From NCBI GenBank assembly GCA_038496445.1, contig JALMLS010000605.1, forward strand, positions 1 through 64,000: a stretch of DNA of 64,000 nt, given 5' to 3'. The position numbers were made by a program, and so were the translations under genes. The notes beneath the pieces were generated by a model that saw only the letters and a program-made list of their open reading frames with translations, did not search any database and had not been told where the DNA came from. This DNA is from Trichosphaerium sp. ATCC 40318 (taxonomy: Eukaryota > Protista > Tubulinea). Every line of letters starts with the position of its first letter. Positions within the stretch are counted from its first letter, which is position 1. Positions 1 through 64,000 of this stretch are shown here, in pieces.

Positions 1-483
1 ATTAGGCCATAATATCCTTAAGTAAGTGATATTGTAAAAAATATATTAAAGAGAAGCCAAAGGATGTGGGTATAAAAGCATTAACTTGCAAACAGTAGCA
101 GGAGTGGTATTAACAGGAGTTGGTTACAAAAATCTTGCTGTGTATTGTGGCAAGGCAGGATTGGCAAAAAAAGCAGGTAAAATGGCAAAAACATGAAGTT
201 GGTTGATATAAACTGGGTATCGTTTATGTGGGGATAGTTTTATGTAAAGTTTGTAATAATTGTACCAAACCTCTTTGTAATCGTTATGTGTTATGTATCG
301 TAATAAACTGTTATTTTCTTTTCCTTTATAAAGTGATGTTTTATGTGTGCCCAAAACGTGCAATATGCGTGGCAAATATGCATGCCCAAAATGTGCGATT
401 CGCGTTCTGTCCGATTCCACCTGTTAGTATATTGCAAGTGTCACCAATATTTTTGCTACAGTTTATTATTGAGTCAATTTAAA

Positions 484-529
484 GCAATAAATAAAAAGTT
501 ATTGCTGACCCTTCAGGGAAGGCATATGT

Positions 530-561
<32 letters not shown>

Positions 562-588
562 GGCTTCTGCGCAATAAATAAAAAGTTA
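484..588 (+). repeat. 18-bp direct repeat GCAATAAATAAAAAGTTA (probable target-site duplication) around the U6 fragment
   Basis: Identical copies at 484-501 and 571-588. Confidence 0.9.
502..574 (+). pseudogene. U6: 3'-truncated U6 snRNA retrocopy
   Basis: Contains AAAATTGGAACGATACAGAGAAGATTAGCATGGCTTCTGCGCAA, the conserved U6 ACAGAGA-box/AGC core. It is preceded by a CCCTTCAGGG 5' stem-loop, lacks the 3' part (GGATGACACGC...), and is flanked by an 18-bp direct repeat. Confidence 0.9.
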
Positions 589-599
589 AGCATAAAAAA

Positions 600-2929
600 C
601 TTGACTTACATTTTCAGTGATTTTTTTTGCATCAAACAACATGTACATGAACATTTTTGGACTCAGAGGGTAGCTTGGGTGGTTTTACTGTCAGGTGCAT
701 TATTTTCCATGACTGACTTTTGAGCATAACCTGTATTTTATGCAAACACATGGATATTCTGTCAACATTTTTCTGTAATCCTCAAAAAAAGTAAATAAAT
801 GACAACATGGCTTTGCTATGTACAATAAATCATGTTTTTAACACAGAACACAGACTCTGTTTTGTTGTTCCATAAGCCATTTGGTTTTTTTGCAATGGCC
901 CACAATCAGCTCATTTACCTCTCCACTGTTCTAAAAGTTAGTGTATATTGCTTATTTATGCACAAAATACCATTTTTAATACATAAAACTGAATTTAGAA
1001 GCATCTGAAATTTTTCCACCAGCTCATCAAATAATTCATCTGTGTGCACTCTTTTTATTTCACAAAATAAGAACTTGAGCACTTCAACACTAATAAACAT
1101 TAATTTAGGAAAAAAGAGAGATGACTGAGAAATCAAAAAAAAAGGTACACATACTGTTTTTCTTCACATTGCTCATACTCTGAGTATGTCTTAGGTATAC
1201 CCCTATGCACTTTCTGTTGTATTGTTTTTCAGTAATGAAATGTACATAAAAGCACTCCAAATCTTTTGCAGCATTTATGGTGGTTACATACTTGTCTGAC
1301 ATTACAATAGGTGCATAAGGTACACCATATTTTTCTTTCATCACATGTTTTGGCAATCACATACTATTATGATGAAAAAATACCATTACAACATTTCACA
1401 TAGAACAATTGCTAGAAAGTACATCAAACCAAACTAACCTGTTAATACTCATCTAATTGTGCTAATTAAAACACCATTACAAAATGTCATTGAAATACCC
1501 CAAAGCTTCACATCACTGTGAAAACCAAGGATGTATAAAAAAAACAGCTAGTTCCAAAATTGAGCCCAAACAAATATTCACTCCAAAGCCAAGTTCAAAG
1601 TGTAAGCACTATTCAATGGAAGAAAATGCTTCAAACAAGCACCAAAAAAAGTACAAAAAACCACATGTTTTTTGAATGTATTTGAAGTTTATTTAGGTTT
1701 TGCTAGACTCACTTTTCACACACTTTGAAACAGAACTCTACAAGATTCTTGGTACAGAAAATGCTCCAAAGTTATCTCACACCCATAGTGTTCCAAAGTG
1801 CTATCAAAATGGTGTACTTTAAAAAAACTCTCTTTTTTATCACTTATACACTCCTCCAAAAACATGATTATTAATTAACACCCCAAAAAATATCCCATAT
1901 TTTTGGTCTAGTGTAACTTTTGGGTTTTTGCATAAAGCATCAGCATTTTTCTGATAAAAAAGATAGTTGTTTGGCATGTGGATCAAGAGCAGCTGCATGC
2001 AAACTTGATATAGACACTTAATTATGTATTATTTGCCTTTTTTGTTGTTTAAATCTCTTTTGTAATTGAATTATTAATGTTTTAAAGCAATCTTTTGCAG
2101 TTGTGCTCTTAGAACAAGATAGAGCAACACTAAGTACTTTTACAAGTGACAAAGTAGGGTATGTGTCACTTAGAAAAAAAAATTAGTAACTCAATAAACA
2201 AATGTATTTATCTTCTAGCAACAGGCTGTAAAGCATCTTGTATGTAAATTATTTATATCACATGGTTGAAACAATTGTATTAAATAGTCAAGCACAGGTA
2301 TCTTTTCAGTCCATAAACAATCAAGCATTTCAAAACATGCCACTCTTGGCATAAGCAATGAAAAGATGTTTGATTGTTCATGTTTGTATACTGTTAAGGT
2401 ATATAGAAAAAGTACAATCTCAATACAACAAAACCCACTAAATGAAAAGGGTGGTCCACAATTAAACAGCATATAGCACTCTTAGTATTTTATCAATTTT
2501 AATAAAAACTAGCTCATTTTAACCACAGCACCTAAATACACTTATTTACATGGCGAAAGTAAATTACATGTGATACACAGGTGATCAAAACTATAACATT
2601 ACTTTGGAACTTTTTTTGTAATTATACATGTTGTATCACAAATAAATACAAGTTTGACACCTTGTAAATGCCTATTTTATGCCTGCATTACACCTGCATA
2701 CTGCTTGATTTATGACCAGCATTTGGAGGGTTAAATGCTTGGTTTATATCTGAAATAGTTGTGTACTGGATTCAGGCATCTAACAGGCATTTGATTAAAG
2801 AAAATGCCTGTTTTTGGCCAAATGCCTGGTTTATGCCAGTTTTTTCTTGGCATCTACCAGGCATTTGGCCTTTAAAACAGGCATTTAATAGGCATTTTCT
2901 TTCAAATACTGACTCCAGTTTTAGCCCTG
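600..2929. mobile_element. Decayed, CpG-depleted DNA-transposon-like block (possibly hAT)
   Basis: No intact gene and only one CpG in about 2.6 kb. A subterminal repeat cluster lies at 2660-2900 and ends in TTAGCCCTG (minus strand 5'-CAGGGCTAA). Family assignment is weak. Confidence 0.45.
2666..2897. repeat. Cluster of about 10 AAATGCCTG/CAGGCATTT motifs in both orientations (transposon subterminal repeats)
   Basis: Motif variants at approximately 2666, 2679, 2733, 2773, 2784, 2803, 2820, 2858, 2878 and 2889. Confidence 0.7.
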
Positions 2930-3000
2930 ATGTACAATGTGTCATTAAAACAAATTTAAAACATTGTTACAATTTGATTGAAAGTTTTTATTTTGAACAA

Positions 3001-4801
3001 TTACACCAGTATTGCAATGAAACATAGTACACCAAAGAAGGAAATATGTAGAACATCACCTGAACCACTTGTTGGAGTGTTTGTTGGTGTCACAGGGGTA
3101 ATACAATCTAAAAATGTTGTTACCAAACTTTTAAAAAGTACTCATTTTACCAGGTTGAGTTTGTGTTGAAATCACTATTGGAGGTATTTCACGAACAGCA
3201 GAGTCTACTTGTACACCAATGACACATTGTGCAAGGCGGCTACCTATAAGTAGGCATTAATAAAATATAAAATGTAGTAATACTACAAACCTGCATTGCC
3301 AGTGCTTTGTGTACAACCATCATCTGTGCCACTATGTATTATCATACCACGTCCCACAACTACAGCATAGGTGGACAAGCCAGCAGGTACAGCAATTTCT
3401 TGTTTATACCATGCTACCATACTTGTAAGAGATAGGTAACAGCGCTCAATATGTACTTATGTTTGTGAAATCATCAAAATCTTGTACATTGCCAAGATCA
3501 CCAACATGACGTGCAGCTGTTGGCAGTCGCGCATGAATAACATTGAGCGGGTTGTAATGGCCTATAAAATACATAAGTGTCACTGTATTTTATTGACAGC
3601 TACTTACTCAGGGTGCTTGTGCCATCTAGGCCAGACACATCACCCAGTTCGTGGATATGAAAGCCATGTGCTTGACCTGAAAGGCCAGTAATTTTGGCTG
3701 ATATGGTGACTGTGGTTGCGGTCACTAAACAAACTAGTTAAACATCCAATGACAGACTAAGTAGCATTACCATCAAACCACACAGTTCCTCCAACGTCAT
3801 TGCCAGATGTAGGAGCAAAAACGCATACAGCTTTAGTGAAATTTGGTATATTTTCTACGTGATAAAAATAAATTACCAAAAAGAGTCAGTAAAAAATAGT
3901 ACTGTACCTGCAGTTGCATTACCACTTTTAATGCCAACAACACCCATAGCAAGCCTACTGCCTGCAAACCCTGAGGCGCCAGTGCACAAGTCAGTCTAAA
4001 AAACAAGTGGAGTTAGCAACCAAGCATCACCAAATATGTTAATACACACCCCCGCATGTAAAATGATACCGCGACCAATGATGGAGTTCGAGCCAACAAG
4101 ATCAAGCAACTCTAATTCCTTAACTTGGTTGATAGACCCTCCTGCAACGTTCCAGCTGCCCTAACACAATGGTGTAAAGTGTAGTGAAGAACAGGGGTAA
4201 GCATACCATGTCACCCACATGCCTTGGCGTATCCGAAGGACATGAGTGTGTTGCGTTGGTAGGGTTGTAGTGACCACCTGTAGCGCTACCAGTAGTATCG
4301 GTGATGTCTCCATACTACAATGTGTGTAAGTTTAATGAACGAGATCCGAAGAGAGAAAACCGATGCCGAAGTCATACTCCTCCCCAACTTTGGGCGTGTT
4401 ACTAGCCCATATCCCTTATGATACAAAGTGTCCTAATACCGATGTTGCCCGTATCGCCTATGACTCGACACAACTGTGGAAGTGGGTGGGTACCTGGTGT
4501 ACGTGCATGCCAATAGATGCGTTGGTATTTGCCGTTATGCCCGAAATATCAACTGATACGCGTACTTTCGATGCTGTCAAGTTGTCAACCACGAAAACGC
4601 CCAAAAGTAACGTACCAGTTATTTGTTCAAAGAGAACAGTTCCAGAAATACCAGAATCGAGTGTAGTACCTTGTAGCACCGCAATTGCGTCTACTTACGT
4701 GTTAGGTCTTGTATACGAGCCTAAAAATACGTACTTTGGCATTGGGAAACCACTACGAATAGCGCAAGCAAAGAGTATACAACATGTTGAATGTGAGCCA
4801 T
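3001..4801 (-). CDS. Secreted, probably GPI-anchored Cu/Zn superoxide dismutase with two tandem SOD domains (multi-exon)
   Basis: Signal peptide MAHIQHVVYSLLALFVVVSQC. Domain 1: GMHVHQ..GGHYNP..HSCP..RHVGDM..SIIGRGIILHAG..GSRLA. Domain 2: HGFHIHE..HYNP..RHVGDLGN..VGRGMIIHSG..SRLAQCVIG. Then an S/T/P stalk and hydrophobic C-terminus LHISFFGVLCFIAILV*. Confidence 0.9.
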
Positions 4802-4995
4802 CACGTGATGTAGTTTCTTATTTTTTTAAAACTAAACGGGAAAACAAAACACTTAATCTAGTTTTGGATCCAAAAAAGTCAGGCAATCTGTTTGTAGTAA
4901 CGAAACTACAAAGCACAAGCTACAAAAGGATTGGCAAGATTGCGGACAATCTTTTTTTGCAATCCCGCCCAAAAAAGGATTATTTAGTCTTCAAT

Positions 4996-7900
4996 TCACT
5001 TTCCAAAAACGAATAATTTGCTACCGTATCGTTTACGTGCGTAGCGTTGCATATCCGCAGAAATAGATGTCAAGAAGGGACTCCAGGCGGATGAATGATT
5101 ATTATTGCCCAGTTTCATCTTTTTTCCATGGCCAATCAGGCGTAGAAGTGCGACTAGACGTTCTAAATCATTACTTCTTGTTAGCTCAAGGAAATACTGC
5201 CAAATTAGTTCTTGAGTAGTATCCGATACAGAACTAAAACGTAAGTACTCTCCAAGTGCACATACTACACTATCCACCTCTTCTGGCACAAATATTTTAG
5301 GTGTAAGCTGAGCTTGCACCAAAGGAGAATTGGGCACATTTTCATTACGTTTGCGCTTCTTACCAACCTTCTTGTGGTTGGAATGCCTTGTCATCGACGG
5401 TACAAGAAATTCCTGTGCGCTCCACTCTTGTGGTTGTGTTGATTGCTGTTTGAGAGATCTCATGGACAAACCTTGATAGAAACGTATTAGGCAAGCAGAA
5501 AAAAAAACAGTTTGCAGATGTCTTTCTGAACACCATCCGTACAAATGCCTCTCAAGTCTGAGATATCGACGTTGATATCATTGTACAGGTTAATAGCGTG
5601 TTGACCAATAACTGCGCCGCAATCAGTGTGTGTGTTGAGTGTTACTGAACGGGATAGATCAACACACCACCCATGGCCCAAGAAAGTAGTATTTTTGGGC
5701 GCATCAGGATGCCTGAGTGACAAATGTTAGTTAGCTCTACTCTGTACCTAGTTATTTTTGTTTTGCTGAGTAAACGACAAGCACCTTTTCTTTATCTTGA
5801 GTGTCAATAAACGCCCTACATTATGGCTGGCTACAAGTTTTCCAGCTACCACATCAGAAACACCCTTTTGACTTATGATTAGCGTATGCCATTGTTTCAC
5901 ACCTGGTTTTGGGTGGTGTTCTACTTACTTTGATGAATTCTATCACCTTAGCGTGGGTTGAAAACCGAACGCCATACGTCATATCTGAACTCTATCAGTT
6001 TGTGACATGCGAATTTTATTTTGCTATGTACCAACAGATACGGACTTGCGTTCTACCTTAAAATGCATTTTACGGTGGTCGATACCTTGAACAAAATATA
6101 AGGAAACACAGTCATATATAATAATCATAAAACAAAATTTACCTTGTGCATAGTTGTGGAGTTGCCTTGCCAAGCCATCACTAAGTACATTACTCAATGC
6201 GGTCAATGATGCTTGTTGCAGCTGCTTCATTGTTGTGAAACCTCCTTTCTTTAATTTGCTCCACGTGCGATGGCCCACACCCTACTTGATGTCAAACAGA
6301 ACCTGAATCCTACAGGCTGTCATACAGGCAATGAAGAAGGCTTGAACTGTTGCATCCATGGGACAATATTAGAACTGTTAAGTGGCGCTATTGCAAGGCC
6401 ATCTGGTTTGGCTTTGAGCAACGCAAGACGAGCCTACGTGTGCGTTAGGAAAACTGAGTGCACCCTTCTGCAGACTAACCAGTAATATCGAGCTACCAAG
6501 CCCTGCACTTGCGCTACAGCTCGTAGTATTGAATATTTGTTGTCTGACCTGAGCGATGATGCGCTGTGCTGTATCCCAATCTGGGGCAATGCGTGAAAGC
6601 TCCAAAAGCGCCTCATCACAGCTGATTGCTGAAATTCATATAAGGTTGGTGCCATCACGTGACATACATTTCTATACTTGCCTTGTATTCTAGCCCCTGT
6701 TTGAACGAAGATCTCATAGACTTGCATTGCAACTGACAGCATTGTTACCGTTGAGTATACAGGTCACAACCAAACACGTACCTCGCTCGTAAGCTTCGAA
6801 ATTGTACGGTACAACAACGAGCTGAGGGCAGAGTTCCATTGCCTGTCAATTAGCATTAGAACAAAGTTGCCAATGACACAAGCGTTACCCCTTTTAAGTG
6901 CATTCCATTCTTAAATAACAAGGTGGGTCAGTGACTTGACATTAAAACGTGCAATGTGAGATTGGTACCTTAATGCCATATTTTCTAGCCTCGTAGTTGG
7001 CAGAAGCACACGCAGCACGCTTTCCTGCCAGTACATATTAGCGTTTAACTAAAAATAAAAGAGTTTATACTGACCTCCGTGGCTAACAACAAGAGGTTTG
7101 CCTGTCTTGTCCTACGTGTTGTTACATTTGCAAGCACATCCAAAAATTATTGGTGACGATTACAGTGTCAACCTAACAAAGATAGGGGTGCGTACAGGAT
7201 CTATCACCGTGGAAACGGTAGCAAAGAAGGCATCCATATCAACGTAGGCATACATCGGTTCCTTAGGATCTTGTTGAGCTTGGTGGTCCAAATAGGGAAG
7301 TAAAGCACTCAGTTTGTCTTGAAACTGACTTTTCCAAGTCGATAAATGGTGAAGCCGAGAAGATGCGAAGTAGTCTGCAATGAAAGTTGGATTCTACACA
7401 ACAAACGGATCAGCTAATTGTCATCCGTAAAGTAGCAGTACTTCTTCGCTTGTTAGCATTCTATTGAGCGTATTCGGTTTGTTGGATGACACCAAGGTGT
7501 AATGTTCAACCGCCACCAACCGCCTGTGATCCAACCGGTTAGTTATTCAAAAAAGGCAAGTCCCACTTACTTTGCCAAGATGCTATTGACCACCCACTCT
7601 GGTTTGACGAACGCGCACTTCCCTGTGTGCAGTGGATTTGATTTCTTCGGTGACTTCACAAGATGTTGCGGTGCCGACATGCCCACCCAGTGCGTCGTCA
7701 TTGCGTCAAGCTTGTGCGTAATTGAACCACCATGCTGCATAATTGCGGTACTTCTAAACTTGAGCCGTTATGATCAAAATTAAGCTATTGAATTCGCTTA
7801 CAAGGACCGTTGGTCAACTTTTGCTTCGTCCAGCAATGTATTCGTGTAAATTGCATTAGACACGAACGCAACGACGCCCTAGTACGCACGTAAATAAGTC

Positions 7901-8016
7901 ACTGAGTACTAACGTACAGAAAATAAGCCAGAAAGAACATCACCAGTAAACTGGTTTGTCAACTTTCGCCTCTTTGAATCAGTGTAACTCGACCAACTCT
8001 TGAATGAGGTCTGCAT
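4996..8016 (-). CDS. REV1: Y-family translesion deoxycytidyl transferase REV1 (BRCT, Pol-Y core, C-terminal domain; multi-exon)
   Basis: BRCT motif VKPEWVVNSI; N-digit FIADYFASSRLHHLSTWK; YVDMDAFF; SANYEARKYGI; ISCDEA; SAGLG..KAKPDG; C-terminal DLERLVALLRLI...RYGSKL. Confidence 0.9.
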
Positions 8017-8173
8017 TAACAATCAATTAAAAAAATAAATGCTGTACATAAAGGGTCAAATAGTGTCACTAAAAACTAATTTTACGAAAAACGAACTGCC
8101 TTGTTTGGGCGTAAATTATAGCTTTTTTGCAAGTAGGTATCTAACTGGGCTCTCCAGTGCGTAGTCACAAGTG

Positions 8174-11100
8174 ATGCAATTTACAACAGAAGAGTCTTTC
8201 GCGGACGAAGAGCCATTGAACCTCTCATTCTCAGATTCAGAGCTTAGCGAACAAGATAGGCCAGTTACACCGCGTCCACTTCCTGCTGTACCAGAAGGTA
8301 CGTTGAATGGCGCAATGGTTGTATTATCTCACTACACTAGACCCAGCCACGCCTCCACCACTTCCGCCACGCCCAGGTATGCCAATTTGCCAATTTTATT
8401 TGTACTAAGCCCGTTATAGATGACCTTGACTTTGGAGAGCACACCGCAACGCTCGCACCAGACAAACGACGTCGTACAATAGTTGTGTACAGTACAGCCA
8501 GGAAATCACTTCTAGGAGAAGAAAACAAGTCACAGATAAACAATTTGATGTATTCAACGCGTGAAGCGGAACTGATCCAAGAGTTACTAAAATTTATCGT
8601 CAAACATCAACCAACGTGCGTAGACTGTAAAAGCAGCGACCACCGTCATTTTTTTGCGTATTTTTGCAAGTCGTAACGAACCGGCAAGCGTTCAAACCAA
8701 AATAAGGATTGCCTTTTTTGAGATTTTTTGTCAAACGCACATACATTAAACTCAAGTAATCTTTTAAGGGTGCTCAAGGAATTTTTTGGGTTTACAGACA
8801 AGGCAGAATTTGATGATTTGGCGAATTGTTTGATACGCCTCTCTTTTGGCAACAATACCACCTTTGACATGATCAAATATTTCATTCTCGATGAATTTTG
8901 CACAAACGCCACAACCAACGCGAACAGCATCATGAGGGAAAATTGTATTGCGTCCAAAATTGTCAAGGCTTATTTGGGTGCGCATTACCTTTTTGACATT
9001 CATTCTTGACTAACCTAATCCTTTAGGTCACGTTGGGCAGTACTATCTACGTTATGTGTTATCACGTGTAGTACAACAAGTCGTTCGGGAGAGCAAGGTG
9101 TCTTTGGAGATTAATCCAGAGAAAGTTGACAGCGAAGAACAAAAGATGAACCAAGATTTGCTCGAACAAAAACTTACTGAAGTATTAAAAAATCTCACAT
9201 CACAGGAATCTCTCGCTCACATGCCACCTGGGGTACTACTTGTACGCCTCTGAATGAATCTGATTTCGCGTTTAGATTCGCATCATTGCAAAATACTTTG
9301 AACAGGCTGCACTAGAAGTCGTACCGGACAAGGTACAGTCAAATCGAAAAAAAAGAAAACATTTTAATCAAAATTGTGGCACTAATTTTGGTCTCTAGGT
9401 AGGTCAGATGATTGGAGGATTTATTATGTTGCGTTACATCAATCCAGCCATCTTTTCGCCGGAAGTTGCTGGCCTATTAAAAAAAGGAACTGTACCATCA
9501 ACGATTGCAAGGCGTAACCTCATCTTAATCACAAAAGTCTTGCAAAAACTAGCGAATGGCGTAAAGTTCACGCACAAGGAGCAGTACATGATTGCTCTCA
9601 ACCCTTTCATTGAAAAGAATGCTCCGATTGTGAAACAGTTCTTTAAAAACATAGTCACCACAACGCCAAATCCACAAACAGCACATGGAAATATGGTAAG
9701 TGATCACGTGCAACTTGGTCTTGATGCAATTTTCTAGTTTGCCTCTTACTAATACTTACTAGGTCACACAGTTGCTCGTGTACGACTTGCACATGCTGCA
9801 TTCCTTAGTTTGCGACTTTAATGGCGTCATAATGCCCTTATTTTCGCCTGCTGCTGAAAATGAGTTCCAAAAGCTACTTGACAACCTTGGATCTTACCAA
9901 AGTAAGGTATCATTAGCCTTCTTGGATGAAGCACACCAACGTACGCAAAAAAACACTGGTTTTTTCGTTTCCCCTTCATTCTTTTTTTTCTGAAAACCAT
10001 ACCAGGGATGGTAAAGCAACTGCTTGAGAGCAGAGGAGAAGAGGCCTCGTATATAGGATACATAGACCTCACAGGGTCGAAAAAACCAAAGAGTGGAAGG
10101 AGACAAAGGCGTAATAGAAGAATAGTGATCATATGTATGAATCGCGTCATGAGTTTCAATCCCGATGATAAAAAGATTGAGATTGATGAGCATCAATTGA
10201 ACATACAGCAAGTGTCAAGTCTAACACCGAATCAACTTGACATTATATTTCAAAACGGAGAAAGACTATCTGCTACAAGCGAAAGTGCGTTCAAAGTTAA
10301 AAGCCTGCTAAGTGTACTCACGTCTTTTTAAATGTAGAAACATTCGATATAATAGAGGCATTAAGACGAGCCTTCGAATATAACTTTGCCGGCATGCCTA
10401 AGTACCTGCGATTTACTGTAAATGTCGTCTCGGAGAATCACGGTGGTTCTCCAGCGTTCTCCTCGGCTCAAGAACCCTGCAATGGCCTTGTTCGCACGTA
10501 TCATTCCCTCTGCGACTACTACAAGGAATCACCAAACGGCCAGGTAATAGCGCAATCCCGCATTTTTGATATATTTACTGACACCCTGTTTTTTTGATCA
10601 GCTATCATGGGATCTTGAGCACCTGTATCAGAACACGCGACACCTCAATTTCCAAAAGTTTGCGCGGTATGAGACACCTTTGTCTCCTGTAGCAGCGTTG
10701 CCATTACTGCACGCTGTTGCTTACAACACTTACTTTACATCAATAACGCTATCCAACCTCAAATTTGACAAGAACACGTTTGCCGGTCTCATAGAGATGG
10801 TTAAAACCAACACTGTCATTAAAGAGTTAACGCTCAATGTTAGTTATTTTCATAATAGTCATCGCTGCTCTTTGTGCTGTATTGACGACAAACTATTAGG
10901 ATATTGAGATTGACGGTAAAGGTAGAGAATCTTGGCAAGGCCTATTTGACGCAATGGCAAACAATAAGGAGTTAGTCCTTAATTTATTGTCATTACGAGA
11001 CACCTTGATAGAGGAGAAGGCAATGAATAACTTTGCCAATTACCTCAAGGCATGTCATGCATATCATTGTCAATTCATCCCCCCACTAACAGCTACCCAG

Positions 11101-12573
11101 CTTACAAAGAGTCGTTTCAAAACACTAGACTTGTGTGGTACATTTAGGCCAGCGGGATTGATGAAAGCACTTGAGGCGATACTGTCGCGCAAGAAATGTT
11201 CTCATCGGTTGCGCACCTTTTCCCTAGCACACAACAAGATTACATACGAGCCACTCATATCAGCGCTCACGCAACTTATTTCGAGTTGTCGAATGCTAAC
11301 CACAATCGACATGTCAGCCACATCAATAGACATCAATCACTTTGTCAGGGTACGCGCTACATAAACCATCTCCATTTCTGCCTATCCTCTATGACAAAGC
11401 CCTAACATTTTGGGTAGATGGCGTTGATGAATCAGTGTCCATCGCTGGCAAAGCTGAACTTGTCCAGAAACAAGAACAACAGACGGGAATTGTGGCTCGT
11501 ATTGACTCAATATTTAGAACAAGGTACCAAGCATCCCGCCTCACTTGGTTACTCAGCTCAACAGCTAACTCAAATACTTTTAGGACCTCAATCCTTGACA
11601 GAACTGGATATATCACACACTAGCATCCCTCCAGCAGCGCTATCTGAGCTTCTTGCAAAGACACATCCTGATTTGAATCTGACAGTATTTGCAAATGGAA
11701 ACGGCCTGTACGACCCCTTATCGTATATTTATTGCCTTGTATTAAAAAGTTATGCTATCGCTCACTATTTCTATGTAGTGGATTGGCCGGAGCTCAACAA
11801 ATAGCACGCCGAGCACCTGAGATTACTTCTATCACTAGACTAGACTTATCTGATAATGCCTTTGGCGATTTAGGTACGTCACTTGGTTTGCAACAATTCC
11901 CTTTAGGCTCACCATTTATATAAGGGTTGCAACACATCTTCGAAGGCTTGTGGAATAACAACTCAGTAACGGACTTGAATATAAATCAAAACTGGAGCTC
12001 TCAAGGAATGAAAGCAAGACAAGTTGCAATCAAGAATTTGGTGCAACTCATACGGTCAGATAGCTGTGTTCTAGAAAGTTCGTAACATAAACCGTTTTGT
12101 TCGTGTTACTAACCAGTCTTTCCAGCACTGTCGATGACTGGCTCTACAGGCGGCAGACTTAAAGATGCGATTGTTCCATTTCTGGAAGCGCTTGGAGAAA
12201 ATCAAACGATAACGGCTTTGGATATATCGACTCACGCCTTTGGTACTATCATTGAAGCGAAACTTTTTATTGGTTGCAACTAAAAAAAAAATGTCTAGGA
12301 AATAAAGGAGCACTGGCACTCGCGAAATCAATAGAGATAAATTCGAGCCTAACAACCCTAAAATACGACGAAAACAACATTGGCCCGGTTGGTTTTCACA
12401 ACCTGAAGGACTCCTTCAAAATCAACAAGAACTTGCGCCGCGTGGAGCTTCCATTCAGCGATATTGTCAAAGTCATGACAAGCCAAAACGTAGACAAGCC
12501 AGCCATGTCTGAACTATTCACAGGGCTATCGCAAGCAGTAGGTTCAACAAAAAAAGAATATGCTAAATTTTAG
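8174..12573 (+). CDS. RasGAP domain fused to CARMIL-like PH plus leucine-rich-repeat region (multi-exon; 3' end uncertain)
   Basis: MRENCIASK and GGFIMLRYINPAIFSPE..RRNLILITKVLQKLAN (RasGAP signature). RRIVIICMNRV (PH-like), YHSLCDYY..WDLEHLY and AVAYNTYF resemble CARMIL; multiple LxxLDLSxN repeats follow. Confidence 0.8.
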
Positions 12574-12678
12574 GGTTGGGCGGTTCTGGTAAAAAGAAAA
12601 GCCCTTCACAACACCACCCAACGCACTATATTTTTGTATGTATTTCTATGTACATTTTTTATGTAAACTATCAACAAC

Positions 12679-15600
12679 TCACTCTGCTACTGTTTGGGTG
12701 AACGGTGATCCGTTAACGTGCTTGCCGTTTAGCAGGCCTGTAATTCTACGGATAAAAATAAGAAATTTTGTTCTGTGCACAGAAAATCACGTGTTATTTT
12801 TAACTTACGAGTATTGGCCTGGTTTTGCTTTGTATGTTGCTGTATAAGTACCATCTCCGTTATCCAAGACTGCCGTTGGAACAGCGCCAGTCGGACCTTC
12901 TACTGTAATTTCTACCTAGTATTGTTGTCAGTACACTGGCTGGCTTACAGGTTGCATTTTTTTTTTACCTTGTCACCGCCAATTTTTTTATGTTTCTTGC
13001 TCTTGTTTATCGCTTTGATCATAATAGTACAAAGGGTCTCTTCTGAATACCGTATTTTTGATAGCGAAGCAACAGCACCTTCCAAAACAGCTAGAGCAAA
13101 TGGACTAGAATCGATAGCGTTGCTATTGACAGAAACACTTATCTTCCAGTCGCCAGGACCTGTAGGTTGCCAATCCAGCACGTACGATCCATCTCGTTTG
13201 TCGCGAAATTCTAGTTCCTGCACATCGTACGACGGATGTCGTGCTGTCATTTCCACCTCAGGTAATGTCAGTTAAAATGATGGTATTCCGTTTGGTCGAA
13301 CCTTGTCTCCACCAAAGTGCAAGGTGGCTCCATTGAGTGTGTTTGCTATAACGGTGAACCTGTACGATTCGGTATCCAGCAGAGGTTGTGTTGGCATTAC
13401 AAATCTAGATTTTGTGGATGCGCTCGTCACCGTGTTAATTACAATCGTCCCTGCAGCTAGTGGCGTTCCATGCAGCGATAGATTTACACGGTAAAAACCT
13501 GGAGAAGGAGCAAGTGGTGAGTCGCGTTTAGATGATAATAATAAATAATGTCTCATGATAATTTAACAACAGAAAAAAACAAAAACAAAAATTACAAGTG
13601 CAGATGTTGTGTTGGTACCTTCTACAGGAGGGACAACCTCAACACTGTAAGTCCCGTCCTTGTTATCAATTTGTGCAACAGAGACTTCTTCTGTTGTATC
13701 CAGGCTTAAAATTTCTACATTAAATCTGTCGCCACCGGACGTTTGTCGTCTGCCTTCTTTGTAGAATGCTTGGATAGGTATGTTCAATGGAGCGCCAGCG
13801 CGAACAGTAACACTAGCGGGTAAGTCGATAACACATAATTGCGGCTTGGTGTTTGTAATGCGTATTGTTTTTTGACAAACAGTGCGTTTGTAGAATGCTA
13901 TTTCTAGCTTGTAAGGTCCGCTACTACAGAACAATAATTAGCACAATGGATAATAAATTCAGTGGGCGTGTTACCTTTTTGCTTTGTAAGAGGCTTTGTA
14001 GTGCCCAGTCTTTGTGCCAACCTTTTCAATGGTGGCTTGTATCCTTCTGGTTTCCCCAACAAGCAAAACGGAGATGCAAGACACATCTACAGCAACAGGT
14101 ACTTTGTCAGATGTATTAGCGCGGAACGTGATGCTATTCCACATGTCTGTGAAGCCTCCTAGAGTGCTCGAGCTATCAACTTTACAAAACACGCCAGAGA
14201 CATCTACAACTTCAAAGTCGGTTGTGTGCAAATCTGTGCCGTGAGAGTTGACCACAAACTATCGAGAAAAATAAGGATGGATTCTGTTAAGCATACAAAA
14301 CAAATATTGCGTGGCTTCCCGCTATATGGGTTGCAACTGGGCTGTAACGTACCTGGTGAGCCCCGATTTCTTCTGGTTGCCATTTTATACAATATGTCGC
14401 GTCTTCATTGTCAATTAATATTGGCACGTGCTCATTGAAATCTGGATCAAGTATTTTCACGACAAACGGATAGCCTGAACGCGAAAATGGTTTGTTGTCC
14501 TTGTCCAAAGTGGAGAATGTGAACGTCATTGGCTCTCCTGAAACAACGGCCTTGAAACCTTGCATGTCAATATTAATGACATCTGGTTGTTTCAGAACGC
14601 GTAATCTAAGCGAAGGTGACTTGATGTTGTAGTCTTTCACATCTAGCCGCAGTACAAATGTACCTGGCTTCAACGTAGAGAACGTTAAACAGAACAAATG
14701 TGGTGCGCCAGCGTCTGTAGGTTAAAGACTTAGTTAGAGACATGTGCGTCGTTCGTATAAGTGCGTACTAATAACGCCAGGCTGTATAATTTCTGGACCG
14801 TCAATGAGTGTGGAGATATGCGACAAGGGTGGCGCAAAGAGCAAGCCATGACCATCTTTAAATCAAAAAAGGTAAGTGTTTTGAAATCGCACGTGAGCAA
14901 TGATCGTTTTGCCGACGTACCGACGAGTTTAAAGTCAACAGTAATGGCAGTGCCTGTGTAGCCATTGCGTAGGACTGAAGGACCCCACATGACTGCCAAG
15001 TACTCACCCTTAAGCAAAGGAACAATCTTGGATGCATTGCCCACTGTCATGTTCCGCCGGCGTCCTGGGGATCTAGATCGCCCATCAACAGAAAAGTCCC
15101 TCGGCGACTCACCACCCAGGGACATGCTACGCCTTACACGTCTTGATGGAGACTTGGTTATCATTTTAAAAAATTCGCTTGCTTTGCTCTTAGACCGTTT
15201 GGACTTGGCGCGTTTGGTTCCCTTTGGAGGACTTTCAGCGCTATCTGCAAACGCCATGACACCCTTTCGTGGATTTTTGACACGTTGTTTTGGGCGTTTT
15301 TCCTTCTCTGGAGGTACCCTTTTGCCGGTATTTCGTTTCTCCTTCTTCTTGCTCAATTCTTGACGCTTTCCTCGCTTTTTTTCTTTACTAGTTTTCTTGG
15401 TGCGTTCCAAACTCATGCTATCGCGTGCTTTCATCTTAAACTCGGTTGGCTTTGGGGTATACTCTCTTACCTGTATCTCCAGTTAAAAACAAAAAGAAAA
15501 GATAAAAATACTCAAGAGGTGTGGGCTCAATGTTAGTGTACACCTTTGCGTACCAACTTTCTGGCATCTTTTTTGTTTTGCTCTTCAGTGTTATCGGTCT

Positions 15601-18600
15601 CCTAGGCACAATGTCAGCTCAACACACGATTATCGCTGAAACGCCCAAAAAGTGTGAGGCAGGCATCAAACACGTGCCGTTACTATAACGAGTTCATCTG
15701 GGTCCTCGTTACCAATACTATCAAGAAGGTCATTGGTAGCATCACTTGTAGCAGTCTGTTCGACAAGCTCGTTTATTTTTTTGCCCATAGTGACCTTGGC
15801 GTAGAACGGGCTATTTTGAATTGGCGAGTCGAACAGGTTGATGGCTATGCGATGCAAGCCAATCACCTCTGGTACATAAGTAACATGGTATGTTCCATCC
15901 TTGACGTCTTCAATGAAGGTGTCAATTTGGTCATCATTTGGATCTATGCATTTAACGTTTATCCAATCGTTGCCTGTTGTTCGTGCACCAGACTACACCG
16001 CAAGTCAGTAAAACTTTTGTAGGCTACTATTGCCACAATCAAGGGGTACAACGTACAGCTGTTCTAGCATTAACTACAAACTCAGCTTGCTTGTGTACAA
16101 TGGCACGTGATAGACCATCGCCTTCCGCAGTGCATTGGCGTGCATTTGCAGCTTCTTGGACAGTAAATTGTTTTAGATCGTGCGTAATCGCATCGCCCAT
16201 CCACTTTAAGTTGAGAGAGTGCTTGCCATGCTTAGTAGGCGTGTACATCAACTCAAAATTAGATCGCTTATTAGAAGCAAAAGTCTTGAGGAAAGCAACA
16301 AGCCCAGTTGGTTTGTTATCACTGTCCACAAACTCAACTTGAAGGTGTTTTTCATCAATATCGTAAGGCTTAACATTCGCATCAACAACAGTGATGGTGA
16401 GTATCACAGGAAAGCACACAATTAGCTGATCAAAATTCTCCTGCGAGACTTTACACCTAAATCAGATAGCGTTAAGAAAACAAACGGGGAAAACGAGAAG
16501 GAGGTCGTACGTAATTTCTGCGCATTTAGCAATGTTGATAGTGCGAGGGAAACCGGTAATTGGTTCACTTAGCACTTTTACACAGATCTCGTGCTTTCCA
16601 GATTCCGTTGGCGTGTAGTCTACGGTAAAGGTGTTGTCATTGTTGTTTGTAGTGATGACATCTAACTTGTTGCCAGTGTCGCAACTAATGATGGATACAT
16701 CATATGGGTTGTAACCCTTTAACACATCCCCATTCACATTGCTGTATGTGATTGTAAATGTAGACATTTCCTTAGCCTTTCCACAGAGTAACCTTGGGAC
16801 AAAGCGTTAATCCAACTAAAAAAAAAGAAGTTGTTATGTTAAATTCTCACCCGTCTCCTTTGACTGACGTTTTCGAGTTATCCACAACAAGTGCATTACG
16901 TATGAATGCTTTAAACGGGCTGCCTTCTATATGTTTGCCGTATACTTTTACTTCTATCACGTGTGTGCCTTTCTTTTTTGGCATGTAAGCGACGGCATAC
17001 GACCCGTCCTTATTGTTGTGTATATGCGCTGGCACATCTGTATTCTGCTCTTTGTTGGTTATGCATACAGAAATGAGATCTTTCTCGGTAGTAACATAAT
17101 TCTGCCCTGTTTTATCACGTAAAGTTACAACAAACTTTGCTGCCTTGCGTAATTGCCCTTCTGTTATGCCAGAGCCTATTTTATTGGTTAGTGGACAGTG
17201 TCACTAGCCCTTATGTTACAGTACCTCCTGCAACAGTATGACTGACATCAGGTGCTGATTCAATCTCACCGACCAAAGGCTCAGTCAAGATGGGCTTGCC
17301 AAACAGTAGTACGTTCACACTGTACTGACCAGGTTCTTTGGGCCATATAGTAACGCAATAATAGCTATACAAAGCAGAGATTAGCAAACAAAGAGAGCAA
17401 GGCAACCTTCCACATTTTCAAAAAAAAAATAGCAACGTACGATTTGCCTTTCAAAGCAACGTCACTTCGGGGCTTTGGATCGGGACCTTGTACTTCCACA
17501 CGGAGGAGTTCAGCGGCTATCAATTATGAATATAACGAAAACGATACAATTACAATCACAATGTGGACATACGTATACGGTTAAATGGCTCTTCAGCGCC
17601 ACCAATGTCTAACACCATGTCGAAGCAAAATTTACCTTCACCAACAGGTCCTACAGTTGTAATGTTAAGTCCACGTCCACATGTAGAGTGTTGCTACTTA
17701 CCAACTCTAGACCAAGTCTGGTTGCGCACGCTCTGCACAGCGCAGTCAGGTGCTATTAAAAATTGTGCAGTGTAACCATTTGCGAGCCCGTCCTTTGGTT
17801 GTATAACGTCGTTGTTCAAGAATACTTTAAATCGGTAATAGCCTGGATAATCCGGCAGGAACGTCACGGTATACGTGCCATCTGTATTATCCCGCAATGG
17901 AGATTCTACATCACCTTCTGGTCCTTCGGCAATTACATTTATGGCGTCACCCCCGAATGTACGCCGGTGGCCAGTCTTGTCCTTGGCAACTATCGTTAGA
18001 TTACATGGAGCACCTATGCGTGGATCATCCAAGTCTAAAATCTCAGAACAACTTGCATTCGCTTCCAACTCAACCTACAAGCCAGGAACCGTAAGTTATT
18101 TGAATCAAACAGAGTACACAAAAGGAAAAAGGACGCACTTGAGTTTTGAGTGGTTTGGTTAGGATCGGGTTTCCAAATAATGAGATGCCGACCAGGTACT
18201 TGCCAACATGTTGTGGTAGCCATGATATTTTATACACGCCCCTCCCAGTGTCTGTTATTTTATTTGTTACTTTGCCCGAAGGTCCCATTATCTCAACGCG
18301 AATTGCATCGGTATCTATCCGTAGAGGATATTTTTTCCTGTTAGATTTTTGTACGCACAAAGAAAACGCCATCACAGACCCTACTATCCCGCCTTTGCTC
18401 GACCAACCTTTCAAGACACAGTGCATGTTTGAAGGAGCAATCAGTGGAGAAAATGGTGAACTACCTGGAGAAGGCTTAGTTCACATTTCTTGGTAGAAGC
18501 ACAATTCCGCGGGTACAAGATTATTATTATAACTACGTACTTATTGCTTTGTCTTGTATCTTGATAATGATTTTATGTCGCCCATGAACATTAGGTACAT

Positions 18601-21039
18601 ACACAACGCCATAGGACCCTAAAACAAAACCAATGGCGTCAGAGAGGGATCATTGACATTAAACTTGCCATTCTGATTGTCTAAAGCTTCCAAAAGTCTG
18701 GTGCCACCATCAGGAGCATGTAGTTCCACATCGAAATCGTGACCACCACTCGTGATGTCCTCATTCTGAGCATCCCTCGCTGTTATCTTAAAAGAAGCTG
18801 CTTCACCAACTGTCCCAGTCTCTATAGAGAAATTGTGTTTTAGAATTTTGTTACTGTACACAACAAAAAATTGTTTATCTGCTTCAGCAGCAATGAAAAA
18901 TGCTATAAACACTGTACCAATACCAGGGCCTTCAGCAATACAATTTATTGCAGAGGCAGGAATAGACGAAGCTCGCGGTGTTGACATTTCGGAACTAGAT
19001 GTATCGGCGTCGTCGATGAAGGTGACTGGCGTTGGATGCTCGTAAATAACAATGCCTGGAGTGTAATTAGCCAATACATTTTGAGTGCACTAGATATACC
19101 TGATAAGAAGACTTTTATGGAATAGTCCCCACTTATCCTTGGTGTTTTGTATTGTACTTGGATTTTACCATCAGGTAACTCTCCAATTGATGTGTTAATT
19201 TGGGAGTTTGGAGAAATCAGTACGATTGACACGTTCTAATCTTCTTGTTAGGACTTGCATGGGTTTGCGTTATTATTGTCTTTCTTTTGGTAGATCACCA
19301 AATGATATAGCATCGTACCTCTATCTTTACATCCACTTTGGATCTGGGGTACCGCATTTCAACAACAAACTGGTGATCTGTCACTATACTCGTTCTTCCG
19401 CCAGCTTCCTTGCCAACAGAGACTTTACATTTGATATCTAAGGATGGCACTGATTTCCTTTTGTTGTTTTCACCTAAAGATTATCAAAAAAACCATTGTT
19501 CTGCTTACCACTACAAACCTTCGTAAACAAAAAGAATCTCCCTGTTAACGAGAATGGGATGATCTTGCAAAGTGACAGTCAACTACAGTCAGTATAAGTA
19601 AGTTTTGCTGTAAGAATATTTGATTCCGCTGGTCACCTTGTACACTCCAGGTGTCAAAGGGGTGTATTGAATCTCGTATTTCCCCACTTCAATTTCGTCT
19701 ATCATAGATTCAATTGTGTTGTCGTTTGGACCAATGACTGTTACGCCAATACTCTCACGTGGAATTTCTCTGGGAGAGTCCTTTTGACTCTTCAACTTCA
19801 TAAAAAATTTTACAGTTTCCCCAGCAGTACCGCCACGTAATCCCTTCCCGTGAAGTCTACACTTGACAGGTTCGGGCCTTGGAGATTCCATATATAAGCT
19901 ATCTTCATCCTAAAGTAATGCCCAAATTTGTAAGACAAAAATAAAGGAGGAATCAACCACACAAGGCACAGCAATGTAGTAGGAACAAAAAAAAGAAGAA
20001 TAAAGTTCTTTAAAAAAATACGCGAGTCGTACAGTGTCACTAGAATCGCTATGAAATCCTCTCTCTCTGAATACGCACTCAAAAAAACCAACGTAGGTCA
20101 TTATAGAGTGTTTATCTGGACGCTCAATAAAATCTGCAGGTGACAATATCTGTGGTATTGAGTACTGCGCTTCGGCTACATGCAAGGCTCGTTTAATGTC
20201 CTTATGTGGATCATCTGTTAGTACACTCAACGCTATTTGCCCAGGCGATAACGAATCAACTAAGGCACACAGCGCTCGACCAGAACTCCAGCTACGATGA
20301 AAACGTCATTTTTTACCATACGTTAAACACAAAAAGCTCAATGTGTTGTGACGTACTCTGTTGTAAAGTTTCTGGGACGAATACCGTAAGCATTAAGCTT
20401 TGACACTACCCAACTAACAAAACAAAATTAATACTACGTGTTGATCACGTCACAGCGCTACGTGCTTTCTGAGTTCGTTTTCTGGAGCGTCTCTGTCGGA
20501 AAAGTGGTAATGTGAAATTATTCTCCAAAGAAGCGTGAGAATGGTATTAACCGAGCCTCCCGCTATTTTTTTTGCGCTTATATCCGATTCTAGTATTATG
20601 CCTTGTCCCACGCATAGTTTCAATGCCTTCAAAAAAACATGAGTATTGCTTTTTAGGCTGTAAAACGTGTACGCACCAATTTACAATTTGATACACGCTC
20701 GTTTAGATTTTTTGGCTTGGTAGTGAACACGCTAAATTCGGTAAACAATCGCATAACGCGTGCCTTTGCTACTCACCTCGATAGCGGTTCATTTGAGAAC
20801 ATTACAAGTAACTGACATAGGGCTACACCATCTTTTATCTCTCCGATGTCTCCAACGTGTTGTTTATGTGCGCCAAGCTTGTTGTTAACCCACGCCACAA
20901 ATGCCTTGGCCAGTGAGAATAGAAAACTACTAAACGCACATAATAGGCGCACGCAACGTACCTTAGCGCGTGAGTTCTGATACACAACACGGAGTGAGCC
21001 TATACTGTCTGTAGCATCAAGTAGGTCCGACTCCGCCAT
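12679..21039 (-). CDS. Filamin-like actin cross-linker: tandem CH domains plus about 15-16 filamin Ig repeats and a basic Ser/Arg insert
   Basis: FVAWVNNKL..IKDGVALCQLL; ILTLLWRIISHY; PDKHSIMTYV (CH2). Repeated GGDxFxV..DNxDGTYxVxYxPxxxG..I.GSPF motifs. Confidence 0.85.
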
Positions 21040-21487
21040 TTTCCAATTATACACAACTTATAGCATCCAACCGTTGGCGTAATGATAAAAGGCAAGTAAT
21101 GCAATAAATGATTGTTGAAAGTAGTGGACTTGTTTGACACAGCTGGACCTACACAACAGGATGGTAACCACCCTTGTAACGGATACACCTATCAGAGACC
21201 AGCTACAATACACAACAACGTCTTACCTTTACAAAACTTATATTCTGTCCCTTTCAGCTCTGGATTTGAGCTCTACCTCATTATCTCGTGTCAGTAGCAT
21301 TTTCCGAACGTAAGATAATGTTGTGTTGGTTGCTTTACCTTATTTCCTTTCTGGTGCAAGAGTTTAAAACTACGCCATAAAGTGAATACTGGCCAATAGC
21401 CACTCAACATATTCTTTTGACGCACTTAATCTGTAGCCATTTATTTGAAAACTCGTTCGTGGTTACAGCTAATACAAACATCTAAAA

Positions 21488-22691
21488 TGCTACGCAATAA
21501 AACCACCTCATTCGTGGGATTACGTAAGGAGCAACGTGAGCTAGAATTAACTCTATTACAACAAAAGGCTGCTGTATTAAAAAAGGTGCGTCCTATAGCT
21601 CTTATTACCAGTATTAACGTAAGTTGTAGATCAAACGGCGCGCTGGGTGCTGTTCAACGTGTGGTAGCAAACGGCGTTTATTTACATGGCAAGACAACAT
21701 GGTGGAGTGCATTGCGTGTCAAAAACCAGTAAGTGCATAAATAGACGGAGTTAAAAATCTCACGTGCCTGTAGGTTTGTCGCAATTGCTTGGTAGAATCG
21801 ATAGATCAACGCAGAATGTGTGAGATGTGCGCCTTGGAGATGAGGCTCGACAAATCTTGTTTGGCCGTTAAATTAAACCACCAAGACAATCAATTCTTAA
21901 CCCGATACACGCAAGCTAAGGAAGAGCAGTCGGAGCTAGAAAAGCTGCTTCATGATATTCGCACATGCTTGGAAAGCACTACGTCACTGGAGCATGCGTC
22001 ACGGCTAGTTAGGTTTGCTTTTGACCTTATAAAATCGCTGCAACAATTTGCGATGTTTGCAGACCGTTTCTACAAGACCCCTCAGAAACAAAGGCTCGGT
22101 AAACGTGTGGCACGCACGTTCAGAGTGTATTTACAAACGAGTGCTCCGCAGCTAAAACTCTTGAGTAATGTACGTAAACAACACTCTACTATTGCAGTAC
22201 TAATGTTGCTTTAGCGTGTGTACAGTGCGCACTTGTCCTCGGCAATAGAAGCTTTCAAGCAAGTTAAAGATATTTGGAACATTATTTCAGAATCGGACGC
22301 TGCTTCTCGCTATTTTTCAGTCTTCCTAGACGCCTCTAAAAGTTTAAGGTAGCCCCACCATACTATTTATTGTACATAAATGTTAAAACTATCTAGTTTG
22401 GCAATAACTGCAATACCTGGCAACACTCAAGAAACAAGGGCATTGCTCAAGTGGAAGCCTACTCTTCCTGATATATTAAGTAGCTCTGAAGGCTTTGCAT
22501 GCGGTCGTATAGAAGGCAGAGCTTTGAGAGACGCCCTTACTCACTTGTCGCGATTAGAAGAACAGCTAAATAAACAAATTGGAAAAAGAAGAAAGCACGG
22601 AGTCACATCAAACGTACAACATTGTGTAGAATGTCTGCGAGCCATATTGGAGCAGGACCTGCAAAAACACTGCTTCCTGGGTGATATGTAA
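21488..22691 (+). CDS. FYVE-like zinc-finger / coiled-coil protein (start uncertain)
   Basis: Spliced translation CCSTC..ECIACQKP|VCRNC..MCEMC gives four CxxC pairs, followed by helical/coiled-coil exons. Confidence 0.55.
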
Positions 22692-22828
22692 TAAGCAACC
22701 GTGTAAAAAAACATGTAAATGCACGTGAGAATAACACGCGTGTAACTAAATTGTAAAAACTAGAAAACTCGAATTTTTCAATCAAATTTTTTTCACTGTC
22801 CGGTAAACTCACCCTGTTGTCCCGTTAA

Positions 22829-25444
22829 ATGCATAGGCGATTTTGCACGTTACATAGAGCTAATACGTGCCTTGTACGCGCTTCACGTGTCAAACAGCGT
22901 TCAAACAGTTCTTCTACGCGTAATACGACTGCCAGAGCACACGTTCGCAATTTTGGCACAGGAAGAGTTATACAAATCGCGGATACGACGTCTTGGGGTT
23001 ATCGCCTCGTCTGTGCTGGCTTAGGGAGTGGTCTTGTTCTGTTGTTGTCTCAGTTGTTTGCCAACGACTCTATTACAGAGGCAAAGGGATTTGAGCGCGG
23101 ATTAGGCAAGCATTAGTAAGTATTATGATGTTAACCATATTTTAGCTGTTGACGACGCTCTTACAAGCGCAGCTCGCGAAGGTTCGTTCCTACGGATATT
23201 GTAAAGGATTTCACACCTACCAGGCAATGTAAATAGATTGGTGTCATTGTGCAAGACGTACGGTATTTCACCACAAGAAGCAGCTCAGCTGGTACGTCAT
23301 TACCAAGTCGGCGTTTACTAATGAACAGCGTCACCCATTTGGATGGACTTTGTTGCATGTAGCGGCAATCAACAACAATGTATCAGTGGCGACGTGGCTC
23401 ATTGAGAACGGTATCAAGTCATTCTTGCTCCATTCGATTGACGCGTCTAGGCGCTCAGGTTGACGTTGGCGATTACTACAGGTATTGTAGAATCCTCGAT
23501 TTCCTTGCACCTGTCATGACTCATTTGTGTATAGTGCGCGACAGTACACAAACACAGGCGTGTCTTTGGACGTGCTGATGAATTCTCGTGCAAACATCAC
23601 GACACATTATAATCTCAACCCCAAAATTTCTTGTTCAGGGTTCGTACAATACTACATGTTATTACAATATAGTGGCAGACCTTTAATATACGTTTTCCAG
23701 ATGGACTCCACTCCATTACGCCTGTTGTTTCGCGCATGTATCGATGGTATCTCTTCTTTTAAGTCATGGTGCGGATGAAACAGTGCAAAATAAAAAGTAC
23801 GTTGTGAAACAAAAAACACGTGTTGAAAAACGGTCCCCTCTAATCGTGTGTTGCTAAAAAAGAGGACGGAATCCATTGTACTACGTGGAAGAAACAAGTA
23901 GACCTGAGATTGAAGACGCCGTGGCAAAGGCAAAGACCATAGGAAAGCTAAGAATCCAGCGTGAGAAGCGGAGACAGAGACGAGAGAATCCTCTTGAAGA
24001 TAAACTAATGAAAGAAATGGCATGTGTCATTACTCACTCGTCAGAAATGCACGACTGTGTACTAACACGTCATTGCAGCTTGGACAAAGACTAGCGATTT
24101 ATAGTGTTTCTTCAGCAATACGACGAAAACAAAATGGATGGACTGATGGAAAGCCACAAGTGTTCCTCTTTCTAGGATCTTCTGGCGTTGGTAAAACGTA
24201 CGTGCATGACAATTAGTCTGTTAACATGTATTAACTCTATTTGGTAAAGCATGCTAGCAAAGCAACTTGCAAAACACGTCTATGATGATCCAAATGCATT
24301 TATTCGGTTTGATATGTCTGAGTGCGTCGATTAGTTTTGCATTTATGCTGTTGCAGTAGTTTGCGATTCTGATTTCTAAACGACAACACCAAGGTATATG
24401 GAACGACACGAGGTTGCAAAATTTATAGGGTCTCCACCAGGTTACGTTGGGTACCAAGAAGGAGGACAACTGACTGAGCAGCTGCAAAAAAACCCGGCAG
24501 CTATCGTACTCTTCGATGAAATTGAGAAAGCACATCCAGACGTCCTTACGATTATGCTCCAGTTGTTCGATGAAGGCCGACTCACGGATGGTACTATTCT
24601 ATCAAGCGTCAGTGGTGTATTAATAGGTTGTTACAAGGGAGAGGAAACACCATCGATTGCTCTGAAGCTACGTTTATCATGACATCAAATGTCGTTCAGG
24701 AGGAAATAAGAGAAACGGGTTATCAAATTCGTTCCTTCCACGACACGGACCTACCTCAAGTGCAAGATGAAACGCAAAAGTACAACTTTTTGCAACTGAA
24801 CTCTCTGCTAACGAGTGATTTTGTGGTAGGTTTCTATCAAAGGTTGTGATGCCAGTACTTCGATCACACTTTAAGCGAGATGAATGGCTAGGGCGCATTA
24901 ATGACGTTCTCATTTTCGTATCCTGTTTTAACTTACGGGCTACCACCCCCGCTATTACATTGCAGTGTTTTTTGTTTTTTTTTTTTGCCTTGACACAGTG
25001 ACACAGCACACATTTACTGCTGAAGACGTAGAAGGGATAGCTGAAATGGAGTTGGGACGGTGGCAAGATCTCGCCAAAAACAGACATGCTATAGATTTAG
25101 AGTGGCAGCATGATGTTGTACGACACCTCGCTGCAACTTACAACGATAAGTTCGGTTTTCGTTCTGTAAAATATGAAGTAGAGCGGCAAGTTGTAAACTT
25201 ATTGGGTGCGCCACCTGTTTTTTTATCAACTCAAAAATAGGCGTATAAAAATTCTCCAACTCAAATCCTACATCTCATGTACAACGCTCCGCTGCACACG
25301 TCTCACGCACTTCTAGCTAAAGCACAAGAAAACGAAGAAATTGGAGAGGGTACCAAAGTGTCACTAGCGGTTATAGACGGCAGAATAGCGATAGACAAAG
25401 TACTGCAATCCAAGGCTCACTCAACTGGATTTTCGTTCTTCTAA
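22829..25444 (+). CDS. CLPB: Mitochondrial ankyrin-repeat AAA+ disaggregase, Skd3/CLPB type
   Basis: Arg-rich presequence plus hydrophobic segment; ankyrin [13 protein letters not shown]; a single ClpB NBD2-type ATPase: [71 protein letters not shown]. Confidence 0.9.
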
Positions 25445-25800
25445 CAACACTATTTTTTTAATAAGAATATCGCCAGCTGTATGCGTGTGTAGTTGCAATC
25501 CTTAATTGAGTTATAAATGACATGTTTTGTGCAACTTTTGTTATGCTGCTCCTCAAGCCTGTAACATAGCTTGCGTAAGTAGTTACATGTGTTTATCTAG
25601 TGAACAAATTATAGTGACCAAAACACATTGTAATGGTTTACATAGTCCACACGGTACATCGCGGAACCATAGCTATACGATCACATAACTAGATAATGTC
25701 GTAACGTTACAAGATTCTATTGAGAGTTGTGAAAAAGAAAGGAGTCGTTCATTGAACTATATTAACTAGCTCTTTTGATAACAAACCAAGAAAAGACATC

Positions 25801-27187
25801 ATGAGCAAGCAACGGAAGACAAAACGAATGCCAGTAGTATTTGACTTAGAAACAGGTGCGATGGAGTGCATACACCAAAAAGGAAGCTCAAGTTGTTATT
25901 AGGCGACCCAGATGACATAATAACTCTCGTTTTGTTGTGTGTACACACGTACGTAAAGCTTGGCTAAAAATACGTTGTTGGCTTACGAATACACAGTAAA
26001 TGTGATATTCTCGCTTGTTCTGTATTTCCTGGTGGAACAGAACAGATTGGCTTTGTAAAGGCGTTGCTGCGGTATCTGGGCGTTAATATTCCTGTTGGAA
26101 GGTATTAGTAGGTGTCTTTTTGTTTTTATCCTCAAATGGTTGAACGCAGGTGTCGTGATTTGGGCTCAACGACAAAGAAGCATCTCAACGAACGCAGCTA
26201 TGCAAGACTGTTCCCAGATATCAAATGGCAAAAAGAAGAGGTGAATGAGGTGTTGTCAGAGCGTAATTGTCGTTAACCTTTCTAAAGGCAGATGGCTTTG
26301 GTCATGATATATTTGCACAAGTCATTAAAAAAGTGCCTAACGTGACTATCATCACAGGAGCTCCTCTTGAAAACGTGGCCAACACCATAAACAAACATCC
26401 TGACATTAAAATTAAAAGTCTATTCAGTCAAGGTGGTTTTGCAGGATCTCGTTGCATACCAGAAGGTCAGCTGTCCTTTTTTTTTTGCGGAACACAATGG
26501 CGACGTGTTGTAACCCTTTATCTTTTAGAACACCGCCTGCCAAAGTTTAAAGACAAGGAGTACATGCATACATGGAATTTTGGAGGCAATTTACAAGCAT
26601 CAAAAGTATGCACAGCGATGACTTGAAGGGCTGTTTTACTAATAACTTTGTCAGGATGTTTTAGCCTCTGATAGAATAGAGATACGCCACTGCGTATCCA
26701 AAGATGTGTGTCATGGTGTACACTTTACTGCCGACCTATTACCACGACTGGAGACCAAACGTAGCACGCACAAAGGCACGCCACTTTAATACACTACAAT
26801 ATACTCTTTCATTAAAAGAAAACCGCACGTGACATGCCATTGTAGGGTGGGACGTGTTTTACAAAGCAATGGAAGCCTACTTGAAAAGAAAACCTGCCGG
26901 TAAACTGATGCATGATCCCCTAGCAGCGACGGCAGCGCTGGTATGTGTTTAATGGTTTGATAAAACCAACAGGCTGAGTGCTTTTTAGGAACCTGCGATA
27001 ATTGAGTTTATGGAAGTTGAAATGACAGCTAAAAAATCAGCGTTTGGAAGTGAACCCAAGGAAGGTACTATTCAACAATTTAAGTTCTGACATTCCACTA
27101 ACTTGTGTAAACATAGGAACTCGAACTTGGATTTCAGTTCGCGCCAATCAAGAGATATTTCACGAGGTTTTATTTGATGAATGCTGA
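25801..27187 (+). CDS. Inosine-uridine-preferring nucleoside hydrolase family protein
   Basis: N-terminal VVFDLETGDPDD; TGAPLEN; QGGFAG; TWNFGGN; VSKDVCHG; GKLMHDPLAA. Confidence 0.8.
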
Positions 27188-27217
27188 ATATTTTTAAAGT
27201 TGTACAAAATACTGGAT

Positions 27218-30200
27218 TTATTCGTCCTCCTCGCTACTGTCAAATATTTGCTTCAAGCAAGGTAACAGTTTTGGTAGTGCTGGAAAATCCTCAAATCCAA
27301 TCGTCATCAAGTCAAAGGCGATGCTTGTAAAGTTTTCATAATCTGCATTAAAAGACGGGATTTTAGGGTATCGCTGAGAAAAGTGGTTCATCATTAAAAA
27401 TTTAGCATTCATCTGTTTAGCAGAAAATATGGCTTCGTATGTTGTTGAGTGTGCCTTCCCTATAGCCTCTTGTTGCAAGTCATCCTGTGTGGTTGAATCC
27501 ATTAGTCACGTGCTCATCACATATATTGACGCTGTCGATGTACCTCAAACGTAGCTTCATGTATAACCAGCGTAGCATCCTTTCCAGCCTCCACTAACCG
27601 CTTACTTGGTCGTGTATCACCCGAGAAACTATGTTTCACACGTCAGATATTGGAATGTTTTTTTCCCCTTACACTATTTTCCAACCCTGCTTGTGTGCAA
27701 CAACCAACGCAAAAGCGTCTGGACAGTGAATAACATCAACTGTGCGCACTGTCGTGAAGCCCATATTTTTCAAGACGTCATTCCTTAGCAATAAAATAAG
27801 CACTGAAACTGCTTAAAGGCAATGGATCTTAAACGTGATGGGTTCTTAGTAACGTACTCTGCTGCTCTACTGCAAGAAGCCTCAGTTGCAAAATTGTTGT
27901 TGTTATCGAACGTGTAGGACAATGATTCGCACTGCACATATTCCTTTAACCAAAATTCAAGTGCAGTTGGGCCCATGATGAAGGTGTGTTCCACAACCTG
28001 TCCTCTTTGCATGAAAATCTAGAGAAGGTGTGATGCAAAAGGCAGAATATGAAAAAAAAAATTTTACAACTTCGCTTACCTCTTCTCGCTTTTTGAGTAT
28101 CCTGAGAGTACCCAAATGGTGATCCGCGTGCATGTGAGAAATGAAGATAAACTTGAGTTTATATAGTATCTGTAAAGCTATAAGCACGAGCGCATACAAT
28201 ACTTCAAAGAGCTCTGACGCACATCATCAATCCCTGAAGGTCCAAATTTTCTGTATAATTGCCCATAAGTACCTTCTCCAGCGTCAAGCAGCATAGACCA
28301 TTCTGGGGTTATAATGAGCGTCGAACTGACTACCACGGGGTCAGCAAGTCAAAATACATGGAGAATTTTACGACCTACCATTTCTATGTTTGGAAGGAAC
28401 GCTAGATCCTGTGCCCAGGAATACCACCTGTACATTTTGTTTAGGTGCGTTGTCATCTAATGAACTTCTGTAATTAGCAACGTCTGGTATTTTATTCATA
28501 TTGGATTGTATCTGACAGTTATTTGTGTTAGCCACACAACCACGAATCAAATGTATTGCAAGTACCGTTTTAAGGTTTGGCGTGATGAGTACTTCCTTGT
28601 TGTTCATGCCTCTTTGCTTTAACGGGCACAATATGTAACGTGCACCAGTATCCGCAATGCTACTATTTGGCGGGCAGCACGCTAGTGTATCTGTGTTAAC
28701 AATCACGATAGTTGCACAGCTGAGTGCCATTGGTACCTGGTGGAGGAGTATTGTTGATATTGCTGTAAGGCAATGGAAATACACGAGGGTGCAAACAATG
28801 GAGCATTGTCTGCTTTTCAGCTGATGAGCAGAACACGTGACTAAAAAAGCAAATCAATAATCAACCCAAATATGTTGTGGTAGTACCGTTTGTTGCACCA
28901 CTGCTTGTTCACGTATATGTGCTAAAATAGGATTTAATGAAGGCTGTCATGACATGGACTGGTTGACTTTGCGCACCTGCGTTCCCTTGGAAAATTTCTG
29001 TGACCATTGTTTGTACGCTGGCATTTCAACAATGTGCGACGGTGTGATGTGCACGATGCAATATACAGAATCATTATTGTTATAATTGTCCACCACTGGA
29101 TGACGCATAAGCAATTTCATATGGCTCTCAGTAGGGCAGTGCACGACGAAGGCTATCTAGATGTCCCATAAGATGACATTGAAAAGCAAAATCCAAAATT
29201 GGTTACCGGTCCAGGCTTGTCTGCTTCTTTAACTTGATCAGGGGTTATCAATACCCCCTTGTCGTTTAGAACACTCTCGCCACGATCTAACCTACCTTAC
29301 CAGCTTGGTTAGCGATGGTAGTATAAACGATAGGGGTGTTGGCGTACCAAAATCTTTGCCTGGTGTTATGCCCAATGCTTTGGCCTTCTTCGCCTGAAAC
29401 GAACCACGTAGCATGGGCGTGTGAATGGCGTAGCAAATTGTTACATTGTGAGGGGTAGTGTCAGGCAAGCGCTTTGCTTTTTTATAAGTTCTTGGTAACT
29501 TTGGTTGACGTTCAGCAAGCTCTAGTTTAAGAAAGTCACTAACTACCCTTTTAAATGCCCTCAAATGTATTTTCGGTACCTTGAACGCCATCAGGATTTG
29601 TGAGATCCTCTGGGTGTAATGTCGAGAACTTTCGCTTTTTACGCGTTTTTGATGCACCCTTTTTCTTTGCCTGTGTTTGCGCATTTTGGGACCTGTGTTG
29701 CACCAAGTCGTTGAATGACTGTTGTGTAGTCTTTGCAGATGTCAGCATCATTGTTGTCGTCTTTTTATCTGCACTGACAGACACATGTGAGCTGCTCCTG
29801 GGTGCTACATAATGATGAACATTAATGTTGTCAGTGTGACATGTAAAGCCTTACCTTGTGTGGTATTAGATGCGGTTGCTGTTGACTCATTTTGTTTGCT
29901 TATATTCTCATTCCTAGATGGGTGGTTAGTGAGCGATAAAAATCTTGTTAGAACAAAATTACGTGAGTTTGTCTAACATGGGAGTTGGTTTTGTAGCTAA
30001 TGACCCACTGGTTTGCATTGCTACGTCAGGATCAGTTGGATCTAGGACGATCGGCACCACGCGTATAGTATCGTCACTGTAGTCAGATTGAGAGTCACAG
30101 AACTCCTTAATTTTTAGTGTGAATTTGTTTCTATTTGACACCCAAAGTCAGCAAAATTTTTCGCAATCTGCACCAACTAACCTGTCAATGAAGTACCGTG

Positions 30201-30545
30201 TCGCCTCAAAGAAGTTTGGCGTATTTTTCGGCCCACAAATGTCAACAGAAGATATACCAGTATCCGACAGAGTAAGCATAGCTCCTACGCCATTATTAGT
30301 AAGAAATACGCGTAGAGGTGGTAAATACCAGGGAGTCCGCCAATTTGCTCCCATTTTAATCGCGTTAGAAAGATCGCGTGTATTTTGGCCAGTTTAACCT
30401 TGTGTTCAATGCAAAATCGCTGTGTGCCTTCTCCGCAATTAAAAAGATAACGCCTGTTATCAAAGAACAACAAAAACGTTGGCGTTGAGTCTCCTGTGCA
30501 AGTCCCTAGAAACTTGATATGACACGCTTTACTCTTATGAGACAT
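27218..30545 (-). CDS. ELAC2: tRNase Z long form (ELAC2/Trz1)
   Basis: YLFNCGEGTQRFC..IFLTR..IGGLPG; flexible arm KAKALGITPG; FLGTGSSVPSKHRN; LLDAGEGTYGQL; ISHMHADHHLG; SGDTRP; HEATF; HST; NHFSQRYPK. Confidence 0.95.
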
Positions 30546-30873
30546 TGGGTCGAAATGAGCAGTCTTGAGTCGTTGATTGGATTAATTTTCTCAGAATCGC
30601 GCTGACAATGCGAGACTTAATCGTAACCGATTCAGGTGCACTTGAAACACCCTAGCAATGTGCTATGTGCTCTTGGGCAATACTAGAGCAAATTTGTCAT
30701 TTGACACACTAAATTACATTTAGTTATCTTACAAATGGCATCATACGTTGTTAGTGCGCGTACTGTTTTAACCGTTAAACGTTTAAAAAGTGAACGTTAG
30801 CAATTTTTTTTGCTGTTCGCTTGACGATGGAAGAATTGCGAAATTGACTCTTACTCTGGCGAACACTGCGCAA

Positions 30874-32150
30874 ATGAGTGCTATCGGCGAAACTATGTAT
30901 TTAAATGGTGAGTTTATTCATAAAAACGACCGTAATAGGCTATCTGTTTTCGATTACGGCTTTAACTTTGGCGCTGGCATATACGACATTGCTTTTGTTT
31001 ATGAGGTGTGTTCTCTCTTCGCTCGAATTACTAACAAGCACCAGAGCAAAGTATTTCAGCTAGACGAACATGTGGCAAGGTTCATGCGCGGTGCAAAGGA
31101 GCTAAAGCTAGTACGCACGACTACTTGAAAATTTTTCTTTTGGCAACCAACTTTTTTGGGAAAGTAACGCGCACACGTATTCAGAAGAAGCCGCAAGGTA
31201 ATCTATTTCATGTAGGACTTTGGCGTGTCACCTGACAAGTTAAAAAGCCTTATAAATGATCTTGCTAAGCGCAATGGCGTTAACACTGGTTTTATTTACT
31301 TCCAAGCGTCGTACGGTGGATATGAAAAGCGATCACATGTGTTTCCTGCCAAAATGGACAAGCCTACTTTACTTCTATTCACGCAGGAGCTTGCCCCTTA
31401 CCAGGACGACTGTTTTTTGAAGGTAACAACGCAACGTAAAACTAAATTGGAATGTGTCACTAACAAAACCACTAGGGCATTGATCTTTGTACTACAGGTC
31501 CGTTCGCTGTAACATTGAGATTGCTTAGAGCAATTATACAATATCCGTGCCTTATTTGACGCATTTGTTAGCGGACAAACGGTGGCACAACTGTCATATC
31601 AAAACTACGATGCTTCTCCCAAATGTTCTTGCAACTAATGAAGCCAAAGCCGATGGCTATTACGTACACTTGCACTAATAGTTCAGTCACTGATTGTTTT
31701 GTTCAAGGACGCCATCTTTGTGCGCGATGGCAACGTTATGGAAGGCACCAGTTACAATCTGTTTATTGTCAAAGATGGTGTTATCATCACTGCACCATGT
31801 GAACGCGGTCTTGTGCTTGTCGGTACGACTATTTCATGTATGCAATACAAGCAATGTAACTAACATTCATTGCGAAAGGCGTGACACGACAAGCTTTACT
31901 CGCAATCTGCAGGAAAAAGGGATTGGCGTATGAAGAGCGCAACTACACCCTCAAGGAATTGTATGATGCAGACGAAGTGTTTGCAACATCGACAACCAAG
32001 GAAGTGATGCCTGTACGATCAGTAGACAAGAGGATGGTAAAATTAAGCCCAGGACCTGTCACCAAGCGCCTCATGCTTGAGTTTATGATACTTGTTGAAC
32101 GACAAACAGGTATAAAACACAAGCGTCGCGTCTTGTTGAGCAAAATGTGA
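30874..32150 (+). CDS. PLP class IV D-amino-acid aminotransferase (Dat-like) with C-terminal PTS1
   Basis: YLNGEF..DYGFNFGAGIYDI; LDEHVARF; RSHVFP (cf. RxH of D-alanine aminotransferase); RWHNCHIKTTMLLPNVLA (catalytic Lys); EGTSYNLF; GVTR; ADEVFATSTTKEVMPV. Ends -SKM. Confidence 0.85.
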
Positions 32151-32224
32151 ATACAAGTGACTATCAGGTAAGTATGTATTTAAATCAGACATGCACAATG
32201 AATAGTTTAAATATCATTACAAAA

Positions 32225-33150
32225 TTAAAGCTCGGAGTTTGCAAGCAATGGATCCAACAACTTGCGCCAGTCACTTAGTGTCCATGTTTCGTTTGCGTCA
32301 ATGTTCACACCGTTCAATTGATATTGAGGAGTGCCATAAATATCCCTTGGTTGACACGTTAGCGTTATGCAATTGCCATTTAAAATAATCCCAAAAATTA
32401 TGGTTGGTTACCTTGCCGCAGCAAATTTCCAAGCCACGCGTGCTGCCTCGTCAATAGCTGGTGTATCAAAATTGGCCGTCAACCAATCTGCTTTGCTCAC
32501 ACCTAAAGTTTTAACCGTGAGGGACCAGACTTCTTCCATGACCTTGTCAGCTGTTAGTCACTACTAACATACAATCACATGCCTGTGTTGCTGTCATATT
32601 ACGAGAAGGTACATTAAAGATGTATGTTTGTTGGTCAAACATATTTTGTACGTAGTCCCTTTTGCGAGTGTGAGAGGCATGAGGTCACGTATTGTGTCGT
32701 ACCAAACGTGTGTTGGTGCCAATTTAGATATAGCGAACAGACCACGTGCTGCAAAAAAAGCATTGTGGTGATAAGGCAATGGAAACGTGTGCGCGATAAA
32801 GTACAACTACAAGAGAATAAGAACCGCCACCCCCTAATTTGTACGCGTACTTTTGATGGACCGTAATACGCTATCGTATCTTTGAGCCCAGGCCATGCTG
32901 TTGCGCAGTCAGGGCAAGTGAGATCAAGATATGCCTAAAATTTGTTAGAAAAGGTAATACAGAAAAGTAGGTTTAACTCTCGTACCTCTAATTGTAATGG
33001 CGCATCTGGATTCCCTTGTTTGTAGCCTTTGGTACGTTAGTACATGATACAACCGACTATTTACCTACCTGGGTACTTGGACGCGATTGGTTGTGCCTCT
33101 AAGGCGACAACACAGATTGCAAACGCTAATACGTACGTTGCGAATGTCAT
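32225..33150 (-). CDS. Secreted DsbA/thioredoxin-fold protein
   Basis: Signal peptide MTFATYVLAFAICVVALEA; YLDLTCPDCA (CxxC); FPLPYHHNAF; IYGTP cis-Pro motif. Confidence 0.8.
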
Positions 33151-33295
33151 TGGTTGTAAAAGTGAATAATTTCAAGGCTGCTCCAAAAATATTACCAAGT
33201 ACGTAAAATATCAGTCAGTAACGGTCAAATTGCTTACACTATTGCACTGCACCAAGCGGCGAAGCATCTACGTAACGAGAAAAGTATAACAAACC

Positions 33296-34191
33296 ATGGA
33301 GGTTTCAGAAGCAACAGAATACGCTATAGGTACCTCCATAGCACTGAAACACCAACGGTTACACCCGTGATAGATTTAAATCCACAGAAATTTCAGAACG
33401 TTAACAGCGTCGGTGATTTTCTATCCTGGCTATCCTCCCTGAAATCCAACCAACAATTGAACGGTAAATTTGAATTGCTGAAGCAAGGGGAGGCTGTTAC
33501 AAGGACAGTACGTTTTCTAGACACGCCATCTGCAAAGTTTGCACAACAGCGTATCGCCTTGAAGCTACGGACATGGTTAAAGGACGGCAAAGATCCACGT
33601 TCCGACCTGACAGTCTACGCAAGCACAGATGGCGACAAGAACGTTGCGACAGGATGGTTAAAAACACTTCTGCCATCGAATTTGAATGATTGGCCGAAAC
33701 AAGACATACGCCAACGTCTCGACAAAATCATCAACGGCAACGGTAGTATGTTCTGGAGATCTAGTCTCACATTTAAAGGTGCCTCAATGAAAGTCTAGGA
33801 TAGTTTGTGGCTAATGTTTTGAGTGCTAGGACCACACTGGAACAAACACTTTTATGAAGACGACTTTAACAAAATGCTCAACACCACTGACAAACTTCGA
33901 AAGATAACTGCGGACACAGTCACCAAAGCACTTGGTGCTAGTAATGAACAACTGGCAGTTAAGAGTGATGAAGTGTATAAATCACAGGAGGATGTTAAGA
34001 TGAAGATTGCTGGACACAAGGTAAAGGCTGATGTCACTTTACGCTACCAGAACAGTCAAGTACCACAAGCTGAGCCCATAGGTGTTAGCCTTCAGTGGCG
34101 CCTCAAGGACGAGCAAGTAGCAGACAAGGCTGTCAACGAAACAAGCGGTATTCTAATGAATCTATTGACAACTTCGGAATGGACTGTATAA
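33296..34191 (+). CDS. Uncharacterised protein, CYTH-like fold candidate
   Basis: Three exons with canonical introns. RTVRFLDTP..RIALKLR..SDLTV resembles the CYTH N-terminal motifs. Confidence 0.55.
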
Positions 34192-34285
34192 AACTAAATT
34201 TAATTACAATTCCTTTATTTGATCATTACCACACTTGTATACTTTTTATAACGTTGTTTTTTTATTAAATTAATTTAGCACGTGA

Positions 34286-36971
34286 TCACTTGCTAGCCTG
34301 TTTTTTAATTTTCCGCGATGGCAGTGTGTTGAGCGATGATGTCTTTATCATTGCATCTCGTCCACTTTTTTTTTTAATAGGTTGATGTACACTCAGTCTT
34401 GGAATATCGAATGATTGAGTCTCTGAAATAGTTGGCATATCTGGGTCCAACCTAGACGTGAAAGACGTCTTCCATTTTTCGTATTCTCTATCAGATGCTT
34501 GTGGCTGCTTGGCCTTTGCGGGTAGCCGCACGTTTAGGGAACGCGAACGCCATCTGCTTTTTTGTTTTGAACCATCTTCTTCTGCTTTCAGAGAGTTCAA
34601 GAACATTGCGCGTCTGTTTGATCTTTTGGGTCGAGGCTCTGACCTTCTCAATCGTTCTTTACGAAGTACAGGCCTACTTGAATCTGTTTTCAGCCTATTG
34701 TGTGGTGGACGTTCCAACAAGACAGCCTTTGTATGCCTCCGCCCTTTTGTAGTCAAATTTGGAGAGTTGTCTGGTGTTGGGCACTCTGGAAAGAACTTTG
34801 GCGTGGGAGGTGTATAGTTTGGTGGAGGTGTTGATTTATATTGTGTTGTCGCTACTGGTAATATTATAGGTGCGCCATTAGTGTTGGTGATGGGTATCCC
34901 AGACCCAAAGCTCTTAGAAGTAGGGATAGGAGGGACTAGATATGTTTGTCAAATACAACACGTGGTTAACTTATTTCAAAAAGAGAAATGCAAAAACTAG
35001 CTTGAGGTGGACGTACGACGCTTTGGTGCAGGTGGAGGTACACTAGAACTTTTTTCGACAGACTAATAATGCATAAGATAAAAAATGGATAGGGAGTGAC
35101 ATGCTTTGGGTGGTACAGGAGGAGGGCTCCTGGCTGGTCTCGGTTTAGGCTGTGCTTTTGCAAGGTCACCAACAGACGGTTTACTAGGCCTGCGCGCAGG
35201 CCGTTGCACATTTCTTGTATTGCCTGCAGATCTAGATCGCGATCGTTTCTTAGGAACAGGTGGTGGTAAATAGCTTGGTGGAGCTATAGGAGGTTCTTCT
35301 GTATTATCAGTAAGCCAAACAAAGAAACTGAACAATGATTGGTTTACCTGGTTTATTTGCGTTGAGCTTTGATGCATCCTCCTACCGTGAAATGTAAATA
35401 CAGTGGTTGTGATGGAACGATATATGTTTGATAGGAGTACATACCTCGTCACTAGATGACGCTGATGGTATAATTTCTATAACGGGTTCTTCGGCTTGTG
35501 CAGCAAGTGCTTGTTTGTGCTTCTTTATATGAGAAGGTTTGTGCTTACCCCACCTCCTTACATCTGTCAAGACAAGTTTAAACATAGGTTTTGGCTTCCT
35601 TCTCTTTTCTGTATTTTCTTCAACCTTATCAACGCGACGCATTGCTGTTATCACATTGATAAGAACTTTAAAATAACAGTATTGCATTGTGACGCACGTG
35701 TAACAGATATCTTTGAAATAAAATTCCCAGCAAGTAACAATGCTTTGCTTAAGACCACGTGCTACTTTTTGTTAGTACTAACAACAGTTGGATTGAATAA
35801 ATACATACTTCGAATATAGCTGTAGAATTCTCTATCATGAACCTGTATACTTCTGTTGTAAACTTGACTTCGCGTACCTATCAATATAGACCCAATTAAT
35901 AAGTTTTCTTTTCTAGAATAAACGTTCATTCGTACCGCCAATAATGGATGCAGTTCTTGACCACGCAATAAGGTGGGCGCCAATACAATCGCAATGTTGT
36001 TGCTTGACATTTTATTTACAGATTCATTGGCTAGTATTTGGCTGCACATCCACGTTATCTTTTTGAGCAACATTTGATTTGGTAACGGTATCGAGCTTAC
36101 TGTTTCTTTCAAATGTCGTATCTTCTCGGTGTCCGTATTGAGAGCTACATAATAAGGGAGGTCACAAAAAATGAATTACAAGTTTTAATTGTTGCGCTAA
36201 TGAAAATCAAAATCAAACTCGTACAAACAGTGCTTTTGAATGCTCTGTGCGCGTCAAACGTGCAAAGAGGTTCGGGTAAGAGCCTCAGAAATTGTTTAAC
36301 TAATCCGGCCACAACGTGTATGTCCAATACAGTAGAAAAATCGATTTTATCACCTTTGTTAATGTGAACCACTGATTACCTTTATCAAGGGTCGTCATCT
36401 TGCGGTAACGTACCTTTATCAACTTGTTGTCTCAATATGTCTATCTGAGGTGCAGAACCTGATACACGAAGAATACCTAAAGCATCGAGTCCTGTGTGCG
36501 CAGTTAGACGCAAAATCACGAGGTACACCAGAATTTACCTCTTGATATTATTTCGCAAAATGCGTCACCAACAAAGTTTGGAATACCTTCATCGTCTATG
36601 TCACGTGGTTACCAAACGGTTCTACAAATTAAAAAAAAATCCCAACAAAATAAAAAAAAAAACCAAAGGTTGTTGGGTGTAATTGAAGAACGAAAACGCA
36701 CTTAAGATTCCATCTATTGCTATCACTTGCTCGTATGGTTGCTCAAATACAACTGTCTATTGCAAGAAGCGAGTCAAGAAATTGTTCGATACGGCTCACG
36801 TGGAAACGTGGGTTGTTAATTAAAAAAAAACATTATTGATACCTTTGTCGCCGTAAACATGCCGTACAGCTTTTGAAATAAGTTGCCATTACTATTAACC
36901 GCGACGTGCTGATTTTGCTTTGTACGATAACTAGGACCCATTGAACGCGATTCATCAATCGCGTTGGCCAT
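34286..36971 (-). CDS. RhoGAP with proline-rich and basic C-terminal region
   Basis: GILRVSGS..LRQQVDKG..DIHVVAGLVKQFLRLLPEPL; VNKMSSNNIAIVLAPTLL; multiple PPVPxK SH3-ligand motifs. Confidence 0.9.
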
Positions 36972-37303
36972 AGTATCACAAAGAACTCGTTTGGTTTGGA
37001 GGAAATTGTTTGACAAGCACACAAATAAGTGTTTGTACAAACATACAATTTTCCACGTGATTAAAGCAACGGCGCATGTACTATAACTTTTTTACCATTT
37101 TATTTTTATGGAGTACGCTTTACACTTTGCTAATCGCTCACTTCTGCGCAATGCTAGCGCTTTTAGCTTCATCTTGTGGTGGGTAAATCGAATAGACGGT
37201 TTTTTTTTTCTTCATTTTTCGCAACCTTTATCGCTTCTAAAATTCTGCCACCGTTACCAAAACAGCTTCAACAATGTTTCTTGACTTCTAATGCCTCAGA
37301 CGA

Positions 37304-37927
37304 TTAGTGTTGAACATTGTCTTGTAGAAATATGGAGGCGATGTTTCGCAATCGCGTATTTTTGGCACGTGCGTAACGTCTCATTGCGTCAATAAGCTCC
37401 TCAGTTAGAATAGCTTACCTCAGTTAGTGGCACAGAGCTTAATATTAAAACAATAGGGGTACCTTGTTGATTATCCGCGTTTACCATGTAATACAGAACA
37501 GTCATCGTGTTAAGTACTACCTCTATGTTTGTAGATGACAATCCTTGTATTATCAAGTCAATAGAGCCTTCTTCATCACAAATTTGTTTGTTCACGCGTG
37601 GATCTTAATCAAGCGTTATACTGAGGTTACCTGGCGCGTGAACGTACCCAAAATGATGTTACTGAGGCCAGCAGTTCCAAACTCAACGAATTTTCCATCT
37701 TCCTCCTCCAACGCGTCTAAGAACAATAGGTGTACGTTGAGGTCAAGCAGAAAGCCGTAGTTCATTGGATCATACGAGAAATTCGCTAAATTGGCCAATA
37801 CTTGCAATTTAAAGTCACTGGCTGTCTCTGAGCTTTGAAATTCCGTTACTAGCCTTGCTAAATAATTTTTGCGTGAACTGCCTTTGGATCCTCTCTTTCG
37901 CTTGACGTGCTCCTTGGTATAATACAT
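37304..37927 (-). CDS. ARMC7: Armadillo repeat-containing protein 7 (minor-spliceosome factor)
   Basis: RKNYLARLVTEFQ..KLQVLANLANFSYDPMNY..LNVHLLFLDAL..VEFGTAGLSN; C-terminal RLRNIASIFLQD. Confidence 0.9.
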
Positions 37928-38004
37928 TTTATTTTTTTTGATTTTTTTTACAAGTTTTTCTGACTGTCAAAGAATTTTTTTGTACAACGGCAAAATTGGT
38001 GTAA

Positions 38005-40031
38005 TTAAACAGCACCCAACGCGTTCATGTCAGACATAAATTTGGCGTAGCTATCTCCAGAGGCAGCAGGTGCTTCCGTTTTTTCTTCGGCAGAGGCAGC
38101 AGGTGCGGCAGGCCTAGCATAAAAGTTATAAAATGGCTCACGTTGCAACCACAAATGTGCGTACTTTGGTCTTGGTTTCAATTTTTTAACAGGTTTTGGC
38201 CTCGCTCGTTTTACGCGTACAGAAACAGGTACCATTGCTGTCACGTCAGCACTAACTGGCCGTGACGGTCCTATTGCAAAGGAGTAAGCGTTGTATTTGC
38301 CAACGGTAATGGACGTACCAACTGAAGGGCGTGTCCGCAGACCAGGATTCGCTGTTGGTATTTGCGTTGGATGAGGCATACCACGCGGTGGCGCCATGCC
38401 ATGTCCAGGTGGCCCATGCTGTGGTGGGGGATACCTATTCATCGATTAGACACGTCTTGTCAAAGTATGGCGTACCCATTGCCAGGTCCGTAGTGAGGTG
38501 GTCTAAAGTGTGGTGGGGGTGGACCTCGTGGACCTCCTTGCATCATGGGTGGTGGCATTTTTGGGTACCCCATCGGTGGCATACCCATGCCCGGTTGCAT
38601 TGGAGGAGCCATGCCTGGGTGTGGCATACGAGGCGGCATGCCTTGGTGAGGAGGACCTCGAGGCATTGGAGGGTGTGATCGCGGCGGAGGAGGTAAACCT
38701 TGAGGGCCAGAGCGCATGTTAGGAGGCATGCCGGGTGGGACCATGCCAGGAGGACGCATTTTAGGCATGTTGTTGGGCGGTAGCTTGCCGTAATTTCTCG
38801 GTGGGGGTGGTAGCCCTGGAGGTGGCGCCATTCCAGGAGGTGGTTGCATGCCGGGTGGCGGCTGCATACCGGGCGGCGGTTGCATACCAGGCGGTGGCTG
38901 CATGCCAGGAGGCGGTGCCATTCCAGGCGGTGGTTGCATGCCAGGAGGTGGTGCCATTCCAGGTGGCGGTTGCATACCAGGTGGTGGCTGCATGCCAGAT
39001 GGCGGTTGCATACCAGGTGGTGGCTGCATGCCAGGTGGTGGAGGTATACCAGGTGGCGGTTGCATACCAGGCCTATGTATTATAGGCGCTGGTGTCTTTG
39101 GAGGTGGAGGCGGCGGAACTTTTTCAGACGAGGCACCAGGCGCAGGACCTGCCGGAGGCGGTGGGGCAATTGAACCTGGAGGAGCACCTGTAAGACAAAT
39201 CAGTGTTAATTGAATATTTTAACAGGCGAGCTTACCAGCTGGAGGAGGAGGTAGTGATGAATTTGGTGGTGCACCAGTGGGAGGTGGTGGCAAACCCTTA
39301 AATAACATTAAGCGAACTTCACAATAATTTATACTTACATTTGGCATTCTATTTGGTCGTGCTGCACCCTGTGGATAGCCACCTAAAAAACATTTAGTAA
39401 TTTTAAATTGGTATGTGTGTATACCTGGAGGTGCAACGTGCATGCCATTGTGCATGACAGGAGGAGGCATGCCTCCTCCACGCTGACGAGGATCACGCTT
39501 TATTTTAATGCCAACCAAAGGATCTCTGGCTCTGATGTTGGCTGACACACGTGGGTTTTTTCGTGCCCTAAAAAGAAATGACTTTTATGAATAAAAGAAA
39601 AAAAGCTGTTAAAATCGCGATCGATAATTTTAACGTTGTTTTAACGATTTTAAGGCGGTTCGTACGATTGGTAATGCTCTGCGAGGTTTGGGTTCGATTC
39701 AAGCTTTGTCAATGCTAATTCTATGGTACGACGCCTATTCCTGCCCTTGTGATCAAGGTTACCATAATTTTCTTGGCGTCTGAGCTCTCCGAGTGCTTTT
39801 TGTAATTCAGTTGGGTCCTTTCGCTCCAATATTTTTGTTCTTAGCTTGTCTCGGTTTCTTTTGTTCTATAGACGCATTAGATATTCATAGTTTTTTAAAA
39901 ATTGTTATTTTCACCCACAGCAATGTTTTATAGCGTATATGTACCTTTTTTAACTCCTTTTTTCTCTGTGCTTTGCGATGCGCATCTGTTGGGTTTAGGT
40001 TACGCCCCGACTTAGTAGTACGTCTCCCCAT
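38005..40031 (-). CDS. WBP11: WW-domain-binding protein 11 (splicing factor)
   Basis: [29 protein letters not shown]-terminus; long Pro-rich centre; C-terminal VPVSVRVKR and [15 protein letters not shown]. Confidence 0.9.
38814..39065 (-). repeat. Coding 18-nt minisatellite, 14 x M(Q/A)PPPG-type units
   Basis: Direct translation of the 38460-39065 ORF. Confidence 0.95.
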
Positions 40032-40126
40032 ACGCTTTTACAGCTCTGGCAGATACGAGATTAAATGAAGGCTGCTTACTGGCGAGGACTGGGCTGCCTT
40101 GATTTGCGGTTTCCGTTTGTACTGAC

Positions 40127-41855
40127 TTAAATCACCAGGAAAAATGTGAACAACACTTCTGCCAATCGCAGCCGGTCAGCTTGGTAACAACTCTTGTTCA
40201 TGCTGTATAATTTGATGTATTTGTCTAATTTACAAGGCAATAAATGGGTTGCCAGGGATTTAGGAGTACCCCATACTGTCATCGGTCTCGGTAAAAAATG
40301 AAGCGTCAAGGCAAAGCTTATCTTGACTACTGACATCGTCATCGCTACATACGTTAAGCAATGAAGGACTGCAAAGAGTTGCCAAACGTACTCATCAAAT
40401 TTGGAGAGGTCCAATCCTGAGTCTGATGATTGCTTGACGACAGTTTTCTAATATCAACGCTTGTCAGATCTGATTAAGACTTGGAAGAATGCCGCACCTC
40501 CTGCTGTGACTCCTGAGATTCTGCAATCCTTCGTCGCTTTTTTTCTATTCTGACGCCGTCCATATAGCATAGAGCCTTGGCTGGTTGGCTTGAACTCTTG
40601 TGTTTGGCATGGTACGCCTTGACTACCCTTCGCTCCTCTCGTTTGCGTTTTCTCCTGTTTTTTCTCTGTATTATTTGCTGCTTTACTTCCGCTCGCTTGT
40701 TCTTTTTTCGCTGTTTTAGAACCCAAGCATGCATCATCTGCTCCGTATTCTTGTACTTTCTGCTAGGCACGCTTTGTTTTCTCCACTCAATTTCGATCTG
40801 TTGTAGCACGTGCTTTATTAGAGCAGGTTTAGCAGTAGACTTGGCTATCCTGCAATTGTCATCTGCATTTCGCGCAATTTGCAAGAGCTGTTGTCTAGTC
40901 AGTTTAGAGAGCTTTGCCTTGGCACTTGAACGACTAGGAGCATCAAGAAAATCACACAATGTCAATGACGGCTTTTGTAGTGACGTCACTTCCAGACTTG
41001 CTTTTGGACTGTCTGCCATTTTTAAGGATAGTTTTTGTAGTGATAGCTCTTCTTTGGGTTCTGGTTCGGATTGCTCTATTTCTGATTCTATTCCAAGACT
41101 TTCATCCGTGCTGTTATCAACGTTAGAGTCTGTGTAACTTTCGAGAGACGATTCTTGTTCTTCCTTGGACTCAGAATACAGCTCATCATCTTCATCCTGC
41201 ACATCAACATCAATATCAACAACACTATTTCCCCATTCATCATCGTCATCATAGTCATCAGCTACAGTATAATGCTGATTTATAATCAAGTCTTCGTCGC
41301 TGTCATGAAAATATTCGGCCAGTTTCTCAAATACTGTAAGCAACCACCAGCGTACGTAATTTAAAACGTACCTCGTCATAGTCTATGATTTTGATAACCG
41401 TTTGTCTGGGTCTATCGGACTTGGGACGCAATTTTACAGGTGCTGGCACTACTTTTCTCTTCGTAGGGCTTTTCTTATTAACACGAGGTTTCTTCTTGGC
41501 CGCCACACGTTTCTTCACAGGTGACTTTCTCTTCGGTTTCTTTACAGGTTGTTTCCTACATCATAAATGACGGGCGTCACTTGAAAGCTTCGTACTTGGG
41601 AGATCGAGCTACTTTTGTCGAAGCTTTAACCACTTTGGGCGATTCCTCTCGCTTTTTGGCCATCCAAGTAGGTAATACGCGTCGCGTTGGTTTTGGAGCT
41701 GATTTTAGTCAGATGTTTTTAAATATTTATCCGTTAAAACTGTCAATGGTACCTGGTGAAACCATTGGTTCGTAGAAGTCTGGCGAATACTCTAACAGTG
41801 CGTCCTGAGTTCCAACTGAACCAGTTCCAATCGTTGGTGGTACTTCGTACGCCAT
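40127..41855 (-). CDS. Orphan nuclear protein with Ku-binding-like motif, acidic tract, SAP-like motif and basic regions (3' end uncertain)
   Basis: Spliced N-terminus contains KPTRRVLPTWMAKK. The 301-aa ORF has a D/E-rich tract and LSKLTRQQLLQIAR..TAKPALIKHV. Confidence 0.6.
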
Positions 41856-42035
41856 ACGCTTCTACTGAGTAATAGCTACGTTCTTGAGCGGTATTAGTTA
41901 AAGCCAATGTATTATTGCTGTGTAACAGTCACAACGCTACAGCACGCCTGATGTCGAGCATATCGCTGTTGTACGACCGTGCGCGTGTTTTGTAGTTTTA
42001 AAGAGGTGGCTTAAAGTCAAATTCAAACCAACGAC

Positions 42036-44538
42036 ATGGAGGACACAGCTGAACTGATAGAAGAAAAAGCCAAGTATTTGAAGAACATCACGCAACTTTT
42101 ACAGGATGGAGAAGGAGGTAGTACATTTTTCCCAGGTTTAATGTAATAATTTCTCAGATGCACAACTATTGGTTACAAACGCCATGAAAGAATTAAAGGA
42201 GCACGTATACCCAATATCAGACGAAATAGTTGGCAGTAAAAACGTAGAGGCGTTTATACGCTGCTTGCCGACAGCAGGTGCGCTACTCCATTAATATGTG
42301 CCATAATATCGCATTAACATCATGTCAGAACATGCAGAAGAACTACTTGGCGCAATGATCTCTCCTGACGCCCCACGCGCAGAAGTAGTACTTACCCACC
42401 CATACTACACGCGTGTTTTAGAAACTTTATTGTCGGTATGCATCAATGACAGTTGACACTGTTAACAACAGACGCTTACACCGCGTTTGCGTTCACGAAA
42501 AAAAATGCTGAGGGCTGACAGTGACATCTAGGTCATTGAACAGTTCGGTACAATTTCATGTGCTCCATTGTACGAATGGGTGACTGCCATCGATGGCTAT
42601 GAATGGGCTAATACACTGTGTTGCAATCGCAATGCGTCATGTACAATAAGGACGATCATTACTGTTGCAGGTGTACGTCAATTACAAATAGCTTTATTTT
42701 TTTTGTTTTGTGGTTTAAACACATTCTCATCATTTTTGGTAGCACATGGAAGAAAGCGAGCAAATTATATCTTGTCTTTGTAAGATTCATTATTCAACCC
42801 TTGGTTTTTTTTGACATATGTCAGAGATTGTAGATTTATTAGCTCATTATTTCTTAGGTAAGATTGCTGATGCTGTCATGCAAAACCCAGTTGAGCTTGT
42901 ACAAAATCAGGCAGCTTCCCCACTGATAAAAGCAATCTTTGAATACCTACCAGATGTACGGTTGCATAAATGTGTTTGTTTATTTCCCTAATGTAACCGA
43001 TTTAGTACAAAGCAGCAGAGTTGGCAGAGGTCATATTCGAAAATGTTCGATTCACAATTGATAGCCAGAATAGAGTGACAAGTCACGTCATCCAAGTTGC
43101 ACTTGATGTAAGTCTTTGCAAACAATAATGTTTTGTTTGTTCTTATATATTCAATCAGCACATTTCTGAAGACACAGTGTGGTCCGTTGTGACTGATAAT
43201 CGGTTCAAGTCAAACGCTGGGAAACTTGCAGTCAACCCTTGTGGTACACACGTACTCAAGGCTTTGTTGAGGCGTTGTGATGGTCCAGATTTGTTAAAAG
43301 CGCTGTTTAACGCCTTGAAGAAGACTTGGCTACAAATCTTCGATGTGCGTCGCACTTAGGTTTTGAATTGTTTGAATGTATTGACACCAAGAAAATAGGA
43401 GAGATGTTATTCAATTGTATATTTAGTTATTGAGGCTTGTTTTACTCTTCAAGTCTTTCAAGAAGTACGTGCCATACTCTCACTTATGTGGTATTGATCG
43501 TCTAATACTTGTGTAGGAGGCAGTGACGCTACTGTTTGAGGTTGTAGCAGAATGCAGCAAAAAATTTGAACGTACAGATAAATACACACGCTTCATCAAA
43601 CGACTTTTCCTTCTGCCAGCCAAGGTACTATTAATCCTTTTTCAGTGTTGATATCTACACTGTCTTTTAATGATGCTTACATATCTGTAGCCACGGAACA
43701 GACGTAATAGACACCGCGAGGAGGGTCACCAGCGTGAATGGCCAGCACCTGATGGTTCCAAAATGTTACAGTTGCTTTTTAAACATAAATACAAGGAGCG
43801 CAATAATGTTAACAAAGCGTACGCTTTTTAGTGACATCCTACATGTGCTAATGGTGAGATCTTAGATTTGCAGATTTGCCTTCTGCATTCCTAGAAGTGG
43901 AAGCTAAGACTAGATTTAACAGTTTGGCTATCGACGGCTTTCTCAAGTCATTCCTCGTCGACAAGGAGCACAAGAAAAAACTTATTGATAGCCTCCTCAA
44001 AGCAGATTTATTTGGTATCGCTTGTGACCAATCTGGATCTCACGTTGTAGAAGAAGCATGGACAAACGCTGATGAAAATCAACGCGTACGTTTTGTGTTT
44101 GATTGTTATTCTCATATTGCTTACCAAGTCCTCTAGGGCACAATCACTAAAATACTAGGTGGGAGATATAACGCTCTAGTCAACTCTTACTATGGTCGAC
44201 CTGTTGCAGACAAATGCGGATTGAATGGACCTCCTCAACACCAGGTTTCAAAGCGATACTCCTCTTTCACACGTGGTGAAGGTGGCCGTGGTGGCCGTGA
44301 ACGCCATGACAACCGGCAACAGCACAAATGGCAGCACCAAGAGAGGCAAGAGAGGTCCGAGCAGTCAGAAAACTACAACAACAACAAAAACTACAAACGA
44401 AAACGCAATGACAACAACGATCATTACAGTCAACAAACGCACAAAAAGAAACAATTCAAAGGAAAGAAACAATCAGGCCCACCTAGCCGTAAAAGCCAGA
44501 AACCAAAGGATGCAATTGACGAGATTTTCGGCTTTTAG
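42036..44538 (+). CDS. NOP9: Pumilio-repeat nucleolar protein NOP9-like
   Basis: Degenerate PUF repeats: TRVLETLL, ASCTIRTI, ASPLIKAI, TSHVIQVA, CGTHVLKALL, ACDQSGSHVVEEAW, NSYYGRPV. Basic tail ends DAIDEIF. Confidence 0.7.
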
Positions 44539-44709
44539 AAAACAAAGAGAACGTTGTCTTCGTTTAAAACATCTGTACATAAGAATAAACACGTTCCTAC
44601 ACCATCTAGCTAGTGAAGTTGCGCCACCTCATTTCTCCTCGGCACGTGCCACGTGCTAACAATATCATTTTGCGTTCAGTGAACAAGTGTGATCATATTT
44701 ACAACGGGT

Positions 44710-46954
44710 TTATTGCCTGATGTCCATAGGCGGTAATTTAGGTTCCCGGGCTTGTGGTTTGCGCCCGGATTGTTTTGTTTTGGTCTGTATAAGTCTGATA
44801 AATTGAATAAAAGACTCGATCGTGAAGGCATGTGGTATGTGCAACTCTTTGAGCTCTGAAACAAACCTGTAATGTTTACCCAACACCACAGTTAATTTTG
44901 ATAAGTTTATAATCTTGCGTATTGATTTGGCGTGGCTTGCCAAGTTTTGTATGGCCTCAAGTTGCTTCAATTTGTGCCCAAAAATTTCGGAACCAAAAGC
45001 CACAGCAGAAGCCTTGACATTTGTTAGTCATAACAACATTAACGTGTACGCTATTACTTACCCCAATAGCTGCAGCAGTGTTTGTCGTTAGTCGAAATAT
45101 AGCTGTCCTATAATCAGGATTGTCTGTGTTCATTGCATTAAAAAGAGCAAAGTTTTTTTCGTTTGTGTCCATGAATCTAATAAGGTCCTCGCTTGAAATA
45201 TTCTCACACAAAGCTAGTGCACCTAATGTTCAACGTGAATAAATACAACACTACGGGCTTCTTGTTCGTACCCTTTCTGACGTCAAAGTGACATGGCATA
45301 TTGGCACCATCGATAAATAGTGTAATACCCTTGACGAGGAGATTTAGTGATTTGTAGGATAGTAACGAAATAAAAGGTATGATGAGCTTACTCCCAGTTT
45401 GTATTTTTTGAGTTGATCCTTCATAATGTCCATTCGTTCAAGTAGTTTTAAATAAGACACAGCTTCACCAAGTGGAACAACTTCATGAAGACCAAGATAG
45501 TTAAGTAATTGTGTAACGTAGTATTCTAGACTTCTTGTTCGCTTTCTTAGTTCCTCTCTATCTTTTCTCTATCAAACCACGATCATAGTTAGTACACAGT
45601 TTTGAGGCAAATTCAAAAACATGATGAATGCATGCTGGAATAATCAAACACAAATTGACTTACCACTGTTTCTCCTCCAACGTCCAAATACCGTTTTAAC
45701 TCCTTATCCTACACAATATATTAGATGAAAATGAGGATATGGTCTGTTCCCATTTGGTTGCAGCAAGTGACGTACAGTAAATGTGATTGGAATGACGAAT
45801 GATCCTTTGGCTTTATCACCATCTGGCCATGTATGCGAAGGTGCAATCAATACTGGTATGTTTTCAGCCCACTTTGGCCATCCATATTTATCAACGAATT
45901 CACGCATGGCTTTCGTAACTTTAGCTTTTTCATGTCCTGTAAGAATTGATGGCAAAATAAGGTTCCTGTGATCGAAGTGATCTGGCGGTATTTCTCGGTC
46001 ATTTATATCACGATAACTCTCCCAAAGTACAGACTGCGTCGTTGATCTTTTTAGCATCTCCGACATGATGTCAAGGGTTGTATTGTGTTTGCCTGTGGCT
46101 GTGTCCGGTTTGAAAGATCTGCGTCGCCTTGTCTCTTCCTGGCTAATCTATACCATCTAGCTTAGAATCCGGGGGTAGCAATGCGTCTGTAAGACAACAT
46201 ACCTCTGGTTTAAGATACTCTGGAATCTCAGGTGGAGTGATGTCAGCCTGACGAAGCAGCATTGAGAAAAACATGTAGGCATCCAACTCTAAATTTTTTA
46301 CAGGGTGTGGGGCTGTGAAACAAAATGGTAAGTACTGGGTGTGACACATGTCAAAATGTCAAACTTAAAATTTTGAGTATATGTCTGGGAAGGTGTGACG
46401 TACAGTCATAGTACTTTTGTGGGAACTTGTATGACGCTGTGATTTTTTTATACATTTCATCGCCTGAGCTTCTTACATTGCGTACAAAGAACTTGACAGC
46501 GAATTCTTTCACTTTTTCAGCTGGATTCAGCTGTAATAAACGAATAAGTTTCAAAATGTAACAAATACGCGTATTTCTGATCCTCATGTACCTTGAAAGT
46601 ACCTCCACTGCCCTGGGCGCCAGTTCCTTTGACATGGCGTTCAAGATGTGTAATAAATGAGTTCAACTCCTTCAACGAATCCTCGTTGGTCTTTTGTGCA
46701 GGAGGATCTGATTGGAAAAAATCTGGATGCACTTTCAACAGCAAACTCGTTAAACCCTTTCTAATTTTCGATTCTGATGATGCTGAGCTCTATTTTGCGA
46801 TAAATACGCGTAATAAATGCGTAATACGCACTTCTTCGTTTGCTTTGGGTTGAGCTGCGTAATTGCGCGCTTGAGCTACTCTGCGACGCGTAGACGCATT
46901 AGAAAATAGGGTACCGCGACTGTGGCGGTAGTAACACCTAGCAAGCGTTGTCAT
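44710..46954 (-). CDS. TCAIM-like mitochondrial protein (DUF4460/DUF4461)
   Basis: Arg-rich presequence, then LLLKVHPDFFQSDPPAQKTNEDSLKELNS (DUF4460 J-like HPD motif); GSFVIP motif later. Confidence 0.75.
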
Positions 46955-47292
46955 TGCAGGCTGACACTAGAACGGCACCAATGCAGTACTTATAGCGCGC
47001 ATACAGATAAAATCGACATGTACGCAATCAAAGTCTGTACGAGTCAAAAACTTTTCGCTGTTATATTTTTTTGGTTGCATGCACTAAACCACATTTATGT
47101 TACAACACAATGCTACGCGCACTTTCACCTCTCTCAATAAGTAGAAACACCCTTAAACATCACTATGGAAGTAAAACAACCCACAGCGCTAGTAGCGACC
47201 GCTGTCCGATTAGGAAAAAGTACCGCGGAAGTAATGTGAATTCTACACTTTTTGTAAAATCATTCTCCACCAAAAACCCCACTCAACAACAA

Positions 47293-48172
47293 ATGGCAAC
47301 AAAAGAAGTAGACATCAATATTGTATCCGACACAGTGTGCCCATGGTACGTATGACACTCTTGTGAAAATTTTTGCTTATTGTTGGTTTTTAAAGGTGTT
47401 TTGTTGGAAAGCGGAGACTAGAGGCTGCGATGAAGGATTTGGGAGATGATTACAAGTTTAACAGTAAGAGTTAACAGCCACAACTTGCAATTTACGTTTT
47501 ATGTAGTTACATGGCGTCCATTCTTCCTAAACAGTAACGTCGAAGCAGAAGGTATGTTGTCATGTCATTTTTGAAAACTAACTGTTGTTGCAGGTATAGT
47601 GGGCCAGAAAATAATACCTTACCTCTTAAAAAAGTACGGGGAGCGTGCGATGCCAATGGTAGAGAGTTTGAATCATATTGGAGCCCAGAATGGAATTAAA
47701 TTTGACAACGAACGCACAGTTGTGCCAACATTGATGTCTCATCGCCTCATCATGCACTCACAAAAGGTAAAATGCTATTTGATGACATGTTAGATCTTAC
47801 TCTGTCCTCAGTACGACAAGCAAAACGCCATCGTTGAAGCTCTTTTTTCTGCCTATTTCGAGCATGGCAAGAACATCAATGACGTTGACGTGCTTTCTAC
47901 TATTGCCAAATCAGCTGGCATGCCTGATGTCGCAGCCTTCCTTAAGACAGATGAGCTAGCAAGCAAAGTAAAAGAAGAAGAGCAAGAACACCGCTACAAG
48001 TACAGAATCTCTGGTGTGCCAACTTTCGTCATTTCACATGGTGATAAAAAGTACGTGACATTTTCTGTTTCTAAAAGGTGACACTTTCGATACAAACTTA
48101 TTTTGTTGTAGGGTAGTATTATCCGGAGCACAAGATCCAGCAACACTCAAAAGAGCATTTGAAAGCCTGTAG
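47293..48172 (+). CDS. DsbA family FrnE-type oxidoreductase
   Basis: INIVSDTVCPW|CFVGKRRL; WRPFFLN; SHRLI; LFSAYFEHGKNI; ISGVPTFVI; LSGAQDP. Confidence 0.9.
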
Positions 48173-48360
48173 TTGTATTTGTAGTCACTGCGAAGATGAA
48201 ATAATAAAAATATTACCTTTTTGAAGTACTTATTTCGGAATCAATACATGCTAGTTAGACAGACATTTATTTTGATCGGCAGTTCAGTCGCGATCTTTTT
48301 GATTAAGTCTCGGAGAATTTTTTTGTCTTTTATAACGTAAACACCGACTCAGTTACTAAA

Positions 48361-49989
48361 ATGGCTCAACCAATTCACGCATCTACTTCAAACGTATGCG
48401 CCTCTCTACATATACTCAACGCGTTTTCTCGTTTTTTCGTTTCTAATCTATCGCGTAGAAAACCTTCGACGCTGTATGGGAAGCAAAGGAGTTGCGCAAT
48501 GCCATGAAAGGCTTGGGTACCAGAGAAACCAATCTCTCCAATGTTTGGATTGGTAAGGACGCTTTCAAACGTGAAAAGATCATCAAGGTGCGTACGTTAT
48601 GTTAGTACCACGCTAACTTTTTATCAGGCGTACAAAAAGTGTTTCCCAGAGCGCGACCTCATCAAAGACATCAAAAGTAAGTGCTTTATAAACTCCGATA
48701 GCCGTTTTAACCAACTTGTAGAGGAAACCAGCGGCGACTACGAGACCATACTCTGCGCCCTTGGTACACTTATTGTGGGGGTTACAACCACTAATTACGT
48801 TATAGCAACTCCAATCTGGGAATACAAGGCAACATACTTGCATGACGCCATGAACGGTGTTGGTACCAAGGTAAGGCCCGATAATTTTTTGTGCCTTACG
48901 TTGATTATCTTTTTGCTAAAACGGTAAATAGGAAAAAGCTCTCATTGACGTTCTAGCTTACTCCACCAACATTGAGCTCAGAAGGATCAAAGAAGAATAC
49001 GCACGCGTATTCTCAGGACAACCTGTCCTCCCAAAGGGCGATAAGCCAAAGGAAGGAGTGCGTAGAAGTTGCTATTTATTTTGTTCTTCAAATCATATTA
49101 TTTTACTAACCTTTGCTTTGTAAAGACTGTTGCACCACAACCAGAGCATAACAACGCAAACCAACTCGAAATTGATATTCGTAAAGATACCTCCCACAAC
49201 TTCGAGAAGTGCTTGATCGAGCTCTGCAGGGTACAACACTAGGGTCATATAATCATGCTCATGTTTCTATTTCAAGGCCACCAGGAACGAGAAAACCGCA
49301 GTTGACCCTGCCGCTGCTGCCCATGATGCCGATATGATCTACAAGAAGGGAGAAGGAAGATTCGGAACTAACGACAAATTCTTCATCCAGTGTACGTTTA
49401 TTTCCACTCTACGCGAAGAAAACAACGACAATCCTTGTGCTCACTGCGCATAGTGATGACAACACGTTCAAGAGAGCACTTGGCTGCTGTTTCAGATGCA
49501 TACAAGGCCAAGCACGGTCATGACTTGATCACTGCCATCAAAAAGGAGACATCTGGTTACTACAAGAAGCTTCTTGTTGCTTTGTGTACGTGCACTCTAC
49601 GCGCTCATTTGACCCAGCCACCTCACGCTAACAATGTACTTCTTGTAGGCACTACCCACGCTGAATACTTTGCCCACCGTCTTCATGACGCCATTGACCG
49701 CCTCGGCACTGACGACTCTGGTACATTTACCGTTTATTCGTCATATATACTCAACTAACACTTATCGCAGCACTCATTTTCTCTGTTGTTTCTCACGACC
49801 CTGCACAAAGAGAAGCTATTGACGCCAAATATTTGGAATTGTTCAAAAAGCCTCTTCCTCAAGCTGTAAAGGATGACACTTCTGGTACCATTAATATTAT
49901 CTTGCAATGTGGCGGCTAACACGTAGCTAGGCGACTACGGACGATTGTGCTACGCTTTGATGACTGGTGACCTCATCACCAAAAAGTAG
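48361..49989 (+). CDS. Annexin
   Basis: Four repeats: LRNAMKGLGT, ETSGDYE, LHDAMNGVGT, GEGRFGTND, IKKETSGYYKKLLVAL, LHDAIDRLGTDD, DDTSGDY. Confidence 0.95.
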
Positions 49990-50414
49990 ACTACATACAT
50001 GAGAACTATCTTTGTTTTAAAAAACACGATAATAAATTTTGTGTGGCATCATTTGTACTCAGTATAATGTCCAACTTGAGATTAACTGCTCACAATCATT
50101 TTACTATTGACGCCATGCGCAGACTACAGAAGGAAATGAAAGTTTAAGGTCAAAGTCCTTCACTGTCAATTTTCATCATGATGGCAAACTATCCTCCCAT
50201 CAACCATACACCAGCATTGGCACCACTTCCACCTCCAGCATTACGCAATTAAAAAAAATTTCCTAATTAATTGTTCTCAATTGATTAACGAACAGGGTTT
50301 TTTATTTTCTTACTTAAATTCTGCTTAGCAAAACTGAGTTGCGCAAGGCGTCACCACCCTTTTTACGAAGAACAGAGGAAAGAGAATCAACATCAAAATA
50401 AAGGCTACAGAGCT

Positions 50415-50803
50415 ATGGTCGACAAAATGATTGAGGACTATTCTGGGTCCATTTACCAAGATCAGTGGCAACGGTATCGTTTATGTGCTCCACTTTGATA
50501 AAGACCGGTCAAGACGGGATTTTTGCATTGATAGAACGGCACTCGGCGGTGGCCTAAAAATTGTTAAGAAGAGATTGGCAAAGCGCTGGAACGGCACGTG
50601 GCGCTATAAAACTGATTTCAGCGCTACCATTAGTCCACGAAGTTTCAGGTATAATTACTAGCGTGCCTTTTAACCTACTAACAGTTTTTCGTAGTAATAC
50701 CCTCGGCTATAGGATTACGCCATCTAGAATACCTGTGTTTGTACGCTTATCCGACTACAACGCAGGTAGGTTCAAGCCAGAAAACCTCAGAAGTTTAAAA
50801 TAG
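50415..50803 (+). CDS. Small basic orphan protein (three predicted exons)
   Basis: ATG at 50415; GT-AG introns join MVDKMIEDYSGSIYQDQWQR|TALGGGLKIVKKRLAKRW..|NTLGYRITP..LRSLK*. No recognisable motif. Confidence 0.4.
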
Positions 50804-50867
50804 ACCAGAAGTTGACTTTTTTTGGTGTTTGAAAGTTTTTATCAGCTACTTTATTTCATACCTTCCA

Positions 50868-51625
50868 ATGGGCTCTCAGTTATCCTCAGAACACGACGCG
50901 ATTGCTAAAAAGGTACTAGTAGCGTTCCCTTTGCGTGTCGTGTTAATAGTGGCTACAGTACTTCAATGACATAGACAAGGATGGCTCCGGCGAAATATCG
51001 CTTCGTGAATTGCGTGTATGTTAACGACAAATTACAATTTAATAAAAGAGGCTAGAGCAACTATTCACAGTTATTATAGGGCGTACTGCGCTTACCAAAA
51101 GCAGAGCTTAAGAAAATAATAATTGAGGTAGACGACGATAAAAATCGAAAGTACGCTGGCCCTGAAACACCTCAATCGTTCCTTCTAATGAAAAATGCTA
51201 AAGGCTGAACTACGAGCAATTCTTACAGGTTTTTGAAAAGAGATTCAAAGGTTTGTTCCAGGATATGGACACGGATGCCTCTGGCAACGTAGATAACCAA
51301 GAATTCGTTGTACGACAGAATTCTTATTTTAAATTATTGTTAAACGCAACACGTGTTTCGTGCACCAAAGAACGAGTTAAAACAAAAGAAGAAACACGTG
51401 CTGTGTTTAAAATCCAGTACTAGAAAGCGCACTAACGAGCTAATAGAAATATGTTGAAGGACTTGGGTTTGCGGACAAGGATGCGATTGCTGCATACCTC
51501 AAAAAAGTCGATGCAAACGGTGACGGCAAAATAAGGTGCGCAGTGTGTTTGCTGTTTCTAGTTTTGATGTATTTTTAAGTTTCATGGAATTTACGTTTGG
51601 TTTGTTGGAGATAGGCGTTTTTTAA
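50868..51625 (+). CDS. Calmodulin-like four-EF-hand protein, N-myristoylation motif
   Basis: MGSQLS start; EF loops DKDGSGEISLRE, DDDKNRKLNYEQ, DTDASGNVDNQE, DANGDGKISFME. Confidence 0.85.
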
Positions 51626-51796
51626 CCTTGTAGCATTATTAAATAAACTTGGTTTTCGCGTTGTTTGTTTTTTTGTGAAGTTCAACAAGGCTTGCTCAAC
51701 GTTTCCGAAAAGCTTGCAGAGAACACACTCTACACTAAAAAATGTTCAGTGAACCGCAACAAGAACACGAATCATTTTTTCAACAAGTTACAAAGC

Positions 51797-51988
51797 ATGA
51801 ACACAACACACTCCTGGATAGAAGCGCTAGCTGAACAACCTCGCGCAAGCTTCGAGAAAAGAGAGGTATCTGCCACGACAAAGCAAAACACTTCGAGAAC
51901 AACTCCATCTAACCCAATGATGAACGCATGGATCGATGCTATGGGTTCAACACATCTACACAAGCCACGCAAGGCGATTGTTTCGTAG
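51797..51988 (+). CDS. 63-aa single-exon orphan microprotein
   Basis: ORF MNTTHSWIEALAE...NAWIDAMGS..IVS* with an internal W-I-[ED]-A repeat; occupies its own intergenic slot. Confidence 0.45.
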   Translation: MNTTHSWIEALAEQPRASFEKREVSATTKQNTSRTTPSNPMMNAWIDAMGSTHLHKPRKAIVS

Positions 51989-52213
51989 GGTTAATGCGTA
52001 AAAAGAATACTGTACATACAACTTGTAAATAAAGAAGAGGTTCTGCAGCAATGTTTACGTTTTTGGATATGTACAAGTATTTTTATTAACAATAGACTAA
52101 ATGATTCATTTTCAGTTTTGGTCTGGACCACGAAGAACAGAACCATATCTCGAGTGTATCTTGGGTAATAACATAGCTATGAACGTTAGAAAATAAGGCA
52201 TGGAGATATGGAG

Positions 52214-55020
52214 TCACTTACTAAGCCTCTTGTTAACAGGTGCTTCTGACTTTTGCTGATACTTGCTTTGTTCCTCCCACAACTTGGAAATGATATATTC
52301 TTTCCAACCCTATGCGAGTCAGTCATTATTAAATCCACGTGTAGATTTTCTTTTTGTTTACCTTATTGTCTAGTTTGGAGAAATCTTTCTCCTCAACAGC
52401 AATGATCAATAAATATTTTGTCAAGTTGAACAGCTCTTTGTCATCATTACGGTTCTTCAGGGCTTCCTTGAACGCCTTTATCCGTAACCCGTTAGTCGGA
52501 TTAACAGCGAAATTGCAGCGTAAATCATCAATCTAAGCGCTCCATGTTAGAAAAAGAACAGACTATTTCATCCCAACAATAGCACGTACGTGTATTGTGT
52601 TTAGTTTCGTGTAAGCACCACCAAACGCATTCCAAATCACAGGTAGTGGCTTGCACGAATATCCCGCAAGTCCTTGAGTTCCAGCCGGAGCAGGTTTGAA
52701 AATATGAAACATGTTCTCCTTGGATAGCACTTGATAAAAAAAAGAAAAGTCAATCAAAACGTCTTAAATATCAATAGTTCTTACCAGCCGTGATCTTATA
52801 CCGCGTACTGCTTAGTAAACCCAAACTCGTCAATTTAGAGTGTATAACCTTGAGTGCAGTCGCTGACCATACAATAATATCATACAACTCATAACAACAC
52901 TCCTAAGAGACCAAATCAATACATAACCTTATGCGAAGAAAGAAAAAAAAAAAGGTACAAAACAAAGACTTGTAACACATCAACTCGACGTACCAAAAAT
53001 TCGTGCAAGTACGGTCGTTGAAATTCTGAGAAATGAAAGTAAGCACATTAAATAACCAAAAAATAAATAGAGTTTAGAGATTTGAACAAATCATGTGTAC
53101 CCTTTGCCATAGTGTCCGAGTGTTTAAATTCAGGTTTTACAACCTCCTTCCATTTGTGGTCAAACAGCGTGTAGTCTATATCCAGTACTAGACAGCACTT
53201 ATTGTCTCTTGGCGCAGCCAACATCTTAAATGCACTTTTTTTCGCCATCTCAACCTTTTCTGCAATGGACTCTTGATTATCAGCCTGCTTTGGAGGTGGC
53301 CTTTTGCCAGGTTTTGGACTTCCTTTTGGCTTGACTCCACTACCTCCTTGCCTTCGCTTAACAGCTGGGGAACTTGCATGTTTTCTGGCAGAAGGTCTGG
53401 TACTTCCATGTCCAGTAGATTGTTTGCGCCTGCCTGCACTGTCTTGCTTCCGTTTACTCAAGGGAGATCTTGGATTATCAACCTTACGCCGTGGGCTTAC
53501 AGCGGACTGTCTTCGCCTAGCCTGTGGACTCGTTGTATTGTTCCTTGCTGATGACTTTCTTGTGGCTTTCCTCATTCTTTGCTTTTTATAGTTTTTCAAT
53601 AGCGTAGCTTGCACCTTTTGTAATTCTGGAACAAAGAATGTCAGAGTTTTGAAAACATGCCAAGAAAAGAACTCTTGATATTACATACCCTGCTTCAAGA
53701 ACACTACTTGAGAATCGTTCTTTTGTTCATGAGCTACATTGAGTTGTACTACAACTTGTAACAGGAGAAGTTCATCAGTTGATATTTGTGGTCGTGGTGA
53801 CGCGCTTTTTTTCTTTTGTTTGTACAATTTTATTTTTTCCAAGATTTTTGGATTAAGTAATTCCGCCATTTCAGCTTCCATCGCAGGAGGCAAGTTCAAC
53901 TAAAACGTGTCAGTTGCGCAAAAACACATAAAAGGAAAGTATAACATTACACAAATGATGAAAAAGAAGATAATGTACCACTAGCTGGCCAGTGACAGGA
54001 TCAAATGATATCCCGCTGACAGATTTACAATTTTCGGGCGCTGACATCTTTGGATCATCAGGGATACCTTGAATCGTCTTGTCCTCTGGTGTAGTTTTTA
54101 TAGGCGTAATGGGTTTTGGAGCCTGATTTTTGCTTGAACTCTTTATTGGCCTGTGGGTTTGGCTTCGTTGTCTTGTCTTTGTTCTACTTGTTGGCCTCGA
54201 TTTCGTAGGTGTACCACCGGCTCTCATGGTTGAAGACACCTTTTTATGCTTGTCACTCCTTTTCCTTGGCATTTCTACGCTATTTGAGCGCGTTATGCGC
54301 GTGCCAGATGATTTTGGTTTGGGCCGTTGTCTACTCGATTTTTCTTTTGGCAGTTTACGCCCTGGTGATGCAGGAGGAGGCGGTGGTGGTAGTCTGCCAG
54401 GTTTCACTTTAAGATTTTTAAAATTGTAGCTGAGTAATGTGATCACGTACGAGATGGTTCGCCTTTGAAGCCTTTTTGAACCTTTGGCGGTGCTGGCTCG
54501 TACTTTGGAGGGCCTGGCCCTTTTTTATTTTCAATTTTTGCTTTGTTCGTTGTTTTTTTCGCTGTGCGCGCTTGATCTCGTGATTGTTTTGGCGTTTTTT
54601 GCTTTTTTGGTGTTTGTTTTTTGGGCGTTTGCTTTGGTGAACCAACTGATCGCCTAGCAAGATGATTTGCACCTCTCTTTGGTACTGCAGGTGGCGCCTT
54701 GCTATTTTTCGTTATTCAAGATATAATTGACCGTAAAACTTTGTACGTTTTAGGTGCCACTTGCACTGATGGTAATGGTCTCGGTATAGTGGTTTCTTTA
54801 GTATCTATTGGAGGTAAAGATGGCAGAGGTCTAGCTAACGAAGAAGCCAACGGTTTAGGAGGCGGTGGAAACGCAGGATTCTAATGTGATACTTTAGTTA
54901 ACGCTTAATAATAAATAAAATGCGCACTGTAATCATTTTTGTGTTCTTTCTATTGTCTCCACCTTACTCACGCATACAGATGCAATTATACGTTGCGTTG
55001 CCACCAAGGGAGTGTTGCAT
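52214..55020 (-). CDS. FCP1/SCP-type (UBLCP1-like) HAD phosphatase with long Pro/basic N-terminus and degenerate CRIB motif (ends uncertain)
   Basis: CLVLDIDYTLFD (DxDxT); RPYLHEFL; YDIIVWSAT; KPLPVIW; IDDLRCNFAVNPTNGLRIKAF; DKELFNLTKYL. Confidence 0.8.
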
Positions 55021-55263
55021 AAAGGGAATTTACAAAATTAGTCAACAAAGCAATAAACTCCGCAAGAACTGGAAAGTGTTCACTGTTCGCTCTAGAATTC
55101 TACTAGTGCACTTTTGGAGGCCTAATACAGCGAAAAAGTTTTTAACTCGTCAAAATCGGGTAAGTGGTGTTAAGGTACTGAGGGGTTTTTTCTTCCTTCC
55201 AATCTTTTCATTAATTTCTAAAATACAACACTTTTATTCATTTTTTTTTTTTGTAAATAATTG

Positions 55264-58200
55264 TCACGTGTATTTTCGCTTTCGCTTCTTAGCGTTAAAC
55301 GCATTAATATCTTGTTTTGTCTCAATTCCACGTGACAATTTACATGCAGTATCGAGATCCATTGCATTAGGTATAGACATAATATAGTCAACAATAACAT
55401 TCACCCTAATGTATCAAGTCAGCAAATATTTGTTTGCAAAGACAAATTGCACAATAAACTTTGACTATTATAGTGTACCTTTTAAATCGAAATGGTGAGT
55501 GTCTAAACAGCATCAAATCTCTGATGGGCTCTGCAAAGGCACGCATGCGTCTAAAGTTGACTATATGCTTTTCTTTGCATTTGACATTAAGGTACACTGG
55601 ATTACCGCTCTCTGCGAAGGTTAGGTCTTGCTGTACTAGACCTTAAAAAGCAGTCAACTCAAGTTAAAGACGAGACGAAGAAGAAAGTCGACATACCAAG
55701 CCAAGGTAGCGCGGGTTGTCCGAGCGTTAAATTCTTAACACGTTCTCTGTATGATTTGAAATTCGTTCCAGCCTCAGAATCACGTGATGCCTGAGATTTT
55801 AAATAAAGAAAAGACTCATAAGATTTCTTTTCTGTCGTTTTATAACACTAACAACAATAATATAAGATGACTGAAGCAACTTTGAACATAACATCAACGT
55901 ACATGCCACGTGAGCGATAGACGAGATACAGCGAAACTCGATAACCCAAATATAATTTCGATAACCGAGCTTAGATTGTTCATATCGAAGCAGTACTAGG
56001 TTCTAACGTTAGATGATAGTATTCAAAACGGGTTAGTTATTTAAATTATATTGATACGTACTTGTGCTATCCTAACTAGCTTTTTTATCATTCTAGCTCG
56101 CCCACCTTTGGTCTGCAGTTTCAAAATTTTAAAGCCAACCCACGAGACTATATTATTAAAGTGATGGGTCATTAGGACCACATTAGGTGCTTTTTCCTTA
56201 TTCTTTAACCAGTTATCTGGATGAAGTAATTCTGACGGATGAATAGCGCTAAAGTTATGTGTAAGACAAAGTTCGACAATAAAAAATAAAAAATAAAATA
56301 ATACCTGTACATAGCATGCTCAATCATTGATAATTGGCGAGCAAATTCTTGTGCACTAAACGAGTCAAAACTAGGTCCTGCAGGTAATATGGAAGGTGGA
56401 AGATCATCTGTACGGCTGCATATAGTGATTCGCTTGTGTTCCTTTAAATGATACAGTTAATACAACACGTGCGTGAATTATATTAGAAATTCGTACTCTT
56501 GCACGTTTCTGCTGTAATGCCTTCTCTAAGGCTTGTGCATACTTTTGGCATCCTTCAGTTATTGATAACTGCTTTATAACCTTATCTAAGCACCTTACAG
56601 TGCCATCACGACGTTCAAAATCGTAGTAATGATTATCTATCCATTGCTTTAGCACTTGGACTACCCTTTATACACAAGTCAGTAAAACTAATATATTATA
56701 ATAATGACAAGATCTCACCTCAACCGAACTACTCTGGTTTGATGGGCTTGCTTCATTGTTGTTGATGCATCCGCTTTTTGCCTCATGAATATTTCGAAAA
56801 TGCGATTAATTAAACCCAAGGGTGTAATGTATGCTCTGTATGTCAACAAGAATGTATCCGTAAAGGTAAACAGTAATCTATCAAGACACTTCTCTCCTGT
56901 AGCATTATCCTTGCACATATACGCTATAAGGCTATCGATACGACCGCCTTTGATTATAATCTGAAAATTTAAAGAAAACTTGACCAAGCCGTCCACCAAC
57001 TTATCCGTTGAAGACGGTTTCTTCGCAGCTTTTGCAATTTCACCAGCACGAAAAGCCAATTCTGGCACTTTTCTAGACTGAGGCGGTGAAAGGCTATTAA
57101 CAGATATAATGCTGATTGGCGAGGTTCGTGGAGATCTTGTTGGGGAATTTGGTGAAGAGGAATGCCGATGGCGCAAGGGAGAAGGTGAGTTACCAGAGAA
57201 AACATCTGCGAAAAGAGGAGACAATGACATCTAACAGAAAAGTGAGTACCCTGAACCCAATTTTGTTCGTTTGTTACCTCATACATATTCACGCCAGCTC
57301 TTTCTTGAACTGCACGCAGTTCAGATTCTGGTTTCTTGAGCCATCTTTTGATTTCTGTACTTAGCTTGAGATACATCTTCTCAAGAACGGCTGCATCTGA
57401 GCCATCTCTCATGTTTGCAATTAAAATACGAGCCTTAAATTAGGTTATATAAATCAAATGTATAATATATAGAACAAGATAAGTACCCCAGAGTTATTAT
57501 CCATTGTTCTTTCAGAAGGAGCCCTGGTGTGGCCACTTTTGTCTACAAGAAAGAAATTAGACTCAACTGTCTGAGTAGGAAAAAACAAAATAAAAAGAGA
57601 TTTACCACGCTTTACATTATCTGGTACAATAACACTGCATCTAGCAAGTGATTTTGCCAAAGCACTGTGAACATATTTAAGTCTAGTGATCGTCCGCGAC
57701 ATTATTTCATGGTCATCAGAAGAGTTTCCTTCAATGTGAACTTTAGACATGTTCAATCGAGATGATTTTCTAGTAGCCTTCATTGGCTTTCTTTTGGAAT
57801 GACGTTGGGCATAATGCACCTTATATGAAAGTAAATAAATAACACTAACACGTAAGTGTATACAACACGTAAGTGTATACAACACGTACTTGGTATGCTT
57901 CTAGCAAGCCCAATATCTCGTCATCCTTGAAATATTTTGCAACATCCAGTGGTGTTTTACCATTACAATCAATCAAACTCTCCAAAGAAATTGAAGAATT
58001 ATGCCTGAAAAAAAAAAATTAACATTGGTGACACGTGAAGGTAATAGTAAACTGTAAAAACTGTCCTGAACTTACCTATTGCGTAATAATCTTAAAATGA
58101 CTACCACGACATCTTGGTGTCCGCCATGTACCGCCAAGTGCAAGGGTGTTATACCGTAGTTGTCTCTAGGCAATATTTGCCATGTTATCAGCGCAAACAA

Positions 58201-59569
58201 TGATTCCAAAGCTTTATCAAATCCAAGCCACGAAAGCGTATGTACAAGTGTTGCTTTGTTTTCATCGACATGGTTGTGATCGATAAGTGGAGCACATCTT
58301 TATTGTAAAAAGGTAAGCCAAAAAACAACATGACAACAATATACGTTTGCGTACAAACTAATAATATCCTCTAATGTCCCATAGCTATCAGTTGGAAAGT
58401 ATTTAACAAGACCATCAAATGTGCTTTTTATGAGAGGCCATAACCGGTTTGGTAGCTTTAAAAATTTTAAAATAGAACTTCTCACTCCTGTTACCAAAAA
58501 AAAAAATTAGCACATGATTAATCTTGTATTGCATAGTCTAGTGCGTACCAAATCTGTAAACAAACTGTGTATGAGATATAACATCTCCAGGCAATAATTT
58601 TAGCGACATGGACATTGTATCAACAAGGTCTTCGACATAAGCAATCCCTGTTTTGAAGTAAGCTAAAAGATAGCAATTGATATGTCAAAAGAAAAAAAAA
58701 TTTCATATGTACCGTGATCTTGTATCTTGGGCACATAGACTACTATTGATTGTTTTTGCATAAAACATTTACATTTGACGTCCGTTTTAACATACGGAGA
58801 CTCAAGCGTGAACCGCACGTGTTTCATTTTCTCTGCCTCTCGTCTTCCAAAAACTGTTACAATCCCTTTACAAGAAGTGAAAGGATTATCCGTAGTGCTT
58901 GGAGAAATACACTGAAACCAACTGGTTTCTTCACTCTTTGAGCCTTTATCTCCACTCCCTTTCAAGCATTCGGACGATGGCGGAATACAATAAGGTCCCT
59001 ACATCCCAACGGTGAACACAAAACGCAGTTGAACTAAGATCTGCGCGTACCCTCCTACCGCGCTGGAAAAACTCCATTGGAAATGTGACATTGCAAGATA
59101 GGTCCCTGAAGCGTAGTGTTATCTTACCATTTGGTTGTTTACCTCCAGACTTGAGTATCTTTTCTTTTCTCTTTAAAAAGATGCCACTCATTTGTGCTTC
59201 AAAGTGAGTGCTGTCTTTTGTTTGACTTTCGCTTGTTATACGAATAGAAGTACATTCAAAGTACCTATTACGTTTTATGTAAACGGCGCAATGTTAGAAA
59301 AAGAACGCACTCTGGCATACGGAATGGCGAGTTTACTACCCTAAAGCTTAACCCAATCGTTTCTGCGTCTTCTCTATCGGTTTCAAGCTTTATGGTGGGA
59401 AGTATCGCGAATGGTTTATTAATGTCAAACTGTAGCGCAAACGCGGTCTTTTTGGGCTTTGTGCGTATACGGCGATCCTCCAAGCCGCTATTTATCTTCA
59501 CCCTTATTTTTTAACTCGTCAATTTACAAAGCATCCTTACAAATCCGCCACGTACTCTGTAACCTTCAT
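55264..59569 (-). CDS. Multidomain RasGEF: beta-rich N-terminal domain, IPT-like region, ankyrin repeats, REM and CDC25 domains
   Basis: DNYGITPLHLAVHGGH, DCNGKTPLDVA; DTFLLTYRAY; VLKQWIDNHYYDF; FARQLSMIE; MNNLSSVIEIIFGL; LPWL..LVQQDLTFAESGNP; VNFRRM. Confidence 0.85.
57847..57888. repeat. 17-bp tandem duplication AACACGTAAGTGTATAC (about 2.5 copies) inside a RasGEF intron
   Basis: Seen directly; it abuts the minus-strand donor at 57889. Confidence 0.85.
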
Positions 59570-59915
59570 ACGTTCAAACCAACGCAAATGTAGCCAGAGT
59601 CAAACGTAAACTAAACTATTAACGTCGGTAATAGCGCTTGAGTACTCTATGGCGTACATTCATCAAGTTGTGGTAATTTATAACGTATTACTACTAGTCA
59701 ACGTAAAAGAATCTGCAAGATTATTTGCCACTAAGTACAGACAAAGTGTAGCAGCTTGTTTTATAGTTGAATGCGAGTTAGCTTAATTATAAAGGAAAAC
59801 TGACATGTTTTTGTAAAAACAGTGCTGAGCTAAGAATACAAAACAAACTCTGTCTTTATTTTCTCTTTTCAAAGGTGACAGCGCTGCAATGATTGACATT
59901 GCGAAAATGTCGTAG

Positions 59916-60636
59916 TTACACTGCTTCTGCAGGTGGCTTTGAAGCCACTGTAACCTCTGTGTCCTCTGTGTCCATTGCATCAACTACTTCTTGTTCTGTG
60001 GTTTTAATTGCGTCAATTGCCGCTTGTTCGTCCTTTTCTTGCTTTTGCTGCAAATCATAAAGTGTGACGCCGGCTTCTTCAGTTCTGATGACCTTGTCTT
60101 GGTACTCCTCAGTGTCCCACACTACACATATGTCACGCAAAATCGAGACATTTCAAAAACGAAAAAAATAAAAAATCTTTTTTCAATGTACCAGCTTGGT
60201 TCTTGACCATTGCGTTTGGATTGGCATAGTTCACCTTTAATACTCTAAAGTAAAGCATAAGCACACATTTAGTTTGTTTTTGGCGCACCTTCCATAAAAT
60301 TCTGCTTGATCGATGTTGTCCCTTGCGTGAAAGGCGTCATCAGCGTCTTCGAATACAACAAAGGCGAATCCACGAGATGTATCTTGATAGTAAAGGCAAC
60401 GATAATTCTAGTGTTAAAATACAAAATAATACGCTCAGGATACTGGTTGCGTGGTCCCTTGGCATTTGTATTTGCGCGAGATCACCAAAAGGCAAAAACA
60501 AACCTCTAACATCTTGTTCTGTTACTGTATCCTCCAAACCACCTAAATATTATGTTAATGGGTAATTAGCTTGTAGTTTTGCGTCCTTGCCTACATAGAG
60601 GGTATTCTTCTTGCTCATGGGCTTGTCGCCGTCCAT
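59916..60636 (-). CDS. PPIE/Cyp33-type RRM protein lacking the cyclophilin domain
   Basis: TLYVGGLEDTV..LFLPFGDL..IQMPRD..SRGFAFVVFE..DNIDQAEFYGRVLKVNYA..VW, then a short acidic tail. Confidence 0.85.
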
Positions 60637-60676
60637 GGTGCTAGAGTGTACTGTGTTTAGGCTTGAGGGATCTGAC

Positions 60677-60713
60677 TAAAAGGCTAAGGAAGGTAAAATG
60701 CCTTAGCCTTTTA
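60677..60713. promoter_or_regulatory. Perfect 13-bp inverted repeat 40 bp upstream of the RRM gene ATG
   Basis: TAAAAGGCTAAGG (60677-60689) and CCTTAGCCTTTTA (60701-60713). The function is inferred only from position. Confidence 0.4.
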
Positions 60714-61203
60714 ACTTTTTACGTTGTTCCATGATCCTCTTGCACTACCTTTCGCAATGTTGCTCGGTCTACAAACGCACGTGTGAACACTCACAACCAA
60801 CAGTCAAATAGTAACAACTTCGGTTAATATTCACTAGTAAGAAGCTGAAGGGTTTTGCAATGCAACTAGGCCGTTTAGTCTCGTAGTAAAACGGGAAGCA
60901 GAACATTATTGACTTTTTATTCTGCCTGTTATTTTCATTAATTTCTATCACGTCCAAGCATTGCATCTAAAGTACCTGGTACGCCTACTTTTTTTATCTA
61001 CTATTTCTCACTCGCGTATTTAGATAATTTGGTGCGTGCTATCTAGTACTACCTAGCGATACTAGCGTAGCATTCTTCAAGTTGAAAATCAGTGCTTTGT
61101 AGCCAGGTACATATATTTCTTGACTTCTTCTTAGGTTACTGGATTGCTCTACGCGCCAAAGTGTACGTATTTCAACCTTTTTACCAAACCTGTTTCTTTA
61201 AAT

Positions 61204-61297
61204 TTGAATGATGAAGAATTGGCTGTGAAAGCGCGGGTGGTATCGGATTGAGGAAGTGTTTTACGGAGCCATGAAAGTACCACCTATGCTGACTCAA
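61204..61297 (+). ncRNA. Candidate box C/D snoRNA-like RNA
   Basis: Box C ATGATGA at 61208-61214, box D CTGA at 61289-61292, terminal TTGA/TCAA stem. It is a GC-richer island inside an apparent intron (GTACGT donor at ~61164, GCTGAC branch-like site at ~61317, AG at ~61340). Confidence 0.6.
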
Positions 61298-61482
61298 TGA
61301 ACATCTAATCCTATTCGCTGACTTTTACGAAAACATCAAGAATTTTTTTCGCAAGTCTAAGACCACGCTCTTACCGACTACATAGGTTTCGATTCTCGCG
61401 AATAGCTTGTCCACAAAACAAACAAAAAAATAAACAAAATATTTATTCCAAAATGTGTTAGTTTCTCGGCTTGTGTATTCAT

Positions 61483-63558
61483 TTACGCTCTTTTGTACAC
61501 GGTTGTTGCAAAATTAAAGCTTATGGCTTTGCCTGATGCATCTACATCAAAGTACATGTACTCGTCTACAAAAAATAGTTATGAAACAACTGAGCAGAAA
61601 AAAAAGCGAAATTGTGAGTCGTTTTTGTACTATTACTGCCATCATCTAATCCTCTACATCCTTCTGGAGCAATTTGGTGAACCTTGAACGCATGGTTTTC
61701 GTAGTATGACATGTTGTAAATGTTTGATGCAACACCATTAGATACAGACGCTAAGAACATGACGCCATCTTGCACTAAATAAGCATCGTTTGTTAGTACA
61801 CACAAATTGCCTTTTGATTTTAACCGTACGTTGTACTTTCAATGTGCCGTCTCCGTATGTGCCGGTGTACGCTGTTGGATTTGATGGTAGAGGAGGCTTT
61901 TTTTGGTTGGCCCACAAGTACTTGGTGACAACTGGTGACAGAATGTCTAGGGCTGGTAGAGTCCACACCTGATTCCTCGTTAGCACTTATTATTACAAAT
62001 TTCTGAACATACAGTTGGCTCACTGACGCCATTCATAGCACATGTGAATACACCAAGTTTTAGTGGAGGAATCAATGCGATTTGTGATCTGTAACCGTTG
62101 AGGAATCCTGCTTTTGATTTAATCCAGTATGGTGCTTGGTACTTCAATTCCCAAGGTTGACCATAACCTTGGTATCCATCTAACGCATAAGTGAGCCATT
62201 GTTTCAATAGTTAAAGGTCAAGTACATGCCTCTATCTAAGATTACTGCGCTCATCATCTCGCGTATGGAGGAGCCATCAATGACCTGTCCTGAGGTTGCA
62301 TTTGAGGCTTTGTTGTCGCGGAATAACATCTTCATCTACGGAATCATTAATACAGCACTTGTGGAATTTTTTTAATATTGTACGAGTTGCGCCATGCCGT
62401 GAGCACTGCAAAACATGCCACCCATAGGATTACCCCAACCAAGATTTTCTATTGGTACTGCAGTTCCATCATGGATACCAACTGCCTAACGTATATTGTT
62501 TAAGTTGGTGTTGGGTTGTAGTAATGATAGGTACCAGAGTTTGTTTTATTTTCTCATAGTCGAAGGTACACCCGTCCATTTGTAGAGGACCAAGTATATT
62601 CTCTTCGACAAAAGACTCATACGTCTTACCAGTAACTTTCTCTATTAAAGAATCCATTAATAAATGTGACAAGCATGTACTGGATAACTGTACCTAGTGC
62701 TCGTCCAAGCATGGCCAATCCCAAGTTTGAGTAATGTGGTCTTTCGTATTGAGGAAGTACAAGGTATCTTGACTGGAGACGCTCAAGAATTTCATCCTCA
62801 GAGCATTTTATACCTTGGCTGTTCCAAACACATGGGATCTGGGTAATAGTCAGCGATGGTGCTATTTAGTGGTCATTGACATGCCTCTCTTTGTAAACCG
62901 CTAGTGTGTGATGCAAGTTGCCTGAGAGTTATTGGCCTGTTAGTGTTGTATGGGTCTAACACTTTGAAACCAGGAATGTGTTTTGTTAAAGGATCTTCCA
63001 AGCTCACCTATTACGTTTTTTTGTATTGTATTATTCCATAAAAGGATGCGCACCTTTCCAGCATCACGTAGCGTGAACATCATAAGATCTGTGAATACCT
63101 TGGTGAGAGAAGCGAGTCTTACTCTAACAAAAAACAGTTGGCGTTAGTGGACACGTGAGTCTGCATTAAAAGCAGTGCTATCTTTCGTAGCGTACGGTGT
63201 GTGTTCGTTTGTTGGAAGGGAAGTGGCGTTGAAAGGATTTTGTTTGCCATAGCCCTGTATCATCGTCAAAAACGCGAATTTTACATTGAAAAGTACGTTA
63301 CCTTGCAAAATAGTATCTCTTGGTCGTACACTACGCACGAAACGAGGCTAGGGAGTTTTTCTGAAACTACCGCCTTTGTGAACAGCGCTACTTCATGTAA
63401 GTATATCATCGCCATACCAGCGTACCGTCTATGTCAGAAATGGCACTTTTGATGCTTTGGTCATTGATGTTTAATGGTACAGTGTCAGGGTACACGGGAC
63501 AGGAAGCGCTTACAAGCGTTATACACGCTAAAGCGGCAACGACTAGAAAGTTTAGCAT
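61483..63558 (-). CDS. Secreted beta-lactamase/AmpC-family serine hydrolase
   Basis: Signal peptide MLNFLVVAALACITLVSA; RLASLTKVFT (SxxK); ITLRQLASHTSGL; HYSNLG (YxN); PMGGMFCS; KAGFLNGY. Confidence 0.9.
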
Positions 63559-63597
63559 TTATGCTTAACCAGTTTTGCTTAAGCTCCACATTGTGTC

Positions 63598-64000
63598 ATG
63601 CTTACTAGAGCGGCGTTGTATACGCGTGGCGGTCGTAGTGGTCGTTGGACAAACAGCAGAAGCTATGCTACACATTCATCTGGAAACAGTGGTCGTAGAA
63701 TACCAGGCGACATTGTGGAGCGCGTAATATATGCATAATAGTTACAGTAGATCATTTTTTTTTGTAGCCATCGTTTAAAACACTATTCAAATCAGCTGTG
63801 GGACAAAAGCGTATCGCTCAGGGCGATGTTACCTTTCCATTAAATGTCATGTTTCTAAACGGAGCACCTGGGTCCGGAAAGAGCACATATAGAGGAAAAA
63901 TAGCCTCCTCACTGGGTGAGTTCGCGTTCTAGAACTAAATCAAGGCTAAGCTTAGAAAAATAGGCATAAAAGCAGAACCTATTGTAATGTCTTCATTATT
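63598..64000 (+). CDS. Adenylate kinase-like P-loop protein with mitochondrial presequence (truncated by window end)
   Basis: MLTRAALYTRGGRSGRWTNSRSYA presequence; FPLNVMFLNGAPGSGKST; EPIVMSSL. Confidence 0.7.

What the first reader, a model, noticed from the sequence alone, without database searches (positions are those of the whole stretch)
572..3191. Sharply bounded CpG-free domain in a CpG-rich genome: footprint of targeted 5mC silencing
Seen: I find one CpG (2554-2555) in about 2,620 bp, with many TG and CA dinucleotides. From about 3190 onward CpG is abundant (ACGT, CGCG, GTACG donors). The block coincides with decayed transposon-like DNA and reaches into the last exons of the SOD gene. 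Established: 5mC deamination turns CpG into TpG/CpA. Inference: this organism methylates repeats but not genes, long enough to erase CpG from them, and the mark spreads about 200-250 bp into the neighbouring gene.
Basis: partly seen in the sequence, partly recalled or inferred. Interest (0 to 1): 0.75.

Follow-up and report, generated by a model that had tools for sequence, protein, structure and literature searches.

The report
CpG-erased repeat island in amoeba
The first 3.2 kb of this contig from the marine amoeba Trichosphaerium is an old landing patch for mobile elements that has lost nearly all its CpG sites through C-to-T decay; this is the usual scar of long-term DNA methylation and matches what has been measured directly in another amoeba.

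Summary
Window 572-3191 has one CpG (2554), observed/expected 0.02 against 0.88 for the window. For 589-3191, 57 CpGs are expected (P about 6e-24). GpC is normal, and the TpG/CpA surplus is about the size of the CpG deficit.

The genome is Trichosphaerium sp. (Amoebozoa), identified by an exact match of scaffold length to the published assembly.

Three inserted elements inside the block show the decay happening in place:
- A truncated 790-bp TIR element kept 1 of 10 ancestral CpGs; the others are now TG, CA, TA or TT.
- A U6 retrocopy lost 2 of 4 CpGs.
- Copies of a young repeat differ mostly by CpG transitions.

The genome encodes a DNMT1-type methylase, a second C5 methylase, and SRA and MBD proteins. 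RIP indices are negative.

- The "sharp" left edge at 572 comes from two young CpG-bearing inserts. The domain runs to the contig start.
- About 1.9 kb of the domain is single-copy DNA.
- The right edge is graded. CpG is absent from the last 190 bp of an intact tandem Cu/Zn-SOD gene and halved for a further 800 bp.

This is sparse repressive CpG methylation of the Acanthamoeba type, new for this species and inferred, not measured. The scan noted the same footprint on other DNA of this genome (s1-390540, s1-378655, s1-406747).

The parts
1..151 (.). CpG-free single-copy DNA at the contig start; the left part of the same depleted domain
   Evidence: No CpG before 221. No other copy in the genome: the search with 1-500 matches elsewhere only from about 145-152 onward. 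The window is G000:C144:1-64000, so the domain abuts the contig end.
152..421 (+). Young high-copy repeat, with an internal deletion relative to other copies. It carries 9 of the 11 CpGs that made the left flank look CpG-rich.
   Evidence: At least 40 copies at 87-98% identity. In the alignment A2, 15 of 23 variable columns are CpG-context transitions.
483..588 (+). 3'-truncated U6 snRNA retrocopy (about 501-570) between perfect 18-bp direct repeats (484-501 and 571-588); a young insert in the domain
   Evidence: Rfam U6 at 65.6 bits. Direct repeat D5. Alignment to genuine U6 genes shows 4 differences in the copied part, all C>T or G>A, two of them at CpG.
589..2318 (.). Single-copy, non-coding, completely CpG-free DNA of unknown origin (possibly very old element remains)
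   Evidence: 0 CpG in 1730 bp. The only genome match is itself. No Pfam hit in any ORF.
2319..2929 (+). 5'-truncated copy (lacking about 145 bp and the 5' TIR) of a non-autonomous element of about 790 bp with 25-bp terminal inverted repeats beginning CAGGGCTAAAACTGG and subterminal AAATGCC-type repeats
   Evidence: About 15 copies at 75-85% identity. Full-length extent and TIRs come from other copies. In alignment A1, 9 of 10 ancestral CpGs are lost here.
2554..2555 (.). The only surviving CpG of the block; it is an ancestral CpG of the TIR element
   Evidence: Alignment A1 columns 294/295: CG in 6 copies and CA in 5.
3001..4799 (-). Intact gene of about 12 exons for a secreted protein with two tandem Cu/Zn-SOD domains, a Thr/Pro-rich linker and a hydrophobic, GPI-signal-like C-terminus
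   Evidence: Pfam Sod_Cu hits on four exons. The three-frame reading with GT..AG introns stays in frame from the ATG at 4799 to the TAA at 3001.
3001..3243 (-). Last two exons (about 3243-3150 and 3106-3001) and the intron between them. They lie in or at the edge of the CpG-free zone and hold only 2 CpGs (3192, 3237).
   Evidence: The reading frame is continuous across the composition change, which argues against a chimeric join.
3192..4000 (.). Zone of partial CpG depletion inside the SOD gene (o/e 0.34-0.44, TpG/CpA o/e about 1.5-1.6); full recovery by about 4400
   Evidence: 13 CpGs observed in 3201-4000 against about 29 expected, with both 400-bp bins at or below the 1st percentile of the window background.

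Best explanation
Window 1-3191 is one heterochromatin-like island at the end of a Trichosphaerium contig. Over time it received at least three insertions: a TIR element fragment, a U6 retrocopy and a young high-copy repeat. The island has been CpG-methylated in the cell lineage for a long time, most likely maintained by the genome's DNMT1-type enzyme together with an SRA-domain (UHRF1-like) reader. Spontaneous deamination of 5-methylcytosine turned CpG into TpG or CpA on both strands until essentially none remained. Only recent inserts still carry CpG, and they are already decaying. Methylation has also reached the 3' end of the neighbouring SOD gene, more weakly or only at times, and removed about half of its CpGs over about 1 kb without breaking the reading frame. 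Shown: the CpG deficit, the matching TpG/CpA surplus, CpG-to-TpG/CpA replacement at dated ancestral sites, and the presence of the enzymes. Inferred: that 5mC is the cause, that it is still present today, and that the island is transcriptionally silent.
For: The depletion is extreme and specific to CpG: o/e 0.02, with GpC at 1.27 and CAG/CTG not depleted, P = 6e-24 after GC correction. The TpG+CpA surplus over the background o/e is about 88 dinucleotides, against a CpG deficit of about 57 at present GC. In the TIR-element alignment, 10 ancestral CpGs are all kept by the youngest copies, but the window copy has TG x2, CA x4, TA x2, TT x1 and CG x1. The preceding bases are A, A, A, G, A, T, C, G, G, T, so there is no trinucleotide restriction. 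TG and CA outcomes are balanced overall, 24 to 21. Transitions per site are 26% at CpG, 7.6% at other C/G and 1.9% at A/T. CpG loss rises from 0-10% in copies with 2-3% non-CpG divergence to 90-100% at about 9%. The U6 retrocopy lost 2 of 4 CpGs, and its only other changes are two C>T. In the young repeat, 15 of 23 variable columns are CpG transitions. Other copies of the TIR element also lie in multi-kb CpG-poor islands with CpG-normal flanks. On the machinery side, the DNMT1-like gene on C7 has motifs I, IV (PCQGFS), VI (ENV), VIII, IX and X, a BAH-like exon, and a target-recognition exon that matches solved DNMT1 structures at 2e-17. There are also SRA genes (1e-21), MBD hits and a second C5 methylase. 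The same pattern of sparse CpG methylation on TEs and silent regions without gene-body methylation was measured by EM-seq in the amoebozoan Acanthamoeba castellanii (PMC12344493).
Against: There is no direct methylation measurement for this organism, and no paper in the searched library links Trichosphaerium with methylation. Two thirds of the block (589-2318) has no detectable repeat relative, so 'repeat-targeted' is not shown for it. The youngest TIR-element copies have lost fewer CpGs than a constant 10-fold CpG rate would predict, which may reflect consensus bias or delayed methylation. Non-CpG C>T is also about 4 times the A/T transition rate, so part of the AT-richness has another cause. 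The statement that genes are generally unmethylated therefore rests on a small sample.
Confidence: 0.8

Rival explanations
1. A repeat-triggered or deaminase-driven hypermutation process (RIP-like or APOBEC-like) mutated C to T in duplicated DNA in bursts, without long-term maintained methylation.
For: Differences between repeat copies are dominated by C>T/G>A. The genome has a second, unclassified C5-methylase-like gene that could in principle act like fungal RID.
Against: The RIP indices point the wrong way: TpA/ApT is 0.89 against a background of 0.96, and (CpA+TpG)/(ApC+GpT) is 1.34 against 1.12. The changes hit CpG in every flanking context rather than CpA or TCG. Single-copy DNA at 589-2318 and part of a single-copy gene are depleted as well. 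Loss scales smoothly with copy age rather than appearing as a burst, and the youngest near-identical copies keep all their CpGs.
Confidence: 0.06
2. The single-copy core (589-2318) is foreign or compositionally distinct DNA, for example an old viral or laterally acquired fragment that was CpG-poor on arrival. Only the inserted elements decayed in place.
For: The core has no relatives in the genome and no recognisable genes. The published genome paper reports heavy gene traffic from giant viruses (PMC10521059).
Against: Zero CpG in 1730 bp against about 38 expected, with a TpG/CpA surplus identical to that of the adjacent element that demonstrably decayed in place. The depletion continues seamlessly through elements of different ages and into a host gene. 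The two ideas are also compatible, because foreign DNA is exactly what such methylation targets in Acanthamoeba.
Confidence: 0.08
3. The composition change near 3000-3200 is an assembly chimera or a contaminant join.
For: The block lies at the very start of a contig, where assemblies are weakest.
Against: The SOD reading frame and its GT..AG introns run uninterrupted across 3001-3243 into the CpG-normal part. The transition is a gradient over about 1 kb rather than a step. The element families in the block occur throughout this same genome.
Confidence: 0.02

Closest known systems
Hypermethylated regions of Acanthamoeba castellanii (Sarre et al. 2025, Mol Biol Evol, PMC12344493)
   Same: An amoebozoan with a DNMT1 orthologue. 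Methylation is CpG-only and sparse (1.3% of CpGs, 3.4% of the genome), concentrated on TEs, intergenic DNA and silent genes, with no gene-body methylation. Here, rare CpG-erased islands sit in an otherwise CpG-normal genome together with a DNMT1-type gene.
   Different: There, methylation was measured by EM-seq, WGBS and nanopore; here only its mutational scar is seen. Acanthamoeba also has DNMT3, whereas I found no DNMT3-type signal, only a second unclassified PCQ-type methylase. In Acanthamoeba, DNA transposons were not generally enriched, whereas here a TIR element family marks the islands.
CpG decay of methylated repeats in vertebrates and TE-restricted methylation in fungi and diatoms (established knowledge; cited in PMC12344493)
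   Same: The mechanism is the same: 5mC deamination gives CpG>TpG/CpA at roughly ten times the rate of other transitions, in proportion to element age. In the window copy, about 11-fold per C site.
   Different: The lineage differs. Here the background genome is not CpG-depleted at all, so the islands stand out as a near-binary signal.
Repeat-induced point mutation (RIP) of Neurospora and RIP-like TCG mutation in Pucciniomycotina (my own knowledge of the literature)
   Same: C>T transitions accumulate in repeated DNA and can leak into neighbouring single-copy sequence.
   Different: The dinucleotide signature does not fit: no TpA gain, no CpA loss, no TCG restriction. Single-copy DNA is affected, and the loss is clock-like.
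Hypermethylated repeat compartments of Physarum polycephalum (my own recollection of 1980s-90s work; not retrieved in the library)
   Same: An amoebozoan in which 5mC is concentrated in clustered, nested transposon DNA.
   Different: I could not verify this here. Those compartments are tens of kb long and dominated by an LTR element.

Membership tests
5mC-deamination footprint (historically methylated domain) | CpG strongly under-represented after correction for local base composition, while the control dinucleotide GpC is not | tested here: met
   CpG o/e 0.02 and GpC o/e 1.27. One CpG observed against 57.5 expected, P = 6e-24.
5mC-deamination footprint (historically methylated domain) | Matching surplus of the deamination products TpG and CpA | tested here: met
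   TpG o/e 1.49 and CpA 1.55 against 1.21/1.22 in the window. The surplus of about 88 is of the same order as the CpG deficit.
5mC-deamination footprint (historically methylated domain) | At sites that are CpG in related copies, this copy has TpG or CpA, at a rate well above other transitions | tested here: met
   9 of 10 ancestral CpGs are lost in the window copy. Transitions are 26% at CpG, 7.6% at non-CpG C/G and 1.9% at A/T. The same bias appears in the U6 retrocopy and the young repeat.
5mC-deamination footprint (historically methylated domain) | The genome encodes a DNA cytosine-5 methyltransferase able to maintain CpG methylation | tested here: met
   A DNMT1-like gene on C7 with all catalytic motifs, and a target-recognition exon that matches solved DNMT1 at 2e-17.
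5mC-deamination footprint (historically methylated domain) | 5-methylcytosine is actually present on the domain | not testable with these tools
   No read-level or bisulfite/EM-seq data are available. ONT and PacBio reads exist under PRJNA826761 according to PMC10521059.
DNMT1 family (gene at G000:C7, about 645200-649750, minus strand) | C5-methylase catalytic motifs, including the PCQ catalytic loop and ENV | tested here: met
   Exon translations show motifs I, IV, VI, VIII, IX and X. PF00145 hits over the cut-off.
DNMT1 family (gene at G000:C7, about 645200-649750, minus strand) | DNMT1-type target recognition domain | tested here: met
   All 23 PDB hits of this exon are DNMT1 chains, with a best E-value of 1.8e-17.
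DNMT1 family (gene at G000:C7, about 645200-649750, minus strand) | BAH domains N-terminal to the methylase | tested here: inconclusive
   One upstream exon hits BAH at E = 6e-5 but scores 23.3 bits, below the 30.8-bit cut-off. Exons were scanned separately.
DNMT1 family (gene at G000:C7, about 645200-649750, minus strand) | Replication-foci targeting domain (RFD) | tested here: inconclusive
   The only RFD hits are weak (23.7 bits) and lie on other contigs, C28 and C340. The 5' end of the C7 gene beyond the fetched 10 kb was not read.
Repeat-induced point mutation (RIP) | High TpA/ApT and low (CpA+TpG)/(ApC+GpT) relative to the rest of the genome | tested here: not met
   TpA/ApT is 0.89 against 0.96, and (CpA+TpG)/(ApC+GpT) is 1.34 against 1.12, both opposite to RIP.
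Repeat-induced point mutation (RIP) | Confined to duplicated sequence and its immediate edge | tested here: not met
   1730 bp of single-copy DNA is fully depleted.
hAT-like non-autonomous TIR element (repeat at 2319-2929) | Terminal inverted repeats at both ends of full copies | tested here: met
   A 25-bp TIR starting CAGGG is seen at the 5' end in L002, L006 and L003, and as its complement at the 3' end in L004, L006 and the window.
hAT-like non-autonomous TIR element (repeat at 2319-2929) | 8-bp target-site duplication and a related transposase-bearing master copy | tested here: inconclusive
   The flanks of L004 and L006 show no clear duplication. I did not search for an autonomous copy. 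The superfamily assignment is therefore only a resemblance.
UHRF1/VIM-type maintenance cofactor (gene on C547, C91 and C615) | SRA domain together with PHD and RING fingers | tested here: inconclusive
   The SRA domain is clear (E = 1e-21). PHD-like and RING-like cysteine patterns are visible in neighbouring exons but gave no Pfam hit when the exons were scanned separately.

The most novel reading that the evidence does not exclude
Methylation in this amoeba may be laid down by domain rather than by repeat sequence. In this reading, an island seeded by element insertions covers about 1.9 kb of single-copy DNA and leaks about 1 kb into an intact, secreted tandem-SOD gene, whereas other island edges are abrupt. 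That would make this locus a natural case of heterochromatin spreading (a position effect) onto a host gene in Amoebozoa. It might also bear on the ten-fold over-represented CACGTG word of this genome, which is absent from the island while its decay products are enriched there; the word could mark or protect unmethylated DNA.
Probability: 0.25. Interest if true: 0.5.

Novelty: new member of a known kind. Interest (0 to 1): 0.3.

Why it matters
It gives sequence-level evidence that Trichosphaerium, a tubulinean amoeba whose genome paper does not mention methylation, has functional CpG methylation aimed at mobile-element islands and uses a DNMT1-type enzyme. That adds a second amoebozoan lineage to the Acanthamoeba result and supports the view that repressive, TE-directed 5mC without gene-body methylation is ancestral. 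In practice, CpG-free blocks can serve as a free annotation layer for silent or parasitic DNA in this assembly and help explain why contigs break there. It does not reveal a new mechanism.

Tried and rejected
**Identifying the organism**
- An exact-product lookup of a window ORF found nothing.
- A protein-atlas query gave only ambiguous diatom and nematode BTB clusters.
- A paper search for '642 contigs' was irrelevant.
I checked this against the published longest-scaffold length, 1,255,013 bp, which equals the length of G000:C1.

**Origin of 589-2318**
- A genome DNA search at E <= 1 found only the region itself.
- Pfam at E <= 1 on ten ORFs found nothing.
- The origin stays unknown.

**Classifying the second methylase (C59)**
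- PDB searches of two exons found nothing.
- A search for ADD_DNMT3 was empty, but it was also empty in all the control genomes, so it is uninformative.

**Genome-wide CpG profile**
- This was not possible.
- The one other CpG gap in the sample, 418 bp in L054, is single-copy, sits in ordinary AT-rich DNA, and is not convincing as an island.

**Rejected explanations**
- RIP and CHG-context methylation.
- A chimeric join.
- Local GC content as the cause.

- I did not use the big protein searches, because no claim here rests on them.
Full report
**1. The observation**

In window 572-3191 there is exactly one CpG, at 2554. The flanking CpGs are at 570 and 3192.

| Measure | 572-3191 | Whole window |
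|---|---|---|
| CpG o/e | 0.02 | 0.88 |
| GC | 31.7% | 41% |
| TpG o/e | 1.49 | 1.21 |
| CpA o/e | 1.55 | 1.22 |
| GpC o/e (control) | 1.27 | 1.19 |

- The two CpG-free gaps, 1984 and 638 bp, compare with a next-longest gap of 221 bp in 64 kb.
- With expectation scaled to local C and G content and to the background o/e, 589-3191 should hold 57.5 CpGs and holds 1 (P = 6e-24).
- Local GC content therefore does not explain the deficit.
- The TpG+CpA surplus over background is about 88 dinucleotides, the same order as the deficit.

**2. The organism**

- The window is the first 64 kb of contig C144 of a 70.28-Mb assembly of 642 contigs.
- Contig C1 is 1,255,013 bp long.
- That is exactly the longest scaffold in Table 1 of the Trichosphaerium sp. 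genome paper, which reports 70.87 Mb, 710 scaffolds and short introns (PMC10521059).
- I therefore take the genome to be Trichosphaerium sp., a marine tubulinean amoeba.
- That paper never uses the word 'methyl'.
- No paper in the searched library links Trichosphaerium with methylation.

**3. Anatomy of the block**

The domain is larger and more composite than described.

| Coordinates | Content | Evidence |
|---|---|---|
| 1-151 | CpG-free, single-copy | |
| 152-421 | Young repeat, at least 40 copies at 87-98% identity; carries nine CpGs | |
| 484-501 and 571-588 | Perfect 18-bp direct repeats around a 3'-truncated U6 retrocopy, which carries two CpGs | |
| 589-2318 | Single-copy in the genome, no recognisable coding remnant, no CpG | |
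| 2319-2929 | 5'-truncated copy of an element of about 790 bp with 25-bp terminal inverted repeats (starting CAGGG) and subterminal short repeats | |
| 3001-4799, minus strand | Intact gene of about 12 exons: signal peptide, two Cu/Zn-SOD domains, Thr/Pro-rich linker, hydrophobic C-terminus resembling a GPI signal | |

- All 11 CpGs to the left of 572 belong to the two young insertions.
- The 'sharp left edge' is therefore an insertion artefact, and the depleted domain runs to the contig end.
- The SOD reading frame and its introns continue without a break across the composition change. This rules out a chimeric join for practical purposes.

**4. Decay in place**

I aligned eleven copies of the TIR element (A1).

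- Ten sites are CpG in at least two copies.
- The youngest copies keep all ten.
- The window copy has TG twice, CA four times, TA twice, TT once and CG once.
- The surviving CG is the lone CpG at 2554.
- The base before the CpG is A, G, C or T, so there is no trinucleotide restriction.
- TG and CA outcomes are balanced, 24 to 21, as expected for symmetric methylation.

Transitions per site across the copies:

| Site class | Transitions per site |
|---|---|
| CpG | 26% |
| Other C/G | 7.6% |
| A/T | 1.9% |

- For the window copy, the per-cytosine rate at CpG is about 11 times that at other C/G.
- CpG loss rises with non-CpG divergence, from 0-10% at 2-3% divergence to 90-100% at about 9%.
- This is clock-like and not a burst.

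Two further internal clocks agree.

- The U6 retrocopy differs from genuine U6 genes at four positions in the copied part. All four are C>T or G>A, two are at CpG, and it has lost two of its four CpGs.
- In the young repeat, 15 of 23 variable columns are CpG-context transitions.

**5. Specificity**

| Index | Block | Background |
|---|---|---|
| TpA/ApT | 0.89 | 0.96 |
| (CpA+TpG)/(ApC+GpT) | 1.34 | 1.12 |

- Both indices point away from RIP.
- CAG and CTG are not depleted, so there is no sign of CHG-context decay.

**6. Machinery**

- **DNMT1-like gene on C7:** it shows methylase motifs I, IV (PCQGFS), VI (ENV), VIII, IX and X, and PF00145 hits over the cut-off.
- **Its target-recognition exon:** all 23 of its PDB hits are DNMT1, with a best E-value of 1.8e-17.
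- **Its upstream exons:** one has a sub-threshold BAH hit.
- **RFD domain:** none was found next to the gene; there are only weak hits on other contigs.
- **Second methylase on C59:** a PCQ-type enzyme that remains unclassified.
- **SRA genes:** hits at E = 1e-21, one with PHD-like and RING-like cysteine patterns that I saw by eye only.
- **MBD:** hits are present.

**7. The pattern elsewhere in the genome**

- Other copies of the TIR element lie in multi-kb CpG-poor islands with CpG-normal flanks.
- Young copies sit as CpG-bearing inserts inside older CpG-free DNA, for example in L002.
- The young repeat and the TIR element co-occur on several contigs: C81, C17, C137, C97 and C461. The islands therefore look like nests of insertions.
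- In 120 kb of random samples there is no multi-kb CpG-free block, and 500-bp windows are unimodal around 0.8-0.9.
- Such islands therefore look like a small part of the genome, though 120 kb from the middle of large contigs is too small and too biased a sample to put a figure on it. The sampled gene-rich DNA shows no sign of historical methylation.

**8. The gene side**

- CpG is absent from the last 190 bp of the SOD gene.
- In 3201-3600 and 3601-4000, o/e is 0.44 and 0.34, at or below the 1st percentile of 400-bp bins in the rest of the window.
- It recovers to 0.69 and then 1.12 further in.
- TpG and CpA stay elevated across this zone.
- At six clear outer edges of other islands, o/e is about 1 within the first 250 bp. 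The graded 1-kb zone here is therefore the exception.
- I read it as weaker or intermittent spreading into the 3' half of the gene. Expression data are needed to say more.

**9. Comparison with what is known**

- The closest measured system is Acanthamoeba castellanii.
- There, methylation is CpG-only and covers 1.3% of CpGs, with hypermethylated regions making up 3.4% of the genome.
- It falls on TEs, intergenic DNA and silent or virus-derived genes, alongside H3K9 methylation, with no gene-body methylation, and DNMT1 plus DNMT3 are present (PMC12344493).
- The Trichosphaerium footprint fits that picture.
- It differs in three ways: it is only inferred, I found no DNMT3-type signal, and a TIR element family marks the islands.
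- I rate it a new member of a known kind.

**10. Earlier notes of this scan**

- The same genome has been flagged for CpG decay in repeats on other contigs (s1-378655, s1-406747).
- One follow-up reached the same reading, slow CpG decay in an amoeba with a DNMT1-type methylase (s1-390540).
- My evidence is independent of theirs.

**11. Verdict**

- Confidence in the 5mC-decay explanation is 0.8.
- Interest is 0.3.

Noticed in passing
window 483-588: A U6 snRNA retrocopy holding only the first 70 or so nt of U6, flanked by perfect 18-bp direct repeats, with no A-tail. Rfam scores it as full-length (65.6 bits), but the 3' third is unrelated sequence. The genome has at least 11 genuine U6 genes at about 105 bits and several weaker copies.
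   Followed up: partly
window 152-421; copies e.g. L018:1019-1496, L011:473-868: A young repeat family with at least 40 copies. Its 3' part is a tandem array of about 12-bp CCCAAAACGTG-like units. The window copy lacks most of this array. The family co-occurs with the TIR element on at least five contigs, so the two share insertion islands.
   Followed up: partly
window 6001-64000 versus 589-3191: CACGTG occurs 45 times in 58 kb (0.78 per kb) outside the block and never inside it. Its deamination products CATGTG and CACATG occur at 2.3 per kb inside against 0.5 per kb outside. Outside the block, CCG and CGG are at o/e 0.5-0.6 although overall CpG is 0.88, so CpG in this genome is concentrated in particular words.
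   Followed up: partly
window 3001-4799 (minus strand): The gene encodes two Cu/Zn-SOD domains in tandem behind a signal peptide and ends in a Thr/Pro-rich linker plus a hydrophobic tail, which looks like a GPI-anchored extracellular SOD. Donor sites in the CpG-normal 5' half are often GTACGT. In the depleted 3' half they read GTACAT, GTACAG or GTAAGT, which could be decayed GTACGT.
   Followed up: partly
G000:C59, about 70700-73100 (L044, minus strand): A second C5 cytosine methylase gene with motif I (GAGG) and motif IV (PCQGFS) but no match to any solved structure. One upstream exon has a weak SPOC-like hit. It could be a DNMT1 paralogue or an orphan methylase.
   Followed up: partly
G000:C547:1-2827, C91:166222-169338, C615:1259-4375 (L037, L039, L040): Near-identical copies of an SRA-domain gene appear on three contigs, with PHD-like and RING-like cysteine motifs in neighbouring exons. 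These are either alleles or assembly duplicates of a UHRF1-like gene, or a small family.
   Followed up: partly
window 38001-39500: A 1.5-kb stretch with GC up to 62%, against 41% for the window, with CpG o/e only 0.54-0.68 and CpA o/e up to 2.1. It overlaps a 201-aa ORF with no Pfam hit.
   Followed up: no
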